This document shows positions 1 to 64,000 of a stretch of DNA of 64,000 bases, piece after piece. Each line of letters starts with the position of its first letter. Within the stretch, counting starts at the first letter, position 1. The stretch lies in assembly GCA_048884965.1 (NCBI GenBank), contig JBHLQH010000011.1, positions 1 to 64,000 on the forward strand, written 5' to 3'. A program made the translations under genes and the position numbers. The notes below the pieces were generated by a model, which was not told the origin of the DNA, made no database searches, and was given only the letters and a program-made list of their open reading frames with translations. This DNA is from Candidatus Thorarchaeota archaeon (GTDB taxonomy: Archaea; Asgardarchaeota; Thorarchaeia; Thorarchaeales; Thorarchaeaceae).

Positions 1-10
1 TTGTGGCTTC

Positions 11-25
11 GGTATATATACTAAA
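11..25 (+). promoter_or_regulatory. Putative archaeal TATA box upstream of the small-ORF/MFS operon
   Basis: GGTATATATACTAAA lies about 30-40 nt upstream of the ATG at 53. Confidence 0.45.
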
Positions 26-52
26 TCTGCTACCATATACTTGTGAAATATC

Positions 53-157
53 ATGGCTCTAGCAACTAACTACAGAACCCGACTCGTGAAGCAGAACAAG
101 CATGAGATCATCAAGACTCAGGCTATAACCTACGCATACAGAACTGTTGTGAGGTAA
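53..157 (+). CDS. Small peptide sORF1 (34 aa, MALATNYRTRLVKQNKHEIIKTQAITYAYRTVVR)
   Basis: Hand-translated. ATG follows the TATA box, the 3' end carries the SD-like GAGGT for the next ORF, and it resembles sORF2. Confidence 0.55.
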   Translation: MALATNYRTRLVKQNKHEIIKTQAITYAYRTVVR

Positions 158-162
158 TCAGC

Positions 163-243
163 ATGGCATTAGCGAAAGTATCCAAGTCCCCCAAGACCCA
201 GATCTCTACTAAGGCTATCACTCAGGCTTACTTCCGGAGGTAG
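163..243 (+). CDS. Small peptide sORF2 (26 aa, MALAKVSKSPKTQISTKAITQAYFRR)
   Basis: SD-like GAGGT at 151-155; shares MALA...T.AIT.AY with sORF1. Confidence 0.55.
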   Translation: MALAKVSKSPKTQISTKAITQAYFRR

Positions 244-248
244 AATCT

Positions 249-371
249 ATGGCGATGGTCATTGAATCGTGGAATAACGAACAAGCTGTTGAGTTGGTCA
301 CTAAGTGGTCACGACGGTGGTCACTTTCTCCCACCAGTGGCATATGCAGTGACCAGTCTATAACCACCTGA
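249..371 (+). CDS. Small peptide sORF3 (40 aa, MAMVIESWNNEQAVELVTKWSRRWSLSPTSGICSDQSITT)
   Basis: SD GGAGGT at 236-241; 5-nt gap after the sORF2 stop. Confidence 0.45.
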   Translation: MAMVIESWNNEQAVELVTKWSRRWSLSPTSGICSDQSITT

Positions 372-375
372 GGTA

Positions 376-498
376 ATGACCATGACAAAAGTTTCGCATG
401 CAAAAATGTCGCAACTCGAAGTTCTTCTATCATCTTCTTCCTATCCTGATGAGATACGATCTCTATTCTATGACTATCATTGGAGGCTTGAAGGATGA
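376..498 (+). CDS. Small peptide sORF4 (38-40 aa, MTMTKVSHAKMSQLEVLLSSSSYPDEIRSLFYDYHWRLEG)
   Basis: SD GAGGT at 370-374 (start 376 or 382); the stop overlaps the MFS start as ATGA. Confidence 0.5.
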   Translation: MTMTKVSHAKMSQLEVLLSSSSYPDEIRSLFYDYHWRLEG

Positions 499-1952
499 GC
501 AAGGTTGCAACATTCTTTGGGCTTACTGATGCAAACGAGAAGATTCTAAGACTATCATCAATACTCTCAATTCTTCTGCCAATTGTAGCTCTGACTACCA
601 CACTAAGTACGACTTTCTTTATGATATTCGTGGCCGAGTGGCTCGGAGGTGGGTCCTATATAGATGGACTTGCCCTCGTTGGGATTTTAGTCGTCATTCA
701 GATGGGTGTTCAGACACTATTAGACTATCCAACAGCTGCTTTGGGTGATGCAATCGGACAGAGATGGATCATTACGTCATCATTCCTCACCTTTGCAGTC
801 TGCTTCTACATGGTTGCACTGGTTGGTCCAGGCACTCCTATTCTTTATGTTGTTATCATCTATCTCCTAATGGGCTTTGGCAACTCTCAGTTAAGCGGCG
901 CCTTCATGGCATGGTTCGATAATAATTACAGAGTTGCCATGCCCTCCGATAGTGATAGAAAGCAGTATGGCGTCTTCATGGGAAAGGTCGGTATGCTCTA
1001 TCAAGTAGTGGCTACATTGGCTTTAATCCCAGGGAGTGTTCTAGCTGTTATCTTTGGAAGAGCTTGGGTATTCCAAATACAAGCATTCATGTGTTTGGGC
1101 ATTGCTTTGGTATGTTTCAAGATAATTGATGATTTTCCAGAGGTCAAGGAATCTCGCGTGAAACGTCCGTCCATGAAAGAATACACAGACGTGTTGGCGT
1201 CAGGTGTGAGATTTCTGTTCAGTGAGAAATATGTGACCTATATCATACTTGGAGGCTGTGTTGTTATGAGTGCTGGAATGGTCTGGGGAAATCTCATTCT
1301 ATTTCCAATGTATTTCAGCTATCTTCTTACTGATGTTGCAGTGTCCAGTTTCCGTACTATGCTCTTCGGTATAGGAGTTGTGAACCAAGAACGTAGCGGC
1401 ATCTGGTCGAGGAGATTTGAACCCAAGAAATGGATCCCCCGTTTCAGACTCCTTCAAGGTGTAGGAGCGATATTCTATCTTTCATTTGCAGCCATCATGT
1501 TCTTCCTTCCTCCTGCTCAAGCGGGAGCCGAACTAATCATGCTTACAATCCCGTACACTCAGATCGTCATCATGCAGCTTCCGACTTCGAGTATTCTACC
1601 CCTGCTGCTGATGACGATCACATTCACAATTACAGGCTTTGCTGGCGGATTTGCTGAGGTCTTGACTCAGCGTGAGTTGCTAGATGTTATCCCGAACAAG
1701 ATCCGCAATAGCATGTACTCTCTATCTCCAACTATTGCGACTCTGTTGGCAATGCCCCAAATCGCTCTCTTCGGGTGGCTCATTCCTAATGCAGGCTTCC
1801 CCATAACCATGACTCTCTGTGCAGCTATCTCCATCATCGGTGTGATAATGATTGCAAAGGGATTGAGTCATCCGAAACCTATTGCTAGCGATATTTCACC
1901 TCAAGGTCACCATGATGAAATGACAATTGAAGTGGTGGCAGTAGAAGAGTAG
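495..1952 (+). CDS. Major facilitator superfamily transporter
   Basis: About 12 hydrophobic segments; DYPTAALGDAIGQRW (MFS motif A-like); SQLSGAFMAW; DVIPNKIRNS loop. Confidence 0.85.
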   Translation: MSKVATFFGLTDANEKILRLSSILSILLPIVALTTTLSTTFFMIFVAEWLGGGSYIDGLALVGILVVIQMGVQTLLDYPTAALGDAIGQRWIITSSFLTFAVCFYMVALVGPGTPILYVVIIYLLMGFGNSQLSGAFMAWFDNNYRVAMPSDSDRKQYGVFMGKVGMLYQVVATLALIPGSVLAVIFGRAWVFQIQAFMCLGIALVCFKIIDDFPEVKESRVKRPSMKEYTDVLASGVRFLFSEKYVTYIILGGCVVMSAGMVWGNLILFPMYFSYLLTDVAVSSFRTMLFGIGVVNQERSGIWSRRFEPKKWIPRFRLLQGVGAIFYLSFAAIMFFLPPAQAGAELIMLTIPYTQIVIMQLPTSSILPLLLMTITFTITGFAGGFAEVLTQRELLDVIPNKIRNSMYSLSPTIATLLAMPQIALFGWLIPNAGFPITMTLCAAISIIGVIMIAKGLSHPKPIASDISPQGHHDEMTIEVVAVEE

Positions 1953-2047
1953 TTGCCTTCTCTGCCCACCCTTCCACTCTTTTTTTCCTTGACACCGTTG
2001 CAGCAAGATTAATACTCTCTTGTGTTACCAGTAGTCCAGTGATTATA

Positions 2048-2788
2048 ATGAGTGACCGTCCAGCCTTTCTAACAGTTTCATATTCGAGCGGAGGTCTTGA
2101 TACCCTCGGACATGAAAAGAAGATGGTTCATGAAAAGGATGTAAAATTCGATGGGGATGATGGTTCCATTGAACTAACGGATATCCGCATCGTCTGGTAC
2201 AAGAAACCCTCCAAGATGGGAGGATTGAAGAAAGTGGGTGCCTTAGCTGGAGCCTTAGCGGCTGCAGCTGCAATCGATGCAGTTGGTGACTCAGTTGGAG
2301 GTTTTGCAGGTCGTGCAATAAGCCGCACTGGTCATAGAATGGGCTACATGGCCGTTGGAGCAGCGATAACTAGCTGGACCATGGATTCCTATTACAACAA
2401 GGATAAGAATGGGAATACAGAGAGTCTTGCTCTTCCTCTTGTAGCAATCAGCCAAGCGGCACAGAGCGGAAATCGTCTAGTAATCGAGCTGAAATCTGGT
2501 GGGGATATGCAATTTGAATTCAAACAGAAGAAGGTGATTCCTTCTATTATTGCTAATATCACATCAGCCCAAAACAAAGGCAAATGTCCTTTCTGTGGCA
2601 CATCTGCTGGACATGCTAACAAATGTCCAAACTGTGGGGCCGCTTTGGAAGGTGGAGGAGGTCCGTCAGGAGGACAAGAGTCTGTTACGATATCCATGGG
2701 TGGAAGTGGCAATAGGTTCTGTACAAACTGCGGAAATCCTGCTCCCGACGATGGACGATTTTGTGGTAAGTGTGGCAATCCATTGTAG
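2048..2788 (+). CDS. PH/GRAM-like domain with Gly/Ala-rich insert plus two double zinc ribbons
   Basis: GSIELTDIRIVW...LALPLVAI...NRLVIEL...FEF pattern; CPFC/CPNC and CTNC/CGKC pairs. Confidence 0.6.
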   Translation: MSDRPAFLTVSYSSGGLDTLGHEKKMVHEKDVKFDGDDGSIELTDIRIVWYKKPSKMGGLKKVGALAGALAAAAAIDAVGDSVGGFAGRAISRTGHRMGYMAVGAAITSWTMDSYYNKDKNGNTESLALPLVAISQAAQSGNRLVIELKSGGDMQFEFKQKKVIPSIIANITSAQNKGKCPFCGTSAGHANKCPNCGAALEGGGGPSGGQESVTISMGGSGNRFCTNCGNPAPDDGRFCGKCGNPL

Positions 2789-2804
2789 ATGCCTAGTAAT
2801 TCAT

Positions 2805-2838
2805 GAGGCAGTGGTTCTCCTCTGCCTCTCTACTTCTT
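2805..2838 (+). terminator. Hairpin between convergent genes
   Basis: GAGGCAG...CTGCCTC stem followed by a pyrimidine run. Confidence 0.5.
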
Positions 2839-3590
2839 TATAGGAATAGGTTTTCCTCCTTTGATCGATGAATATCTTTAGCTGTTTCTTCTCCTTTTTC
2901 ATAGATGAATCCACGAACTATCACAACAGGAATACCTTCATCTGCCTGTCCCATGATTAGCTCGGCTGCAGACGCAATTTGATCGATTTGGCATACCAGT
3001 GATCTTTGAAGAATTCTTCCGTACAGGTCTGGTTTTCCTTGATTGTGCCTGTAGGCATTAATTCCCGAGCAGCCAATTGCAATATTGATTGCGCCTTTTC
3101 GCCATGGACGGCCCTCTGTGTCTGATATTACTACTGCAACATTCCTTTGTACTATCTGCTCAATCCCTTTTCGTATCGAATCTGCACTTCTATCAGCGTC
3201 AAGAGGGAGTAACAAATAGGATTCCGGAGGTGCATTGGAGTGGTCCACTCCACTGAAGTTACAGATATGCCCATTCCTCGTTTCAGTTATGAGAGCACGA
3301 TCATCACGCAGAACCCTTTGACTTTCATTCAGTGCAATTTCTACCTGTATCGGATCAAAATCATTCTTTTCTGCAATCTTTCTAGCCTTGGAAGAGACTG
3401 TAATATCTGACGCTTTTTGAATACGTCCTTCAGCCTTAGAGACAACGGTATGTGCAATTACGAAGATATCACCATCTCTAATATCAAGCTTTGACTGTCG
3501 GATTGACTCAAATATTAAACCAACTATGTCGCTCCCAGGATGTATCAATGGAATTCCTTGAACAGGAATGATTTCAATTACCTCTTCCAT
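2838..3590 (-). CDS. cofE: Coenzyme F420-0:L-glutamate ligase
   Basis: GIPLIHPG, VVSKAEGR, GVDHSN, VVISDTEGRPWRKG, DLYGR, GQADEGIPVVIVRG. Confidence 0.92.
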   Translation of the reverse strand: MEEVIEIIPVQGIPLIHPGSDIVGLIFESIRQSKLDIRDGDIFVIAHTVVSKAEGRIQKASDITVSSKARKIAEKNDFDPIQVEIALNESQRVLRDDRALITETRNGHICNFSGVDHSNAPPESYLLLPLDADRSADSIRKGIEQIVQRNVAVVISDTEGRPWRKGAINIAIGCSGINAYRHNQGKPDLYGRILQRSLVCQIDQIASAAELIMGQADEGIPVVIVRGFIYEKGEETAKDIHRSKEENLFL

Positions 3591-3854
3591 CACTAACACA
3601 GACCTACTTCATTCACCGTGTACGATGCTCCGAAAAAAGGTGGTGATTCTGATAAGATTGACTGAAAAAATCAAAATGGTTCCTAAGAGTCGTTTATCGC
3701 GCTAAAATACCATCTACGGGAAAATGTTATAGGAGAGAACGAAGACTTTCAAGAAGTCTTAGAAAGACGCATATACTATCGTAGAGTGCATATACTGCAT
3801 TCTAAGAGTTGTTCCACCAACAACACAAGAAGTAGACCTTATGGTGTGATAACA

Positions 3855-5834
3855 GTGAGTGGTAAAGATGCTAGTCCCTACACAGGCAGTGGCGGGGACA
3901 TTAAACAAGGGACAATTGCAAAATTCATGCGAAAGAGAACTCAGCTAGTTGGATTTGAAACTGGACTGAACAAACACACTCAATATGCTATTGAGTTCTT
4001 AGATAACGCAATTGACGCCATTGAGAGTTGGTGGTGGAAAACTGACAGTCGGCCTCGTTTGCAGGACAATCTTGATCCCGCCATAGTCGATGAAATCAGG
4101 GACAAACTCAAGGATGAACTCTTTGATTCCATTGCATTGAGCAAACAACTGGAGAAGGACGCGCGCGCAGGGAAAGAGGTGAATCTTCCACCACAGAAGA
4201 AAGAGACCCTTGATGATCGTCTAACTCAATTTAGGAAATTTGTTGTCCCATTTCGTTCTATGATAAACAAGCGAGAGCCCTTGGTCGTAATGAAGCTCAC
4301 AGAGGTCTTCATGCCTGACCTAGTACCACTTGACGATGAAGAAGGATTCAAGGTCTATGAATTCATTTGTTTTGATAATGGCGTAGGTATGGTTCCAAAG
4401 GATCTTGAGAAATTCGGGATTTACCTTGCATCAAGCAAATCTGAGAAGCTTCGACAAACTCGTGGAAGTCAAGGATTTGGTGCTCCTTCTGCATTCAGTG
4501 ATGCACAGAATACGACTGGTAAACCGATATTCACTGTTTCACAGAGGTTCACATCGAAAATAGCTACGGTTGCTGATTTCTATACAACGACTGCCAATAC
4601 GAAGGACTATGTCGGTGGTCCTCTCGAGATGGAACTTCCATTTACTCAGGGAACATTCATTCGACTCAATTATCTCAATATTCAATATCGACGTGGCTAT
4701 GCTGATACATATGCTGAGATGGCATCACTACTCAACTCACATGTGACTATTGTTTTCATTGATCCCTATGGCACAGTGCACATCTTTCCCCGGAAAGTGA
4801 AGGCATTTCCTGAAGAACCAAAATATGCACAACCTCATCCTGCTAGTATTAGAATTGGAGAGTTTCAGGATCTCCTCAGAGAGTCTGGGACCAGAGATCT
4901 CAGGAGTTTCCTAACAAAGGCATTCGTTAGACTTAGTGGGAACAAAGCGAAAACGATAATTCAATCCGCCAATAAAGACCTTAGAAAGCGACACTTGGAT
5001 ACATTAACGCCAAGCACACCTACAGATACCCTGGATAAAACAGAGATCGAGCTTCTGTATAAGGCGTTTTCAAATGAGGATTATATTGCTCCTCCCACAG
5101 ATACTGTCGTACCGGTAGGAGAGGAGATATTCGAGGAAACGATCAAGAAAGCATATAATCCCGATTTTGTTGCTGCTGTTACTCGAAAACCGACTTCTGG
5201 AAAGGGTCTTTCCTTTGCTGTAGAGGTATGCATTGCATATGGTGGGGAGATCAAGAATGCTACTTCTGCTCCGATGGTTCTTTGGAGATTCGTAAATCGC
5301 GTGCCAAAGCTTCGTGATAATAGTGATTGTGCGACATGGAAAGCCTGTACTTTGGTCAACTGGAAGAACTACAAGGTTCAGACCTTTGATAATGGCATTC
5401 CCCGAGGACCCGTGATGATTTTCATTCATGTCGCAGGAGCCTATGTGCATGTAATGTTCAAGGGCCAGAGCAAACAAGCTTTGGCAGAGGATGAGGTCCT
5501 CCTTAAAGAGATCAAGCTCGCATTGGAAGACGCAGGGCGAAAGTTCAGGAGATTCATAACCCGTAGAGAAACTGCTCGTCGAAAGGCAAAACGTGCTGGA
5601 ATTCTAGCGATGTACGCAGATCAATTCGCACAAAGCCTTACTGCGATTGTCAACGATGCTAGTGGGAAGGAGAGGTTTGATGCCGAGTTAATTGCCAGCA
5701 AGATTAGAGACTCGATATCTGGATTTGAAATGGCATCAGATCAAGAAGAAACGGAAACAGACTCTGAAGGAAGTGACCTGGTGGCAGATATACCTCTAGA
5801 TGGGGATGAAGGAATAGAGATGGAGGATGAATGA
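3855..5834 (+). CDS. top6B: DNA topoisomerase VI subunit B (probable GTG start at 3855)
   Basis: GHKL motifs EFLDNAIDA, DNGVG, QTRGSQGFG; PHP; RFVNRVP; FKGQSKQ; upstream of top6A. Confidence 0.92.
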   Translation: MSGKDASPYTGSGGDIKQGTIAKFMRKRTQLVGFETGLNKHTQYAIEFLDNAIDAIESWWWKTDSRPRLQDNLDPAIVDEIRDKLKDELFDSIALSKQLEKDARAGKEVNLPPQKKETLDDRLTQFRKFVVPFRSMINKREPLVVMKLTEVFMPDLVPLDDEEGFKVYEFICFDNGVGMVPKDLEKFGIYLASSKSEKLRQTRGSQGFGAPSAFSDAQNTTGKPIFTVSQRFTSKIATVADFYTTTANTKDYVGGPLEMELPFTQGTFIRLNYLNIQYRRGYADTYAEMASLLNSHVTIVFIDPYGTVHIFPRKVKAFPEEPKYAQPHPASIRIGEFQDLLRESGTRDLRSFLTKAFVRLSGNKAKTIIQSANKDLRKRHLDTLTPSTPTDTLDKTEIELLYKAFSNEDYIAPPTDTVVPVGEEIFEETIKKAYNPDFVAAVTRKPTSGKGLSFAVEVCIAYGGEIKNATSAPMVLWRFVNRVPKLRDNSDCATWKACTLVNWKNYKVQTFDNGIPRGPVMIFIHVAGAYVHVMFKGQSKQALAEDEVLLKEIKLALEDAGRKFRRFITRRETARRKAKRAGILAMYADQFAQSLTAIVNDASGKERFDAELIASKIRDSISGFEMASDQEETETDSEGSDLVADIPLDGDEGIEMEDE

Positions 5835-8203
5835 TAATGTCAAAGAAGAAGAAATCCACAAAGGAACCTGTTCAATCTACACTTGGTGATGTAATCGAAG
5901 AAAAACCAAAAGAGTCGAAGAAACCCTCCAGCAAGAAAGAAACCCCAAAGAAGGAAACCCCAAAGAAGGAAACCAAAAAGAAAGATACTGAATCAAAACC
6001 AAAAGAAAAGTCGAAATCAACAAAGACATCAAAGTCGAAGAAGAAGGAAACTCCGCCTGCTACAGATGGTGCATCAAAATCAAAGAAAGAAACCCCAAAG
6101 AAAGCACCCACTAAGAAAGAGATCTCCAAGAAAGCATCTACTAAGAAGGAGACCTCCACAAAGGCGCCTGCCAAGAAAGAAACCCCTGAAAAAGCACCAG
6201 TTCAGAAAGAAACTCCAAAGAAAACTTCTGAGAAGAAAGCACCAGCCAAAAAGAAACAAGCAAAGAAGACATCTGCCAAGAAAGAACCAAAGAAACCAAA
6301 ATTCGTACTTGAAGGTCCTCCACTCACCAACCTTCCTGGCGTTGGAGAAAAGATGGCAGAGAAACTTGTGGAATCTGGCTATAATTCAATAGAGAAAATA
6401 TCTAAATCAAGACCAGATGCAATGTCTAAGAGGGTAGAAGGGCTAAGCAAAAGTGGTGCGACACGCATCATAAGTGAAGCAAAGAGGGTTTTGACAAGCG
6501 ATACAAAAGAGGCAATCCCTGCTGAAAGGAGCGAAGAGGCAGTAGAAGAATATGTCATGCCTTCATTGACAGAACTTCCCGGCGTAGGTACGAAGCTCGC
6601 ACGAGCATTGGAGTCAGCAGGATATAATTCAATCTCACGATTATCGAGAGCGCAAGCTGATGGTCTTGCTCAAAGAGTAGATGGTCTCGGTGAGAAAGCT
6701 GCCGTGAAGCTAATTGAAGCCGCAAGGAAATATGTCAAGGATCGTGAGCGAAGCATTATCCTAGGCGAGGAACCTACTCCCACAATTGCCGTTTCCAGCA
6801 AGAAGGTCGTTCCCAAGGAAGCATCAAAGGAAGTGGAGGAGAAATCAGAACCAGAAGTTGAGGAGGAAGTAGACCTTCCAGAGCCCATTGAGTACAAGCC
6901 GCCGGAGAAGAAACCATCTAAGAAACCCACGAAAGCAGAGGAAGCTCCTGTGAGTAAACCAAAAAGAAAAACCGCTCCGAAGAAGAAGAAACCCGAAATT
7001 ATTAGAAAATCCTCGGGTCTAAAAGTGCCAAAAGCCGTTGAGAAATTTGCCAAGGAGATGAAAGCTACTTGGGCTGAGGTCGAGAGAATGGAAGCTGCTG
7101 GTGAGCTGCCAACCGATCTACCTGAAACCGTAGAGGTCATCAATCTTGAAGCATCAGAAACTACCTCCCGACTTATAGAAACTGCAACAGACGTACTGAA
7201 TGAAGCACTCGTTACAGGTCGTCCAGCGTTTGAGATTCCAAGTCGTTCAGGTGATAACATAGTATGGGATGAATTCAGAGACCTTCTTCTTCTAGGAATG
7301 AAAACCATTAGTCGTCCATATCATTCTCTTGCTTCGGTCGTAGATGCCACAAGAACTGCGAGGATTATGGAGATTATCTATCAACTATTGCGTTCCAATC
7401 TTCACGCAACCAAAAGAGAGGTGTTCTATAGTGATGTTAACCTCTTTAGAGATCAGAAGTACAGTGACAAGATCATTGAAGATGTATCTTCAATGCTGAA
7501 CACCACTCGTGACAGCGTTCATATTGTTGCTAGTGCCCGTGGTTCATGCATGGGCAGAGTGGTTATTCGGGATGGTGGCGATCTCATCGATCTTACAAAG
7601 ATGGGCACAGGAGGATGGGCGGTCACGCCTTTCCTTGATCAGCTGGAGATTGTCGAAAGTGATGCAGAGTTCATTCTATTGGCTGAGAAGGACGCCGCAA
7701 TAATGCGATTGGCGGAAGCGAAGTTTTGGAATCGTCAGCCTTGCATCGTAATAACAGGCAAAGGCTCAGGTGACATTGCAACCCGTGCATTTCTGAAGCA
7801 ACTGGTCAAAGAGCTAGAGATCCCTGCATTCGCTCTGGTAGATAGTGATCCCTATGGACACTACATTTACTCCGTATTCCTGAGAGGCAGCAAAAGACTT
7901 AGCTATGAGTCCCCATTCATTGCCACTCCCGAATTAAAACTCCTTGGAGTGTTGAGCCGCGACCTAGATGCGTTCAATATCCCAAAGAGTGTAAGGATTC
8001 CCATGGAGCCCGCAGACATTAAGAGAGTACGTGAGATGCTCAAGGAACCATTCGTTCAGAAGAACAAAGAATGGGTAGAAGACCTAAAACTCATGCTCTC
8101 CTTGAAGGAAAAGGCTGAGATACAGGCTTTTGCAAGTCACTCATTCGAATACCTAACTGATGTCTACCTCCCTCAGAAGCTTGAGACTGGCGACTGGATC
8201 TAA
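5831..8203 (+). CDS. top6A: DNA topoisomerase VI subunit A with Lys-rich repeat and 2 HhH N-terminal extension
   Basis: TKREVFY (catalytic Tyr), AEKDA, ITGKG, DSDPYG TOPRIM, KAEIQA; ATGA overlap with top6B. Confidence 0.92.
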   Translation: MIMSKKKKSTKEPVQSTLGDVIEEKPKESKKPSSKKETPKKETPKKETKKKDTESKPKEKSKSTKTSKSKKKETPPATDGASKSKKETPKKAPTKKEISKKASTKKETSTKAPAKKETPEKAPVQKETPKKTSEKKAPAKKKQAKKTSAKKEPKKPKFVLEGPPLTNLPGVGEKMAEKLVESGYNSIEKISKSRPDAMSKRVEGLSKSGATRIISEAKRVLTSDTKEAIPAERSEEAVEEYVMPSLTELPGVGTKLARALESAGYNSISRLSRAQADGLAQRVDGLGEKAAVKLIEAARKYVKDRERSIILGEEPTPTIAVSSKKVVPKEASKEVEEKSEPEVEEEVDLPEPIEYKPPEKKPSKKPTKAEEAPVSKPKRKTAPKKKKPEIIRKSSGLKVPKAVEKFAKEMKATWAEVERMEAAGELPTDLPETVEVINLEASETTSRLIETATDVLNEALVTGRPAFEIPSRSGDNIVWDEFRDLLLLGMKTISRPYHSLASVVDATRTARIMEIIYQLLRSNLHATKREVFYSDVNLFRDQKYSDKIIEDVSSMLNTTRDSVHIVASARGSCMGRVVIRDGGDLIDLTKMGTGGWAVTPFLDQLEIVESDAEFILLAEKDAAIMRLAEAKFWNRQPCIVITGKGSGDIATRAFLKQLVKELEIPAFALVDSDPYGHYIYSVFLRGSKRLSYESPFIATPELKLLGVLSRDLDAFNIPKSVRIPMEPADIKRVREMLKEPFVQKNKEWVEDLKLMLSLKEKAEIQAFASHSFEYLTDVYLPQKLETGDWI
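6083..6292 (+). repeat. Degenerate 30-nt tandem repeat encoding KKETPKKAPT-like decapeptides
   Basis: KKETPKKAPT/KKEISKKAST/KKETSTKAPA/KKETPEKAPV/QKETPKKTSE/KKAPAKKKQA/KKTSAKKEPK. Confidence 0.8.
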
Positions 8204-8215
8204 AAGGAACTCAGT

Positions 8216-8242
8216 AGACCGCACATCTGCGGTCTTCTTTTT
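8216..8242 (+). terminator. Hairpin plus T-tract after top6A
   Basis: AGACCGCA-CATC-TGCGGTCT then TCTTTTT. Confidence 0.7.
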
Positions 8243-8349
8243 GATTCCGAATAATGTACATAGTGCAACAGTCTTATACTGATTAAACTATAGTGAACTT
8301 AACTAGATGATTGTACTAGTTCCTTGATGGAATCTGGGGGATAAAGTTC

Positions 8350-9282
8350 TTGAAACTCTCAAAGGTCGGAATCGAAGTCATAGATGCACATGCTCATTTC
8401 ATGACATATAGCACTGTAAAAGGAATAATTGAGAGGTCTGCTCAACAATCAAACGAAGACCAGTTTGCGAAGATGCAGAAACGTGTTTCATCGCTTACAG
8501 ATATGAAAGAATTCAAGCTCCCTGATGAGAATTGGGATGCTGGACAGATGTGGGTTGATGAGCTTGATAGATATGGTATATCTGCGATTGGAATGATGAT
8601 TGGCAAGGAATCTTGGGATGAATTCATTGACACAAGACGCCGTTTTCCAGGCAGATTTCTAGGATATGCAAACATCAATCCCGCTGACGATGATGCCGTA
8701 GAATTGGTAAAACGTGCCGGTGCTGATGGCTTTCAAGGTATCAAGTTGTATCCTACTTCTTGGAACTTTCATGCTTCTGATGAAAGGGTCTATCCTATCT
8801 ATGAGGAGGCACTCAAGCAGAAGCTTCTGGTAATAGCTCATTTCGGAATTACTATCGGAACCCAAGCGAATCTACAATATGGTAATCCAATAGATTTACA
8901 AAAACCAGCACACGATTTTCCTGATTTGAAGTTCATGATCGCACACTTTGGTGCAGGCTTTTTCAGAGAGATGCTTATGTTGATGTATCAGACTGATAAC
9001 ATTAGTATGGATACCAGCGGAAGCAATGCTTGGATGAAGTATCTTCCGTATGATTTGACCATAACCAAGATATTCGAGAAGGCATTGAAAGCAGGTGGAC
9101 CCGGTCGGATCGTGTTTGGCACCGATTCCTCCTTCTTCCCAAGAGGATTTCGCTACAACATTCTTGAAGAGCAATATAATGCAGTAAGGGCAATCTGTCC
9201 TCAATTCTGCTATTCAGATGATGACATTGATATGATTTTCAGGAAGAATATCTTGGACTTGACTGGATTCAAACCTGCTTAG
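8350..9282 (+). CDS. Amidohydrolase family (amidohydrolase 2-like) metallo-hydrolase
   Basis: IDAHAH, GIKLYP, IAHFG twice, MDTS, VFGTD. Confidence 0.85.
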   Translation: MKLSKVGIEVIDAHAHFMTYSTVKGIIERSAQQSNEDQFAKMQKRVSSLTDMKEFKLPDENWDAGQMWVDELDRYGISAIGMMIGKESWDEFIDTRRRFPGRFLGYANINPADDDAVELVKRAGADGFQGIKLYPTSWNFHASDERVYPIYEEALKQKLLVIAHFGITIGTQANLQYGNPIDLQKPAHDFPDLKFMIAHFGAGFFREMLMLMYQTDNISMDTSGSNAWMKYLPYDLTITKIFEKALKAGGPGRIVFGTDSSFFPRGFRYNILEEQYNAVRAICPQFCYSDDDIDMIFRKNILDLTGFKPA

Positions 9283-9286
9283 GATC

Positions 9287-10495
9287 CTACGCAGTCCTGA
9301 TTTTCTTATCCAATCCTCTCAATCTTTTGGGAGCATCTGCCTCGCGGTATTTCTCTGCAGCCTCTGTGTATTTTGCTAGTGCAGATCTTGTGTCCCCAGA
9401 TTTTGATAATCTATCTCCTTCATCTTCGAGAGATTTACCCCATTCTTCATATGTATCCCGAACCCTCTGGGAGCATCTGGTTCGTTTCTTGGCATCTGTA
9501 CTGAACATGTAAAGCTCTCTTGCCTTCTTAAATTGGACTATGCTCCATTCATGCTGACCCTCTTTCAGAAGGGTTTCTCCCTGAACATAATGATGTTCGG
9601 CCATTGAATCGTATCCTTGATCGACTCGCTTTACAGCTTCCTCAACCATCTTGTCGCTGCCAGCATGTTCATAGAGTTTCTTTGCTATCTCGAACTGCTC
9701 AATTGCCTTTTCGTGTTCATTATCTCGCAAAAGGTCCATACCATGTTCCATTCTCGCTCGCCCCATTGTCTCATATACATACTCTGGGTATTCGAAAGAA
9801 TCAGAACTTATAGAGGTGCCACACTCAGGACAAGTCGGAGTTTCAACAATGGATGTTGATATGTCTGCTCCTATTTTCTTGGGCTTACCAACGACTGCAT
9901 CGATGAAGTCCTCTGTCGTTTCTCCTCTTCCCCTTGGAAATAGATGGGATACTGCAGATGCTTCATCGATTGCCCCATTAATTTCAGGTTCATCAACTTC
10001 TACAACTTTTGGAGGTGCTACCTCCTTGAATGGCATTCCTTCTCTAATATCACTAGTAGAGGTCTGAGGTGTTTCCCAAGCCAAATCCTCCGAGGTGATA
10101 TGAGAATCTTCATCTGCTAACTTGACTTCCTCATCTGGTCCATCGTCTGATAGTGTGATCCCTTCATCCCAACTCAATGAAGATTCTTCCTTAGTAGCAG
10201 GCATCTCTTCCTCTGATAGATCCAATTCAGAGCTATCCAACTCTGATAGAGTTTCAGTTTTCAGATGGTCCTCTTCTTCACTCCATTTGTCCCATTCATC
10301 AAGATCTGGTAGTGATTCCTCATCACTTGCATCATCTCCAATGTCCTCTAACTCAGTAGGAGGTAGTTCATCTGAGGTAATGTCTATGGGAGCCACTGCC
10401 ATTCCACCAACGATTCTGGTACCACAATTCAAACAAAATGTTGATCCTTTTCTTATTGCTGTGCCACACTTTGGGCAGCTGATTGTTCCGGACAT
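9287..10495 (-). CDS. Zinc-ribbon / acidic disordered region / CxxC / TPR- or SNAP-like helical repeat protein
   Basis: CPKC..CLNC, D/E-rich linker, CPEC, repeats AIEQFEIAKKLY, SIVQFKKARELY, ALAKYTEAAEKY. Confidence 0.7.
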   Translation of the reverse strand: MSGTISCPKCGTAIRKGSTFCLNCGTRIVGGMAVAPIDITSDELPPTELEDIGDDASDEESLPDLDEWDKWSEEEDHLKTETLSELDSSELDLSEEEMPATKEESSLSWDEGITLSDDGPDEEVKLADEDSHITSEDLAWETPQTSTSDIREGMPFKEVAPPKVVEVDEPEINGAIDEASAVSHLFPRGRGETTEDFIDAVVGKPKKIGADISTSIVETPTCPECGTSISSDSFEYPEYVYETMGRARMEHGMDLLRDNEHEKAIEQFEIAKKLYEHAGSDKMVEEAVKRVDQGYDSMAEHHYVQGETLLKEGQHEWSIVQFKKARELYMFSTDAKKRTRCSQRVRDTYEEWGKSLEDEGDRLSKSGDTRSALAKYTEAAEKYREADAPKRLRGLDKKIRTA

Positions 10496-10594
10496 TTTAG
10501 GAAACCCGATAATCAATTCTTAGGGACGACTTCGATGAGTATCCACAACCTCAGATAAAGAAGGAGTGCATATGAATAAAACCTGTATTATTCC

Positions 10595-11221
10595 CTACCA
10601 GAATGCAAAATATGTGCAAATTGTAATCAGTATGGCGAGTGCTAATCCGCCAATAGACTGTAAGAGGGTATGTTGTTTCAGAATCGGTCTGGACCACACA
10701 ACACCTAACCAGATTGGGATGACTAGTAGTCCAATGAATCCATAAACTATGATAATCGCTGTACCCGGACCTCCAACCCCCGCACAGTGAACTGATACTT
10801 TTGTCCAGTGAGTCACAATCATGATTCCAGTTGTAACTGTGATATATGCAAATGAGAGCACAGCCATGATGTGACATTCAAATATCCAATAGAATGCAGA
10901 AGAAATTGAATAGAATAGAATAGCATAGAGAAAAAATCTCGCACGCATCGATTGATCCGAAACGTCAAGATCAACACTCCCACGCCACGCCTCAAAGACT
11001 ATTGGTGCGATAGGTAGGATGACCATAAAGATAATGCAGACCAACAGAGCAGAGATTGGTGTAAGTATTGGACCCAATCCAATTGGTGAAGAAACTGAAA
11101 TCACTATGCCAACATAGAGGTTGAATAATGGTGCTGGTGAAAGTCTTGAAATTAGTCTCGCTAATTTTACCTTCGTTCCTGATAGCTCCAGATATTCATC
11201 TGCAAACTTCAAAGTAATCAT
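10595..11221 (-). CDS. PAP2-like integral membrane protein
   Basis: Multiple TM segments; KVSVH and SRPILKQHT motifs. Confidence 0.65.
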   Translation of the reverse strand: MITLKFADEYLELSGTKVKLARLISRLSPAPLFNLYVGIVISVSSPIGLGPILTPISALLVCIIFMVILPIAPIVFEAWRGSVDLDVSDQSMRARFFLYAILFYSISSAFYWIFECHIMAVLSFAYITVTTGIMIVTHWTKVSVHCAGVGGPGTAIIIVYGFIGLLVIPIWLGVVWSRPILKQHTLLQSIGGLALAILITICTYFAFW

Positions 11222-11349
11222 GGAAAGCAAGAAAAACCGCTGTCTTCAATCTTTCTTTCTTCTCGAATTATGGTGAACAATCCACCACGAAAAGCCTTAT
11301 GTTGGATTTTTCCTCATCTACAGAGTCAAGGAACAAACGAGAAACCCCT

Positions 11350-11673
11350 ATGGAAGTGCAAGAAATGCCTGCAATGCCTAAACGTGAGATATTTGAACGA
11401 ATCATCCAAAACATCACCAGCAAATTTCCGGATGTTTATGCTGCATTATTTATCAGTCCTGAAGGATTTCCAATCAACACTTGGGGAGTTACTCTCGAAC
11501 GTGCCGAGGAGATATCTGCACTTCTTAGTGCCCTCATTGGGAAGACAAAGGAAGTCATTTGTCAAGTTGAAGAAGGTGCCGATCTTCAATTCATTCAGAT
11601 TCAAACCAACAAAGGCGGAATTCGTGTAGCTCCTCAAGAGGAGTTTATTCTAGTCACACTGACGAAAAGTTGA
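11350..11673 (+). CDS. Roadblock/LC7 domain protein (start uncertain)
   Basis: ALFISPEGFPI...AEEISALLSAL...IQIQTNKG. Confidence 0.8.
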   Translation: MEVQEMPAMPKREIFERIIQNITSKFPDVYAALFISPEGFPINTWGVTLERAEEISALLSALIGKTKEVICQVEEGADLQFIQIQTNKGGIRVAPQEEFILVTLTKS

Positions 11674-11857
11674 TTCGTCTATTATGTACTAGATGCGATA
11701 TCGCAGGGACAATGTGGAGTGAATCATCAATAACATATCAGATTATCACTCGGAGAGGTGACTAGTGCTATTTTTATACTCTCTACTGTGAACTAGAAGG
11801 TGGCAGGATGTTTGAAATTGTATATCAATGAGTCAGTCAAACATTCAAGGGAGGTCT

Positions 11858-12886
11858 ATGACTAATATGGACGAAGATATCGATTACGAAGAATTCGATG
11901 AAGAAGAAGAAAATGAAGATGGCGAAATCGACTCAGGAGAAGGTGTCACTGGACTAGAAGTAACCGATCTGCCTGGTGTTGGTCCAGCTATTGGAAAGCG
12001 TTTAGCTGAAGCAGGATACAAAAGCGTTGAAGCAATCGCTGTAGCATCACCAAGTGAACTAGCCGCTGCAGGATCCATTGGTGAAACAACAGCAACGAAA
12101 ATTATCAAGGCCGCACGCGAGATGCTTGATATCGGTTTTGAAACTGCAGACTTACTGCTGGAGCGAAGACGAACAGCAGGAAGAATCAAGACTGGCTCAA
12201 CAGCACTTGATGAACTCTTTGGCGGAGGCATCGAAACCCAGAGCATTACTGAAATGTATGGCTCTTTCAGGTCTGGAAAAACTCAGATGGCACATCAACT
12301 GGCTGTCAATGTTCAGCTACCTCCTGATGAAGGAGGTCTTGGTGCAACTGCAATCTATGTAGATACTGAAGGAACCTTCAGACCAGAACGACTAGTCGAT
12401 ATGGCTGAGGCAGTAGGTCTTGATACTAGTAAAGTATTGAAGAATGTCGTTTGGGCACGAGCCTATAATTCAGATCATCAAATACTTCTTTGTGATCAAG
12501 CTATGGAAATGGCTCCAGATAAGAACGCAAAGCTTCTAGTAGTTGACTCAGTAACGAGTCACTTTAGAGCAGAATATACTGGAAGAGGAACACTTGCAGC
12601 TCGCCAGCAGAAATTAAACAAACATCTCCACCACTTGCAACGAGGTGCTGAGATCAACAACATGTCTGTTTATATTACAAATCAAGTTATGTCACGACCT
12701 GATGCCTTCTTTGGTGATCCCACAGCTCCGGTCGGTGGACACGTACTTGCCCATGTACCCCAAACAAGGTGCTATCTACGAAAATCAAAAGGCGAACGCC
12801 GAATCTGCAGACTTGTGGACTCTCCCAATTTACCCGAAGGGGAAGCTGTATTCTCTGTTCTCAAAGAAGGAATACGCGACGTATAA
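11858..12886 (+). CDS. radA: DNA repair and recombination protein RadA
   Basis: Hh[16 protein letters not shown] Walker [35 protein letters not shown]. Confidence 0.96.
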
Positions 12887-12898
12887 TTGATAATCGAC

Positions 12899-12926
12899 AT
12901 GAGTGTGGTCTTCGTGACCACCTCAT
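12899..12926. terminator. Hairpin between convergent radA and reductase genes
   Basis: ATGAG-T-GTGGTC-TTCGT-GACCAC-CTCAT. Confidence 0.5.
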
Positions 12927-14281
12927 TCATTTGTAAACACCGCAGCATCGATTAGTTCCTTTATTGAACCCTTCCAATGCTCCAGACCCTCAGGAGAATG
13001 TGGATAGTTCCTATATTCTTTGTCAATCTTCTTCATGAGTGATGAGGCTCGTTGAAGCTTCCTGAGAAGACTGACTTTGCTCACCCCTCGTTTTGCACGG
13101 ATAAGCTTGGTTCCGATTCCCATTGAGAGACCCTCCCCTCGATTGGCAGCCATGAGGTCTCCAGCTTCAAGGATTCGTTTCTCAAATCCAAAGTTCATCT
13201 CCTCATCAGATACATCTGCCAATAATCGCTTGAAAATCTCCAATGACGCCAACCTTCTTCCAAAATTGCTAAGGAATCTTGTGTTGAACGACCACAATCC
13301 CTTGGCGCTTGTATCCCTTCTTGCAATGGCTTCCTTTATCACCTCGCCAAGAATGGTACCAGCTCGCATGCCCGCTCCGATTCCACCTCCATGGATTGGA
13401 TTAACCATGAAAGCAGAGTCTCCAACAAAAGCTACCCCATCTGCAACAAGACTCCAGATAGGTCTCCGTACTGGTACAGCTCCACCTCCTGAATGTATGA
13501 CTTTGCTTCTAAAGAGTAGTGGGTATTCCTCCTTGAATGTGTTGTAAAGCCCTTTGGGTGAGCCTTTACCATCGCCCCCTGTTATGCCAACTCCCACATT
13601 CACAGTCTGCGGTCCTTTCGGAAAAATCCATGCATATCCTTTTGGAGCGAATTTACCGCCAAGGAAAACCCTTGCAACCTCAGGCTCGGCCATAGGCATT
13701 TTAAGTTCTAGGATTTCTCGGTAGCACAGAGCGATGTCACTTTTCTCAATCTCAATTTCAACATATGGGCTCTCTAACTTCTTTCTAATAACTGATGCAA
13801 ATCCACTTGCATCCACAACAATCTTTGCAGCGACTGTGTTCTTATCTCCAGACTCCATATCTTTGTAATGAATCCCGATAACACTGGAGCCTCGTAGGGT
13901 GGGTCCTCCGACATGGATATTAGGTCTGAACTGCACCCCTGCCTCGATAGCTTCGTCCAATAGCCTTTGACCAAAACTTATCCTGTCCACTGTCCAGCCA
14001 TCGAAATCACTCCAACCCCGAACCTTCAGTTCGTTGTTCAGGTTAGGAGGATACACATCTGCACCTGCAATAACACTGGACACCTCGTTTTCAGCTGGAT
14101 GATCTATCCCTGTTGCTTCAAAATGAGATTTACTGATTTCATCTCCGCAGATTTTATCTCCAATCGCTGCCCTGTCTTTCCTGTCAATCAATAAAGTCTT
14201 CAGACCTAGCTCTGCGCATCTTCGGGCAGTAACACATCCCGCAGAACCGGCTCCGACAACTACTACATCTGCTCTTTTCAA
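12923..14281 (-). CDS. Digeranylgeranylglycerophospholipid (geranylgeranyl) reductase family; probable TTG start at 14281
   Basis: VVVGAGSAG, KICGD, VVDASG, PKGYAWIFPK, VGDSA..VNPIHGGGI. Confidence 0.88.
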   Translation of the reverse strand: MKRADVVVVGAGSAGCVTARRCAELGLKTLLIDRKDRAAIGDKICGDEISKSHFEATGIDHPAENEVSSVIAGADVYPPNLNNELKVRGWSDFDGWTVDRISFGQRLLDEAIEAGVQFRPNIHVGGPTLRGSSVIGIHYKDMESGDKNTVAAKIVVDASGFASVIRKKLESPYVEIEIEKSDIALCYREILELKMPMAEPEVARVFLGGKFAPKGYAWIFPKGPQTVNVGVGITGGDGKGSPKGLYNTFKEEYPLLFRSKVIHSGGGAVPVRRPIWSLVADGVAFVGDSAFMVNPIHGGGIGAGMRAGTILGEVIKEAIARRDTSAKGLWSFNTRFLSNFGRRLASLEIFKRLLADVSDEEMNFGFEKRILEAGDLMAANRGEGLSMGIGTKLIRAKRGVSKVSLLRKLQRASSLMKKIDKEYRNYPHSPEGLEHWKGSIKELIDAAVFTNE

Positions 14282-14394
14282 GATTGGTCGAGGTAGCAAT
14301 GACCTTGGAAGATATAAATCCGAGCCTAGGGTTTGTTGGATTTCAGACGTAACGGTTATCAAGTAATGTTTTTCAGCTCCCATTGTGGACACAA

Positions 14395-15678
14395 ATGCAG
14401 AACTTGGTTGTTGTAGGGCTCCAATGGGGCGATGAAGGCAAAGGGAAATTAGTTGATTATCTCTCTGAGCAATTTGATATTGTAGTGCGATTCCAAGGGG
14501 GCAGTAATGCTGGACATACCGTGATTGTTGAAGATAAGACCTTCAAATTTCGGATTATGCCAACTGGTGCTGTACGCGGAAAGAAAGTTGTGATAGGTAA
14601 TGGCGTTGTCATCGATCCGATGGTCTTGCTCGATGAAATAAAAAGCTTGGAGAATGCTAGTGTTTCTGTTGACCTCCTAATAAGTGACCGGGCTCATGTA
14701 ATTACTCCCTATCAAATTCTAATTGATGGTTTGCAGGAGGAAGAGAGAGCAAGCAGAAAAGTCGGAACGACAAAGCGGGGAATAGGTCCAGCTTATGAAG
14801 ATAAGATGACACGAGTCGGAATACGAGTATGCGATCTTATATCCGAGGAACCAACTTCACAATGGAACCAGATGGAGGCTACCTCTCTCTCCAAGATCGA
14901 GAAATTGTATTCGACCCAGATTGGAACGTCCAAAGAAGAAATACGTAGCAATATCTATGAGATGATAGAGAATCTCAAGAAATATATTGGTGACTCGGGT
15001 CAATACTTAGAAACGATGATTTCCTCCGGGAAAAGAATTCTTTTCGAGGGTGCACAAGGTGCGCTTCTAGACATTGACCACGGGACATATCCGTTTGTTA
15101 CAAGCTCAAATTGCATTTCTAGTGCCGCTGCAACAGGTACTGGAATATCATTCAAGCGATTGGATTCTGTACTCGGTATAACAAAAGCATATACTACCAG
15201 AGTTGGTACTGGTCCCTTTCCGACCGAGCTCTTTGATGATATCGGGGAGAGAATTCGGGTTCAAGGCAAGGAGTTTGGCACTGTCACTGGTAGACCAAGA
15301 CGTTGTGGTTGGTTGGACTTGGTCGCCCTACGATACGCTGTTCGAATAAATGGAGCTGATTTTTTGGCAGTCACAAAACTCGACGTGTTGAATGAAATAA
15401 ATCCTATCAAACTCTGCGTAGCTTACGAAATAGAAGGAGAAGAGTTTCATACACTTCCAGCTAGTGCACAAGAGTACGAGAAGGCTATACCGGTATATGA
15501 GGAGATGGATGGTTGGGATCGGATAACTGGAGAGATCTTTGATGAGCTACCTAGCTCAGTAAGGGAATACATCGCATACATCGAGCGATACGTAAATGCT
15601 AAAGCTACCATATTATCTATTGGTCCTGAGAGAAGTGATACGATTGACATCCTTGGTAGTCATTTCAGAGGTGCTTGA
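14395..15678 (+). CDS. purA: Adenylosuccinate synthetase
   Basis: QWGDEGKGK, GGSNAGHT, GTTKRGIGPAY, FEGAQG, EFGTVTGRPRRCGW. Confidence 0.97.
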   Translation: MQNLVVVGLQWGDEGKGKLVDYLSEQFDIVVRFQGGSNAGHTVIVEDKTFKFRIMPTGAVRGKKVVIGNGVVIDPMVLLDEIKSLENASVSVDLLISDRAHVITPYQILIDGLQEEERASRKVGTTKRGIGPAYEDKMTRVGIRVCDLISEEPTSQWNQMEATSLSKIEKLYSTQIGTSKEEIRSNIYEMIENLKKYIGDSGQYLETMISSGKRILFEGAQGALLDIDHGTYPFVTSSNCISSAAATGTGISFKRLDSVLGITKAYTTRVGTGPFPTELFDDIGERIRVQGKEFGTVTGRPRRCGWLDLVALRYAVRINGADFLAVTKLDVLNEINPIKLCVAYEIEGEEFHTLPASAQEYEKAIPVYEEMDGWDRITGEIFDELPSSVREYIAYIERYVNAKATILSIGPERSDTIDILGSHFRGA

Positions 15679-16192
15679 ATTCAACAGCAACAATCGAGAT
15701 GATCAGTATTCCGACAACCAATGCCATTATTGGAGGCATGAAGTTCAGAAACGCCTCGAAATAGGTGACCAGATCTACTGGAACTGCAAGAAGGAATGCA
15801 TAGGATAGCAGAAATCCATAGATTGCAAATATTGGATAAAGGATCGGTCCTCCGCTAATTACCAGCAATAGTACCAGTACCGCAAGTTTGCTCTTGGTTG
15901 GATCAAGCAAGCGGATCGGTATTGTTTGCGAGTCATCGAACTGAAAGTAATAGCTGATGAGAAAGGTGGGCATTCTAATGCGTATCAGTTCGAGAATCTG
16001 CAAAGCAAGTTGAACTGATAACAGGAGCATGGTGTGAATCAACATATATCCTAGTAGAAGTCCGTTCAGAATAGGTAGGGCATCTGAGAAAATCTGAAAG
16101 CTCTCAATTACACCAACAAGGACAAAGAAGTTTAGAACAAGTAAGACAATATGTCCAATTGCACCTTGGAGAACTTTCTTGCTGCGTTCCAT
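15665..16192 (-). CDS. Hypothetical membrane protein (about 4 TM)
   Basis: Hydrophobic helices; co-oriented downstream of a Rab-like GTPase. Confidence 0.7.
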   Translation of the reverse strand: MERSKKVLQGAIGHIVLLVLNFFVLVGVIESFQIFSDALPILNGLLLGYMLIHTMLLLSVQLALQILELIRIRMPTFLISYYFQFDDSQTIPIRLLDPTKSKLAVLVLLLVISGGPILYPIFAIYGFLLSYAFLLAVPVDLVTYFEAFLNFMPPIMALVVGILIISIVAVEFKHL

Positions 16193-16251
16193 CAGAATCG
16201 TTCTTTCTTGTCATTGACAATCGTATAAAGGATTCTGTAGGATGCAATGCA

Positions 16252-16842
16252 TCACATTATCTTGTGCGGTTGTACGCCCTGCGTAGTTGCATCCAAAGGT
16301 CCGATTTCTTTCTGTTTATCCATGGCTTTCTTCACAAGTGTAGTGAATAAATCATCGACATTCTCTCCAGTCTTCGCTGATGTTTCATAATGATCGACAT
16401 TTAGCCACTGTTTGATCATTTCACCGGCTTCCGGCGGAACAAGTCTGTCTCCTCGATCTATCTTATTTGCAACTACTGCGACCACTGCATTGGGACAAAC
16501 TGTGATGAATTTTGTATACCATTCTCCTACGTCAAGAAATGTCTGCGGCCTAGTCACATCATAGACTATTATCGCCATAGATGCTCCCGCCATGTATCGT
16601 CTTCTTAGCTCATTATAGGTTGGCTGTCCTGCAAGATCCCATAGTACGACTCGAGCTACCATTGGTTCTGCATCTGGCCTGGGAATCTGGATGGTCTTCA
16701 GGGCAAAAGTAGTACCAATAGTCATGATATAGCGCTCACTGAAGCTTCCTTCGGTGTATCTCTTTATGCAACTGGTCTTTCCTACAGCCCCATCTCCTAG
16801 GGCGACCAGTTTGAACATATGAGAGATAGCTTCTGTGGACAC
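16252..16842 (-). CDS. Rab-like small GTPase
   Basis: G1 GDGAVGKT, G2 TIG, G3 WDLAGQ, G4 NKID, G5 ETSAK; RabF-like IGTTF, YMAGA, IVYDVT. Confidence 0.92.
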   Translation of the reverse strand: MSTEAISHMFKLVALGDGAVGKTSCIKRYTEGSFSERYIMTIGTTFALKTIQIPRPDAEPMVARVVLWDLAGQPTYNELRRRYMAGASMAIIVYDVTRPQTFLDVGEWYTKFITVCPNAVVAVVANKIDRGDRLVPPEAGEMIKQWLNVDHYETSAKTGENVDDLFTTLVKKAMDKQKEIGPLDATTQGVQPHKIM

Positions 16843-17047
16843 TATTCTAACCCCTTACATCAAACTCAACAGAGTCTGGCCTTTTTGTGAATTTAAGGAA
16901 TCTGGAATATTCCTCATTGATATACTTCTGTGTGATGTACCTGACATAGAAAAGAGTAGTTTTATTCTTTCCTTGCACGCATGTATCAGCCAAATCCTTT
17001 TTTGCAGTGTTTGTATCTCTCTTGTTAGATATTTGGAGCGTGAAGAG

Positions 17048-17782
17048 ATGGCTGAAGAATTCCTTAATCGTTTGAACAAGCTGGAAGAGAAGATTGATGG
17101 TCTCGGTGAAACTTTGATGCGTATGATCACAATCCTCGGGAACGTCACTGAGGTGAAGAGCGATGTGCGAATTGCGAAAGAGGAGATACTTGAGGAATTC
17201 AAGAAGATGCCTAAACCTGTTACTGCGCAACCGGGTGTTACAAAGGAAGAGATCTCAGAAATCATTAGCAAGTTACCCAAAGCTGAAAGCTCAGGTTCTG
17301 GTCTCACCTCCGAAGAGGTTTCTCAAATTGTGAAAGGAGAACTCGCAGCGATATTAGAGCCAATTCTCGAATCTATTCAAGAACTCCAAGAAGGAATACA
17401 TTCTAAGATTGATGAGATTGAGGTACCTGAGCCTGTTATTGTGACTACAGAAGCTCCTTTACATGCCATGAATGAACCCAGTGTACCTGTCCATCCTGGC
17501 GGACCTCTATCCGCTGATAAGGGAATGAAGGTCGCTGATCAGCTTGATAATATTCTGTCATCACTAAAGATGGGCTGCAAAGCTGGCGATGTGCTTGATG
17601 TGATGACTGAATCAAAAACTGAGATTATGAAGATCGTTCCGTCTGATCCCATCATGGTGAAGATTGACAAATGGGCTGGACTCGTTAACACCTATTCCTC
17701 ACGACATGAACTCCAAGCAAAAGACATTTTGAAGCTAAAGAAGGACCTGAAGGATGAGATTCCGAAGTATCGTCCTGCCTAA
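17048..17782 (+). CDS. Coiled-coil protein with C-terminal Vps28-CTD-like four-helix domain
   Basis: Probable start MAEEFLNRL; C-terminus LKMGCKAGD...VPSD...KIDKW...S...EL...I..L..DL resembles the Vps28 CTD. Confidence 0.6.
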   Translation: MAEEFLNRLNKLEEKIDGLGETLMRMITILGNVTEVKSDVRIAKEEILEEFKKMPKPVTAQPGVTKEEISEIISKLPKAESSGSGLTSEEVSQIVKGELAAILEPILESIQELQEGIHSKIDEIEVPEPVIVTTEAPLHAMNEPSVPVHPGGPLSADKGMKVADQLDNILSSLKMGCKAGDVLDVMTESKTEIMKIVPSDPIMVKIDKWAGLVNTYSSRHELQAKDILKLKKDLKDEIPKYRPA

Positions 17783-17786
17783 GATG

Positions 17787-18188
17787 CTACTCCTCTGCTC
17801 CGGTTGCAAGCAATTTCAATGTAGCTAATGCACGTATCACGTCCGAAGCTGAGATGACTCCAGTAATCTCATCGCCTTCCATCACTGGTATATGCGATCT
17901 CTCTGTTTGATTCATAAGAGATAGAGCTTGGCCTAGTTCTGCATGGGGGCTTATCGTTACAACAGGTGTTTCCATTATATCTCCCAAGGTCAAGGTATGA
18001 TACGATTCCTCTGAAAGAAGCTGTGCTGCAACAATCTCTCTCCTGGTGACCATCCCAGCGAGAACATCATCTCTAGTGACAATGAGACTTCCAACACTCT
18101 CGACAGCCATTAGTTTTGCAGCATCCGTCACTAAAGCCTCAACATCAGCCGTTATAATCATCGAGGTCATGAAATCCTTCACTAGCAT
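17787..18188 (-). CDS. CBS domain pair protein
   Basis: VKDFMT, VGSLIV, GMVTRRE, DIMETPVVTI, GVISASD. Confidence 0.88.
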   Translation of the reverse strand: MLVKDFMTSMIITADVEALVTDAAKLMAVESVGSLIVTRDDVLAGMVTRREIVAAQLLSEESYHTLTLGDIMETPVVTISPHAELGQALSLMNQTERSHIPVMEGDEITGVISASDVIRALATLKLLATGAEE

Positions 18189-18230
18189 GTTTGTTTACAC
18201 TCCTATGCAACTTGAAATGGACAATCATGA

Positions 18231-18836
18231 TTACATTTGATGTTGAGAGTCATCAGATCGATTCCTAAAAACTCCTTGAGCAACTTCTGCAAAAACATCT
18301 GAAACCTTTGTCCCTGTCTTTGCAGAGGTTTCGAAATATGCTGCCTGATACCAATCTCGGAGCATTTCACCAGGCTGAATTGGCACCATACGCTTACCCT
18401 CGAGATCAACCTTATTCGCACAGATTACAACCAAAGCATTCGGACTTACTTCTCGAAATGACTCATACCAAGAATTCATTGCCATAAAGGTTTCAGGCTG
18501 AGTGACATCATATACAATAATAGCTGCAGAAGCGCCTTTCATATATTGACGTCGAAGTTCTTTATAGGTGGCTTGTCCGCCCATGTCCCAGATGACGAGA
18601 CGAACGAGGCGTTTATCGCCCTCATCATCAGTGAATTCTACATCTTTCGTCGAAAACGTAGTTCCAATAGTTTGCTTGTACTCCTCATCGAAGGTATTCT
18701 CCGCAAACCTTCTTAGTAAGGAGGTCTTTCCGACAGTTGCTTCTCCTAGAAGGACTATTCGAAATTTGAAGCCATCAAACCCTTCTGCATCTGCTCTGAT
18801 TGAAGAATCAATGGGTTGACTTGTCCTTTCTGTCAT
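18231..18836 (-). CDS. Rab-like small GTPase (paralog of 16252-16842)
   Basis: GEATVGKT, TIGTTF, WDMGGQ, YMKGA, NKVD, ETSAK. Confidence 0.92.
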   Translation of the reverse strand: MTERTSQPIDSSIRADAEGFDGFKFRIVLLGEATVGKTSLLRRFAENTFDEEYKQTIGTTFSTKDVEFTDDEGDKRLVRLVIWDMGGQATYKELRRQYMKGASAAIIVYDVTQPETFMAMNSWYESFREVSPNALVVICANKVDLEGKRMVPIQPGEMLRDWYQAAYFETSAKTGTKVSDVFAEVAQGVFRNRSDDSQHQM

Positions 18837-18926
18837 TTATGAGATACCCCGCTAGCCGGAACGTATGATGAAAGCCATTACATTTCTTATATGTTTTCTG
18901 CGGGGCAATGCTCTGAGAATAATAGA

Positions 18927-18950
18927 GAGCAGCCCACTCTGGGGCTGCTC
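18927..18950 (-). terminator. Hairpin downstream of pheT
   Basis: GAGCAGCCC-ACTCTG-GGGCTGCTC. Confidence 0.6.
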
Positions 18951-18961
18951 GATTTTCTCTT

Positions 18962-20626
18962 TCACCACTCACCCTTGCGAGGAATGTGAAGTTCAAAGGC
19001 TATGACTGGAGTTCCAATCTGGAAGTTGTTCAGGACTTCGGGATTGATCTCCCCAAAATGACCCACCAGATCTCCATCAATCTCAATGACTGCAGATCTG
19101 CCTTCAATGTAGGTTGGGTCCTTGGTCGAAATGAACCTGAATCGACCTTCAAGACCTAGACCTCGTAGGAGGAATCCTAACTCATTCATCAAACCGGTAA
19201 GATTTACTTTGATGTCCGTAGTTAACCCACTTACTGATGGGAGTTGTGCAACTCTTGTTTCTGCGGATTCGTTAGGACGAACGATATCTCCAACCTCGAA
19301 GACTCTTTGAGGTAGATCGACATGCTGGTTTTGTGCAGTGAAATCCAAAAGGATTGGTAGCAGTGCGTTCCTTACAATTGAATAGTCACGGCTCTTCGGA
19401 TTGCCTGTTTCTACAAGAGCGTCGCTCCTCAGCATTTTGGTGTTCATCATCTCTGGAGAGCTTAATATGTAGCTCATTATCTCTTGATAGCCCATACCAA
19501 CGAGTAGTTCGCGGACCTTGTTCCTTAGTCTTGTTATGGGTAGAACCTTGCCTGCTGTCATTGTTGAGGGCATCGTTGGCACGATTCTATCAAATCCATA
19601 TCCAATGGCGATATCCTCGATTATATCCACAGAATGCAAGATATCCGTTCGATATTGAGGAACCTGAACACTAAGGATTCCCTTGGCTGACATCGTTGCT
19701 GAATAGCACATCTTCTCGAGACATTCAAGCATCTCCTTGTCACTCATCTCAATTCCAGTGAGTTGTGTGACCTCCTCTCTGGAGACCTTCATAATCTTCG
19801 GTTTAAGATCAGGGGTTTCCATTACTGTACCATCTGGATATTCTACAGTAACGGATTCGATTTTACCTCCTCTTTCTGCAAGGGAGGTAACCATAATATT
19901 CAGTGCTTGATTTACTGTTGGTAAATGTGTGCCAGTCACTTCGACAAAGATATCTCTTGTTTCAACTGTCAAACGTCCAAGATTATTGCTGTTAATGATT
20001 GGAGGTAAGCTCAAGACCTTACCATCTGCATCGGCAAGCAGAGGCCACCTTTTGAATGAGGAAATAATTGGGCCGTATTCGATACCTTTCTCGTGAGTAC
20101 TCAGGATTCTTGGTCCATCCATTTCCTCCTCATGACCGAGTGGAGAAAAGATGATCTTCGTAGGTACTTCTGTATAGTATCGGACTGGATAGGCGATATC
20201 CTTGTGTACATAGAGACCTATGCTAGCCTTATTCCTATTCCTGCCATGAGTTGAGGTAAGAGCCTCCTGGAGATGCATATATTGGATGAGGAGATCCTCA
20301 TTGATTTCTACACCCTTCACGATGCCACAGGAGATATACCTCCTGACCCTCTCAAGTCCCTTCTCAACAATGATCTTCTTTCCAGACTTCTTCACCGGAA
20401 AACTTGGCAGACCCGGCTTGATGCCAAGAAATGCCCTAATTGCGCGAGCAATACCTTCAGCGGATAGCATATCCTGTCTATCTGGATTGATTTCTATCTC
20501 AATCTCGTTTCCTTCAATCTTCTCTATCTCTGCCTTCAAGAGGAATAGGGTGTCTTCAAGTTCCTCAGGTGAGAGTTTCTTTCCAATCAACTTCATCAAT
20601 GAATCCACTAAGCAAGATACTATCAT
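18962..20626 (-). CDS. pheT: Phenylalanine--tRNA ligase beta subunit
   Basis: NPDRQDMLSAEGIAR, SLPPIINS, YRTDILHSVDIIEDIAIGYG; coupled to pheS. Confidence 0.95.
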   Translation of the reverse strand: MIVSCLVDSLMKLIGKKLSPEELEDTLFLLKAEIEKIEGNEIEIEINPDRQDMLSAEGIARAIRAFLGIKPGLPSFPVKKSGKKIIVEKGLERVRRYISCGIVKGVEINEDLLIQYMHLQEALTSTHGRNRNKASIGLYVHKDIAYPVRYYTEVPTKIIFSPLGHEEEMDGPRILSTHEKGIEYGPIISSFKRWPLLADADGKVLSLPPIINSNNLGRLTVETRDIFVEVTGTHLPTVNQALNIMVTSLAERGGKIESVTVEYPDGTVMETPDLKPKIMKVSREEVTQLTGIEMSDKEMLECLEKMCYSATMSAKGILSVQVPQYRTDILHSVDIIEDIAIGYGFDRIVPTMPSTMTAGKVLPITRLRNKVRELLVGMGYQEIMSYILSSPEMMNTKMLRSDALVETGNPKSRDYSIVRNALLPILLDFTAQNQHVDLPQRVFEVGDIVRPNESAETRVAQLPSVSGLTTDIKVNLTGLMNELGFLLRGLGLEGRFRFISTKDPTYIEGRSAVIEIDGDLVGHFGEINPEVLNNFQIGTPVIAFELHIPRKGEW

Positions 20627-20631
20627 CAATA

Positions 20632-22143
20632 TCACCTCAAGAAGTACTTCTTCCGTATCCATGTCAGATCTCGAGAGTACAACTCTCGAATATCATTGAT
20701 ACCCATTGATGCCATATACAATCGTCCCGACCCTATGCCCCATGCGAGGACAGAATCCTTGATTCCATGAGGATAGGTGACCTCGGGTCGAAAGATACCT
20801 CCAGGAGCGACTTCAATCCATCCTAGGACATCATGTTTCGCAAAACACTCAACGCTTGGTTCCGTGAATGGGAATTGACCCGGTTTGAACTTCATCTTCT
20901 TTATCCCTACTCTCCGCACTATCTCTGAGAGGTATCCCATCAGGTCTCTCAAAGTCAGTCCTTTGTCCATAATGATGCCCTCACATTGGTTGAATTCCAT
21001 CGCATGTCGAGCACTCAGACTCTCTGACCTGAAATTCCTATCAATGATGAACATCTTCTGAGGTGAGTCTTTGTGCTTCCATAGATAGCGCATAGAAACA
21101 GGAGTTGTATGTGCACGAAGCACTAGACGCTGGGTAATCTCCTTGGAGAAAGGAGCCTCCCATCCTAATGACCCTGTCTCTCCACCGTGTTCATGGATAT
21201 CTTTCACTTTCTTGTAATATTTCTTATCGGGTATATCGCCATGATCATACGGCTTGACTACTCTGAATTGATCCTGAACTTCTCTAGCAACATGGTCTTG
21301 AGGAACAAAGAGCGCATCATTATTCCAGAACTCTGTTTCTACATACGGTCCGAACCATTCAGTGAATCCAAGTCCCACAAGTATCTCCTTTAGCCAATCA
21401 TTGAATTCTGCATATGGATGCTTTCGTCCATAATTCACGAATGGAGGATCTGCAGCCACATTGAATGGCCTGAATGAAGACTCCTTCCATGAGCCTGAGA
21501 TTATCATCTCAGGAGTAAGGTTCACAATCCCCTCTATAGACGCAGAGAGCAACTCTTGTATGGAGCTTCTTTTCTCGTGAATGATTTGCGCTGTGAATGT
21601 CTTCGTAATGACCTCTTCGACAAGATTCCGTTGAGTCGCAGATTTCAATCCGTCATGCAGATGATCTGGAATATTATCTGCTCCTTCACTCAGTTTCTTT
21701 AGCACTCTCATGACTGGAGAATCAGCTTCTGCTTCTCTTGCTTCAAGGAATGTTAGTCCATCTTCTTTAATAATACCAAGCCATCCATTCTTCATTGACC
21801 AATTGATTGCAATTCCTTTTTCCTTAGGATCAAGTCCTGATTTAGAAACTGCATCATCAACTGCCGCCTTTCCTCCTAGCTCTTTTACTGCTCCGAACAA
21901 CCTGACCTCTGGAAGCCAATTTACTGCGTAGTCTTCCCCCTCAGGTGTGAGGCGAAATGAAGCAGATTCCAGAATCTTCAAATCAACAAGTCCTCTTTCT
22001 GACAGGGCATTCAATATCGACACTACTCTTTCGGTGTTCTCGTTAAGATTATCCGAAAGTTCGTCCGCCGATATTCTCTTCTCTACGTCGACCAATGTTT
22101 TCAGGACTGTTCTTTCTCCTGCGGTCAACTGTTGTTCGCTCAT
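20632..22143 (-). CDS. pheS: Phenylalanine--tRNA ligase alpha subunit
   Basis: GRKHP, FWNNDALFVPQDHVAR, LRAHTT, FPFTEPS, GIFRPEV, AWGIG. Confidence 0.96.
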   Translation of the reverse strand: MSEQQLTAGERTVLKTLVDVEKRISADELSDNLNENTERVVSILNALSERGLVDLKILESASFRLTPEGEDYAVNWLPEVRLFGAVKELGGKAAVDDAVSKSGLDPKEKGIAINWSMKNGWLGIIKEDGLTFLEAREAEADSPVMRVLKKLSEGADNIPDHLHDGLKSATQRNLVEEVITKTFTAQIIHEKRSSIQELLSASIEGIVNLTPEMIISGSWKESSFRPFNVAADPPFVNYGRKHPYAEFNDWLKEILVGLGFTEWFGPYVETEFWNNDALFVPQDHVAREVQDQFRVVKPYDHGDIPDKKYYKKVKDIHEHGGETGSLGWEAPFSKEITQRLVLRAHTTPVSMRYLWKHKDSPQKMFIIDRNFRSESLSARHAMEFNQCEGIIMDKGLTLRDLMGYLSEIVRRVGIKKMKFKPGQFPFTEPSVECFAKHDVLGWIEVAPGGIFRPEVTYPHGIKDSVLAWGIGSGRLYMASMGINDIRELYSRDLTWIRKKYFLR

Positions 22144-22450
22144 CTTTACATCAGAACTCCTTTTTTGTTTGGATGATGCTTGGATTGGTTTGCATAGTAC
22201 GGACTAGTTCCGCAACAAAATAAGGCCCTTATCGGGCGTGATGAAATTGGCACGACCACATTCCAATACACCTAGATTTCGTGTTATTCGCTATTACATT
22301 TTAAGCTTGTCCTTTGGAACTGGACCCCTAATATTTGTGTATGTCGCAATGTTCAAATACGCTCAAATAAGCTAAACATCAAGGCAGTTGCCAAACAACC
22401 ACTTGTTCTTGGTGACATCCGTTAGACTATGCATACAAAGGTGAATACAC

Positions 22451-23530
22451 ATGTCTGCTGAACGACAAAAGCTGAAAAAGAAAGTCCAACAGCTAAAGGA
22501 TTACAAAGGTAGACACAGCTCTTTCACTACATTGTATATTCCACCAACAAAGAACTTGACTGAAGTTACAAGCTTTGTAAAAACTGAGCTCGCGGGTGCT
22601 GATAACATCAAGAGTAAAACCAATCGAAAGAATGTACAAGACAATCTCTCTGCAATTCTCAATGAATTAACATTGATCAATGTGCTGCCTGAGAATGGAA
22701 TAGCTTTCTTTTTTGGAATTGAAGAGGAGGGCGGCACGACAAGTGACATTCGTGAGATCATAGTTCCTCCTGCTCCGATTTCACAATTCATCTATCTTTG
22801 CGGTAGAGAGTTTGTAACTGAAGAACTCGAGAACATGACCCTTCCAAAGAGTCTCGTGGTCATTGTATTAATAGAGGGAGGAAAAGTCACTGTTGGATAC
22901 CTACGAGGAAAGCATCTCGAAATGGTGCTAGATGAGGACTTCTACATTATTGGAAAGACACGTGCAGGTGGACAGAGTGCAAAGCGGTATCTTAGAATAC
23001 GAGAGGAAAAGATGCAGGAATTCTTCAAGTATGTTTCTATGAAGCTTCACGAACTTCTCATAGACAATCTTGACAATGTGGATGCCATCGTCTTAGGAGG
23101 TAATACCATCCGCTGTCTGGAATTCCTTGACAAGGGTGACCTTGATTATCGTCTACGCGAAAAGGTCGCTGACACCATTATTGCTGTCAGCATAATCGAC
23201 GAAACAGGTCTCTACCAAGCAATGAAAGAGGCATCTCGTGTACTCAAAGAAACAGAGATCTATGCCGAACGACTCGCTTGGGAGAATTTCATGCAAGATT
23301 TGATGAAGGGACTCAATACTATTGCCTATGGTAAAAAGGAAGTACTGGAAGCCCTGACGCAAGGCAGAGTCGACACCCTAATGATAGTCGAAGATGAAAC
23401 TGAGATGATAGACGATCTCTATGATGAAATCTCCAATTATGGTACCGAACTACTTGTCTTTTCAAGCCAGACGGAATCAGGTGCTCAGCTCAGATCATTT
23501 GGTGGCGTTGCTGCGAAATTGCGATACTAA
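22451..23530 (+). CDS. prf1: Peptide chain release factor aRF1
   Basis: NIKS, YLCGREF (YxCxxxF), GGQS, FGGVAAKLRY. Confidence 0.93.
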   Translation: MSAERQKLKKKVQQLKDYKGRHSSFTTLYIPPTKNLTEVTSFVKTELAGADNIKSKTNRKNVQDNLSAILNELTLINVLPENGIAFFFGIEEEGGTTSDIREIIVPPAPISQFIYLCGREFVTEELENMTLPKSLVVIVLIEGGKVTVGYLRGKHLEMVLDEDFYIIGKTRAGGQSAKRYLRIREEKMQEFFKYVSMKLHELLIDNLDNVDAIVLGGNTIRCLEFLDKGDLDYRLREKVADTIIAVSIIDETGLYQAMKEASRVLKETEIYAERLAWENFMQDLMKGLNTIAYGKKEVLEALTQGRVDTLMIVEDETEMIDDLYDEISNYGTELLVFSSQTESGAQLRSFGGVAAKLRY

Positions 23531-23533
23531 GTG

Positions 23534-23944
23534 CTATCCAGGTGGCTTAGGCAAGTCCGCCATAGTTTCAATATCAATTATCCAATCATTGAGTGCTGAA
23601 GCTATTTCCTCAATGTACTTAACAAGTACATCTTTGAATCTCTCCAGATGCTCTTGACGGAGTTTTCCTTTCTTCTTCCTGAATTCCGTAACTCTCCGAG
23701 TAAGACCTGTTGACCACCTTCTCAAGTTCATCTGTGCCTTGCGGTCTGTAAGAACAATACTAGCCTCTTTGGTTGTTCTCCATAGCTCAATGATTCTCTC
23801 AATCGATTTCTGAATTACAATCAGAGTAGCTACGAGCATTTTGGCATCTGTCTTTGTTTCCTCATTCCGAGTTGTATAATAGACCTCTTTTAGCTCTCGT
23901 TTGGCTATTCTTACCTGCGCTTCAAAATCCCGTAGCTCTTGCAT
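23534..23944 (-). CDS. Hypothetical helical protein
   Basis: Clean 136-aa amphipathic ORF 36 nt downstream of the Cas4-like gene. Confidence 0.7.
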   Translation of the reverse strand: MQELRDFEAQVRIAKRELKEVYYTTRNEETKTDAKMLVATLIVIQKSIERIIELWRTTKEASIVLTDRKAQMNLRRWSTGLTRRVTEFRKKKGKLRQEHLERFKDVLVKYIEEIASALNDWIIDIETMADLPKPPG

Positions 23945-23980
23945 AGTTAGGCGATAACATGAAGCAAGATTACTCTTTTG

Positions 23981-24640
23981 CTAAACTGCTGAGAAGTTGC
24001 AAATGCCATCTTTTCCATAAGGACAGATACGACAGCTTCTCTCTGATGGTTTGGGAGCTGGACTTCTTCCTCGATACCATATCTCATCCAACTTCTCCAG
24101 TGCTTTCACAGACTTTTTCTCATTGAATCTCTCAGTGAAGATTGCACCCTTGCTACAGCCAATACACTGGATACTGTTTTTTCTAAGGCACCTTTCAGCC
24201 TCGTCTTGGAGACAATAAATTGTGACGATTATAGTAGATGAGATGGAGAGACCTTTCTCTTTGAGAGCGAGTGCATAGAGGGATGCCTGGAAGACATCCT
24301 CAATGACAGGCTTGTCTGGCAGGTAGCTCCTCGGAAATTTCCTCTCAATCACTGCATCTAGGATCGGACCCTCGACCCACTTTACAACTATGCTATCAAA
24401 TCTGCCATTGTATCTATAGGTCATGGACACCAAAGGCTCCTCAGAGAAGATATACCTCTTCCTTGATTTAGTGCCTTTGCCCTCCCGTCTGAGATATGTG
24501 GTCAAGTCATAATCCAATCGTTCAGCTGATTGAAGTGTGCCTACATTGGCAAATCGCGTATCCCCACCATAGAGATACAAGAAAAGAAGGAGTGCTATTA
24601 GAAATATGCCGAAAAGAAAGGAACTCAACAGCGGGTCCAT
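23981..24640 (-). CDS. Cas4-like PD-(D/E)xK nuclease, C-terminal part, with N-terminal TM helix
   Basis: SD GGTGAT before the ATG at 24640; TM; EEPL, GRFD, IERK, QASLYAL, C-terminal CRIC..C. Confidence 0.78.
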   Translation of the reverse strand: MDPLLSSFLFGIFLIALLLFLYLYGGDTRFANVGTLQSAERLDYDLTTYLRREGKGTKSRKRYIFSEEPLVSMTYRYNGRFDSIVVKWVEGPILDAVIERKFPRSYLPDKPVIEDVFQASLYALALKEKGLSISSTIIVTIYCLQDEAERCLRKNSIQCIGCSKGAIFTERFNEKKSVKALEKLDEIWYRGRSPAPKPSERSCRICPYGKDGICNFSAV

Positions 24641-24644
24641 CTTA

Positions 24645-24899
24645 TCACCCCAAGATCCAAACCACTGCTGACATAACAATGACAATTAGAAGAATCGCCT
24701 TCAAAAATGGCATTGAACTCTTCTTCTCGGATTCACTAGAAGTTGCAAGACTATGTAACATATTGCCACGGCTAGTCCATTCAGAGTCTTGATCCCCGTG
24801 AATATTCTTTAGATAGAGTCTGTATTCACACAAATATTGAGTTCTTAGATCCGAAACGGAACGATATCGCTTTGGTGAACGCATTTCAGTTGAAGGCAT
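24645..24899 (-). CDS. Cas4-like N-terminal module (first Fe-S Cys) with C-terminal TM helix
   Basis: SVSDLRTQYLCEYRLYL...RGNMLH followed by hydrophobic ILLIVIVMSAVVWILG. Confidence 0.72.
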   Translation of the reverse strand: MPSTEMRSPKRYRSVSDLRTQYLCEYRLYLKNIHGDQDSEWTSRGNMLHSLATSSESEKKSSMPFLKAILLIVIVMSAVVWILG

Positions 24900-25066
24900 T
24901 AACTTCACGAATAATAGTCAATATTCACCTTGAAAAAGGGCACACAAAAGCCCATGTATGTTGGGGTTCAAACGAGAGAGGTTTATTTATATTCTACAAT
25001 CAACATGACGTAAAGCAATGGGCTTTCGAAAGGAACCCATGGGGATATCTAAGATCGGGTGATCCA

Positions 25067-25492
25067 ATGTCTGGAAATGATGATTACGATGGAGCTACTG
25101 CTGGACGCGTTTTAATATTTGATGATAGTGAATCTGTTTCATTCCCAAAATCCTTCAAGGAAGCGATGGGAACAAATCGCGGTTTAATGGTACTCGTTCA
25201 CAAAGACCGACTCATCAAGATTTTTCCATTAGATAACGATGATGTCGTTTATCTCAGTCTTGAGATTAGCAAGCTGACTAATGACTTCTTGACAAAGCTT
25301 TCCCAAATCTTCAAGAAGTGTGGACTTGTTGACCTACTCTTTTCGACAGGAGTATGTCTTCGTGGTACCCGCTGCTTCTATGAATGTTATTTCAATCCCA
25401 GCCAACTAAATACACCCGTTGATGAGCTTTCATCATCACTGTCCTCCTTGGATGGTGTAAAGAAAGTCATTGTTGAAAAAGTAATTACTTAG
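25067..25492 (+). CDS. Putative AbrB-like plus ACT-like regulator
   Basis: SD GGTGAT; DDSESVSFPKSFKEAMG...IKIFP, then an ACT-like pattern ending LSSLDGVKKV. Confidence 0.55.
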   Translation: MSGNDDYDGATAGRVLIFDDSESVSFPKSFKEAMGTNRGLMVLVHKDRLIKIFPLDNDDVVYLSLEISKLTNDFLTKLSQIFKKCGLVDLLFSTGVCLRGTRCFYECYFNPSQLNTPVDELSSSLSSLDGVKKVIVEKVIT

Positions 25493-25553
25493 ATTGATTC
25501 CCCTATGAGTGAAGGATCACAAGGCTAACCGCAATATCGGGGAGCAGTTTCAA

Positions 25554-26144
25554 ATGCAGGATATAGCACAATTCCTAACAGACTTGATTATCCAAGGATA
25601 TCTAGGTCTCTTTATTGCGTGCTTTGTCATCAATATGCTTCCTTTTGGTCCATCAAATATGGTCCTTGCTGGGATTGCACAACTCCTATTACCTTTTATG
25701 AATTGGCTGGAAATTGGCGTCATTGTGGCTGTTGCCGCAACACTGGCCAAGATCATCCATTACTACATCGTTCGTTCTTCCCGATTGATTCTCTCCGAGG
25801 AGAATATTGCCAAACTAGATCGGGAACATAGGCGTGTGGAAAAGTGGGGCCCGTTCGCAATGTTCTTCTCTGCAGCGTCGCCATTTCCTGATGACCCAAT
25901 TATCGTATATGTAGCATTCACGAAATATAATGTGGTGAAGGCATTCCTCAGCTATTTTTCGGGCAAGGTCATTGTGACCATAGCTGGTGCAATCATCGGC
26001 GGAGCATTCAGTGAACTCTTCGATTCCGTTCCATTGCTCATTGGATCTATCGCATTAACGCTTCTCATTACTGCCTATCTCTTCACTCGTGAGAGTGGAC
26101 AGAGCGAATTGACAACTAGATTGAAGGAGTCTCAAGAACCGTAG
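25554..26144 (+). CDS. DedA/VTT-family membrane protein
   Basis: GYLGLF...NMLPFGP, EKWG..AMF..AASPFPDD, F...F.GK. Confidence 0.75.
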   Translation: MQDIAQFLTDLIIQGYLGLFIACFVINMLPFGPSNMVLAGIAQLLLPFMNWLEIGVIVAVAATLAKIIHYYIVRSSRLILSEENIAKLDREHRRVEKWGPFAMFFSAASPFPDDPIIVYVAFTKYNVVKAFLSYFSGKVIVTIAGAIIGGAFSELFDSVPLLIGSIALTLLITAYLFTRESGQSELTTRLKESQEP

Positions 26145-26212
26145 GTATCAGAACATCGCAGTTCACAACTCTTAAGAGTCTGTACATTCGATGCCAATAT
26201 GATGGTGAAAAA

Positions 26213-26608
26213 ATGCCCGGAACCAGCACAATAGAGATCAAGTGTGTAAAATGCAAGACTGTATATGAAACTGAAACCATCGAGCATATCGATTTGTCAG
26301 AGGATCAAGATCTAATAAAAAATCTAAAGGCTGGTAAGGCAAATCGTGCTCAGTGCCCGAAATGCAAGAAAGTCATGTACTTGGATCGAAGTATGGTCAT
26401 TAATTTCGAACCACAAAGTATGATTGTTGTCTACGATCCAAAAGCGAAGAGCAAAGCAAAGAAGGATGAGCATAGGAAGGAATTCGAAGATGTGATTGCG
26501 TTCAATGAAACATTAACTGAGCTGGCAGAAGAGACCGAATTCCAAGTAGTAAGCGATCTCTCCGCCTTAAAGAAGCTCATTGATGACTATTCAAAGATGT
26601 ATCTCTAA
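26213..26608 (+). CDS. CpXC-like zinc-binding protein
   Basis: CVKC...IDLSED..L...L..G..N...CPKC. Confidence 0.7.
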   Translation: MPGTSTIEIKCVKCKTVYETETIEHIDLSEDQDLIKNLKAGKANRAQCPKCKKVMYLDRSMVINFEPQSMIVVYDPKAKSKAKKDEHRKEFEDVIAFNETLTELAEETEFQVVSDLSALKKLIDDYSKMYL

Positions 26609-26613
26609 TCTGA

Positions 26614-27684
26614 CTAAAGTCTTCTTTTCCCTAAGAGGAATTCCTCGACCCATCGTTCAGCTCTATACATCGTAGTCGGAGTCGGAGGCATCTTAAAACC
26701 ATAGGCTGATAGTGATTCCAGCGCTCCACCTATCCCTCTTCGCAATGCGAGCTTTGTGCCTCTGATCGCATCAAAGAGAATTGGTCCTGCATTGGGACCG
26801 TCTGTGACTTCCATTCTGATATCGATCTTGATAGGAGCTCCTCCGAATTGCCTTCCATGAATGTAGAAGTACGAGTCTCTCCCGTTATCCATGAAACTCA
26901 CATAATCGGATGAACCTGCGACTAGGGGTGCATGGTATGGCAGGTCTTGGCTTATTGCTGCGCTTTTCACACCTCTCTTTCGCATTCTACCTCTGTAGTG
27001 CGAATCAAGTGACTCAGCACCACCACCAACGTCAAGCTGATAGCTCTTATCAACACGCACTCCTCGTGCTACCAGTAGCTGCAAGATACTTCTATGGAGA
27101 ACAGTAGAACCTAGCTGATCCTGAATATCATCGCCTACCAAAGGCACACCTTTCTCCTCGAACTTCTTACTCCATTCGCTGTCAGAGGCGATTGGAATTG
27201 GAGTGCCATTGATGAATGCACATCCAGCATCCAATGCCGCCTGTGCATAGAATCGAGTTGCTGCCTCTGCTGATCCAGGTAATAGGTTCACTACGATTTC
27301 TGTACCAGTATCTTTCAGCACTTTGACAACATCAGCTTCGGGCTTATCTGAAACAGTGACGAGAGCCTTAAGCATATCGTCTACACCATCATGGAGGAAC
27401 CCTTTCTCAACCTTAATGCCAGTTGCTGGTACCTTTGCAAATCGCATCACATTATTCGGATTTGCAAAAATGGCATCCGCTAGGTCCATACCGACTTTGC
27501 TATCGACGACATCGAATGCAGCAACGACTTTGATGTCTCTAACGTGAAAACCTGCAAAATCCGCGTATCCCAATCCAACGAGTTTTTCGTCGTCATTCTT
27601 AACTTCCTTATAGTATTCAAGGCCTTGAACAAAAGCACTTGCAACATTACCAATGCCTACAAGGGCCACCTTTATTCCATTCAT
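26614..27684 (-). CDS. ino1: Inositol-3-phosphate synthase
   Basis: VGIGNVAS, FDV...KVG.DL..AIF, GCAFIN, VGDDIQDQLG, YQLDVGG, DGPNAG. Confidence 0.9.
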   Translation of the reverse strand: MNGIKVALVGIGNVASAFVQGLEYYKEVKNDDEKLVGLGYADFAGFHVRDIKVVAAFDVVDSKVGMDLADAIFANPNNVMRFAKVPATGIKVEKGFLHDGVDDMLKALVTVSDKPEADVVKVLKDTGTEIVVNLLPGSAEAATRFYAQAALDAGCAFINGTPIPIASDSEWSKKFEEKGVPLVGDDIQDQLGSTVLHRSILQLLVARGVRVDKSYQLDVGGGAESLDSHYRGRMRKRGVKSAAISQDLPYHAPLVAGSSDYVSFMDNGRDSYFYIHGRQFGGAPIKIDIRMEVTDGPNAGPILFDAIRGTKLALRRGIGGALESLSAYGFKMPPTPTTMYRAERWVEEFLLGKRRL

Positions 27685-27828
27685 CGTTTTCGCCTCAGTA
27701 GTGTCCCGATTACTAAAAACTGATTTCACTACTTTTAAAGTTTTATGACCATAGAATAGTTATAAATTCACTGAAACATCGTTAATGGGGATGCGTAGAC
27801 TTAATTGGGTATGATGACACTATAGTAT

Positions 27829-28051
27829 GGACGTAAGGTCAATACTGGTGCTCACAACGTATTCCTGGCTTTACAGGAAGACGTGTCTTCATACAATAGT
27901 TGAATGGAATGTTCAAAATTTGAAGATTTCAGCCTCACATGATGTTCAGAGGGAGACTGAGTATGAAAGATGAAGAGCGATTATGTTCATCAAAAATGGG
28001 GTGGACCTTGATGCCGTTCCTGGCGAAAATAGGTTGTGTTGACCTTCGTCC
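27829..28051 (+). ncRNA. Candidate structured non-coding RNA (about 223 nt) of unknown family
   Basis: 5' GGACGUAAGGUCAAUAC pairs with 3' GUGUUGACCUUCGUCC (16 bp, one bulge, one GU); several internal hairpins; TATA-like CTTAATT upstream; T-rich tail. Confidence 0.5.
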
Positions 28052-28203
28052 TCCATTTCTTTCATTGTGCTGATGGCATGAGTTAAAAGAGGGTCACATC
28101 GAGAATTATCTAGATGTATCAACACGGAATCTCCGTACAGCCAATGGGCATAGATTCCCTATTGACATTCTCAATTCAAAGAATATGCATACACGTGATA
28201 ACG

Positions 28204-28587
28204 ATGATTCTTGAAGAAGAAATGACTGATGTTACCATTGGCGAATTGAAACCTCAGATGAAGCACTTCAATTTGATATTCAAGGTTCTTGAGATAGGAG
28301 AGATACGCGAAGTCGTTTCAAGGTATGATAAATCCACTCATAATGTATCCGACGTTATTGTTGGCGATCACACCGGGACAATTATCATTCCTGTATGGGA
28401 TGAGATGATTGACCGATTCAAGGTTGGGAAGCACTACAAAGTAACGAATGGATTCACAAATCTGTATCAAAAGCATCTACGTCTTAGCATCGGAAGGTTT
28501 GGTTTCCTTCAAGAGATTGATGAGCATTTCGATACGATTCTCCTTAGCAATAACATGTCCCATGACACACACGAAATGGCAACTTAA
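28204..28587 (+). CDS. ssb: Single OB-fold single-stranded DNA-binding protein (SSB/RPA-like)
   Basis: IGELKP...KVLEIGE.REV...VGDHTG.I...VWD...I.....G.....NG......HLRLSIGRFG. Confidence 0.8.
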   Translation: MILEEEMTDVTIGELKPQMKHFNLIFKVLEIGEIREVVSRYDKSTHNVSDVIVGDHTGTIIIPVWDEMIDRFKVGKHYKVTNGFTNLYQKHLRLSIGRFGFLQEIDEHFDTILLSNNMSHDTHEMAT

Positions 28588-28595
28588 TATGATTG

Positions 28596-29762
28596 TCACT
28601 CTTTCTTTGTGCTTGCGAGTAGGTCCACGATGTCAAGTGTCATGATGTCACTATCGACAAGATCCAATCCTGACTTGAAGTTTGTTTCGCAGAAAGGACA
28701 CGCACTGACTAGGTACTTAGCTCCAGTTCTTGTTACAGCGGAGAGTCTATCAGCTGCAATCTTCTTGGACAATTCTGGGGCATAGGATCTCAGACCACCT
28801 CCCGCACCACAGCAAATCGCTGCGTCCCGATTTGGTGTCATTTCCACAAAGACTACACCAGGTATTGCCTTCAAGATTTCTCTAGGGGCTTCATAAATGT
28901 CCAGCTCTCTGCCGATATGACAAGGATCATGATATGTTACAATGACAGGTTCGCTATACCCTTTAATGTTCAATCTTCCTTCTTTTATCAACTTAGCAGC
29001 ATATTCAACGATATGTACTATCTCAGGAATCTCAATGTCAAACTTCTCTGAGAAATCGTTCTTCAGGGTCTTCATGCAGCCTGCACAGGAAACTACGATT
29101 CGCTCTGCTCCTGTACTCTCAATTATCTTAGCTACTTTTGATGCATTGGTTTCGGCATCATCATACTTACCAGTACGAAGAAGAACCGAACCACAGCATG
29201 GTTCGTTCTCCATCACAAAGAAGTTTTCTCCTGCTGCCTTGAGTATTCTTGCTGTATTCATGGCAATCTCTTGTGATCTAAGATCCGCCGTGCATCCAGC
29301 GAAGTAGAGGGTTCTTCCTGCTGAAGGCACCTCGAATTCGAGGTCTGCGGTCCATGCCCGTTTCATAGCGAGCTGCTCATTGTAAGGATTATCCATATTC
29401 TGAATCCCTTGGGCGATCCTATCCCTTGATTCGTTCGGGATGTCCTCTAGTACTGCTCTTACAGTTTCAAGAACATGAGCTGGGTGGAATTCAGCTCCAC
29501 AGATTTGAGTACAATTGCCGCATAAGGTGCACTGGTAGATAGCTTCTGCGTTCTCTGATGTCCTTTCCAGAGTGCCATCAAGTAGCGCGAGGGCGATCTG
29601 AATCTTCCCTCTCATGAAGCTTGGTTCGAAACCGCTCGTATTACGCCAAATGGGACATATACCGTCGAATCCTTTTGCCTCATACACAGCGTTCCTACAG
29701 ATCCCACACCTGCGGCATTGCAGCAGTTCCTCTCGCAAGTCTTCAAGATCAATATCTGTCAT
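28596..29762 (-). CDS. Fe-S oxidoreductase, GlcF/HdrD-like (two 4Fe-4S motifs plus two CCG domains)
   Basis: CRRCGIC, CTLCGNCTQIC, FAGC, CCG, YHDPCH, CCGAGGG, ACPFC. Confidence 0.9.
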   Translation of the reverse strand: MTDIDLEDLREELLQCRRCGICRNAVYEAKGFDGICPIWRNTSGFEPSFMRGKIQIALALLDGTLERTSENAEAIYQCTLCGNCTQICGAEFHPAHVLETVRAVLEDIPNESRDRIAQGIQNMDNPYNEQLAMKRAWTADLEFEVPSAGRTLYFAGCTADLRSQEIAMNTARILKAAGENFFVMENEPCCGSVLLRTGKYDDAETNASKVAKIIESTGAERIVVSCAGCMKTLKNDFSEKFDIEIPEIVHIVEYAAKLIKEGRLNIKGYSEPVIVTYHDPCHIGRELDIYEAPREILKAIPGVVFVEMTPNRDAAICCGAGGGLRSYAPELSKKIAADRLSAVTRTGAKYLVSACPFCETNFKSGLDLVDSDIMTLDIVDLLASTKKE

Positions 29763-29763
29763 C

Positions 29764-31170
29764 TTAGATTCCTCCAAGCACTCCCTTGTTCATGATATCA
29801 TTAGGGTCGATTGCGTTCTTTAGTTTCTCAAGTAATGCCATGTAGGTTTCAGTTCCATCCATTTTGTCTTTCCAGAAAGGCGCGAGCTTGAATGGTACAG
29901 CACCAGTCTTGAATAACGTTACTGCAAGCTCATCATGAGCATCGACTATTTTCCGCTCGTCTTCAGAATCGACTGGATCGAAATAGAGGTGCGGATACAT
30001 GTTCGTGGAACTATGATCCGTGAGGAAACCTGCTGTGTGTCCAAGAAATCCATACTTATCCATCACCTTTGATATCTCTTCCACAGACCTATGGGAATTC
30101 ATTGGGGTTTGGTGATGATAGAGCGTCCGCCAGTGCCATCCATGAGCATAACAGGCTCTTACGAATGTCCAGAGCCTCCCATCCCATTCTCCTTTCGGAA
30201 GCTCTTCGATACCAAGTATCTTCCCACCCAGCTCTTCACACAATTCATTGGCCTTTACTGCATCACTCTGCATCATGTCCTCTCTAGTTCTGCCAATGGT
30301 CATAGAAACAGTCCGATGTGGCCACTCCATTGGTGGTATTCCATACTCGTCACCAAGCATTTCCATGAATAGCTCAAGAACTGGACCCTCGTAGATTGAA
30401 GCGAAAACAGCATTGACATCCCAGTTCTTTAACTCGATAAGGAACCTTTCAGCAGCTTCATGAGTTTCGAATCCATAGGTATTGTAGTAGAAATACTCCA
30501 TCCGTTTGAATACTTTAAGAGATACACTTGTTATCACACCAAGAGACCCTAGTGAACCGATGAATAATCCTGTGAGGTCGACACCAAATGCGTATCGAAG
30601 GAAAGGTCCTGGAGCATATGGGCTTGCCTCGGTACCAGTTTGAATTACTTCAGAGATTGGAAGCACAACTTCAAGACCTAGAATCAGGTCTCCTGTGCAA
30701 CCAAAAAGGCTTGACCCTGGTCCTGCTCCATTCACTGCTGTATTCCCTGCAATAGTACATCCAAGTGCAGACTCAGGTGTTACTGGAACCCAGAGGCCAT
30801 GTTGACTAAGGAACTTGTCTAATTCTCCATATGTAACACCTGCCCCGACCCTAACACTGCGTAGGTCTTCAAATAATGTTATTTCATTGAACCGCAACAT
30901 CTCTATTACTAAGCCATCTGGGTGCGGAATGACTTCTCCTTGAAGACTCGTCCCCCCCGATCGTACTGTCACATTGATCTTGTAGGCATTGGCGATTCTT
31001 AGAATCTCTTTGACTTCGTCAACATTCTTTGGTCTGATGACTGCTCCTGGTTTGATTGGCATCTTTGCCATAGAAGCTGATGATGCGTAAGTTAGTAAGA
31101 CATCCTCTCTTGTGGAAATGTTCTCTATCCCCACGATTGTGGTAAGCTTGTCGACAATGTCCGAGTTCAC
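29764..31170 (-). CDS. FAD-linked oxidoreductase (GlcD/VAO/PCMH superfamily)
   Basis: RSGGTSLQG, GLEVVLP, DLTGLFIGSLGSLGVIT, IDPNDIMNKG. Confidence 0.88.
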   Translation of the reverse strand: MNSDIVDKLTTIVGIENISTREDVLLTYASSASMAKMPIKPGAVIRPKNVDEVKEILRIANAYKINVTVRSGGTSLQGEVIPHPDGLVIEMLRFNEITLFEDLRSVRVGAGVTYGELDKFLSQHGLWVPVTPESALGCTIAGNTAVNGAGPGSSLFGCTGDLILGLEVVLPISEVIQTGTEASPYAPGPFLRYAFGVDLTGLFIGSLGSLGVITSVSLKVFKRMEYFYYNTYGFETHEAAERFLIELKNWDVNAVFASIYEGPVLELFMEMLGDEYGIPPMEWPHRTVSMTIGRTREDMMQSDAVKANELCEELGGKILGIEELPKGEWDGRLWTFVRACYAHGWHWRTLYHHQTPMNSHRSVEEISKVMDKYGFLGHTAGFLTDHSSTNMYPHLYFDPVDSEDERKIVDAHDELAVTLFKTGAVPFKLAPFWKDKMDGTETYMALLEKLKNAIDPNDIMNKGVLGGI

Positions 31171-31181
31171 GAAGCCACCCC

Positions 31182-32588
31182 CTATATACCTCCAAGAACT
31201 CCCGGGTTCATGATGCCATTCGGGTCTATCGTTCTCTTCAGAGTCCTAACGAACTCTAAGTACTGCTCCATTTCTGACACGCCTTGTACCCAGTATGGCG
31301 CTAGCTTGAATGGGACTGCACCTGTCTTGAAGAGTCGTTGAGAGAGCTCCCTATGAGCTTCTCTTACTCGCTGCTCCTCTTCCTCATCCTCTGGATCAAA
31401 GTACAGCTGGGGGTAGTAGTTGTAACTTGAATTCCCAGTCAAGAAACCCGCAGTGTGTCCAAGAATGCCATACTTGTCCATGACTTCCCATATCTCTTCT
31501 ATTGTACGATGCCAGTTTGAAGGTGTCTGATGATGATACAACATCATCCACCACCAGCCATGAACGTATGAGGAGCGTGCGAATGTCCACATCCTATCCT
31601 CCCATTCTCCTTCGGGAAGCTCCTTCACACCTATGACCATTCCACCAAGATCTGAACAGATTCTACCTGCCTGTGCGATGTCGGAGGTTAGTTGGTCCTC
31701 CCGTACTCTACCTATTGTCGCCGAAACCGTAAACGGAGGCCACTCTGTTTGGGGCACTCCATATTCTTCTCCGAGCATATCCAAGAAGAATTCCAAGATT
31801 CGTCCCTCATAGATGGCAGCCATGATCAAATTCACATCATTGTGTCGTGATTCTAGTAGGAATTTCTCAGCTGATGCTGCGTCCTCAAATCCATATGTTT
31901 CGTAATGAAAATGCCTCATTCGCTTGAAGGTCTTGATTGATACTGATGTGATGATACCTAATCCCCCGAGGGCTCCAATGAAAAGACCTGAGATGTCTGG
32001 GCCAAATGCATATCGCAAGAAGGGTCCTGGTGAATTAGGGTTCGCCTCTGAACCGGTTTGAATGATCTCTCCCGTAGGGAGAACGACTTCTAGTCCTAGC
32101 ACGAGATCTCCCATACAACCATGAACTCCAGAGCCTGGTCCTGCTCCGTTGACAGATACGTTTCCTGCAACGGTGCAGACCAGTGAGGAATCTGGATAGA
32201 TAGGGACCCAAAGACCCTTTCCATTCAGATATTTATCTAGCATGCCGTAAGTAACGCCAGCGCCGACTCGTACTGATCTAAGGTCCTCAAAAAGCGTGAT
32301 ATCTGTGAACCTGAGCATGTCAATTACTATTCCCCCTTCTTTCGGTATCACCTCACCTTGGAGTGAGGACCCTCCCGATCTTGGTGTAATAGGTATACCG
32401 AATTCATTTGCGAGTTTGAGAATTGCACTAACTTCTTCTCTATTGCTTGGCCGAATAACCAAGGCAGGTATCACCCTATCATATCCAGTTGAAGCTGAAG
32501 CAGAGTATGTTAGAAGTACATCATTACGAGTGGACACATATTCCTTTCCAACAATTGCTTCTAGCTTTTGGATTACTGATTGATCCAC
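31182..32588 (-). CDS. FAD-linked oxidoreductase, paralog of the downstream gene
   Basis: PRSGGSSLQG, GLEVVLPTGE, GPDISGLFIG, IDPNGIMNPG. Confidence 0.88.
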   Translation of the reverse strand: MDQSVIQKLEAIVGKEYVSTRNDVLLTYSASASTGYDRVIPALVIRPSNREEVSAILKLANEFGIPITPRSGGSSLQGEVIPKEGGIVIDMLRFTDITLFEDLRSVRVGAGVTYGMLDKYLNGKGLWVPIYPDSSLVCTVAGNVSVNGAGPGSGVHGCMGDLVLGLEVVLPTGEIIQTGSEANPNSPGPFLRYAFGPDISGLFIGALGGLGIITSVSIKTFKRMRHFHYETYGFEDAASAEKFLLESRHNDVNLIMAAIYEGRILEFFLDMLGEEYGVPQTEWPPFTVSATIGRVREDQLTSDIAQAGRICSDLGGMVIGVKELPEGEWEDRMWTFARSSYVHGWWWMMLYHHQTPSNWHRTIEEIWEVMDKYGILGHTAGFLTGNSSYNYYPQLYFDPEDEEEEQRVREAHRELSQRLFKTGAVPFKLAPYWVQGVSEMEQYLEFVRTLKRTIDPNGIMNPGVLGGI

Positions 32589-32612
32589 TCAACGACCTCC
32601 AGGTCAATGTAC

Positions 32613-32942
32613 CTAGAATATGTGGCGGATTTTCATCAAATCGCTTGCAGAGCCTTTAACTTTGAGCTTTCTTTTTAACAATGCAGATGCAGCGTTCATC
32701 TCTTCAAGGAACAACTTCCTGATTGTATCCTCATCACTTTGTATTCTCATGTCTGGCTCATCAATGCTTCCCTCATGTACAGTGATGTTGTTATCCTTTA
32801 CAATGAAATGGTATTCTCCGCCTTCTTTCAAAGATAAAAGAGCAGTTCTTTCCCAGCCATCGATTGCTTCCATGGTCTTCTCTCGTTCCAGCCCAATAGC
32901 AATCCTTTCTCTCATGAGCTCGAGCAGTGGTTGTTCACTCAT
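32613..32942 (-). CDS. SCP2 (sterol carrier-like) lipid-binding domain protein
   Basis: V.EG....PD..I......L.....NAASAL..RKLKVKGS..DLMK. Confidence 0.8.
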   Translation of the reverse strand: MSEQPLLELMRERIAIGLEREKTMEAIDGWERTALLSLKEGGEYHFIVKDNNITVHEGSIDEPDMRIQSDEDTIRKLFLEEMNAASALLKRKLKVKGSASDLMKIRHIF

Positions 32943-33040
32943 TAGATATCACCTGAACGGGGAAGAGCCTTTCTTCTCCCATTTAGACGTTTCCTTTTCT
33001 CTAGAGCTTCCATCGACTTTTGTCGATGTGAGTATTTCAT
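32942..33040 (-). CDS. Putative basic leader peptide (32 aa, MKYSHRQKSMEALEKRKRLNGRRKALPRSGDI)
   Basis: ATG about 25 nt from a TATA-like element; the stop overlaps the SCP2 start (TAATG). Confidence 0.35.
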   Translation of the reverse strand: MKYSHRQKSMEALEKRKRLNGRRKALPRSGDI

Positions 33041-33092
33041 TATCCTACCGAGTAATACACATCTCTTTATCCCAGTGTTCACTGACAATTCC

Positions 33093-33186
33093 ATGGACAG
33101 AGGCAAAACAGCACCTTATTTCTAATAACCCCAAAACTCAACACAAACACCCCCTTCCGAGAATGCTGTTTTGCCTGCTGCTCCGT
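33093..33186 (+). ncRNA. Candidate small RNA: long terminal stem with 50-nt A/C-rich loop
   Basis: Perfect 13-bp IR AGGCAAAACAGCA/TGCTGTTTTGCCT, extendable to about 21 bp with two bulges; TATA-like TTTATC at 33065-33070. Confidence 0.4.
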
Positions 33187-33199
33187 ACCATCGTTTATT

Positions 33200-33239
33200 C
33201 AAAAAATAAGCAGGACCTTGGTTCTATTTCGAACCAAGG
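33200..33239 (-). terminator. Hairpin plus T-tract after rubrerythrin
   Basis: CCTTGGTTC-N6-GAACCAAGG, followed on the minus strand by TTATTTTTT. Confidence 0.7.
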
Positions 33240-33255
33240 CACTTCTATTACATGC

Positions 33256-33843
33256 TTAGTATTCTCTGAAGTGAAGCATGAAGTAGCCTTTCTCATGCTG
33301 ACATGCAGGGCACTTTTCGGGTGGATGTTCACCATCGTGAATATAGCCACAATTATCACAGCGCCACTGAACCTTTTCGGTCTTCTTGAATATGGAACCA
33401 TCCGCTATAGCATCCGCTAGTGCAAGATAGCGTTCGTGATGCCAAGATTCCGCATGAGCGATGGATTTCCAAGCATGAGCTATTTTGGTAAAGCCTTCCT
33501 CTTCAGCAATTTTAGCATACCCTGGATACATTTCCGTATATTCAAATTTCTCTCCAGCTGCAGCATGTCTGAGTATGTCCTCGGTACTCTCATATGCCCC
33601 AGACGTGGGGAAGTCCCATTCAACCTTGATGGTTTCGGTTGCTCCACCTTCCTTTAAGAGCTTGAAGAATCTCTTTGCATGCTCCAATTCATGTCCTGCA
33701 GTTTCTAGAAAAATAGCAGATATGTGGGCATATCCTTCATTCTTAGCTGTCTTGGCAGCCATTGTATATCTGTTTCTTGCCTGAGATTCGCCGGCAAAAG
33801 AAGTCAAGAGATTTTTTTCGGTTTTTGATCCTCTCAAATCCAT
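33256..33843 (-). CDS. rbr: Rubrerythrin
   Basis: KTEKNLLTSFAGESQARNRY, ELEHA, GEKFEY..MY, ESWH, WRCDNCGY..CPAC. Confidence 0.95.
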   Translation of the reverse strand: MDLRGSKTEKNLLTSFAGESQARNRYTMAAKTAKNEGYAHISAIFLETAGHELEHAKRFFKLLKEGGATETIKVEWDFPTSGAYESTEDILRHAAAGEKFEYTEMYPGYAKIAEEEGFTKIAHAWKSIAHAESWHHERYLALADAIADGSIFKKTEKVQWRCDNCGYIHDGEHPPEKCPACQHEKGYFMLHFREY

Positions 33844-34043
33844 TGTGTATTTCTCCTTTGTAATGAGTTGTATACACAAACACCTCATCACAATTTACCA
33901 TAGGAATCGGCTCTTTGCTATTAAAGGATACGACATGGTAGTATTTTTTTGATAAGACAATTCAAATAGAGCCCTTGACCAATACAGTCTGTTACAGAAT
34001 GGATTGATGGTACTACACTCTCTGATGTAGGAAGTGGGAAAAG

Positions 34044-35117
34044 ATGGTTCGTATCGCTCATATATCCGATTCACATCTTGGTTCTTCTCTCTTTCAGCTA
34101 ATCGAACGCAGAGAGGATGCTCGTATTTGTCTAAAGAAAGCAATTGAGATGGCACTCAGGAAATCTCCTGATATCCTTGTTCATACAGGAGATGTCTTCC
34201 ATAGTCCTACACCACACCCTGAGGATACCAACTTTGTCGTGAATCTCTTGAAAGGCATTTCTGAAACGAAGGTCATTGTCCTTCATGGCAACCATGATGT
34301 TCCCTACGGGTACAGATACATGCACAGCCCTATCTGGATGCTTGAGAATGCTGGCTTTTTAGTTTCGACAGGTGAGAAGGACCATAACGTTCTTAGACAC
34401 GAAGTTGATGGCAAAGTGATAGACATTCACCTTGTTTCATGGACACGACCACTAACCTTTCGAAAATATATACGCGATTTTTCCCCGTCTTCTGATGCTG
34501 CTGTGCTCTTCTCACATTTTCTCCCGATTGATCATGATGAGATTCCCTCTCACTACGATTATGTGGGACATGGGCATTCGCACAATTTTCGTCTTGATGA
34601 GGACTCATCTATCGGTTGTCCGGGGGCTACTTGTATTGTAGATTGGAAAAAGGAAATTGGCGGAAAGAGCAAGCTCATTGTAGTCGATATTGACAGCGAA
34701 GGCGTTGAATTTGAAACCGAGACTTTGAATGATGTTAGAGAGTTCAAGTTTCACCCAGGACTTGATATTTCAGGTATGGGCGCATCGGATGCAAATGATG
34801 CTATCAAGGATTGGTTAGCTAAGTTGTCCCCGAAGAAGAAAGGAAAGCCAATAATCATTATGAATGTGAATGGCCTTGTCACACCCGAAACCGAGAATGG
34901 TATCAATAGAGGCGAATTAATTGATTTCGGAGAAAGTACGCTCAATCCATTGTTCCTGCATATTGAACCGAATTGGCAAGTTGTGGGTCCTCCCGAGGTT
35001 ACCTTGAGTGAGCCCCTGAATATTGAGCTTTCTCTAGAAGAATATTTGAAGCAGTCTATGAAGGTTGATTCCGAGCAAGTTCTTGGAGAGCTGAAGAAGA
35101 TCAAGGGAGGGAAATGA
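34044..35117 (+). CDS. mre11: Mre11/SbcD-family nuclease
   Basis: HISDSHLG, TGDVFH, GNHD, GHSH; coupled to an SMC-like ATPase. Confidence 0.82.
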   Translation: MVRIAHISDSHLGSSLFQLIERREDARICLKKAIEMALRKSPDILVHTGDVFHSPTPHPEDTNFVVNLLKGISETKVIVLHGNHDVPYGYRYMHSPIWMLENAGFLVSTGEKDHNVLRHEVDGKVIDIHLVSWTRPLTFRKYIRDFSPSSDAAVLFSHFLPIDHDEIPSHYDYVGHGHSHNFRLDEDSSIGCPGATCIVDWKKEIGGKSKLIVVDIDSEGVEFETETLNDVREFKFHPGLDISGMGASDANDAIKDWLAKLSPKKKGKPIIIMNVNGLVTPETENGINRGELIDFGESTLNPLFLHIEPNWQVVGPPEVTLSEPLNIELSLEEYLKQSMKVDSEQVLGELKKIKGGK

Positions 35118-36409
35118 CGATACTAAACACTCTTCATTTAACAGATTTCAAAGTCTTCAGTGATATTGAGATACAATTTAGTCCAGGCATCACGGCAATT
35201 GTTGGACCAAATGGCTCAGGAAAAACTGCAATTCTAGAAGCTATTGAGTTTGCATTATTTCGCCATGTGACTCGTAAAGAGAAGAAAGTTCCGCAAGTTG
35301 AAGATTTCATTAGACACAGTCGCAAACGGGCGATTGTGGAACTTGAATTCAAAGCTCCAATTAACAGAAGATCGTATAGAGTTATCAGATCAATTCACCC
35401 TGGAAAGACAAATGCAGATTTGTATGAGGAGAATGGAAGAGAGCCTATAGCATCTGGTCCATCAACTGTTGATGATGAGATTGTGCGGCTGGTCGGAATG
35501 GATAGACATGCATTTTCTACCTTGACCTATGTTCGCCAAGGAGAAATCGATCGATTATCCCGACTAACTCCGAAAAGTCGACGTAGTGATCTCTACAGCA
35601 TGATGGGACTTGGCATCTATGATAAGACGGGAGAGCGAGTACAAAAAAGAATTCGTGATCTCAAGAAGCAAATCTCCTCAATTAATGAAACTAGAGCAAA
35701 GTTTGAATCGATCAGGCACCATTTGCCTACCAATGAAGAGGTGTTGGCATCTATTGATTCCTTAAAGCGACTTGAGGAATCCCTTGGTACGAGTGATGAT
35801 TTAGTCCAAATCAGATTGGTGATTGAAAAAGTCGATGCTTCACTATCTGAGGTTATTGATCATCTTAACTCACCAGAAATGAATGAAGAGTTTGAAGAAA
35901 TCAAACAGGAATCTGAAACTGCAGAATATCTGAAGCAGGTTTTAGAAGTCATTCCTGGAATTGCTGAGAGTCAGTTGAAACCTCACATTAGAGCTGAGGC
36001 TAGAGAAATATTTTGCAGTATTTTTGGGGACCGATATAGTGATCTTCTCATTGACGATGATTACGAGGTCGCATTATATGATCTCAGAGGAAATCGAATC
36101 AGTCTAAGTGCTGCCTCAGGTGGCGAGGATGTATGCGTGAACTTCGCGCTACGAGTTGCGGTGAATACTGCCCTACAGAAGTACTCGAAGACTGGACCTC
36201 CTCCCGGTTTGATAATACTAGATGAACCCGGAGCAGGTCTTGATACACAGCGAAGGATGTGGCTACCTACTGCTATTGCCGGTTTGAGTTCTGTTGATCA
36301 AGTACTAGTAGTAACTCATATGGAGGAACTTCGAGAATCCGCTGAACGAATAATTTCATTGACTCCTCAAGGAAAAGGTCGTCAACCTATCATTGAAACA
36401 ATCGATTAG
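35114..36409 (+). CDS. rad50: Short Rad50/SbcC-like SMC ATPase (431 aa, no Zn hook)
   Basis: GPNGSGKT, VRQGEI Q-loop, ASGGE, IILDEP, VVTH. Confidence 0.78.
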   Translation: MTILNTLHLTDFKVFSDIEIQFSPGITAIVGPNGSGKTAILEAIEFALFRHVTRKEKKVPQVEDFIRHSRKRAIVELEFKAPINRRSYRVIRSIHPGKTNADLYEENGREPIASGPSTVDDEIVRLVGMDRHAFSTLTYVRQGEIDRLSRLTPKSRRSDLYSMMGLGIYDKTGERVQKRIRDLKKQISSINETRAKFESIRHHLPTNEEVLASIDSLKRLEESLGTSDDLVQIRLVIEKVDASLSEVIDHLNSPEMNEEFEEIKQESETAEYLKQVLEVIPGIAESQLKPHIRAEAREIFCSIFGDRYSDLLIDDDYEVALYDLRGNRISLSAASGGEDVCVNFALRVAVNTALQKYSKTGPPPGLIILDEPGAGLDTQRRMWLPTAIAGLSSVDQVLVVTHMEELRESAERIISLTPQGKGRQPIIETID

Positions 36410-37599
36410 ACTTCAAAGATTTCCTTTCTTTGATCGGAAACATCAATGCCATCGCGAATGAGCTTTCTGAGCTTCATTGCTACTTTCCGATTTCCTAACG
36501 CTATGCCTCCAACAACCACATGATCTTTCATGACAGCTTTGTAGTAGGTGCCCTCCTCATGGTCTGCCATCACTATCGATTCATATTCTACTGATTGTGG
36601 ATTAATTATTCCAACCGATGTTAAATCGATACCAGCTACTTGTAGAGTATTGCTTGGGATTGTTCCCCCATACTCTGCACTACCCAGTTCAAGCATGTTG
36701 GCAGCAGCGACCTTTGCAGTATCCATAGCAACTGGGATTATGCCCCAGCAGATTCCTTTCCACTCGGTGCAATCTCCTGCAGCAAACACGTTAGGTTCAG
36801 AAGTCTGCATGTACTCATTTACAAGAACTCCCCTCCCTTTGCCTATCTCAAGGCCTGCACTCTTGGCAATGGCAGTATTAGGACGAATGCCTGTAGCGAC
36901 AACCACCAAATCCCCTTTTACCTTATCACCGTCTCCTGACATGACTCCTGTGGTAACTTCATGACCAAGAACCTGTGAGCAAGAAAAGCCAAGCAGAACT
37001 GAGATGCCCATTCCCTGTAGTCGCTCCATTAGTATCTGACTTGCACCTTGATCGAGCTGGGTTGGAAGTAATGTCCCAATATTTGAAATGACGATTGGTT
37101 CTCCGCCTGCTTTCCTAATGGCTGCAGCTAGCTCAATGCCAAGTATTCCCCCACCTACAATGATTTCTCTTCCCGACCCCTTTGTGGCTTCCTTAATGGA
37201 TATTGCATCAGTCAATGTTCTAAGAGTGTAAACATTCCCTTTCTCTGTTCCATGAATCGGGGGCACGAATGGATTGCTGCCAACTGCTAGAAGGATCGAA
37301 TCATACCCGAAGTATGTGTCATTCTTAGTGAGTACGCTTCCAGATTTCGGAATGATATCAAGTACTGGTTCTGAAAGTCGAAGGTTGACATTCTGTTTAG
37401 CATACCAAGATGCATCATATTGAATGACATCATCCTTCTCAATATCTCCTCGAATGAAATCTATGAGTTTTGGTCGTGGATAGTAATGAACTCCTTCCTC
37501 GGAAAAAACATCTATTGTAAGATTGGTATCTGCATTCCTGAATTCTCGAACCGCTGTCACAGCAGACACTCCATTACCAATGATCGCGACCTTCTTCAT
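36406..37599 (-). CDS. FAD-dependent pyridine nucleotide oxidoreductase (NADH:rubredoxin oxidoreductase/NirB-like)
   Basis: IIGNG, YYPRPKL, VGGGILGIE, GIRPN, TSEPNVFAAGD. Confidence 0.87.
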   Translation of the reverse strand: MKKVAIIGNGVSAVTAVREFRNADTNLTIDVFSEEGVHYYPRPKLIDFIRGDIEKDDVIQYDASWYAKQNVNLRLSEPVLDIIPKSGSVLTKNDTYFGYDSILLAVGSNPFVPPIHGTEKGNVYTLRTLTDAISIKEATKGSGREIIVGGGILGIELAAAIRKAGGEPIVISNIGTLLPTQLDQGASQILMERLQGMGISVLLGFSCSQVLGHEVTTGVMSGDGDKVKGDLVVVATGIRPNTAIAKSAGLEIGKGRGVLVNEYMQTSEPNVFAAGDCTEWKGICWGIIPVAMDTAKVAAANMLELGSAEYGGTIPSNTLQVAGIDLTSVGIINPQSVEYESIVMADHEEGTYYKAVMKDHVVVGGIALGNRKVAMKLRKLIRDGIDVSDQRKEIFEV

Positions 37600-37686
37600 G
37601 AGCAAGCACTACCTATGACCTTCCTCGAAGGGTAAACATTCTTGAAGGTATCGCCTTAGTACAATATTGCTGGGTGCGTCCGTTTT

Positions 37687-38448
37687 ATGAACATCAGTGC
37701 GATTCTCTTTGACCTAAATGATACGCTTACTACTACGAAGGATTCTGTGCTAAACACTATTCGTAAAATCTGCTATAGTAATGGGGTAGACTTGAACTGT
37801 TACTCGGACGAACAGCTTGAACAGGCTTTTCAGCGATCTAATGCCGTTATGATGGAATATGTAGTTGCAAACAATGTACTACCTTCATGGGGCGAGAGCG
37901 AAGAGAGTTGGTTGCCGTTTGATAGGATAATGTTTGAGGAACTTGATATTAATGACCTGACGGATGCAACAATTCTTAGTATCGAACGTGATTTCAAACA
38001 TATAACACGTGACACGGACTGGGAATTCTTTACTGAAGATGCATTGTACGCCCTTAGGACCTTGAATGCTATGGGATTCAAAATGGGCATATGCACTAGG
38101 CGATCGGACAATCCTATTGGCTTGCTAGAGCGTAACAACCTCGATCATATTTTTGGGTCAATTCAATGGTCTGGAGTTCCTGGGTATGCAAAACCAAGCC
38201 CATATACATTATTACAGGCTGCAAGAGAACTAGAGATCAATCCCCATCATTGTTTCTTTGTTGGCAACTACGTGAATGCTGATGTTGAAGCTGCGATCAG
38301 ATGCGAGATGCAACCTGTTCTTCTGACATGGGCTAATCCAGATGAGGCTGAAAAGGCTCCTGATAGTTGCATAGTACTCGATAAGCCCTTTGATTTAGTG
38401 AAATGGATTCAGAATCAGGGTGAATCTTCTAGGGCATCAGGGATTTGA
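37687..38448 (+). CDS. HAD-superfamily hydrolase
   Basis: FDLNDTL, ICT, AKPSP, FVGN...DVEAA. Confidence 0.85.
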   Translation: MNISAILFDLNDTLTTTKDSVLNTIRKICYSNGVDLNCYSDEQLEQAFQRSNAVMMEYVVANNVLPSWGESEESWLPFDRIMFEELDINDLTDATILSIERDFKHITRDTDWEFFTEDALYALRTLNAMGFKMGICTRRSDNPIGLLERNNLDHIFGSIQWSGVPGYAKPSPYTLLQAARELEINPHHCFFVGNYVNADVEAAIRCEMQPVLLTWANPDEAEKAPDSCIVLDKPFDLVKWIQNQGESSRASGI

Positions 38449-39719
38449 TGCTCAGGATTAGGAATATCAACCGCTTTGAGGAATGGAATTCTGGACTTGA
38501 TTGATTTCAAGAATGTAGAGAGCAATCTCACAGGAAGTACACCGAATCCAAACAGAATACGAAGTGTCTTGCTCTTCATTGTCCCACGTTCAGGGTATCC
38601 GATGTAGGATAGAGTATGCTCCTGTAGAATGTCCTGAAGAGCAACAGCAAAAGCTTCTTTCACCACGTCGGAGAGTCCCAAGCCTTGGAACACATCACTC
38701 TCACTATATTCTTGCTTATCCATGACACTCTTCCATTTGATATATTTCGCTTTTTCAATGATATCTGAGAGTGCATAAACTAGTTCGCCAAGATATGGTA
38801 ACAGAGTTCTCTCAACAATTGTGGGCGTTGGCTCTGCGAAGAATTCATTGTAGATGATCTTTGCTGGCTCTAGTCCCCTGACCGGAGGTACAAACCACAA
38901 GATGTGAAGTAATCCTTCGATCTTCTTCAGGAGATGTTTCCTTCTCTCTTCTAGGTGATCCGGTATCTTGTTTACAATTGCTTCCTTCGCCTTAGAGATA
39001 GAGCTCATTTGAAGCTCTTTCCATTTTCTTTCCAGCTCAACAACTGACTTTGCATATCTGCTGAACTTGAAGTCAAGCGCACCTTCAAGGTCCTCCGCTG
39101 TCAAAACAACAATCTCGTTTGTATTGTATGAGAGTCCCCCTGAAGCCATTTCCCAAAGACGCTGATTCATATCAAGTGGATGTCTGCATTCTCGCGGTAT
39201 CTCCAATCGCATCGCATGGTCTCCGGGTTGTGCGACTAGACAACAATGTGCTAGAATATCCTCGACTGACTCGAACATGGTAAGCTCTGTTGGCAGAAGG
39301 TCCATGGCACCATGTCCTGTCGTAGACCAACTGAGCATCCTACCAGTTGCAGTATCCCTTTCAATAATGATCCGTTCCTTATCTCCGAGATGGTCAAACT
39401 TGTTGGTGAATCCTTTGCTATACGCCATGATTCCGTAAAGGACATACCTCTCCTTTGTTTGTGAGAATCCTGGCATCTTCAAAATAATGCCAACGGTGTC
39501 AAGTGGCTCCCCATCTGCAAGCCAAGCTCCAGTAGTTTGATCCCATTCCCATCTGTCGCCCAGTTGATAGAACACGTCTCGCAGGGATCTGAGATCTTGA
39601 GCCTCTTTCGCTTTTCGTAGTGTTTCTGATTCCCACTTCTCATAGTCCTTTCTCATTTTGAACATGCTTTTTTTTTCCAGTTCGAGCCATTTCGACTCAA
39701 CTTTCAATTTGACCTTCAT
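38415..39719 (-). CDS. Hypothetical protein with Vps62/NPP1-like His motifs and helical C-terminus
   Basis: Long clean ORF; DHLGDKE...TTGHG...PGDHA. Confidence 0.6.
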   Translation of the reverse strand: MKVKLKVESKWLELEKKSMFKMRKDYEKWESETLRKAKEAQDLRSLRDVFYQLGDRWEWDQTTGAWLADGEPLDTVGIILKMPGFSQTKERYVLYGIMAYSKGFTNKFDHLGDKERIIIERDTATGRMLSWSTTGHGAMDLLPTELTMFESVEDILAHCCLVAQPGDHAMRLEIPRECRHPLDMNQRLWEMASGGLSYNTNEIVVLTAEDLEGALDFKFSRYAKSVVELERKWKELQMSSISKAKEAIVNKIPDHLEERRKHLLKKIEGLLHILWFVPPVRGLEPAKIIYNEFFAEPTPTIVERTLLPYLGELVYALSDIIEKAKYIKWKSVMDKQEYSESDVFQGLGLSDVVKEAFAVALQDILQEHTLSYIGYPERGTMKSKTLRILFGFGVLPVRLLSTFLKSIKSRIPFLKAVDIPNPEHQIPDALEDSP

Positions 39720-39820
39720 ACGATAATCACATTCGTAACTATGAATATTCATGGAGGAGTGCTATCATCCCTGTGACTCACTTCATTTGGAACCACTTAT
39801 GGATATCGCTCGTAGAACGT

Positions 39821-40900
39821 CTATATCATGCTCTCTGATATAATAGTAAGCAATCTCTGCGCAGTATCACGAAGATATGCTGGCTCTTCAGGAGACTGAA
39901 TGAAAGTCTTTCTCTCTCTAAGATTTATCTGGGCGCCAAGAAATGACAGCGCAATGTGATTCTCATCTTCCATATCAAGATGCCAATCGGTAAGATTCAA
40001 ATCTTGAATTCTCTGATAAATGGATTCAAGATCTCGCTTCTTCGCACGAATTGAGAACCTTTCCTTCTCCGCTGAAGGAATTCCAACATAATACGCAAAT
40101 GTGAGTGTATCTGAAGTATTTAGATAGATGACAAAATCGTACAGCACCATCTTGCTGTTCTTTGTCTTCCAAATGACTTTCTGTATAGCATCCTTCTCGT
40201 AGGATGCTAGGAAAGAGATTCTTGATTGCACATAATACTCCAAGTGAGCGAGGTCATCCTCGAAATATCCGTTGACCAAACCCCTATGACCATAATAGTA
40301 TGTCAGGAAGCAAACTCCTCCCAACACGATTGCGGAGGGTATACAGAAAACCGAATTCCACCCAAATGTGAGCGATATCAATGCACTGATCATAGTCCAA
40401 ACAGTGATGATAAACCAAGCAACATCATTCACGTCATCAGCAGTTTTCGTGTCAGCTTCTTTGATTGATTTGCTGAATCCCTCAAAGATACGTTTCATAT
40501 CTGAATTATGCGTTTCCTTTTCTTCGATACGCCATCCGTTCTTTAACATTGAAGGGTCCTGCAAAGTTAGCTTTGCTTTCGCACGTCGCCCAAGGTTGTT
40601 TGCATACCTTGATGCAGGTAGGCCGATGGCTAGCTGCGTCACTACAAATACAAGTCCCGTAATGATATCATCTCCCAGAGCACAGATAAGTGACAACAGG
40701 AATCCATATGCCACAAAAAGAGGGAGGCTTGACACAAGCACTTTCTGGTCGTATTCGTGTACGTCTGACCAGTCAATTACAAGTTGCTTGGATGTAGCCA
40801 ACGTTAGCCCTCGGACCAATTGAAAACTTGCTAATTTGCGAGCTAACTCCTGATAATTAATCTTGTGAAACCCTTTTACGATATTCTCATTGGATGTCAA
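39821..40900 (-). CDS. Hypothetical membrane protein (two TM hairpins plus soluble C-terminal domain)
   Basis: Four hydrophobic segments; the start overlaps the upstream stop. Confidence 0.7.
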   Translation of the reverse strand: MTSNENIVKGFHKINYQELARKLASFQLVRGLTLATSKQLVIDWSDVHEYDQKVLVSSLPLFVAYGFLLSLICALGDDIITGLVFVVTQLAIGLPASRYANNLGRRAKAKLTLQDPSMLKNGWRIEEKETHNSDMKRIFEGFSKSIKEADTKTADDVNDVAWFIITVWTMISALISLTFGWNSVFCIPSAIVLGGVCFLTYYYGHRGLVNGYFEDDLAHLEYYVQSRISFLASYEKDAIQKVIWKTKNSKMVLYDFVIYLNTSDTLTFAYYVGIPSAEKERFSIRAKKRDLESIYQRIQDLNLTDWHLDMEDENHIALSFLGAQINLRERKTFIQSPEEPAYLRDTAQRLLTIISESMI

Positions 40901-41307
40901 TCGATAAAGAAGATATCTCCCTGATTCTCATGAGCAAATATCCTGATGTGCATGCCATTTTCAAGCACATGAATTGCGTCACTGACCTTCACAATTGCTA
41001 TTGTCATTCTGTGATAAGCGGCTGCTGCAAGCTCGCTAACGGAGTCTCCAAATTCAGCTACGATTGCTGAAACTTTGCTCATTAACAAGTCGAGGTCTCC
41101 TGGATTATTCATGAAATGACTCTCTAGATCCTGGTGAAGAATCGGAATTTCATCAGATTCCCAATCCCGACTCAAATCGCCTATATCACATACCAGAAAC
41201 ACCCTTCCAGTGAATTCACCTGCTTCTCCTACAGATTCTCCCCTTAATATTGGGAATACTGGAGATTCGTTAGGTAGATTTGTATCATCAGGCGACACTC
41301 GAAACAC
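40897..41307 (-). CDS. Stand-alone PEP-utilising-enzyme mobile (swivelling) domain lacking the phospho-His
   Basis: G...G....GRV, AIVAEFGDSVSELAAAA, AIVKVSDA...LENG. Confidence 0.65.
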   Translation of the reverse strand: MFRVSPDDTNLPNESPVFPILRGESVGEAGEFTGRVFLVCDIGDLSRDWESDEIPILHQDLESHFMNNPGDLDLLMSKVSAIVAEFGDSVSELAAAAYHRMTIAIVKVSDAIHVLENGMHIRIFAHENQGDIFFID

Positions 41308-41441
41308 CTCTAGGTTACTTGGTCCTACTGTCTTAATGCATTTTCCTGCCTTTAATATTTCGGGGGATGTTCGATTTGAGCAGAATTTTCATCTAAGGAC
41401 ATGCTAATATTGATTCCTTCTGCAATGTACTCGTGATTATC

Positions 41442-41969
41442 ATGGCAGTATATGAGTTTGAAGGTCGAGTTCCAATTATCGGGAAGAATACATACGTAAG
41501 TCACACTGCTTCTGTAATCGGCAAAGTGATAATTGGAGATGAATGTTACATAGCTCCGGGTGCCGTCGTAAAAGGTGATTATGGCGAAATCATCGTTGGG
41601 AATGGTACCAGTATCCAAGATAACGTGATTATCCATGCAAGACCCGGTGAACGTACTGATATTGGCAGCAATGTTACATTAGGGCATGGTTGCATTGTTC
41701 ATAATGCCACTATTGAGGATGAAGCTGTGATTGGGATGGGTGCAATCGTGTCTGATTATTCAATAGTAAGAAGATGGGCGATTGTAGGAGAAGGTGCTGT
41801 TGTAAGGTCAAAATTCGAAGTACCTGAGGAACGGATTGTAGTTGGAATTCCTGCGAAAATAATTGGTGAAGTTCAAGATTACCACAAGGAAGAGCTTGCA
41901 AATTTTAAAAGAATCTACCAAGACCTAGCCCGACGCTATCCGAAAGGACTGACCAAAATATTGGATTGA
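41442..41969 (+). CDS. Gamma carbonic anhydrase family hexapeptide-repeat protein
   Basis: VIGKVIIG, VKGD, SIQDNVIIH, TLGHGCIVH, GIPAK. Confidence 0.9.
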   Translation: MAVYEFEGRVPIIGKNTYVSHTASVIGKVIIGDECYIAPGAVVKGDYGEIIVGNGTSIQDNVIIHARPGERTDIGSNVTLGHGCIVHNATIEDEAVIGMGAIVSDYSIVRRWAIVGEGAVVRSKFEVPEERIVVGIPAKIIGEVQDYHKEELANFKRIYQDLARRYPKGLTKILD

Positions 41970-41980
41970 AAAAAGTGGAT

Positions 41981-42000
41981 GAAGGGACCGGAGTCCCTTC
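41981..42000. terminator. Hairpin between convergent genes
   Basis: GAAGGGAC-CGGA-GTCCCTTC; the adjacent A-tract gives a T-tract on the minus strand. Confidence 0.65.
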
Positions 42001-42005
42001 TGCTT

Positions 42006-42761
42006 CTAAACCAGAGAAACAAGTTTGTCTCTGTTGAATCTAGATAGAGCCAGAGCCCATGCTACTGCGAAAATGGCGACAGCAATCAGAAGAGTAATTA
42101 TGTTTGTAAGCCAAACTAGTGACTGATCTGTCATCCCTGTTTCGTCAATGCTAAACAATGGCATCATCATCGGAAGGATGAACACGATGACGACCGCACT
42201 TGTCGTTTGATATGCTTCATAGACCCTCGTTACTCTACCGCTTATCAATATCATGACGGCGACTAAAGCGAAGATGGTTATTGGGACTGCTGTAAATAGA
42301 AGAAAGAGGCCTGGGATGTCAGGAATTAGCATCAATGGATAGCCTATAGCAAGCAGACCAATGTTTACACCTATCATGGTTATCGCAACACTAGCCACAA
42401 GAACGATTAGACTTGGAATAGCTGAGCTCAATGTCTTACCCCAGAGCAGTTGCTTGTCTGTGAGAGGTGTGCAAAGTAGGGGTTCCAAAGTGTTCTGCTC
42501 TCGTTCTCCTACTAACGCGTTTGCTGAAATCATCGTTGTTGGAATGAGGGCAAAGATAGCTAGCATTGATGCAACCATGGGAAATAGGAAGCCCATCAGC
42601 TCGGTCATGACATCGACTGGAGTGACCAATGCCAAACCCAGAACCATGATAATATTCAATGCTGGTCCAAATGCCGCAGCCATAGCCAACCCATACTTGA
42701 CTAGTCTAACCGTCAGGGCATTCTTGATGTCCCAGAGGGCAACGATCATTGATTTATTCAT
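42006..42761 (-). CDS. ABC-2 type transporter permease
   Basis: LVGEREQNTLEPLLCTPLT..QLLWGK; about 6 TM. Confidence 0.88.
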   Translation of the reverse strand: MNKSMIVALWDIKNALTVRLVKYGLAMAAAFGPALNIIMVLGLALVTPVDVMTELMGFLFPMVASMLAIFALIPTTMISANALVGEREQNTLEPLLCTPLTDKQLLWGKTLSSAIPSLIVLVASVAITMIGVNIGLLAIGYPLMLIPDIPGLFLLFTAVPITIFALVAVMILISGRVTRVYEAYQTTSAVVIVFILPMMMPLFSIDETGMTDQSLVWLTNIITLLIAVAIFAVAWALALSRFNRDKLVSLV

Positions 42762-43711
42762 GCCTTTGCACCTCCCTTAATGACCTCTAAATAGAGGTCT
42801 TCCAATGTGGCTTCTTCTTCAGCAAATTCGATGACATTCACTCCTCCATCGATAAGTGATTTCAGAAGTTTGACATTGTTTTTAGTGGGGTTCTCAATCT
42901 CGATAAGAATTGTATCCACATCAACCTCACATTTCTTGATGAAATTCTGGGTTTTCACTATTGTCTCAGCAGCAGAGATATCTCCAATGACGAGTATTCG
43001 ATACTGCTGTTGTGCATGTAGCTTCGTACGCAATTCCTCAGTCTTTCCGTACATGAGGATCCTTCCTTCATCGATAATCGCAATTCTATCACACATCCGT
43101 TGCACCTCAGGTAGATTGTGTGAATTAATGAAGACCGTTTGCTTATACTCCTTCGATAGGTTCAGGATTAGCTCACGAACCCTTTTAGAAGCGATTGGGT
43201 CCAGTGCGCTAGTAGGCTCATCCAATAATAGGATGGATGGCCTGTGAAGGAGCGCTCTACACAATGCCAAACGCTGACGATTGCCTGTGCTAAGCTCTCC
43301 CGCCTTGTCATCTTTCCGGTCCCATAAATCCATGAACTCCAGAAGTTCTTTCACTCGCTTTTCTATCTCTTCTTCCGGAACTCCGTAGAGTCTAGCAAAA
43401 TAGACTAAATTATCATAAGCAGTCATTGATGGATATAATGTATGATTGGATTCCTCTGGAAGCACTCCTGTTGTTTCCCGAACTGCTACAGGCTCCTCAC
43501 GAATATCATGACCTGCAACTATAGCTGTTCCCTTTGTTGGCTTCAGGAGGGTGCTCAACAATCTGGTAGTAGTGCTCTTCCCAGCTCCGTTCGGTCCGAG
43601 TAGCCCAAAGATTGTGCCTTCAGGTATCTCCAAGGACATATCATTTACCGCAACAAGCTCTCCAAAATTCTTAGTAAGATTCTGAATTTTAACGTCTTCC
43701 AATTTTGCCAC
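42758..43711 (-). CDS. ABC transporter ATP-binding protein
   Basis: GPNGAGKST, LSTGNRQR, LLLDEPT, NSH. Confidence 0.93.
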   Translation of the reverse strand: MAKLEDVKIQNLTKNFGELVAVNDMSLEIPEGTIFGLLGPNGAGKSTTTRLLSTLLKPTKGTAIVAGHDIREEPVAVRETTGVLPEESNHTLYPSMTAYDNLVYFARLYGVPEEEIEKRVKELLEFMDLWDRKDDKAGELSTGNRQRLALCRALLHRPSILLLDEPTSALDPIASKRVRELILNLSKEYKQTVFINSHNLPEVQRMCDRIAIIDEGRILMYGKTEELRTKLHAQQQYRILVIGDISAAETIVKTQNFIKKCEVDVDTILIEIENPTKNNVKLLKSLIDGGVNVIEFAEEEATLEDLYLEVIKGGAKA

Positions 43712-43813
43712 CTTCTTTCAAACTGAATTCACTATTCGTGTAGTGTGGAGAAGTTGTGCCTACATATGCGTATCTGTCTAAAAAGGTAGACGGAAATTGC
43801 ACAAGTCTGGTGG

Positions 43814-44065
43814 CTATGTTGAGATCATCTTCTCGACAACTGCAGTTGTTGTTTCTTCGATTCCAACTATTTTATGAACACGTCTCACTGTGATATCGTA
43901 CAATGCCTCCAAGCTTTCGACTTCAACTAAGGCAACGACATCAAACTCACCAGTTGTCACGGCGACTCTTATGAGCTCGTCAATCTTTCTTAGTTCATCT
44001 AATACTTGATCAGTATGTCCCATTTGAATTCGCATCAGGATATATGCCATAACTCTTTCACTCAT
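43814..44065 (-). CDS. Stand-alone Lrp/AsnC ligand-binding (RAM) domain
   Basis: AYILM...V.TGEFDVVALVE...I.GIEETTT. Confidence 0.85.
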   Translation of the reverse strand: MSERVMAYILMRIQMGHTDQVLDELRKIDELIRVAVTTGEFDVVALVEVESLEALYDITVRRVHKIVGIEETTTAVVEKMIST

Positions 44066-44081
44066 TCACTGCACCTCTTAT

Positions 44082-45350
44082 TTACACATAGTCTCTCAAC
44101 ACTACCATAGTTTCAATACTTTTCACTTCCGGAATAGCCTGTATCTTCTTCAAGATATTTTCCCTGGTCTTCCCCAGACTCCGGCTCTTAATTGATAGCA
44201 AGTAATCATGGCTCCCTGCAAGAGCTGCTGCTGATTCAACACCCTTGATGTCGAAGAACACAGGCAGCAAATCCCCTGTCAGTTGCTTTACGTTGATGAT
44301 AACAATTGATCTGACATCAGAAGCTTGTAGTGAGATCACTCCAATCATCACGAGGATAACTCCAAATATCTTCAAAATCCAAAGGAACATATCCGTGCTT
44401 ATTGTTCCAAAAGCTCCCGGTACGATAGCATTCCCTATCAATGTCATTGGGATTCCTAGGACTACTGAAATTGCTGATAGTGAGTTCACAATTGACATCG
44501 CTCCTTTCCCCAGTGCTCTAACATAGAATACGAGAGCTAGGAATGTTGCCAGTGACGATCCCACCATGAACCAGAAGAATGGGCCAATAAAGATCATCAT
44601 CAACTCTATTGCATTTGCTGGTAGCAGGGGAATCATCATGACACTCATTATTGTATTAAGCACGAGAAGAGTCCAAATACGCATATTCAATGAGTCGACT
44701 TTCAGCCCCGGCTTTATTTCGTATCGCTTGGTTTTTCTCTGATAGTATGTCACTAATGATGATGAGATGTTCATTGGCACCAGCACAATAATGAGTGTTG
44801 GAATATCAAATCCACCCGGCTCAACACCTACAAGAAGCACACCAATGAGGATGGAGATGATACATTGCAACTCTATTATCGTGGGAGTGTCTTTCTCCGA
44901 CCAGAGGTCTCCTATTAGAAGATAGATTATCACAAGCTGCCCGTAAGGAAGAACAGCTGAAGCATCTGTATATCCTACGATGAAGTAGTAGAAGAAAGTA
45001 GAAATTCCCGCAAAGATACCCGCAACAACCAAGTACATCATAGGTTTCTTTGGTAACAGGCTAATTCGTCCGAAATCAGGGTCAAGACTATACCCAAGTG
45101 CTTGCTTCTTCGTACCATTTCTTGAAACTCGTACACTCAAGAGAACAACAACTGTGAATGTAACAGCAAAACTGACCCATTGAGAGAGGAATCCGTATAT
45201 TATTGGTTCATTCGCAATGGTGTTCAATGCTACTAGATCGAATCCCACAGAGAAGGTTCGAAACATCCCTGAACCAAGAGCAAGGAGATAGAAGATTGTA
45301 GCTGCTCCCCGTTTACTTACGGGTCTCTGATTCTGACTACTCATTCTCAA
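44082..45350 (-). CDS. EamA/DMT-family transporter fused to a C-terminal Lrp/AsnC (RAM) domain
   Basis: About 10 TM in two repeats (DASAVLPY..., ALGKGAMSIVNSL); C-terminal IKGVE...AGSHDYLL...KIQAIPEVKSIET. Confidence 0.75.
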   Translation of the reverse strand: MRMSSQNQRPVSKRGAATIFYLLALGSGMFRTFSVGFDLVALNTIANEPIIYGFLSQWVSFAVTFTVVVLLSVRVSRNGTKKQALGYSLDPDFGRISLLPKKPMMYLVVAGIFAGISTFFYYFIVGYTDASAVLPYGQLVIIYLLIGDLWSEKDTPTIIELQCIISILIGVLLVGVEPGGFDIPTLIIVLVPMNISSSLVTYYQRKTKRYEIKPGLKVDSLNMRIWTLLVLNTIMSVMMIPLLPANAIELMMIFIGPFFWFMVGSSLATFLALVFYVRALGKGAMSIVNSLSAISVVLGIPMTLIGNAIVPGAFGTISTDMFLWILKIFGVILVMIGVISLQASDVRSIVIINVKQLTGDLLPVFFDIKGVESAAALAGSHDYLLSIKSRSLGKTRENILKKIQAIPEVKSIETMVVLRDYV

Positions 45351-45374
45351 ACTTCCCCCTTAGCAGGGATATGC

Positions 45375-45400
45375 TAGAGAGGGATTGTTCCCCCTCTCTA
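45375..45400 (-). terminator. Hairpin downstream of the coiled-coil gene
   Basis: TAGAGAGGG-N8-CCCTCTCTA. Confidence 0.5.
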
Positions 45401-45419
45401 AAACTTATCATCCTAGAAT

Positions 45420-46400
45420 TCATTCTTCTGAATCCGAATCCATAATTGTGTCTTCTTCAGATTCATCCTGAGCTTCTTTCTTGCGAGGTTCTTTCTCATC
45501 ATCTGAGATATTTCTTCTAGCAAGAATGAACTCATCGAAAGTCAAACGCTTTCCAGACTTGAGCTTGTCAACAGCTGCATCAACACGCTCCTGCTCATGC
45601 TCCTTCTGTCGGTATCGCTTCTCAGTACGCTCTAGATCCTTGTTCTCAGAAACATGCTTTCTAATTTTGCCTTGAATATCATCGATCTGAGTTCTAATCG
45701 TCTTGAGACTTCCTTCTCCGTCCTTTACTTTCTTCAGCCATTCAACAAAATTCTGATGAGCTGTATCTGCGCTCTTTTTGTACTCTTCTAGCTGAGGTCT
45801 TATTCGCACAACTTCTTGATGATGTACTTGTGACTGTTCGGATAGTTCGAGAACTTTCTGGTGAATATCAGTTGCTTCCGATTTGAGCTTGCGTGCCAAT
45901 CTCCTTAGTTCCATGATGCGGTCTTGTTTTTCTTTCTCTTGACCTATTTTGACTAGCTTTTCCTCTATCTTCGCAATCTCTTCAACAATACTTCTTTCCT
46001 CATCGATTGACAATTGCTCCGTTTGTTGACGCCATTCAAGCTCTTCAACTCGCCGCAACATCCGTCGTTGGTCACTAGAAGGACTTCCAACAACCGTTCC
46101 TCGAAGGTCACGAATTTCATCATAGACGCTCTTGAGTTGAGCGTGAATTGCTGCACGCCTGTCCTTTGCGTCAGTGATGTCTTTATTGATCACGTCACGA
46201 GCTTCTCTTTCTGCCTTCACAGACTCGATTAAAGCACGAACTTCTTTGTTATGTTCGTCTCTAATTCGTTTGTACTCACGCATTTGATCGCGATCTCGTC
46301 TCAATACTTCCAGATCATTTCTGGCCTGTGTCTTGAGTTCTCTTAGCTTGGTGCGAAGGAACTCTACATTCTCCACTGTTGTTTCAGTCGCCTCTGTCAA
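45420..46400 (-). CDS. Conserved archaeal coiled-coil protein (COG1340-like)
   Basis: RDEHN..V, LEWRQQTE.LS.DEER..VEEI, SQ.HH, AD.AH, KLKSGKRLTFDE. Confidence 0.8.
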   Translation of the reverse strand: MTEATETTVENVEFLRTKLRELKTQARNDLEVLRRDRDQMREYKRIRDEHNKEVRALIESVKAEREARDVINKDITDAKDRRAAIHAQLKSVYDEIRDLRGTVVGSPSSDQRRMLRRVEELEWRQQTEQLSIDEERSIVEEIAKIEEKLVKIGQEKEKQDRIMELRRLARKLKSEATDIHQKVLELSEQSQVHHQEVVRIRPQLEEYKKSADTAHQNFVEWLKKVKDGEGSLKTIRTQIDDIQGKIRKHVSENKDLERTEKRYRQKEHEQERVDAAVDKLKSGKRLTFDEFILARRNISDDEKEPRKKEAQDESEEDTIMDSDSEE

Positions 46401-46551
46401 AATCTTACGACCTCAGAATTTCGTTTTACGAGCCCTGGGTTACAGGACGGATTCCGTATGCGAATATGTCATGGACGTATTACGTCCATCGACTATCCTT
46501 TGCCTTCGTGTCAGTCTTAAAAATATTCTCATTCGACGTATAAATTTCTGC

Positions 46552-47445
46552 CTATTTTTCTACCAAAACGGTTGCTATCCGCTCAGATATGTCAAAATCA
46601 GTTACTTTTTGAAGACCTGTCCATCCTGGAGTTGCATTGACTTCTAATACCCATATCTTGCCATCCATGTCTGGGATAAGATCAACTCCGACTAGTTTTC
46701 CATTGACTGCTGATGCTGCCTTCTTCGCCAGATCAGTTACATCTATCCTGTTCTTTCGAGGGATCCCGCCTGCGTGGATATTACTTAGGACGCCATCCGT
46801 ACTAACCCGTTGCATAGTAGATATCACCTCCCCCTTGAGGACCAAAGCTCTAATGTCATATCCAGGATTCCTGACAAATTCCTGAAGTAGGTATGCTCCC
46901 TTCCCAAATATCTGGCTGTGGAACTTTAGATAATCATAAACATTTTCCAAATCGAACTCCTTGTTGATGAGCTGCACTCCTTCTCCTCCAAAGCCAGTAA
47001 TAGGTTTCAGGATACACGGAAAATTATCCTGTATGAATTTTGCTGCATCCTCTATTGATTCGGTGATTAGCGTCTTTGGCACAGGTAAAGATGATGATAC
47101 GAGTTTGCGCATTGTTTCTGCCTTATTTCTCATTTGCAATATTGAGTTGACCGAATTGATTACCTCTACTCCCATCTCAGCTAGTGCTGATAGAAGGCCA
47201 ACTCTATTGAAGAACGCACCAATATCATTCGCACCAAGATCTAGAACTAGAAGAATGTCAAGCTCCCGTAAATCTCTCCCGTTTATGGAGATTCTATGGT
47301 AGCTTGTCGCTCCTTCTCTAGCAACCTTCCATGGGATAACTCGAATAGCTTCCACTCCTAGGTTCTGAAAGGCTGACTCTAATTTATCAACTCTTGAGGA
47401 CCATGGATCAGAGGAGAATAGTCCGACTTGAGATACTTGTTTCAT
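46552..47445 (-). CDS. RimK/LysX-family ATP-grasp ligase
   Basis: IN....RNK, LPVPKT, LKP..GFGG.GV, QEFV..PGYDIR, NIHAGG, GVDL, LEVN.TPGW. Confidence 0.87.
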   Translation of the reverse strand: MKQVSQVGLFSSDPWSSRVDKLESAFQNLGVEAIRVIPWKVAREGATSYHRISINGRDLRELDILLVLDLGANDIGAFFNRVGLLSALAEMGVEVINSVNSILQMRNKAETMRKLVSSSLPVPKTLITESIEDAAKFIQDNFPCILKPITGFGGEGVQLINKEFDLENVYDYLKFHSQIFGKGAYLLQEFVRNPGYDIRALVLKGEVISTMQRVSTDGVLSNIHAGGIPRKNRIDVTDLAKKAASAVNGKLVGVDLIPDMDGKIWVLEVNATPGWTGLQKVTDFDISERIATVLVEK

Positions 47446-47537
47446 TGTTGGAACGACTCTGCCTGCACTATCCACTTTCCGCTTTTATCCATAACGAGTT
47501 GCTTTTATTCATCAAAGCATGTTCCATCATGTTAACA

Positions 47538-47927
47538 ATGACCCTATTTTCTGTTGATGAAATTGAAAGAATTCGAGATATAATCACTAAAGCCAAGAAG
47601 AATGTCATAATAACCTTCCGTCAAAGTTTTGGTCCGACAGAACTAAAGGAGAAATGGGACGAGCTCCTTCGGACCCTAGATATTCAGAAGCCTTGTGTGA
47701 GCTGGTGGTCTGGTTCAAGCACAACAGGTCTTCTTGAATGTGAGTCGGCTACTGGCATCAATATCTATGGACAATGGATGCTTCATGATTCCACATCTAT
47801 GATAGGCATCTTTGAGATAGATGATGAGGATTTGGTCAATATCCGCGCCGGATATGATGCACAAAGTGTAACTGATCCCGCAATGCGTGCAATGCGAATA
47901 GGAGAGAGTGGCGGAGAGCTTGAGTAG
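47538..47927 (+). CDS. Hypothetical protein
   Basis: Fills the gap between the RimK-like gene and glmS; start uncertain (47529 or 47538). Confidence 0.6.
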   Translation: MTLFSVDEIERIRDIITKAKKNVIITFRQSFGPTELKEKWDELLRTLDIQKPCVSWWSGSSTTGLLECESATGINIYGQWMLHDSTSMIGIFEIDDEDLVNIRAGYDAQSVTDPAMRAMRIGESGGELE

Positions 47928-47933
47928 ATTCCT

Positions 47934-49766
47934 TCAATCCACTGTCAGTGTCTTGGATAGATTCCGTGGAAGATCGGGATTGATTCCCTTGTCTATTGAA
48001 AGGTAATAACTTAGCAGCTGGAGTGGAATGACATCGATAAGCGGATTCAGTATTGGACTTGTTTCAGGTACTGTAAGGTAGTCAATCTCATTCTGGATAT
48101 AGGGGAGGAGCTTCTCTTCTTTCTCTCCAACTATTATTGTACGACCGCCTCGGCAAGCAACTTCATTTATGTGATTAATGATCATCCATGAATCTTCAGT
48201 AGTTGTCACAAAGATAACAGGGTATCCCTCTGTTACAATGCTTAGTGGACCATGTTTGAACTCAGAGCTGTACATTCCCTCACAGTGATTATAGCAGATC
48301 TCCTTGATTTTCAATGCACCTTCTCTCGCTACTCCATCTGTTAGACCATAACCAAGACAGTAGAGATCTGGTACATCTATCAGCGTTGCAGCAAGATTCT
48401 TGGCAAGGATGCCAGTTTTATCTATGGTTTGTTGTGTTAGTCTTGGCAAATCCTTCTCCAACATTGTAACGAATGATTTTGCTTCCTTCGGATCTAGATT
48501 TCCATTCCGTTCTCCAAGCTTTGCGGCTAAATATGCAAAAATAATTGTTTGGGCATAGTATGTCTTTGTGGCAGGTACACTCACTTCATAGCCACAAGCC
48601 ATAGGTATGTATGAATCTGCATTGAACATGAGAGTACTACCGTTCACATTCAGAACGCCAAGGGTCTTTCCTAAATTGTTCTCGCGAACATGGTTCAGAA
48701 CATTCAGTATATCCTTCGTTTCACCACTTTGTGAAACAAGGATACATAGGCTCTCCTCATTTAGTGTATTTGCATACATCGGTTCGAATTGTCCACCAAT
48801 TGCAGGTAGGATTGGGATTCCAGCCAGCTGGTTGAAGTAATAAGTGCCTACAATACCTGCGTTATGTGAGGAACCACAAGCAACAAGATATCGTGTGTCT
48901 GCTTCCTCAAGCATTTGCAACCAAGTTTCAGATTTAGCATCCCTTAGCACTCCCATTACATCTCTGACAACTTGCGGCTGCTCGCTTATCTCCTTCAGCA
49001 TGAAATGGGGAAATCCGCCCTTCTCTGCTGCGCGAGCATCAACATTCGATATTTCAGGACTCCGATCTAATTGCTTTCCATCTTCAACCCTAAAAACTTT
49101 GATTTCCTCTGGTGTGAGAATCAGCATCTCTCCATCTTGAAGATAGATCACACGATTCGTCAAAGGTAGTATCGAAGGCAAGTCGCTCGATACTATCGTA
49201 TCACCACTACCAATACCTGCAACTAGCGAAGAGCCCATCTTGACTGCATAGATCTCAGGTTCATCTGATCTGCCTACTGCATATGCAAATGCGCCTTTCA
49301 GATCTTGTGTGGACTTCCGGACTGCTTCGAACATATCTCCTGTTTCTTCATAGTACTTGTCCACAGCGTGAACACAGAGCTCTCCATCATTCTCAGATCT
49401 CACGGTATGCCCTATGTCAATTAGATGCTGCCTGTACTCGTAGTAATTGTGAAGATTGCCATTGTGTGCTCCATAGAACACTTCTGTACAACCGAAATGT
49501 GGCTGAGCATTCAGCTTGGTTGGAGCTCCATATGTTGCCCAGCGAAGCTGTGCAATTCCTCTATCTCCTTGCATCTGTGAGAGATTAAGCTCTTTGTCAA
49601 CGATTTCAATTGTACCGACATTTTTCCTGAGATCAACTTTACCGTTGTGAACGGCTGCAACACCGACTGAATCATATCCCCTGTATGTCAGTTTACTACT
49701 GCATGTAACTAGAATCTCACCAATATTAGTTCTAGATTTACTGACAATGCCCGTTATCCCGCACAA
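47934..49766 (-). CDS. glmS: Glutamine--fructose-6-phosphate aminotransferase (TTG start, Cys1)
   Basis: CGITG, YRGYDS.G, RWAT, HNG, HFMLKEI.EQP, SQSGET, EGALKIKE, KHGP, PRNLSK. Confidence 0.93.
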   Translation of the reverse strand: MCGITGIVSKSRTNIGEILVTCSSKLTYRGYDSVGVAAVHNGKVDLRKNVGTIEIVDKELNLSQMQGDRGIAQLRWATYGAPTKLNAQPHFGCTEVFYGAHNGNLHNYYEYRQHLIDIGHTVRSENDGELCVHAVDKYYEETGDMFEAVRKSTQDLKGAFAYAVGRSDEPEIYAVKMGSSLVAGIGSGDTIVSSDLPSILPLTNRVIYLQDGEMLILTPEEIKVFRVEDGKQLDRSPEISNVDARAAEKGGFPHFMLKEISEQPQVVRDVMGVLRDAKSETWLQMLEEADTRYLVACGSSHNAGIVGTYYFNQLAGIPILPAIGGQFEPMYANTLNEESLCILVSQSGETKDILNVLNHVRENNLGKTLGVLNVNGSTLMFNADSYIPMACGYEVSVPATKTYYAQTIIFAYLAAKLGERNGNLDPKEAKSFVTMLEKDLPRLTQQTIDKTGILAKNLAATLIDVPDLYCLGYGLTDGVAREGALKIKEICYNHCEGMYSSEFKHGPLSIVTEGYPVIFVTTTEDSWMIINHINEVACRGGRTIIVGEKEEKLLPYIQNEIDYLTVPETSPILNPLIDVIPLQLLSYYLSIDKGINPDLPRNLSKTLTVD

Positions 49767-49922
49767 GGTTGTTCTCTCAGATAGCTGTTTTACAGCCCAA
49801 TGCTCATTTTGATTCGGTATTAAGGATTCTGTATGAATACTCCTCTCGAAAAATGAAATCTTCTCTTCCAAAGCGCTTTTATCACTGGAATACATTCTGA
49901 ACCAGAAGAAGAGGATTGGATT

Positions 49923-50606
49923 ATGGGTAGGCAGAAAAGACTTACATTGCTGCTTCATCCGTTTAGACGGGAGCTCTATCAGGTCCTATGTGAGAATCCC
50001 GGTACCTACCTTTTGGAACTTGTTGACATTCTTGAAAGTCCTCTTGGAACACTTACTTGGCATCTGAGAATCCTAGAACGTGAAGGACTTGTCAATTCAA
50101 TCAAATTTGCTGGAAAGCGGCTATACTATCCGAAGATGCTTAGATCTCAGGAAGCTGAGATGGCATATCTTACCATGAGAAGTGATACAGCACAGAAGGT
50201 ATTCACTTATGTTGTAAATAACCCTGGGTGCTATCAGGAAGAAATGGCTGAAAGCCTTGGGGTCCACCATGATACTATAAGATGGCACATTTCTAGAATG
50301 GCTGATGTGGGTCTGGTTAGAGTAGAAAGAGTGGGCCGAAAAAAGAAGCATCATTTAGCTGAGCTAGGGGAGCACTTGCTAGAAGGTTCTCTGAACACAA
50401 TCTCGGAAGCTTATATCATGTTCCTCATGGAGAAGCTGGAAGATGGTTGTTTGAATCCAGAGATTCGAGAGTCCTCATCAGATCAGATTCTGATTAGAAT
50501 TGACTGTCCTGACAAGGGTAAGGATTGCTATGTTAGAGTGAATCTGCGAGAGTGGCAATTCGATCTTATTGAAGAAGATTATGAGGAAGATGACGCAGAA
50601 GACTAA
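49923..50606 (+). CDS. Tandem winged-HTH (ArsR/MarR-like) transcriptional regulator
   Basis: NPG....L......GTLTWHLRILEREGLV repeated as NPG.....A......DTIRWHISRM...GLV. Confidence 0.82.
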   Translation: MGRQKRLTLLLHPFRRELYQVLCENPGTYLLELVDILESPLGTLTWHLRILEREGLVNSIKFAGKRLYYPKMLRSQEAEMAYLTMRSDTAQKVFTYVVNNPGCYQEEMAESLGVHHDTIRWHISRMADVGLVRVERVGRKKKHHLAELGEHLLEGSLNTISEAYIMFLMEKLEDGCLNPEIRESSSDQILIRIDCPDKGKDCYVRVNLREWQFDLIEEDYEEDDAED

Positions 50607-51325
50607 ATCCCGGCCTGAATAATCTCTTTGATTCTATCAGCAATCGCCTCAGAATCCTCAACATTAACTACAACAGCTAACAGCCTCTTTTCATCAAGCT
50701 TTTGAATTATCACATTGATATCCTTCGAGCCAATGACGATTGTGTCAGTTGCCTCTGAATAGGTAAGCCCGTTTGCGAAAATTGACCCTGCTAGAGCTGC
50801 AACCTCAATATCATTCGCAAACCCAATCGAACCAATCGGCAGTCCTTCCAGAGTTAGTACCATGCCTCGGCTGACAGAGGGTATTGCCTCAACAATCATC
50901 CCGAGAATCGTTCCAGAGCCAAAGCTCTTTGTTGATCTCATGAGTATCTCAATTCGAGTTCCAATGGATTGAAGTGATTCAATAAGATCTCTCATTTGGA
51001 GACCTGCGTCATCGGCTCTTGAAATCACTGTTACCAGCTGATATTGATGAAGAAGAACGATAAGTACTCTATTTACACCTGCATTATGAATCAAATGTGT
51101 TGGCTTATTACCAGAGATATTATCCAACGTAGTTGTACTTGCCCATACTAATGCGGCAGAAACTGTAGATAGTAGGGTAGGGTTCATTGATTCATCACGA
51201 GAAACTGATGCTACCACCACTCCTTCTCGTGTTGATAATACAACCCCGCGTAGGGATGAATGCAATTGAAGCGCATCCTCTATTAGATTCGCAACCTCTG
51301 CCAATATTTCTCCGGCCATCATCAC
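50603..51325 (-). CDS. Tandem (double) Roadblock/LC7-like domain protein
   Basis: GVVLSTREGVVVAS...LSTVSAAL and GMVLTLEGLPIGS...VAALAGSI. Confidence 0.72.
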   Translation of the reverse strand: MMMAGEILAEVANLIEDALQLHSSLRGVVLSTREGVVVASVSRDESMNPTLLSTVSAALVWASTTTLDNISGNKPTHLIHNAGVNRVLIVLLHQYQLVTVISRADDAGLQMRDLIESLQSIGTRIEILMRSTKSFGSGTILGMIVEAIPSVSRGMVLTLEGLPIGSIGFANDIEVAALAGSIFANGLTYSEATDTIVIGSKDINVIIQKLDEKRLLAVVVNVEDSEAIADRIKEIIQAGI

Positions 51326-51420
51326 AACCTACGTAAATCTATTTTCTACAGTACATCCGTCTTATTTATACGTCACCATGCTGTATTCTTGGGAGCCGAA
51401 TATGATTTCAATCAATTCCA

Positions 51421-52614
51421 TTGGAAAATAATGACAATACCGATGCCAACAAGTTTAAATCAGAGCCGTTGCGAGGTGGGTTCATTGACCCTGGAGGAAG
51501 CAAAGTGAGCTCAAGGTCCAACATGGTAATATCTTTGGTTATTATCGCCATCATTTTTGGTGGAGTCGGTTTTGCAATCTATTTTGCCGCTCCATATGAG
51601 CCCTCCCGTGTTGCTGTTGTAATGATGGCACCCGGATTTGGTGATATGAGCAAAGCAGATAATGTATACGAAGGAATGGATACTCTTGCACATGACGTTT
51701 CTGTACAATATGTATACCCAGATCCCTTGCCAACAACTGTCGCTGAAGCACAAGACGATTTAGAGGAATATGCTTCCAGAGCGAATTTCTATGATTTGAT
51801 TATCGCAATAGGCGAGGACATGATACCTGCTCTGCAATCTGTTGCTACTGATTTCCCCAATCAGAAGTTTGCAATTATTGGTGGCGATGTTAGTTTAGAT
51901 AATGTTGCCTCAGCAACCTTTGAGAGCCAAGAAGCAGCATTTCTAGCTGGTGTCGTTGCAGCTTTTATGGCTGATGAACAGCGCGACTCAATTGATGCAC
52001 CATACAATGCCCAGATAGGTATTCTTGGCGCGGTAGATGATAATGAAATCAACGTTTTGATTAATGGTTTTATCCAAGGTGTGATATCTGCAAACGAAAC
52101 CTATGACCTGAACGTGACTCTCGTGGACACTCAATATGTTGGGTACTGGAATAACTCTGACGTTGCAGAAGGAATGATATACACCATGTTTGTGGTTGAT
52201 GACATCTCAGTAATCTTTGCGCCCGTTCGTGCAAGCTATGAAGGAGTTCGTACTGGAATGTTCCGTGCTGATCAAGCCTTTGGATTCTCATCAAGGCAGC
52301 CTCTTGTAATCGCCGCAGAAGGAAATCTCGATTGGTACGGTGCAGCGAATCCCGAAATTCCGATTGCCCCGAGTTTCATAACTACTAGTGCCTACGATCG
52401 TATGGATTGGGCAATTTATGACATCATCAATCAAACTCTCTGGGACCTGTTCCCTGGTGGTGAATTGCTTGAATATAACTTGGCAAATGGTGGCAGCAAT
52501 ATAACGGACTTCCTGTACAGCTCAACATACATTCCTGAAGAACTCGAGGATGCACTCGATTTGTACAGAGAGCAGATTTCTGACGGTACTATTATTGTGA
52601 CCAGAGATCTGTAA
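51421..52614 (+). CDS. BMP/PnrA-family substrate-binding protein with N-terminal membrane anchor
   Basis: GFGD.S, YDLIIAIG, A.DFPNQKFAII, F...EAAFLAGVVAA, ITTS; start uncertain. Confidence 0.82.
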   Translation: MENNDNTDANKFKSEPLRGGFIDPGGSKVSSRSNMVISLVIIAIIFGGVGFAIYFAAPYEPSRVAVVMMAPGFGDMSKADNVYEGMDTLAHDVSVQYVYPDPLPTTVAEAQDDLEEYASRANFYDLIIAIGEDMIPALQSVATDFPNQKFAIIGGDVSLDNVASATFESQEAAFLAGVVAAFMADEQRDSIDAPYNAQIGILGAVDDNEINVLINGFIQGVISANETYDLNVTLVDTQYVGYWNNSDVAEGMIYTMFVVDDISVIFAPVRASYEGVRTGMFRADQAFGFSSRQPLVIAAEGNLDWYGAANPEIPIAPSFITTSAYDRMDWAIYDIINQTLWDLFPGGELLEYNLANGGSNITDFLYSSTYIPEELEDALDLYREQISDGTIIVTRDL

Positions 52615-52637
52615 CTTTCTCCATGCAACTACAATTA

Positions 52638-52677
52638 GAAGGGGGTTTATTACCCCCTTCCTACGATTTCTCTTTTT
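52638..52677 (+). terminator. Hairpin plus T-rich tail after the BMP gene
   Basis: GAAGGGGGT-TTATT-ACCCCCTTC then TTTCTCTTTTT. Confidence 0.65.
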
Positions 52678-52691
52678 GGATGCGAAATTAA

Positions 52692-53294
52692 ATGAATGCT
52701 GAGAATATTATAGCAACTTTTCTTCAGGCTGCATCACTCAAGCGATTGGGACGAACAGGATGGGACATAGCAGGAATACTCATCGGACGACAAGAATCAG
52801 TTGCAGAACATTCATGGGGTACCACTTTTCTATCTTGGCTCCTCTGCAATCATATTATGCTAGAAGGTGAAAATCTAGATTCATACAAGATTCTCTCCAT
52901 GGCGACTATTCATGATCTGGCTGAGTCCGTTACCTCTGATATCCCACATTCTGCAATCCAACTCGGCGCGACGGCTCTCAAAATGGGAAAAATGAAGGCT
53001 GAGGAGAATGCAGTGACGAAGCTTCTTGGTAATCTAGAGCAAATATTTCCAATTGCAAAAGAATTCCTGAAAGAGCTTGAAGAGGCTAAGACCACAGAAA
53101 GCAGAATTGTATTATCAGCGGATATTCTTGATATGCTTCTACATGCTATTGGATTGGAACGAAATGGAGTTGATTCTCACCTCTTGGATTCATTCTTCGA
53201 TTCGAGTATGCAACGTATCTATCACTACAGAATTCCCATAGCAATCAATATTGCGAATCTCCTCTTGGACGAACATAAAGGAATAGGCAAATGA
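52692..53294 (+). CDS. HD-domain hydrolase (YfbR/HDDC2-like 5'-deoxynucleotidase)
   Basis: LKR..RTGW, ESVAEHS, HDLAES.TSDIP, AD.LDML. Confidence 0.87.
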   Translation: MNAENIIATFLQAASLKRLGRTGWDIAGILIGRQESVAEHSWGTTFLSWLLCNHIMLEGENLDSYKILSMATIHDLAESVTSDIPHSAIQLGATALKMGKMKAEENAVTKLLGNLEQIFPIAKEFLKELEEAKTTESRIVLSADILDMLLHAIGLERNGVDSHLLDSFFDSSMQRIYHYRIPIAINIANLLLDEHKGIGK

Positions 53295-53300
53295 TTGTCT

Positions 53301-53918
53301 TCATTGAGCGAATTGCTTTCGTACTTCTGCTGCGAGTTGTCTTGCTACACGGACTGGTTCAGGGATTCTACCTTCACTTGTGAACTGGTTCACTAGCTTC
53401 TTTGCTGGTCCACTACTGATTCCAGCACAAGCAATGAAAGCCTCTAACCCTGAGTCAAGAGTGAATCTCTCTCTTTGTCCGATTGCATTAATAGCTTCAA
53501 GACGCATTTCCCAGTTGTCGGGGAAGTACTCTTTCACATATCTATCCAAACCTTCTGACGCCTCGTAGGACACACAGATAACAGGAATCCCAGTCTTTGC
53601 AGCTAATTGATGAATGTCAACTGAATTGAACCACGAGATGATACAACCTCCTAGCATCCAGGCATGTATGTCTTTTCGTTCCATCCTCTCATACATCATG
53701 AAGAGATGCTCAGTCGCATCCAATCCACCAACAGTAGGGTTACAGAACCCAAATCCATCTATCCTCAAATCCCCTCTCATAATGATACCCACGACATAGC
53801 TGATATGGTCCTTCTTTTCAAAGCTCTCAGCAACACCTAATACTCTCACACCTCCCTTCCATTGCCTACTGCGTTCCTCGAAATCATCATTGGGAAATGT
53901 AAAGATTGAGTTCATCAT
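53301..53918 (-). CDS. DUF99 family (endonuclease V-like) protein
   Basis: RVLGVAESF, VGGLDAT, SWFN.VD, GRIPEPVRVA. Confidence 0.85.
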   Translation of the reverse strand: MMNSIFTFPNDDFEERSRQWKGGVRVLGVAESFEKKDHISYVVGIIMRGDLRIDGFGFCNPTVGGLDATEHLFMMYERMERKDIHAWMLGGCIISWFNSVDIHQLAAKTGIPVICVSYEASEGLDRYVKEYFPDNWEMRLEAINAIGQRERFTLDSGLEAFIACAGISSGPAKKLVNQFTSEGRIPEPVRVARQLAAEVRKQFAQ

Positions 53919-54083
53919 TTACTAACCTCGAAAATATGAGTGTGCTATGTATCTCAATAATTCTTTTTACTATGATATGCTGATGTTATACAAGCTGTTT
54001 AATGACGAATGTTCAACGTAAGTTTATTAACACGCACTATACCAGACATAGTAACAAGAGTACGAAAAGCGAGAGTATGAATA

Positions 54084-54467
54084 ATGTTTGATCCCGGGTT
54101 CGAAGAGCTGCAGGGGAAATTTAGAGAAATCATGGAAGAGGCTTTAGCGCTCTCCACAGGCGTTCGTGCCTGGCTCTTACTCTCGAAAGAAGGTTTGCCG
54201 ATCTCTTCAGCTGTTCCCCAAGGTCTTGAGGAAGCTGAAATTGCTGCGATGTCAGCTTCAATTCTAGGCGTAGCTGATCTTGCAGCTGAACGCCTAGAAC
54301 AAGGATCACTAGAGGAGATACTGATTACCAATGAGCAAGGGCTCATCATTATGAAAGGTGCTGGAGAAAAAGCAATTCTAGTACTTGCAGCGAGAAAAGA
54401 CATGAAAACGGGTCTTTTAGTTTACGCCGCAAAAACAGCTACCGAGAAAATCGCTCCACTGCTCTAG
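54084..54467 (+). CDS. Roadblock/LC7 domain protein
   Basis: LLSKEGLPISS...IAAMSASIL...LEQGSLEEILI..EQG. Confidence 0.9.
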   Translation: MFDPGFEELQGKFREIMEEALALSTGVRAWLLLSKEGLPISSAVPQGLEEAEIAAMSASILGVADLAAERLEQGSLEEILITNEQGLIIMKGAGEKAILVLAARKDMKTGLLVYAAKTATEKIAPLL

Positions 54468-56482
54468 GTGTCGAAGATACCCATTATCCAATACATACAT
54501 CCTAACAGCAATCGCCAATCATCATCAGCTCCGTATATCTTATTTAGCCCCCAATTGTCAAGAAAGAAATTTGTGCCAGTTATTATGGCTCTCGCTGATA
54601 ATCTGCCTTCTACAGCAACAAGCACTGGTTTCAATGCAGTATGAATAACTCCAAGGTCATCAAACCATTGAAAGATCTCGTACGCCAATATTGTTGAATT
54701 ACCTCCGACAGTTAGAGATGCTCCATGGTAATCAAAGGTAGAAACTCTTTCTGTGACTACATGATTTCTATTGATGTTCTCAACTTGTACTGAATTAGCA
54801 ACACCATTATGTATGATAGTGGCTAGTGGAACTTTATCATTATTTATGCTAATATTGAAGATTGCAAGAAGATTATTCGTATTAGATATATCCAGACTTG
54901 TGTTGTCACCACCTGTGATTAGCAGATGCCCTCCTTTTTCCCAATATGTCCTATAGGCATCCAGCTCAACGCTTGTATATGGGATTGAAGAAGTTTGAAT
55001 TACTGCTACCCCGCGCTCCTCAAACTCCCAAGCTCCTGGATCTAGTATCGCGATTGCATCATACTGACGTAGATACTCATAGGTAATATCTGAAGGGTCT
55101 CTTATTTCTTCCACTGCAATCCCAGCATACGCAAGTTTAGAGTAAAATGTGCGAAACTGACCAAAAATGGAATCCATCCACCATGAGGTATGAGTGAAAT
55201 CAAATGCTATCTTCCGACTATATGGTGTCGCATCAAATCCGACCCGTGTCGATATGACTCTATAGACTTCTGATATCAAGGATATCGTTGCAGAAATATC
55301 TGGCCAATTCAGTCGTGATACTATCTTCACATCCACCAAGAACTCGGCACTCTGGTTCACAAAGATAATATCAGGTGAATTGACCCAGGGGGCAGCGATT
55401 CCAGTCACTCTTATCACAAATGTGGCATTCGTACTCGTAAATACATTTACCCGAATCTGATTGGTTGTATTCAGAAACCACCTCTCAAAACTGAAGATGC
55501 CTTGGTCCGGAGACATCCATGCCATAAGAGGCAATCCATTAAGTTTTTCCGAACTCTCAAGATATTTCTTTGCTAGTTCGACATCGACTTCTCCTGCTCC
55601 AATTTGCCATGGCTCACTACTTAGGTGTCCTGCGCTGGCTAGCAATGTAGCTTTTATCATCCCTGGTGTCCAACTCCAGTCATTCTCTTGACAGAATCGA
55701 ACCAAATTGGCTGCCGCGGCTGTTACAATTGGAGCCGCCGCGCTTGTTCCTAGTAGGGTTACTGTATTGTCATAATAATAACCAGATGCAGAGATATCTG
55801 GTTTCAATCCTCTCCCTATGGTAGGTCCATAACCTGAGAATGAATATGGTTGTCCAAGATCATTGATTGCAGCTACAGCGATCACTTCTGGATAGACTGC
55901 AGGAGATTCTACAGAACTTCCAGTAATCCCATCCTGACCATTATTGCCACTGGCTGATACAATCGTGACTCCCTGATGAAATGCCCACTGAACGATTTCT
56001 TTTATGCCATCGGTATCAGTAGGAGCGGAACCAAGACTCAGGTTAATTATGTCACAATCCTGTTCTTCTATCACCCATCTAAACGCTGCAATGATTGCTT
56101 TTGCCGTGGCGAAATCTCCATGATTGATTACTTTTGCATTAATTATGCCTACATTTGGCGCTTCCTTTACAATTATCTTCGCTACCGACGAACCATGTTG
56201 ATTGCCCCCAGGTTCTGAGTCTATAGTTTCCATATCTGGAGCTGTAAACCCATATGTACTGTTTATGAAACTCATCTCTGCGATGAGATGAACTGACAGC
56301 TGATTGTCGGGAGTCACACCCGAATCGATAACTGCAACCTTCACAGTGATTTCTGGCGGACCAAATGCTCTTGGTAGAATGAGGAACGCAAAGGTGAATG
56401 CAACGACTATCATAGCGATGACTAGAAGTGCTGTACCCCTTTGAGGAGTAAATTCATCCAGTCCATCGTCCATATACCCCAA
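54464..56482 (-). CDS. Membrane-anchored S8 subtilase with Site-1-protease-like C-terminal domains
   Basis: N-terminal TM; triad VAVIDSG / QHGS / GTSAAAP; ASGN; KPDISA; C-terminal IAFDFTH...FRTFYSKL...QYDAIAILDP. Confidence 0.85.
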   Translation of the reverse strand: MGYMDDGLDEFTPQRGTALLVIAMIVVAFTFAFLILPRAFGPPEITVKVAVIDSGVTPDNQLSVHLIAEMSFINSTYGFTAPDMETIDSEPGGNQHGSSVAKIIVKEAPNVGIINAKVINHGDFATAKAIIAAFRWVIEEQDCDIINLSLGSAPTDTDGIKEIVQWAFHQGVTIVSASGNNGQDGITGSSVESPAVYPEVIAVAAINDLGQPYSFSGYGPTIGRGLKPDISASGYYYDNTVTLLGTSAAAPIVTAAAANLVRFCQENDWSWTPGMIKATLLASAGHLSSEPWQIGAGEVDVELAKKYLESSEKLNGLPLMAWMSPDQGIFSFERWFLNTTNQIRVNVFTSTNATFVIRVTGIAAPWVNSPDIIFVNQSAEFLVDVKIVSRLNWPDISATISLISEVYRVISTRVGFDATPYSRKIAFDFTHTSWWMDSIFGQFRTFYSKLAYAGIAVEEIRDPSDITYEYLRQYDAIAILDPGAWEFEERGVAVIQTSSIPYTSVELDAYRTYWEKGGHLLITGGDNTSLDISNTNNLLAIFNISINNDKVPLATIIHNGVANSVQVENINRNHVVTERVSTFDYHGASLTVGGNSTILAYEIFQWFDDLGVIHTALKPVLVAVEGRLSARAIITGTNFFLDNWGLNKIYGADDDWRLLLGCMYWIMGIFDT

Positions 56483-56605
56483 TCCCAGAGAATCTCTACT
56501 AAAATCTTAGCATCAAAGAGATAAATCATCTGTGGAACCAGCAAGTCACCTAAATGTAAATCCTTATCACTTCACTAGATTTGTTCAAAACGAGGTTCCC
56601 CGCCA

Positions 56606-57409
56606 ATGGTGATGGATGATCCAGATATCTATGAACTTGACGAGTATGATGGAATAGATCTCTTCATTCCGGGTGATGACATCGAACGTGAGATTGATGG
56701 TGCTGGAATGTTTAGGGCACTGCTTCTGACTTTAGGTTCATTTGGCCTTACAATAGGAATCACTATTCTTCTCATGCTTCCGTTGTTTCTACTCGGTTTC
56801 ATCTATATGGACTTCTATGGGAATATCTACTATGACCCATGGGTTTTCATTTTTCTCACGATTGCTGAAATTGGCTTTATAATACCTCCAATATGGTATG
56901 TGAAGAACAAAGGTTTCTCCCTGCGTTCTATTGGTATCAAGAAGTATGAACCGGTGAAGGAGATCGTTTTGGGGTTGATTTTTGGAGCTATAATGCTCGC
57001 AGCAAATATAGCCATCACTTGGATCATTGCTGAAGCTGCCAATATCACTTACGACGAATCCGATTCACTGTTGATTGCTGAGAACTGGGGTGAGGTAATT
57101 GCATGGGTCTTAGTGATGTTCGTTATCGTTGGATTCAGCGAGGAGCTAATCTTCCGAGGCTATCTGCAAAGAAGAATGGAGATTTACTTAAGACCAAAGA
57201 CAACAGGCTACAAGCTCCTTGCCCTCATTATCACATCAGCATTGTTCTCCGCATTCCATCTTGATCTTATCGGATTGCCAACTAGATTTGTATTGGGTCT
57301 TTTCTTGGGCTACCTCTGTCAAAGACGGAAGAATTCCATCCTTGGGCCTACCATCGCTCATGGATTCAATAACTCAGCTGTTGTTGTCTTTGCTTTCTTA
57401 GGATTCTAA
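56606..57409 (+). CDS. CPBP/Abi (type II CAAX, Rce1-like) intramembrane protease
   Basis: EELIFRG, FSAFH, HGFNN. Confidence 0.9.
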   Translation: MVMDDPDIYELDEYDGIDLFIPGDDIEREIDGAGMFRALLLTLGSFGLTIGITILLMLPLFLLGFIYMDFYGNIYYDPWVFIFLTIAEIGFIIPPIWYVKNKGFSLRSIGIKKYEPVKEIVLGLIFGAIMLAANIAITWIIAEAANITYDESDSLLIAENWGEVIAWVLVMFVIVGFSEELIFRGYLQRRMEIYLRPKTTGYKLLALIITSALFSAFHLDLIGLPTRFVLGLFLGYLCQRRKNSILGPTIAHGFNNSAVVVFAFLGF

Positions 57410-57445
57410 AAAGAAATGGGGAGCGAGTGAAAACCCGCTCTCATT
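57410..57445. terminator. Hairpin between convergent genes
   Basis: AATGGGGAGCG...CGCTCTCATT with a GAAA loop. Confidence 0.5.
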
Positions 57446-57462
57446 ATCTAGATTGCGTAGAA

Positions 57463-57666
57463 TCACGCTTCATACTTGAATGCGACTCGAATATTTGCGC
57501 GGAATGCCACAACCTTGTTTTCTTTGACCTTTGCTGTGAAATGGTCAACATCGATACCAACAATGCCGCGAACACTCTTTGCAGCAACTTCCAATGCATT
57601 CTTGGTCGCTTCTTCCCAACTGTTAGGGCTTTCACCAATCAATTCTATTACTTTTACAACGCTCAA
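57463..57666 (-). CDS. Dodecin family protein
   Basis: VKVIELIGESPNSWEEA..NA...A.KSVRGI...FRAN..VAF; SD GGAGG, TTG start. Confidence 0.9.
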   Translation of the reverse strand: MSVVKVIELIGESPNSWEEATKNALEVAAKSVRGIVGIDVDHFTAKVKENKVVAFRANIRVAFKYEA

Positions 57667-57737
57667 ATGGTTTTCCTCCTTTTAGGAAATCGTTACTATG
57701 ATTCTATGCTTATTGGTGTTGTTAAACCGCATAATTC

Positions 57738-58898
57738 CTATGCGAGCGTCGTTCGCTTGGCAAATATACCCCAAGCAATCAGCATGAATGCCAATGATAC
57801 AATCAGAATGAGAATGATTTCATTCACGAACTCAAAGATCGATATTCCTTTGAATGCAGTATCAATGATCATGACTCTACCAAGATTCAGTGGAAACACC
57901 TCATCTATGATTCCAACATCCATGAAACCTGTTCCTACTATTAAGGAACCAAACAACAGGAATAGGAACGATTGGTTTGCTTGTAGCCGTGTTGTGACCA
58001 CCGTTGAAATAAGAACTCCTAAGGCTGATCCCGCAATTGACATTAGCCATAGGATAAAATTCAATGTGAGGACATCTGTGTTGGGCTCTATCTGGAAGAG
58101 TGAAAGCCACAGAAATATTAGAATTGCACCTTGTATGACACCAATCGCAAAATATGCCAATGTCTTCGCTATTATGGCTTCCATCTTTGTTGCAGGAGTT
58201 AGTAGCATTCTATTCAAGGGTACGTCGCCTACTATTGCCTGAGCGGCAGTTGCAGAAACAGCTATGAACACTGCAAATACAAGAAGAAAAACTCCAAATG
58301 TTGCTGCTGTGTTGTTTCCCACAGGCGCAAACTCCCTGACTCTCTGCAGAGCGATCTCACCTTTTACCCATCCATGGTCAGATCTGAATTCATTGACCAC
58401 AGTAGTGAAGGTGCCAAAAATAGTAGCTTGAATCTCAAACTCTGTACTACTCATATGGATATCAACAAATGCAGGAATGTCTCCAGTTATATTCCCTTCA
58501 AATCCATAGGGAATGATACAATACGCCTTTACTAGATCTTGGTAAAGCGCATTCAGGGCATCATCTTCCGTTTCATAGATTAAGACAATAAAATCGGGGC
58601 TTTGTGAGAGGTACCAAGTGAAGTTGGCAGACAGATCTTGATTTGGGTACGTGTTAGTAGGGTCAACGTCAACGACTCCTAATACAAGCGCTCCCTCATT
58701 CTTGCCGGAGGAGTCAACTGCGGACCCGATAGACCCCTCATTTATTGTCGCATACATGGTTCCCATGATCATCAGTGGCAATGCAAATACAAGAAGCATG
58801 GCAAATTTGTCTTTTTGAATCAGTCGTACCTCCTTCATGAACATCGACCTGATTCTCCAAATCTTCGTATTTTTTGTCTTGATTGCTTCCTTCGACAA
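57738..58898 (-). CDS. ABC-2 family permease
   Basis: KEVRLI.KDK..MLLVF.LP, extracellular domain, RMLLTP.TK...I.AK. Confidence 0.82.
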   Translation of the reverse strand: MSKEAIKTKNTKIWRIRSMFMKEVRLIQKDKFAMLLVFALPLMIMGTMYATINEGSIGSAVDSSGKNEGALVLGVVDVDPTNTYPNQDLSANFTWYLSQSPDFIVLIYETEDDALNALYQDLVKAYCIIPYGFEGNITGDIPAFVDIHMSSTEFEIQATIFGTFTTVVNEFRSDHGWVKGEIALQRVREFAPVGNNTAATFGVFLLVFAVFIAVSATAAQAIVGDVPLNRMLLTPATKMEAIIAKTLAYFAIGVIQGAILIFLWLSLFQIEPNTDVLTLNFILWLMSIAGSALGVLISTVVTTRLQANQSFLFLLFGSLIVGTGFMDVGIIDEVFPLNLGRVMIIDTAFKGISIFEFVNEIILILIVSLAFMLIAWGIFAKRTTLA

Positions 58899-58942
58899 AT
58901 CAGCTCACCATGTAGACATAGCAGACAAACAAATCACGCCTT

Positions 58943-59872
58943 TTATGGCTTTCCAGAACGACCATGTTCTTCCATATATCCTAGAACGTCAGAGCACATC
59001 AATAAATAGAGAACGAGTGGTCCTTCAGGTCCCCATGAGTCTGAGTAGTCCTTCACCTCGCTTGCTCTAAGTCGACGCCCGTGAGCGAACATTTTTCCAA
59101 GTAAATTCTGAATTCCCAAATCTCCGAAGGGATAAATCGAGTAATCTCCGATTCCTGCAATCGCTACAACATCAGCTGTCCACTGTCCAATTCCTCTTAC
59201 TGATGTGAGAATCTTACTCCATTCTACATATTCCATGTCATTCAATGCATCCAATTGCAGATTATCGTTCACAACCATCCTACAAATACTATCCACATAC
59301 TCAGTTTTGTATCCAAATCCTATCGCTCTCAAGCCATCTACTCCTAGAGTAAGAATTTCCTCGGGGGATGGAAATCCAAAAACATGCTCTTTACTATTGA
59401 TTAGATTGGAGGTTTCCAGTATCAATCTCTGCGTTATTACATTCGCAGCTCGGTACGATATCTGCTGTTGAATTACAGTCTTAGTCAATGCTTCAAATAG
59501 TGTATCTGCAAGATACGGCCTAAGACCTTTGATCTTGTTGAACAGGAAAGGAAATGACTCTAGCTTTTTGATCTTTGATAATGCGGGATTCATATTCATA
59601 TCTAGATTGAGAATTCTTTCTAGCTTCGAATGCACTTCATTATCGCTTATTGAGCTATCATCCCACTCAACTCTCAAATCTTCACCAGGTTGGTTTTGTG
59701 AGATTCTTAGTGGTATCGATTTGTCTTCGAATGAGAACATTCTCCATAGTGATGTGTGAGAGGTCTGTTCTGGGACAGGCTGGATATCTGGGAATATCCA
59801 TGCGTGTACAGACGAAAGTAAGTCGTAGTTTTTTGGACTTTTGATACTCATTACTTCTCTATATTGGAGCAT
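58943..59872 (-). CDS. alkA: DNA-3-methyladenine glycosylase II (AlkA family)
   Basis: GLRP, FEAL...IQQQIS, FPSPE, HhH LTSVRGIGQWTA, P.GDLG. Confidence 0.87.
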   Translation of the reverse strand: MLQYREVMSIKSPKNYDLLSSVHAWIFPDIQPVPEQTSHTSLWRMFSFEDKSIPLRISQNQPGEDLRVEWDDSSISDNEVHSKLERILNLDMNMNPALSKIKKLESFPFLFNKIKGLRPYLADTLFEALTKTVIQQQISYRAANVITQRLILETSNLINSKEHVFGFPSPEEILTLGVDGLRAIGFGYKTEYVDSICRMVVNDNLQLDALNDMEYVEWSKILTSVRGIGQWTADVVAIAGIGDYSIYPFGDLGIQNLLGKMFAHGRRLRASEVKDYSDSWGPEGPLVLYLLMCSDVLGYMEEHGRSGKP

Positions 59873-59901
59873 GGCATCCTATTGGAACGGCATTGTTAAA
59901 A

Positions 59902-59925
59902 CTGTAACAGTCTTGTCTGTAACAG
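59902..59925. promoter_or_regulatory. Tandem palindromic 9-mers CTGTAACAG in the alkA divergent promoter
   Basis: Two copies, at 59902-59910 and 59917-59925. Confidence 0.35.
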
Positions 59926-59934
59926 GTTCTCAAG

Positions 59935-60306
59935 ATGACTGAAACCCCTTCTCTACGGCTGAATATCCCTGTTTTCAGATTAATAGCAATTGTAACCGCA
60001 GGTGCGTTATTGAATATTGGATTCTATTTTATCCTCTTTATCGCTACACCAGTTCTCTCAGGAATAGTTGTGGGTTTTCTACTAAGCCGGACAAGGGAAG
60101 GCGCAATCGCGGGCTTTACTTCATCTCTGATATCTTTCTTACCTTTGCTTCTTTTTATAGCACCTCTATTGCTTTCATTAAACCCGGTTTCTGACCTGGG
60201 TTCCTTTTATCTAGCCTTGCTACTTTACAGTTTAATTCTCAGTTTCATTGGTTTGGTAGCAGGTGTAATTGGATCTCTCATTGGTGCGAGAACACATCGC
60301 AATTAG
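59935..60306 (+). CDS. Small Gly-rich membrane protein (DUF5518-like)
   Basis: P.LSG.VVG.L.....GAIAG...GLVAG.IG. Confidence 0.7.
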   Translation: MTETPSLRLNIPVFRLIAIVTAGALLNIGFYFILFIATPVLSGIVVGFLLSRTREGAIAGFTSSLISFLPLLLFIAPLLLSLNPVSDLGSFYLALLLYSLILSFIGLVAGVIGSLIGARTHRN

Positions 60307-61460
60307 GTGTCAACAATCAGACGTCCTGGACTATAATCCGCATTTGGTCCCACTGTAGTTCTTCTTAATGGATTTCCAAAGAAAACCCATTCCAATGTTG
60401 ATAATGCTTGATCCGACTGCATGACGGAGCTTTCGCCAGTTCTAATATTCTCAATTTCCTTCATGACCTCTTCAGGCAAGTTCTCTGTAATGCCTCTATC
60501 AACAGCAAGTTTCACTTGACCGATCTGCGAGTAACTATCAAGTAGGTCCATGAATCCAAACTTGAATCCGTCTGCATAAGCGCACTGCTTCCAATCCTCA
60601 AATGGTTCGATATTATTTAACGTATCAAGGGTAGACCCGATATATGCTGCACCTTGACGTAGAAATGCATTGAGCAACGGTCCTTCCTGGGCTGTGCTGC
60701 AGGCTTCGGAGAAGATTACCGGATATCCTTTGAACATAATCTCCGATGCTTGAGAGCTTGAGAGAATTACAGCATTGTGTGAAGCCCATTGTTCTGGAGT
60801 GCCATGGATTCTTGAGCTAAATACACCATCTGAGAATTGAAGTATGAACTCACAAGATCCCAAAAGTTCCTTATCCTCTGTTCTATATCTCTCCAGCACC
60901 TCGACCTCAAAACCCAATTGAACTAAAGCTTCAACGTGTCTATTTGACCTCCCTGGTTGACTATCGAAAATTACTGCCAGATCGCTGTCAATAACATTGG
61001 GATCCATATGATACAAGACAGTTTCTGGTGCACCATATATCCTACCAATTGGTACATCAGGGATTCCATCGCCGTCCACATCTTGCATGAACCAATCAGT
61101 GTATGCATAGCTTCCCTGATAGCTAATCTGTGTTCCAGGTAGCTCCTTGTTGGTACCTATGAGGAGAATGCCCTTGTGAAAGCTTGGGTCATAATGCTTC
61201 TGAATAGATTGAAGGGTGAATACCCATGAGTTTCTATCCTCTGTAATGAAATCAGCATTTATTCCCTTTGCTTTCGTTTCGTAAATCTTCCTGTGTTCTG
61301 GACCCACTCGGCCACAGACAACTAGTAGTTTATCTAGAACATCTCTTCGAGTTCTTCCGATATTGAAGTCCTTCTCCCATTTCTTTCTAAAGGTAGGCTT
61401 TCCACTAGTATCTCTTTCCGCTCCAATTTTCACATTTGAAAACTTATTCAATGGGATCAC
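60303..61460 (-). CDS. Peptidase C25 (gingipain-like, clan CD) protein
   Basis: LLIG....P, YTD....DVDGDGIPDVPIGRI, IHG, FSEACST, YIGS, FFGNP. Confidence 0.72.
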   Translation of the reverse strand: MIPLNKFSNVKIGAERDTSGKPTFRKKWEKDFNIGRTRRDVLDKLLVVCGRVGPEHRKIYETKAKGINADFITEDRNSWVFTLQSIQKHYDPSFHKGILLIGTNKELPGTQISYQGSYAYTDWFMQDVDGDGIPDVPIGRIYGAPETVLYHMDPNVIDSDLAVIFDSQPGRSNRHVEALVQLGFEVEVLERYRTEDKELLGSCEFILQFSDGVFSSRIHGTPEQWASHNAVILSSSQASEIMFKGYPVIFSEACSTAQEGPLLNAFLRQGAAYIGSTLDTLNNIEPFEDWKQCAYADGFKFGFMDLLDSYSQIGQVKLAVDRGITENLPEEVMKEIENIRTGESSVMQSDQALSTLEWVFFGNPLRRTTVGPNADYSPGRLIVDT

Positions 61461-61592
61461 CCTATCACTTTAAGGAGCCTGCACAAGCACATTTCCTCTG
61501 ATAAGCTTCTTGCTTATGTATTCGTCCTATTTGAAAAAACTTGAATAGGGCAATTCATTCACATTTACAATGTTCTCCTCTGAGGCAAAGCT

Positions 61593-62246
61593 ATGAATCT
61601 CGACATTAAGGTCATATCATTCGATTTGGATGGCGTTCTTTTTGATGGTAGGAGTGCTACCTACCCTGTTGCTAAGGCACTGGGCTTGGAGGAGCAATTC
61701 CTTTCTGTTTTGAGGCTGAATGCTGAGAAGCAGTTATCGCTAAAGGAATCAATTCGTGAAGGGTGTAAAATATGGGCTGGAGTACCTGTCGATGGTACTC
61801 TGGATCATATCATTGAAACTATGCCCTTAATGAATGGAGTCGAAGAGACACTTGCTCTCTTGAAAGAATGGGACTATAAGATTGGCTGCATCTCTAGTGG
61901 TGTGAGTCAATTCTTTCTTAAGCCCCTAACGAAACGTCTCGATTTGGATTTCGCATTCTCCAACCAACTTGGTGAAACAAATGGGACGCATGATGGTACG
62001 GTCCATTACATCATGGGAGCTGCTCAGAAAGCTGAAACCGCTCTCAAGTACCTTGAGAGCATCGGTCTTACATCACAGAATCTTGCAAGTATTGGTGATG
62101 GAGAGAATGACATTCCAATCTTCACGGTCTCTCAATTCAGTATAGCTTTCAATCCTGAATCAGAACGTGTAAGTATGGCTGCGTCACTCACGATAAACTC
62201 CAAGGACCTACGATCGATTCTGCCACACTTCATACCTGTCGACTAG
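61593..62246 (+). CDS. HAD family IB phosphatase (phosphoserine phosphatase-like)
   Basis: FDLDGVL, ISSG, FSNQL, K, IGDGEND, IAFNP. Confidence 0.85.
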   Translation: MNLDIKVISFDLDGVLFDGRSATYPVAKALGLEEQFLSVLRLNAEKQLSLKESIREGCKIWAGVPVDGTLDHIIETMPLMNGVEETLALLKEWDYKIGCISSGVSQFFLKPLTKRLDLDFAFSNQLGETNGTHDGTVHYIMGAAQKAETALKYLESIGLTSQNLASIGDGENDIPIFTVSQFSIAFNPESERVSMAASLTINSKDLRSILPHFIPVD

Positions 62247-63379
62247 GACAAGATATCTCCAATTGCCTTCTCAATTGTGCGCATGTCATCATCAGTCAGA
62301 CTTGGATGAACCGGGATATCAAAGTGAGTAGCACCGATATCTTCTGAATTTGGCAAGCTTACCTTTGAATAATCTGGATAGGAAACATATTTTGCCCATC
62401 TCCATTTCTGAATGTTAAGATATGTGTCCTGTTTGTGACATGGTAAGGCATAGACAGTTCTTGCTCCAACATTGTGCTCTCTTAATCTTGTAATCATCTC
62501 ATCTCGAGTGAGTCTGTCTGATTTGATCTTTGGTGCATATACATGATACGAAGATTTCAAACCCTCCATTTCCACTTGGGGGATTATCTCACTATATTCC
62601 GAGAAGATGGTTTGATAGCGATCCGCATTTTTTCTTCTGATTCTTGTTGCCTCAGGAAGTCGTTTAAGCTGTACTCTTCCTATTGCTGAAACCAAATCCA
62701 TCATCCTGTTGTTGTACCCAATCCGGAAGTGGCTGTATCCTCCGCCTTTGCCTCTGCCATGATTCTTAATCATCAGTGCTCGTTCGTATATATCCTCGTC
62801 ATCTGTGGTGATCATGCCTCCTTCTCCACTCATCATATTCTTTGTGGCATAGAAAGAGAAAGCACCCACATGACCTATTGTACCTACCATTTTCCCATTG
62901 ACTGTAGCTCCATGTGCTTGACATGCATCTTCGATGACCATCAAATCATGCGCTTCTGCAATCTCCATGATTTGCTTCATGTCACATGGCATTCCGAAGA
63001 TGTGCACAGGCATAATCGCCTTTGTCCTTTCTGTTATTGCATCCTTGATTCTATCAGGATCTATGTTGTATGTGTTTGGGTCGATGTCCACAAAGATAGG
63101 AATCGCTCCAATCATGGAAATAGTATTGGCCGATGCAATGAAGGTGAAAGGCGAAGTGATTACTTCATCCCCGGGATTAATCTCCATGGCTTCTAAAGCA
63201 GTACTAAGAGCAGTTGTTCCATTGGATGTCACAGTCGCAAGTTTTGCACCTACATATGATGCGAACTCCTTTTCGAGCTCTCGCGACTCACCACCTTCAG
63301 CGAGCATACCTGACTCTAGAACTCTCTCAACAGCTTCATGTTCTTCTTTGTCTATTACTGGCTTTGCAAATGGGATCAT
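62243..63379 (-). CDS. DegT/DnrJ/EryC1/StrS PLP-dependent aminotransferase
   Basis: SNGTTAL, FTFIASAN, PVHIFG, IEDACQAHG, FSFYATKN...GEGG, GYN. Confidence 0.93.
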   Translation of the reverse strand: MIPFAKPVIDKEEHEAVERVLESGMLAEGGESRELEKEFASYVGAKLATVTSNGTTALSTALEAMEINPGDEVITSPFTFIASANTISMIGAIPIFVDIDPNTYNIDPDRIKDAITERTKAIMPVHIFGMPCDMKQIMEIAEAHDLMVIEDACQAHGATVNGKMVGTIGHVGAFSFYATKNMMSGEGGMITTDDEDIYERALMIKNHGRGKGGGYSHFRIGYNNRMMDLVSAIGRVQLKRLPEATRIRRKNADRYQTIFSEYSEIIPQVEMEGLKSSYHVYAPKIKSDRLTRDEMITRLREHNVGARTVYALPCHKQDTYLNIQKWRWAKYVSYPDYSKVSLPNSEDIGATHFDIPVHPSLTDDDMRTIEKAIGDILS

Positions 63380-63449
63380 GGGGTTTCACGGAGAAGTGAC
63401 AGTCTCAATAGGTTAAAACTATTTGTTTTGAGAAATCATCGTACCATCA

Positions 63450-63998
63450 TCAGGCTTCATCAATCTCTTCAAATTCCTCAGGAGTTACTGTATCAAAACT
63501 AGCTGCCTTTATCCTATTCTCCAAAAGACCAACCAATCCAACAGAGGCAACCATTACTCCAAGTGTTAGTAACATATATAGTAAATCCGCAAGAAGAAAG
63601 ACAATCGCCAAACCCACGCCAGAAAGGAATCCAGTAAATGTTCGTACCAGATTCCTTGTCTTTCTAGGGGATAATCGCTGCGTCATCCAATCTGATACGG
63701 TTGCAAAGCCAAGAGCTAGAGCGATCATGAACCATAGCCATCCTGGCTCTAATTGTATGCCTAGTATGAGAATTGCTATGATGCCGATGCCAAGTCCACC
63801 GTATATTCCACTGCATCTACTGCAAAAATACAAAGAGCGTCCGAAGAATGAAACTCGAAGACAGTGAGAGTACATCGAAGGAGGATGATGTGATATCATC
63901 GTATGAAGTACTTCTTTCATTTCGTCTGTCTTGCTCCAAGAGTATGGTTCCATCTCTAACATGTCGTCTTTGTTCATAGGTTCGGAGTCTGCTGCCAT
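63450..63998 (-). CDS. DUF2085-like membrane protein
   Basis: SHH....C......CSRCSGIY.G, D..TQ.......N..R..TG.L.G; the start may lie beyond the window edge. Confidence 0.78.
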   Translation of the reverse strand: MAADSEPMNKDDMLEMEPYSWSKTDEMKEVLHTMISHHPPSMYSHCLRVSFFGRSLYFCSRCSGIYGGLGIGIIAILILGIQLEPGWLWFMIALALGFATVSDWMTQRLSPRKTRNLVRTFTGFLSGVGLAIVFLLADLLYMLLTLGVMVASVGLVGLLENRIKAASFDTVTPEEFEEIDEA

Positions 63999-64000
63999 TA

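Follow-up and report, generated by a model that had tools for sequence, protein, structure and literature searches.

What is encoded in the few hundred nucleotides that precede a transporter gene at the very start of a contig from a Candidatus Thorarchaeota archaeon? Asgard archaea are the closest prokaryotic relatives of eukaryotes, small ORFs are routinely omitted from archaeal annotation and, to our knowledge, nothing is known of microproteins or upstream ORFs in Asgard archaea. For the window, the stretch of 64,000 nucleotides of contig JBHLQH010000011.1 analysed here, an original prediction had proposed a hidden array of four translationally coupled small ORFs (sORFs) leading into an MFS gene. 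The analysis supports this prediction in part and favours another description of positions 1-498, namely a stacked control region with two promoter units instead of a single array of four peptide genes. The four sORFs are not equivalent, as two are microprotein genes, one is an unconserved bridge and one is a leader ORF.

Layout of the region upstream of the transporter gene

The features referred to throughout are the following.

1..52, plus strand: P1 promoter core, from an alignment of 24 copies of several genera and the copies of the own genome
53..157, plus strand: sORF1, here sORF-A, gene of a 34-aa cationic microprotein
163..243, plus strand: sORF2, here sORF-B, gene of a 26-aa cationic microprotein, paralogue of A
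249..371, plus strand: sORF3, 40 aa, a bridging ORF that spans P2
295..365, plus strand: P2, read as a second promoter/operator, with 33 distinct nhmmer copies in family genomes
376..498, plus strand: sORF4, 40 aa, leader ORF of the MFS gene, likely start ATG 382
495..1952, plus strand: MFS transporter gene, 485 aa, Pfam MFS_1 only

The four plus-strand ATG ORFs lie at the predicted positions upstream of the MFS gene, and the Shine-Dalgarno (SD) sites claimed for the starts of sORF2, sORF3, sORF4 and the MFS gene are all present. GAGGT at 151-155, in the last codons of sORF-A, stands 7 nt before ATG 163 of sORF-B, and GGAGGT at 236-241, in the last codons of sORF-B, equally 7 nt before ATG 249 of sORF3. 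GAGGT at 370-374 is separated by just 1 nt from ATG 376, but by 7 nt from the in-frame ATG 382, and because of this spacing 382 is the likelier start of sORF4. Within sORF4, GGAGG at 482-486 precedes the MFS ATG 495 by 8 nt, and the ATGA overlap (495-498) of the sORF4 stop codon with the MFS start is confirmed. Judged by layout, every cistron of 53-498 appears to be arranged for translational coupling. Of 20000 dinucleotide-preserving shuffles, 122 yield an unbroken chain of ATG ORFs over 53-498 and, once sORF1 and sORF2 are given, 872 of 20000 yield an ORF chain over 244-498. No run of five or more T was found in positions 1-500, and an oligo-T terminator, a T7 run at 1980-1986, lies 3' of the MFS gene. 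An antisense ORF at 218-601 (127 aa) was rejected, as its matches in relatives hold stop codons and it shadows the MFS start and P2.

The sORF-A and sORF-B microprotein family

That sORF1 and sORF2 are genuine, paralogous and conserved small genes is borne out by profile matches, in-frame selection and their distribution in the family. Alignment of the A and B family profiles by hhalign gives a probability of 97.7% (E 2e-12), the two peptides can be aligned from end to end with 22 sequences of A type and 16 of B type, and each carries a charge of +6. The family consensus is MALATNxRT..KKNK..ST.A..YAY.TVVR for sORF-A and MALAK...ISTKAITQAYFRR for sORF-B; both window peptides display the hallmarks of the family, an N-terminal M-A-L-A-(T/K), a basic middle and a C-terminal ST.A(I/L)..AY..R(R) within 26-36 aa. 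The A profile matches window positions 53-154 with 69 bits and is found in 39 of 43 genomes of the own Thorarchaeia family versus 0 of 157 genomes of other Asgard families, almost all matches being intact frames of 31-44 aa, with one TAA among the matches listed. There are 1-9 copies per genome behind one conserved promoter/operator, P1, and multi-copy P1-A-B modules occur in the own genome as well as in relatives. Among 1.84 billion representative proteins, sORF-A is represented by 40 clusters. The peptides have no match in Pfam or NCBIfam, and a literature search on small ORFs, microproteins and uORFs of Asgard archaea and Thorarchaeota returned nothing on them; A/B is an unnamed family restricted to one Thorarchaeia family among the Asgard genomes sampled.

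The comparison of in-frame with off-frame substitutions, which had been suggested as a check, finds purifying selection on sORF-A and sORF-B only in the annotated frame, with a pN/pS of 0.62 in frame versus ~1.0 off frame for sORF-A and of 0.27 versus 1.27 and 2.3 for sORF-B, whose length changes in whole codons from 26 to 32 aa across copies. Since selection at the amino-acid level is confined to the annotated frame, the A and B peptides themselves appear to matter. AlphaFold2 predicts a single helix for sORF-A (pLDDT 77).

Like other members of the family, sORF1 and sORF2 sit behind a conserved P1 and carry the SD of the next cistron in their last codons. The P1 core consists of GTGGCTTCG (3-11), the TATA box GTATATATAC (11-20) and a conserved CTTGTGAAAtATC (40-52) leading into the first ATG, and within window positions 1-52 the first 46 nt match the other copies of the own genome at 100% identity, apart from one mismatch in the copy on contig C1. 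The first cistron, sORF-A, has no SD, and its leader is for this reason likely to be short, at about 11 nt. The upstream operator of P1, TAGTCACA-N4-TGTGACC-N7-TGTGACCC, is lost at the contig start of the window and present on the end of contig C5, where positions 174080-174156 are 100% identical to window positions 1-77. By this 77-nt identity alone, C5 almost certainly abuts the window start (contig C11) and, if abutting, almost certainly supplies the P1 operator together with a tandem MFS paralogue. As a separate observation, the repeated promoter breaks the assembly, with four contig ends falling within P1 repeats.

The contexts of the A/B cassettes are varied. The third gene of the family, C, ends in (E/D)VLALEAT and is optional, as chains with two sORFs (20) and with three (19, the third mostly of C type) are both common in a sample of 55 cassette loci. 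The window lacks a C gene; sORF3 fills its slot and has no motif in common with C, and the reading of sORF3 as a decayed C gene found no support, as cassette homology stops at ~248, at the sORF3 ATG, with no C motif after it. Many cassettes stand alone as A-B-C operons that close with a T-run and lead into no regulated gene, near-identical copies stand before unrelated genes, and most cassettes have no adjacent pump. An MFS gene follows directly in 13 of the 55, nine of these 13 being MFS_3 (the sole MFS_3 scanned, that of L004, gave weak Mef/EntS-like matches), and 7 cassettes lie near Acetyltransf_3 GNATs. A role of A and B as simple uORFs of the window MFS gene, one option of the original prediction, does not agree with the third small ORF in 19/55 cassettes and with only 13/55 preceding an MFS gene. 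In a Pfam tally of 39 next genes only MFS (13) and GNAT (8) recur; radical-SAM, YcaO, lanthionine or similar modification enzymes are not among them, so that A/B lack the recurrent modification enzyme as neighbour that RiPP precursors would have.

P2, sORF3 and the sORF4 leader

P2 contains direct half-sites TGGTCAC at 295, 306 and 318, that is 11-12 nt apart, followed by the spacer TTTCTCCCACCAGTGGC, an ATAT box at 342-345, an inverted half-site GTGACCA at 349-355 and CTATAA at 358-363. Its GGTCAC half-sites are the same as in the P1 operator (GGTCAC / TGTGACC), and the whole 4.09-Mb genome holds only 4 clusters of at least 3 GGTCAC sites. The nhmmer copies in family genomes precede MFS leader ORFs, A/B-type sORFs, GNATs and other genes. 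The ATAT box, a weak TATA box, is invariant in 27 of 27 P2 sequences; a start codon follows it at a median distance of 37 nt, and the next start codon lies at a median of 23 nt past the 3' arm of P2, within 15-40 nt in 26 of 32 copies. With a TATA-type box, a fixed distance to start codons and repeated half-sites, P2 has the composition of an archaeal promoter with operator and reads as a second promoter/operator of the P1 regulon, although it could also be merely an operator within a longer 5' leader and not a promoter.

The sORF3 that spans this element does not behave as a peptide gene. Frame 2 can be read without stops in 26 of 32 P2 copies and frame 3 in 22, L013, L028 and L031-33 use the other frame across P2 than sORF3, and substitutions across P2 are non-synonymous in both frames, some copies holding stops in both; a search of the own genome found no sORF3 paralogue. 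With two frames open in different genomes and stops in some copies, a peptide encoded by the P2 region was rejected. The sORF3 peptide is not conserved, and in place of the proposed array of four peptide genes the region would hold two promoter units.

On the other hand, the reading of sORF4 as a conserved leader ORF that is linked to the MFS start is upheld, since a uORF ends on, or 2 nt before, this start in 11 of the 15 closest MFS orthologues. Its C-terminus, ..LFYDYHWRLEG, has a partly conserved Y-x-Y-x-W-R-L end, with ends of the type Y-x-Y/F-x-W-R-L in L027, L028, L038 and L039 and related ends in L035, L013 and L029, and the Tyr codons of such ends alternate between TAT and TAC. The MFS family is expanded in Thorarchaeia, with 7 own-genome matches at E 1e-30 or better, which include the window copy and one distant match of 29% identity; NCBIfam provides no name for the MFS protein.

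Proposed model, alternatives and known systems

On the observed anatomy, conservation, coding selection, paralogy and taxonomic range a model can be built, held here with moderate confidence, in which positions 1-498 are a composite of two stacked transcription units sharing a half-site and A/B are trans-acting microproteins co-induced with the regulon. Both units use the half-site GGTCAC / TGTGACC, presumably bound by one common putative transcription factor. In the first unit, P1 (TATA 11-20, operator on the C5 end) would transcribe A (53-157) and B (163-243), the first cistron having a short leader without SD and later cistrons being served by the SD in the last codons of the preceding one. 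In the second unit, P2 (ATAT box, three direct and one inverted half-site) would start a short-leader mRNA with sORF4 as first cistron, and the MFS gene would be translated by termination-reinitiation at ATGA, aided by the GGAGG within sORF4. As there is no terminator between the two units, P1 transcripts would read through to the MFS gene, and on these the unconserved sORF3 may hand ribosomes from B across P2 to sORF4. A and B, as cationic single-helix microproteins, would be made in quantity at regulon induction and act in trans on a probably anionic partner; transcription start sites, transcription factor, actual coupling and this protein role are the predicted parts of the model. Members sharing the operator are MFS exporters, GNAT acetyltransferases, a bactofilin-domain protein and an S9 peptidase. 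One candidate for the transcription factor, a wHTH gene (HTH_45) at C2:48494-48802 beside the bactofilin operator, was dropped as it has no specific link; it is single-copy in 41 of 43 family genomes and occurs also in other families and in genomes without the A family. A trans role of A/B is argued for indirectly by the existence of stand-alone operons, by the copy number and by selection that covers the full length of the peptides, while the 13 of 55 cassettes directly before MFS genes would fit a cis role equally well. A/B may act as free cationic helical microproteins, as nascent-peptide sensors or as both, induced together with exporters and acetyltransferases.

A mainly cis role, in which A, B and sORF4 are ligand-sensing nascent peptides like SpeFL, TnaC and the Erm/Mef leaders, is a tentative possibility. 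The whole chain of 26-38 aa would reside in the exit tunnel, the aromatic/Arg-rich end would stall the ribosome at or near the stop codon, and a stall on a metabolite or a ribosome-targeting drug would change reinitiation onto the exporter or GNAT gene. N-terminus and aromatic C-terminus are both conserved, the length fits the exit tunnel, the stop abuts the next start with an SD in the last codons, and cassettes run into MFS genes or lie near GNATs in the numbers given above; equally, SpeFL sets the precedent of a 34-aa leader that stalls at its stop codon (bioRxiv 10.1101/604074). As in arrest leaders, sORF4 is a short ORF immediately before the regulated gene, which is only partly so for A/B with their many stand-alone copies. 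Those stand-alone A-B-C operons with a T-run and nothing regulated behind, and the near-identical copies ahead of unrelated genes, speak against such a role, and the terminal Arg codons are maybe conserved only as SD (AGGAGG). Furthermore, neither a hairpin switch nor an excess of structure is seen past the ORFs: the leader 40-510 folds no better than shuffles (z = +0.76), the P2 region gives z = -1.2, and by these folds nothing points to a downstream switch (alternative hairpins, a Rho site or a masked RBS) that would turn a stall into expression. We know of no arrest peptide described in archaea. The wider version, with A, B and sORF4 sensing drugs or small molecules regulon-wide, as dozens of near-identical leader ORFs that gate exporters and acetyltransferases by stop-codon stalling, seems rather unlikely; if true, it would give archaea their first arrest-peptide system, operating on ribosomes near to the eukaryotic ancestor.

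It is quite unlikely that all four ORFs, with sORF3 among them, have been selected as a ribosome relay that keeps the 450-nt leader translated with the peptides being irrelevant. Full tiling is rare in shuffles, at 0.6-1% for the window and the genus-g6 MFS_3 leaders L095-97, and all P1-to-P2 tandems examined have an ORF that crosses P2, in one available frame or another. However, the P2 core is stop-free in two frames in most copies anyway, and the amino-acid-level selection on A and B indicates that those peptides matter. Of the multi-ORF relay originally proposed the coupling layout stands, but just 9 of 21 related leaders are completely tiled, and the tiling breaks after B in L013, the nearest relative of the same layout.

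It is very improbable that A/B are secreted by the neighbouring MFS/EamA pumps to serve as exported or signalling peptides comparable to phenol-soluble modulins or leaderless bacteriocins. Such a function would suit the tandem arrangement of paralogous, small and cationic peptides that lack leader sequences and are often encoded beside exporters, as well as an S9 peptidase with the same operator type. However, A/B are hydrophilic (mean hydrophobicity -0.15 to -0.17), with a helical hydrophobic moment not above shuffles (0.14-0.17, p 0.5-0.7), which led to the rejection of a membrane-active or amphipathic nature; they have no signal peptide and no Cys, and recurrent modifying enzymes nearby, like adjacent pumps in most cassettes, are missing. 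That 295-365 is a structured, riboswitch-like RNA hairpin or encodes a conserved peptide (..GH..GHF.P..AY.VTS), and not a DNA operator/promoter, is hardly credible: a perfect inverted repeat of 7 nt, whose 24-nt loop is conserved and which lies immediately upstream of an SD, and a frame-3 ORF of ~40 aa recurring in genus g6 and others are outweighed by 0 compensatory pairs and 19 of 189 unpaired cells in 27 sequences, an unremarkable fold (285-395, z = -1.2) with no Rfam match, half-sites repeating every 11-12 nt as in the P1 operator, and copies before genes with no ORF across the element or with stops in both frames. The z-scores and the lack of covariation led to the rejection of an RNA-structure reading of both the leader and P2; Rfam and tRNA scans of 1-3000/5000 gave nothing relevant, and Rfam at E up to 1 only a chance snoRNA match inside the MFS gene.

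Among known systems, the decarboxylase-antiporter operon speF-potE of gamma-proteobacteria is preceded by SpeFL, a leader of 34 aa whose N-terminal part acts as sensor and whose aromatic C-terminal part acts as effector, with stalling at its own stop codon (bioRxiv 10.1101/604074). The window shares with SpeFL an ORF that is very short, hydrophilic and basic and stands immediately upstream of an operon with a transporter gene, a conserved N-terminal part, an aromatic C-terminal part ending just before the stop, and exit-tunnel length. Unlike SpeFL, TnaC and the Erm/Mef/Msr leaders, it has no Rho or hairpin output device, and stalling is here only a proposal; the A/B family is moreover multi-copy (1-9 per genome) and often a stand-alone A-B-C operon with its own terminator, in an archaeal host and with no sequence similarity to SpeFL. 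In mycobacteria, leaderless short ORFs are first cistrons of polycistronic mRNAs (PMC4633059; bioRxiv 10.1101/834739). These resemble the present case in being unannotated and at or near the mRNA 5' end without SD, with SDs at later cistrons, yet what defines the mycobacterial attenuator ORFs is their codon content (poly-Cys) and not membership of a conserved peptide family, and they have no multi-copy paralogues with a common operator. Bacterial small-protein modulators such as the AcrZ-type transporter partners are below 50 aa, escape annotation and are expressed together with pumps, and the known pump partners are hydrophobic single-pass membrane helices. A/B are equally below 50 aa, but hydrophilic, with charge +6 and no membrane segment. 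BRE/TATA promoters with flanking operator half-sites are the general archaeal model, which fits P1 and P2 with a TATA-type box ~37-40 nt before the first start codon and half-sites one helical turn apart upstream of the box (in P2 also just downstream), whereas the P2 box (ATAT) is weak and the GGTCAC/TGTGACC motif and its putative factor match no regulator that could be named.

The locus provides a sequence-defined case of a lineage-specific family of ~30-aa proteins under amino-acid-level selection with several copies per genome, in which a common operator motif defines a putative regulon of exporters, acetyltransferases and a bactofilin-domain gene. It equally combines short-leader first cistrons and subsequent SD-coupled ones with a leader ORF fused by ATGA to the MFS gene, and offers targets for the study of translation initiation, coupling and possibly nascent-chain sensing on the Asgard ribosome.

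Tiled reading frames ahead of the MFS gene

Upstream of the MFS gene, at the contig end with which the window starts (G000:C11:1-64000), two stacked units with a common operator motif are found, comprising real genes A (sORF1) and B (sORF2), a conserved leader ORF and a coupling geometry throughout.

Features of the MFS leader, with Shine-Dalgarno (SD) sites
11-20, plus, TATA box of promoter P1 in its conserved layout
53-157, plus, sORF1, ATG ORF of 34 aa
151-155, plus, SD GAGGT, 7 nt 5' of ATG 163
163-243, plus, sORF2, ATG ORF of 26 aa
236-241, plus, SD GGAGGT, 7 nt 5' of ATG 249
249-371, plus, sORF3, ATG ORF of 40 aa
295, 306 and 318, plus, P2 half-sites TGGTCAC in a conserved block, followed downstream by TTTCTCCCACCAGTGGC, ATAT (342-345), GCA, GTGACCA (349-355) and GTCTATAA
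370-374, plus, SD GAGGT, 1 nt 5' of ATG 376 and 7 nt 5' of the in-frame ATG 382
376-498, plus, sORF4, ATG ORF of 40 aa
482-486, plus, SD GGAGG, 8 nt 5' of ATG 495
495-1952, plus, MFS gene, directly after the four sORFs

The original prediction of four micro-ORFs, with an SD at each ORF end for the next ATG and an ATGA overlap of the last stop with the MFS start, has been confirmed on the plus strand at all four junctions. Each SD is encoded by the final codons of the preceding ORF, and since the site at 370-374 lies 7 nt from ATG 382 but 1 nt from ATG 376, sORF4 more likely starts at 382. The complete chain over 53-498 arose in 122 of 20000 dinucleotide-preserving shuffles and the chain over 244-498 alone in 872 of 20000. 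Unlike the internal cistrons, which use GAGGT, the first ATG (53) is without SD; a short leader without SD is typical of archaeal first cistrons. T runs of at least 5 are absent within 1-500, and a T7 run is located 3' of the MFS gene at 1980. Behind this MFS terminator lies a gene (2039-2788) for a 249-aa protein that has a segment rich in Gly and Ala and, at its C-terminus, two double-CxxC zinc-ribbon-like motifs.

The A/B microprotein family and its promoter

On comparison with the contigs of its own genome (C1, C5 and so forth), window 1-250 was found to recur.

Own-genome copies of window 1-250
C81:1335-1578, 84% identity
C40:1-174, minus
C1:227900-228054
C29:45814-45928, minus
C5, final 77 nt, 100% identity
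C40, final 46 nt
C9 and C32, also C53, more distant copies

Both ORFs recur in 22 loci of several genera with length differences of whole codons, A with the consensus MALATNxRT..KKNK..ST.A..YAY.TVVR (32-36 aa) and B with MALAK...ISTKAITQAYFRR (26-32 aa), frequently with a third gene, C, ending in (E/D)VLALEAT and then a T-run. Within the same GTDB family, the profile A1, built from the 22 A sequences, detected 39 of 43 genomes, with 1-9 intact open frames of mostly 33-39 aa in each; it detected 0 of 157 genomes from 26 other families of the phylum and, among 1.84 billion representative proteins, only 40 clusters, nearly all of 29-46 aa. In the conserved blocks, in-frame pN/pS amounts to 0.27 for B and 0.62 for A versus 1.0-2.3 in shifted frames. 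sORF1 and sORF2 are real genes and belong to a multi-copy family specific to the lineage. Their basic and paralogous appearance, noted beforehand, is reflected in a charge of +6 on each peptide and in homologous profiles (hhalign 97.7%, E 2e-12). In the AlphaFold2 prediction, A forms a single continuous helix (mean pLDDT 77), and Pfam and NCBIfam searches with the A/B peptides gave no match.

All copies share the P1 layout TAGT(C/A)ACA-N4-TGTGAC(C)-N7-(C)TGTGACCC-N5-GTGGCT(T/C)CG-(G/C)(T/A)AT(T/A)ATATACT-N22-CTTGTGAAA.ATC-ATG, which in the window is kept from GTGGCTTCG (3-11) onward, with the operator portion on C5. Given the TATA box at 11-20 and the usual archaeal spacing, the P1 transcript should start near 42 with a leader of ~11 nt without SD. 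The assembly is broken by the repeated P1 and A/B module, inside of which four contig ends lie (C5:174046-174156, C40:1-208, C40:24089-24168 and C29:45808-45947, together with window 1-77). Since window 1-77, with A-gene codons that no other copy has, is matched by C5:174080-174156, the C5 end most likely abuts the window start, a join suggested by identity that would place two MFS paralogues in tandem. Equally, the sequences suggest a join of the C40 start with the C29 end, which would place an ECF-S-like membrane protein behind A-B.

A probable second operator, the sORF4 leader and the relay

The own genome contains no paralogue of sORF3 or sORF4. When the DNA upstream of 24 orthologous and paralogous MFS genes was compared, a conserved block emerged at 295-365 beneath sORF3; this block, termed P2, has 33 distinct copies in family genomes by nhmmer profile. 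These precede MFS leader ORFs, A/B-type sORFs (loci L041, L014, L069) and the divergent C32 cassette, and in the own genome two GNAT genes and one 142-aa gene (C4:5539, C4:57557, C5:120255). The ATAT box is invariant, the half-sites are spaced by 11-12 nt and share their sequence with those of the P1 operator (TGTGACC / GGTCAC), the 3' arm lies at a median of 23 nt from the next start codon (15-40 nt in 26 of 32 copies), and clusters of at least three GGTCAC sites occur only four times in the 4.09-Mb genome. P2 thus looks like a promoter/operator, a DNA element, with a predicted transcript start near 370 and sORF4 as short-leader first cistron. As a peptide, P2 was rejected: of 32 copies, 26 are open in the sORF3 frame (frame 2) and 22 in frame 3, either of which is interrupted by stops in some copies, the closest relatives (L013, L028, L031-33) use frame 3 and the window frame 2, and substitutions between window and L028 alter the amino acid in both frames. 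An RNA motif is dismissed, as the 7-bp inverted repeat shows 0 compensatory changes with 19 of 189 cells unpaired (27 sequences), at a fold z-score of -1.2 and without an Rfam match over P2. In several genomes, P2-type elements immediately precede genes for a family of ~140-aa proteins (..DEAEELREIAKALPELFNAINDSIPK..) without Pfam match (L076, G000:C5:119400-120400, 431-856, minus; L064, L065, L071).

The expectation that orthologous MFS upstream regions conserve the ORFs holds for sORF4, with a uORF stop on the MFS start (ATGA, GTGA, CTGA) or 2 nt 5' of it in 11 of the 15 closest orthologues, and fails for the sORF3 frame. More distant MFS paralogues, including 4 of 5 other own-genome copies checked, do not possess this uORF. 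Its C-termini are related, as in the window (..LFYDYHWRLEG), L028 (..FVYRYHWRLDE), L038 and L039 (..AYQFKWRLLK, ..AYQSKWRLMK), L035 (..MYNYCTRLNS), L013 (..LYCYLRSVIE) and L029 (..LYYEYRWGV), with the SD (TGGAGG) formed by the W-R codons. 5' of the SD, Tyr is encoded by either TAT or TAC and the intervening residue varies, a pattern that points to selection on the peptide; as a leader ORF, sORF4 is conserved in this MFS subfamily.

In the absence of a terminator, P1 transcripts would read through to the MFS gene. sORF3, which starts at the exact end of homology with other cassettes, in the gene C slot, and stops on the SD of sORF4, could therefore pass ribosomes on to sORF4. The four-ORF relay, one of the original proposals, is not conserved as a whole: only 9 of 21 related leaders are fully tiled between the first ATG and the start of the gene behind the leader, the tiling breaks after B in L013, the nearest relative of the same layout, and in the same-genus orthologue L028 P1 is directly followed by P2 without A or B, so that the relay is a lineage-specific arrangement of modular parts. 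A parallel to the window layout occurs in another genus (g6; L095, L096, L097 and L120, each oriented locus at 251-716), ahead of a gene of a different MFS family, MFS_3. Four ORFs tile that leader: A, a 39-aa ORF over a P2 copy (..WSQSGHSYGQSVSEIPYPVTNL), a degenerate A-like ORF and B, with a GTG start 6 nt on.

Linked genes and the role of the peptides

Among 60 further A-profile matches sampled, 55 possess an A-type chain, of one (9), two (20), three (19), four (5) or five (2) sORFs. Pfam analysis of the next same-strand gene within 900 nt (38 genes and the C81 GNAT) answered whether cassettes precede other MFS genes: 13 are MFS, nine of which also match MFS_3, eight are GNATs (seven Acetyltransf_3) and the remainder are singletons. 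NCBIfam was applied to one of these nine, the own-genome C1 gene (L004), which matched Mef and EntS weakly and below threshold. There (G000:C1:226400-229554, 1750-1933) and in L026, the MFS_3-type gene follows B with an open frame extending 5' to a few bases from the B stop and with no ATG/GTG/TTG where the conserved N-terminal helix (..RPDYLRLWLGQVVSNVGTAISS..) begins, which points to reinitiation or a non-canonical start. In other genera, this gene has an ATG or GTG start 6-7 nt 3' of B.

In the own genome, further genes behind GGTCAC-type operators encode a bactofilin-domain protein, an S9 peptidase, an ECF-S-like membrane protein and GNATs. The first (L072, G000:C2:48900-50500, 136-1485; 424 aa, PF04519, E 1.3e-12) lies behind a P1-like operator (TAGTAACAATATGTGACCC), with a highly conserved, single-copy 103-aa wHTH gene (HTH_45) just 5'. 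The inverted repeat GGTTTG-N5-CAAACC, immediately followed by TTTATAT, represents a promoter of a third type. It precedes the tandem MFS paralogue on C5 (L079, G000:C5:172000-174156, 355-540), which has its own 36-39-aa uORF ending in ..ESFRR and an SD, and the divergent C9 A-B-C cassette (G000:C9:85740-86130); similar boxes occur in L030, L034, L036 and L047. An Acetyltransf_3 GNAT of 189-191 aa (N-terminus MYYGE.V.LR.LE) recurs beside A-B-C cassettes (L107, L110, L113, L121, L143, L144; L002, 1727-2302, minus), in g6 at a distance of ~740 nt 3' and in the same orientation, in the own genome convergent. Met removal would leave Ala first in A, B and many C peptides; N-terminal acetylation by this GNAT is one idea.

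Stand-alone operons with terminators, high copy number and full-length selection favour A/B peptides that would act as free, abundant, cationic helical microproteins. The main rival considers A, B and sORF4 as nascent-chain sensors like SpeFL, a bacterial 34-aa leader with N-terminal sensor and aromatic C-terminal effector that blocks release at its own stop codon ahead of speF-potE (bioRxiv 10.1101/604074), with which they share a similar length and conservation at both ends; folding of the leader, however, detected no downstream switch structure. Exported peptides, one of the earlier proposals, or membrane-active ones are disfavoured by the hydrophilic, non-amphipathic character of A and B, and RiPP precursors by the Pfam survey of the next genes.

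Literature searches on Asgard archaea turned up no account of microproteins, uORFs or small ORFs. While micro-ORF operons and leader ORFs ahead of pumps are of a known kind, the A/B family, its operator and the stacking of P1 and P2 are new.

Follow-up and report, generated by a model that had tools for sequence, protein, structure and literature searches.

OLE, the raiA motif, ROOL and GOLLD are orphan classes of structured noncoding RNA that were found in bacteria by comparative genomics. To our knowledge, very few structured RNAs are known in archaea beyond rRNA, tRNA, RNase P RNA, SRP RNA and the guide sRNAs, and none is described for the Asgard archaea in the literature searched. We describe here an RNA family of the Asgard class Thorarchaeia that resembles the bacterial orphan classes in several respects: it is of middle size and built of multiple helices, with strong covariation and many invariant nucleotides, and it is lineage-restricted, free-standing and single-copy, with a function that cannot be deduced from sequence. 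It differs from them in that no sequence or structure similarity to the orphan classes in Rfam 15 is detected and in that it is confined to one Asgard class. A second point of comparison is the archaeal SRP (7S) RNA of the same genome. A TATA-like box near -30 precedes each of the two genes, the 5' and 3' ends of each RNA pair in a terminal stem, an ACCTT/pyrimidine tail follows, and the two RNAs are similar in size (223 nt for the Thorarchaeia RNA and 311 nt for the SRP RNA), although the Thorarchaeia RNA does not match RF01857 at any threshold and has another branching pattern. The Y RNAs offer a third comparison, in that the Thorarchaeia RNA also has a sequence-conserved terminal stem (GGACG...GG..GA) that could be a protein-binding platform, although it is about twice their size, its genome has no TROVE/Ro60 gene and no Rfam Y RNA model hits it.

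The element lies at 27829-28051 on the plus strand of the window, by which we mean the whole 64,000-nucleotide stretch of DNA that was analysed. It is 223 nt long, begins 5'-GGACG and ends CGUCC-3', and occupies the gap between two genes, that for myo-inositol-1-phosphate synthase (ino1) on the minus strand at 26614-27729 and one for an Ssb-like OB-fold protein on the plus strand at 28114-28587. The minimum free energy (MFE) of the plus strand is -75.2 kcal/mol, compared with -55.2 +/- 4.2 kcal/mol in 200 dinucleotide-preserving shuffles (z -4.73), none of which folds as well, and the minus strand folds worse (-60.5 kcal/mol, z -3.93). Two covariance models made from relatives, R1 from eight sequences and R2 from 30, both hit the window at exactly 27829-28051, and a structured element is present where the original prediction had placed one. 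The MFE fold also contains the 16 bp closing stem that it described, including the bulged U and the single U-G pair. The features of the locus are as follows.

27793-27807, plus strand: promoter, a purine-rich BRE-like GCGTAGA and a TATA-like box CTTAATTG; the box is conserved in homologs.
27829-28051, plus strand: the RNA gene, from the MFE z-score of -4.73, the covariance-model coordinates and the count of G-U against A-C pairs.
27829-27845, plus strand: 5' strand of the closing stem P1, pairing with 28036-28051.
27850-27853, plus strand: 5' strand of P2, GCUC, with its partner GAGC at 27975-27978.
27857-27884, plus strand: P3/P4 hairpin, ACGU-A-UUCCUG ... CAGGAA-G-ACGU with a variable loop, supported by compensatory changes.
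27885-27969, plus strand: central domain, a long stem P5/P6 bearing the hairpins P7 and P8, supported by covariation.
27905-27931, plus strand: P7 hairpin, UGGAAUGUUCA...UGAAGAUUUCA, from the alignments and the core model.
27932-27953, plus strand: P8 hairpin, with lower stem CCUC/GAGG, a 3-nt bulge UCA and upper stem AC/GU, from the core alignment.
27975-27978, plus strand: 3' strand of P2, GAGC, from the covariance-model alignments.
27985-28006, plus strand: candidate hairpin P9, GUUCAUC, an A-rich loop and GGUGGAC, from conserved sequence.
28005-28034, plus strand: variable hairpin P10, GCC/GGC with an extension ACCU/AGGU, which one species of the genus lacks.
28036-28051, plus strand: 3' strand of P1, from the MFE fold and covariation.
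28052-28065, plus strand: pyrimidine- and T-rich tail (TCCATTTCTTTCAT), a likely termination tract judged from the composition of homologs.

The fold is well supported by comparison among homologs. In a 30-sequence alignment, standard pairs occupy 90.3% of the cells of the model, as against 35-49% when the partners are slid by one to three columns, and compensatory changes occur in 43 of the 62 pairs. The covariation score of 0.495 exceeds the 0.188 seen in shuffles and is reached by none of 500 of them, although genome relatedness inflates such shuffle-based statistics while leaving the slid controls unaffected. Independent realignment of the core by MAFFT, using 36 diverse members and the core model R3, gave 96% pairing and compensatory changes in 14 of 19 pairs, and the column pairs with the highest mutual information are modelled pairs. 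RNAalifold, run de novo on 74 sequences, recovered P1 and P3 to P8, and a search for pseudoknots by mutual information yielded nothing above phylogenetic noise. The wobble pairs indicate the strand, in that the modelled pairs include 343 G-U or U-G cells and only 58 A-C or C-A cells, so that the RNA is of the plus strand only, as had been proposed, and the ino1 strand is excluded. We consider this comparative support to be about as good as an uncharacterised RNA can have.

P1 closes a junction of P2, P9 and P10, and P2 in turn encloses the P3/P4 hairpin and P5/P6. Eleven of the 15 modelled pairs of P1 have compensatory changes in the 30-sequence alignment, where the only variation in its base, GGACG/CGUCC, is a change from A-U to G-C; the divergent genus g12 has GGACA with the matching UGUCC. 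Compensatory changes are found in every modelled pair of P3/P4 (10 of 10), P5 (7 of 7) and P6 (5 of 5). P2 is nearly invariant and 96% paired, with little covariation, and RNAalifold proposes an alternative partner for it (GAGC:GUUC). P9 shows no both-sided changes in the 30-sequence alignment, and its pairing is unproven by covariation; in genus g5 its 3' strand reads AUGAAU with the pairing kept, and other members lose one or two pairs. Since P2 and P9 are without covariation and have alternative partners, this part of the secondary structure is provisional. We also noted that GGGUGGAC, in the 3' strand of P9 (27998-28006), is complementary to the 3' end GUCCACCU (28047-28054), with 8 bp in many members, which could be an alternative conformation or chance. 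The pairing is interrupted by a mismatch in genus g3 and in four species of the RNA's own genus, and we did not retain it because an RNA as large as this one is expected to contain a match of that length by chance.

Within the central domain, the GAAU/AUUC helix of P7 is nearly invariant and contains a conserved purine-purine mismatch, which is G-G except in part of one genus, where it is A-A. The lower stem of P8 covaries, its UCA bulge is invariant and its upper stem AC(C)/(G)GU varies in length, and the segment GUUCA (27944-27948) does not vary among the 36 core sequences aligned. In genus g2 (L021:1501-1722 and L022:1501-1720) a short CC-GAAGA-GG hairpin replaces the whole of P8, which may represent a swapped tertiary contact, and from these alignments P8 behaves like an exchangeable peripheral module. 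The same genus has a rebuilt P10 region followed by an A-run. Most of the helices that had been picked out from the single sequence find comparative support, namely the closing stem, ACGU-A-UUCCUG/CAGGAA-G-ACGU, UCUUCAUAC/GUAUGAA, UUCAA/UUGAA at the top of P7, CCUC/GAGG in P8, and GCC/GGC with ACCU/AGGU. Two others do not stand: UCAG/CUGA is not conserved and clashes with the covarying helix UGGAAU/AUUUCA, and GAUGAA/UUCAUC is not conserved, being specific to the genome in which it was seen.

About one third of the positions are at least 80% conserved across genera, and these are concentrated in P2, P7, P8 and the J2/9-P9 region while the flanking helices covary freely. Such a pattern is compatible with a ribozyme, or with a metabolite- or ion-binding RNA acting in trans, in which the invariant junction and bulge nucleotides would form an active site or pocket, and the replacement of a peripheral hairpin in genus g2 fits as well, an exchange of this type being known from large ribozymes and riboswitches. 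However, neither the element nor any of its homologs at 18 loci resembles a ribozyme or riboswitch of Rfam 15 at E<=10, and there is no repeat or mobile-element context, which is where self-cleaving ribozymes often sit. We regard a catalytic or ligand-binding role as unlikely, although more plausible than any of the other alternatives considered below.

The flanks of the RNA have the appearance of an independent transcription unit. The centre of the TATA-like box CTTAATTG lies about 26 nt upstream of the G with which the RNA begins. Among the homologs, 45 have sufficient flanking sequence, and every one of these has a YTTAW box that begins between -31 and -29 relative to this G, with a purine-rich stretch ahead of it. 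Beyond the 3' end, the next 12 nt average 81% pyrimidine (45 homologs). Both the CTTAATT box (27800-27806) and the T-rich tail to which the original prediction drew attention are real, and their positions are conserved in homologs. This layout is shared by the SRP RNA gene of the same genome, with a box at about -30, a terminal stem and then ACCTTTCCTCTTCTTT, and a tail of the same kind follows both the SRP and the RNase P RNA genes. Based on the position of the promoter box and the pyrimidine tail, and on the corresponding arrangement of the SRP RNA gene, the most likely transcript starts at about 27829 and reaches into the tract that follows 28051. The locus has what is expected of a conserved structured ncRNA gene in general, with compensatory changes above those of controls, a promoter of its own and a terminator-like tract. 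We also note that the interval from ino1 to the RNA promoter contains a block, TTTAAAGTTTTATGACCATAGAATAGTT (27733-27761), with 96% conservation within the genus, and that other genera have its core, ATAGAATAGTT, again on the upstream side of the promoter of the RNA; the block is probably the ino1 promoter, with a TTTAAA box, together with a regulator site.

The RNA belongs to none of the families examined. Rfam 15 (4227 models) gives no hits at gathering thresholds in the 64 kb and only unrelated noise in this region at E<=10, a permissive scan (E<=10) of 18 homologous loci shows no family recurring at the element, and the full text of the literature searched contains no description of it. 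The gene anatomy and size, which are those of the genome's own SRP RNA gene, and the conserved nucleotides of the terminal stem, which recall Y RNAs, raise the question of whether this is a very divergent version of a universal RNA already known, such as an RNase P/MRP-like, second SRP-like, tRNA-like or Y RNA. Archaeal RNase P RNA is recognised through its family covariance model, with the P4 pseudoknot regions CR-I and CR-V, and archaeal SRP RNA likewise, with an Alu domain and helices 6 and 8, and each is normally encoded by one gene per genome. The genome has its full RNase P RNA gene (RF00373) at C16:41010-41342 with 157 bits, and the window has no hit to this model at gathering or at E<=10; similarly, a full-length SRP RNA (RF01857) matches on another contig (C50:11887-12197, 84.5 bits) and the window has none. 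We note that the SRP RNA score is below the gathering score of 96.5, so that standard annotation would miss the SRP RNA in this lineage. ARAGORN finds no tRNA gene in 27000-29000 or in the whole window. Ro60, the TROVE-domain protein that partners Y RNAs in eukaryotes and some bacteria, is likewise missing, as PF05731 has no matches in the genome (95.7% complete) and does match control genomes. A divergent form of a known universal RNA is very improbable. Inspection of P7 and P8 by eye for a K-turn, C/D, H/ACA, T-loop, BHB or U6-like motif led us to drop each of these readings because the defining nucleotides or spacings are either absent or variable.

The RNA is a single-copy gene. BLAST finds one copy in the 4.09-Mb assembly and one in each of the other six genomes of the genus, at 70-81% identity. 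Of the 86 genomes of the family, R1 matches 60; the match is full-length in 59, and only one genome has a second copy, which is partial. With R2, the RNA is detected in 69 of the 87 Thorarchaeia genomes, including 22 of 24 of high quality, and in 15 of 17 genera; 67 of these 69 genomes have one match, and the other two have a second that is partial or weak. In one genome (G064, contig C292:7-116) a second, partial RNA core lies at a contig edge and scores 82 bits with the core model; a true paralog is a less likely explanation for it than strain heterogeneity or an assembly duplicate. True homologs are also present on twelve metagenome contigs, and no viral contig has a copy, the single pattern hit there failing the model match. 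In 125 other Asgard genomes R2 and R3 give noise-level scores only (E 0.01-0.05 per genome) and no credible match. The RNA is nearly universal in one Asgard class, Thorarchaeia, and what can most safely be said is that this class has a new structured RNA gene of about 225 nt that is free-standing and lineage-specific.

Two further identities had been put forward as alternatives, a MITE-like element, for which the long terminal inverted repeat speaks, and a structured mRNA for a small protein, in view of a 48-aa ORF starting at 27827 in the window. The mobile element is excluded by the single copy, the same syntenic site across sampled RNA-bearing genera and the absence of any true copy on viral contigs. 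The longest ORFs of the homologs differ in start, stop and frame, using all three frames and encoding unrelated peptides, such that GGUUCAGAG is read as VQR, GSE or FRE in different homologs, and the 48-aa ORF is excluded for that reason. Copy number, synteny and the analysis of frames already refute both readings, and the probability that we would still assign to them is negligible.

The RNA is missing from some members of the class. It is absent from all four genomes of genus g10 (L099-L101; 83-93% complete), and the single genome of the sister family f2 (L102) is also without it. In g10 ino1 and the CCG gene are direct neighbors separated by only about 100 nt, and with filters off no diverged copy is found beside ino1 in either g10 or f2. 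Its absence from g10 indicates that the RNA is not indispensable and that some lineages can dispense with it. We note separately that the RNA-less genomes (g10 and the f2 entry) have a second ino1 paralog of about 40% identity, and that the ino1 match in one g10 genome (L100; G015:C6:29019-30095) is reported with one in-frame TAG.

Where the RNA is present, its surroundings are conserved. In nearly all loci examined, among the sampled RNA-bearing genera, the order is ino1 (divergent), the RNA, in some genomes the Ssb-like OB gene on the same strand, and a convergent gene for a CCG/4Fe-4S protein. This arrangement invites a model in which the RNA acts in cis, either as a leader of the OB gene, which comes next downstream, in the same orientation, in members of at least six genera, or as a regulator of ino1, which lies divergently about 140 nt away. 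However, the next gene downstream is the convergent CCG/Fe-S gene in most genomes, where the RNA is nonetheless conserved, so that it is not a leader or a riboswitch, and the RNA ends in a terminator-like tract. The OB gene is missing from this position in the other genera, and the family has 3-11 paralogs per genome; the nearest relatives of the window's copy are not beside the RNA, and some belong to genus g10, which lacks it. As for ino1, antisense regulation is not favored, since duplex energies with its leader are no better than those with shuffled leaders (mean z -0.27, a crude test), and genus g10 retains ino1 without the RNA. Single lineages have genes for a membrane protein and for an acetyltransferase-like protein inserted between the RNA and its neighbors, and neither of these is RNA-related. 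The patchy adjacency of the OB gene, its paralogs, the unrelated insertions and the chance-level complementarity to ino1 together suggest that the synteny is that of a conserved block and not of a functional link, and the cis-acting reading, already largely refuted, is improbable. With regard to the OB family itself, this genome has nine matches, and each of the Thorarchaeia genomes searched has 1-11, in most cases 3-11, an unusually high copy number for an SSB-type protein, and the true start of the OB gene in the window is probably ATG 28201, because alignments with relatives begin near residue 25-40.

These comparisons demonstrate that the gene exists, on the plus strand, with a conserved fold and independently of the neighboring genes, and the view that this is an independent structured RNA of a class not previously known is supported by the lack of an Rfam match, the strong covariation among the Asgard homologs that were found, and the single copy in its own genome. 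Turning to function, the combination of covarying helices with invariant helix and bulge nucleotides, an exchangeable hairpin in g2 and no long conserved single strand points to a fold that acts in trans. The RNA is most likely a trans-acting one in which the fold is the working part, serving either as a protein-binding scaffold or as a catalytic or ligand-binding core, and from the pattern of conservation we rank the scaffold of a ribonucleoprotein first and a ribozyme or ligand-binding RNA second.

Our preferred model, which we hold with modest confidence, is that of a single-copy, plus-strand gene with its own TATA/BRE promoter, whose transcript adopts a compact fold of about 225 nt and acts in trans as the RNA of a ribonucleoprotein or, less likely, as a ribozyme or ligand-binding RNA. 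Transcription would begin from the TATA/BRE promoter at or next to G27829 and would end in the pyrimidine-rich tract after 28051. The RNA would then fold such that a P1 of 15-16 bp closes the P2/P9/P10 junction, with P2 holding P3/P4 and the P5/P6 stem with P7 and P8. It would act in trans through this three-dimensional fold and not through long antisense pairing, and the invariant helical sequences (the base of P1, P7 and the UCA bulge of P8) may be sites of protein binding or tertiary contact. The RNA would thus be part of a lineage-specific ribonucleoprotein, with a ribozyme or ligand-binding RNA being the less likely outcome.

More tentatively, the RNA could be the core of a new ribonucleoprotein or ribozyme that arose within Thorarchaeia and whose partner or activity is unrelated to RNase P, SRP, snoRNPs and other known RNPs, a proposal that we consider possible but doubtful. 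The covariance model can now annotate the RNA in genomes and metatranscriptomes, and the invariant helices offer concrete handles for pull-downs, probing and structural work. If the RNA does prove to be the center of a new RNP or ribozyme, it would add a new class of functional RNA to the phylum of archaea that stands closest to eukaryotes, and would widen the known RNA repertoire of their closest prokaryotic relatives.
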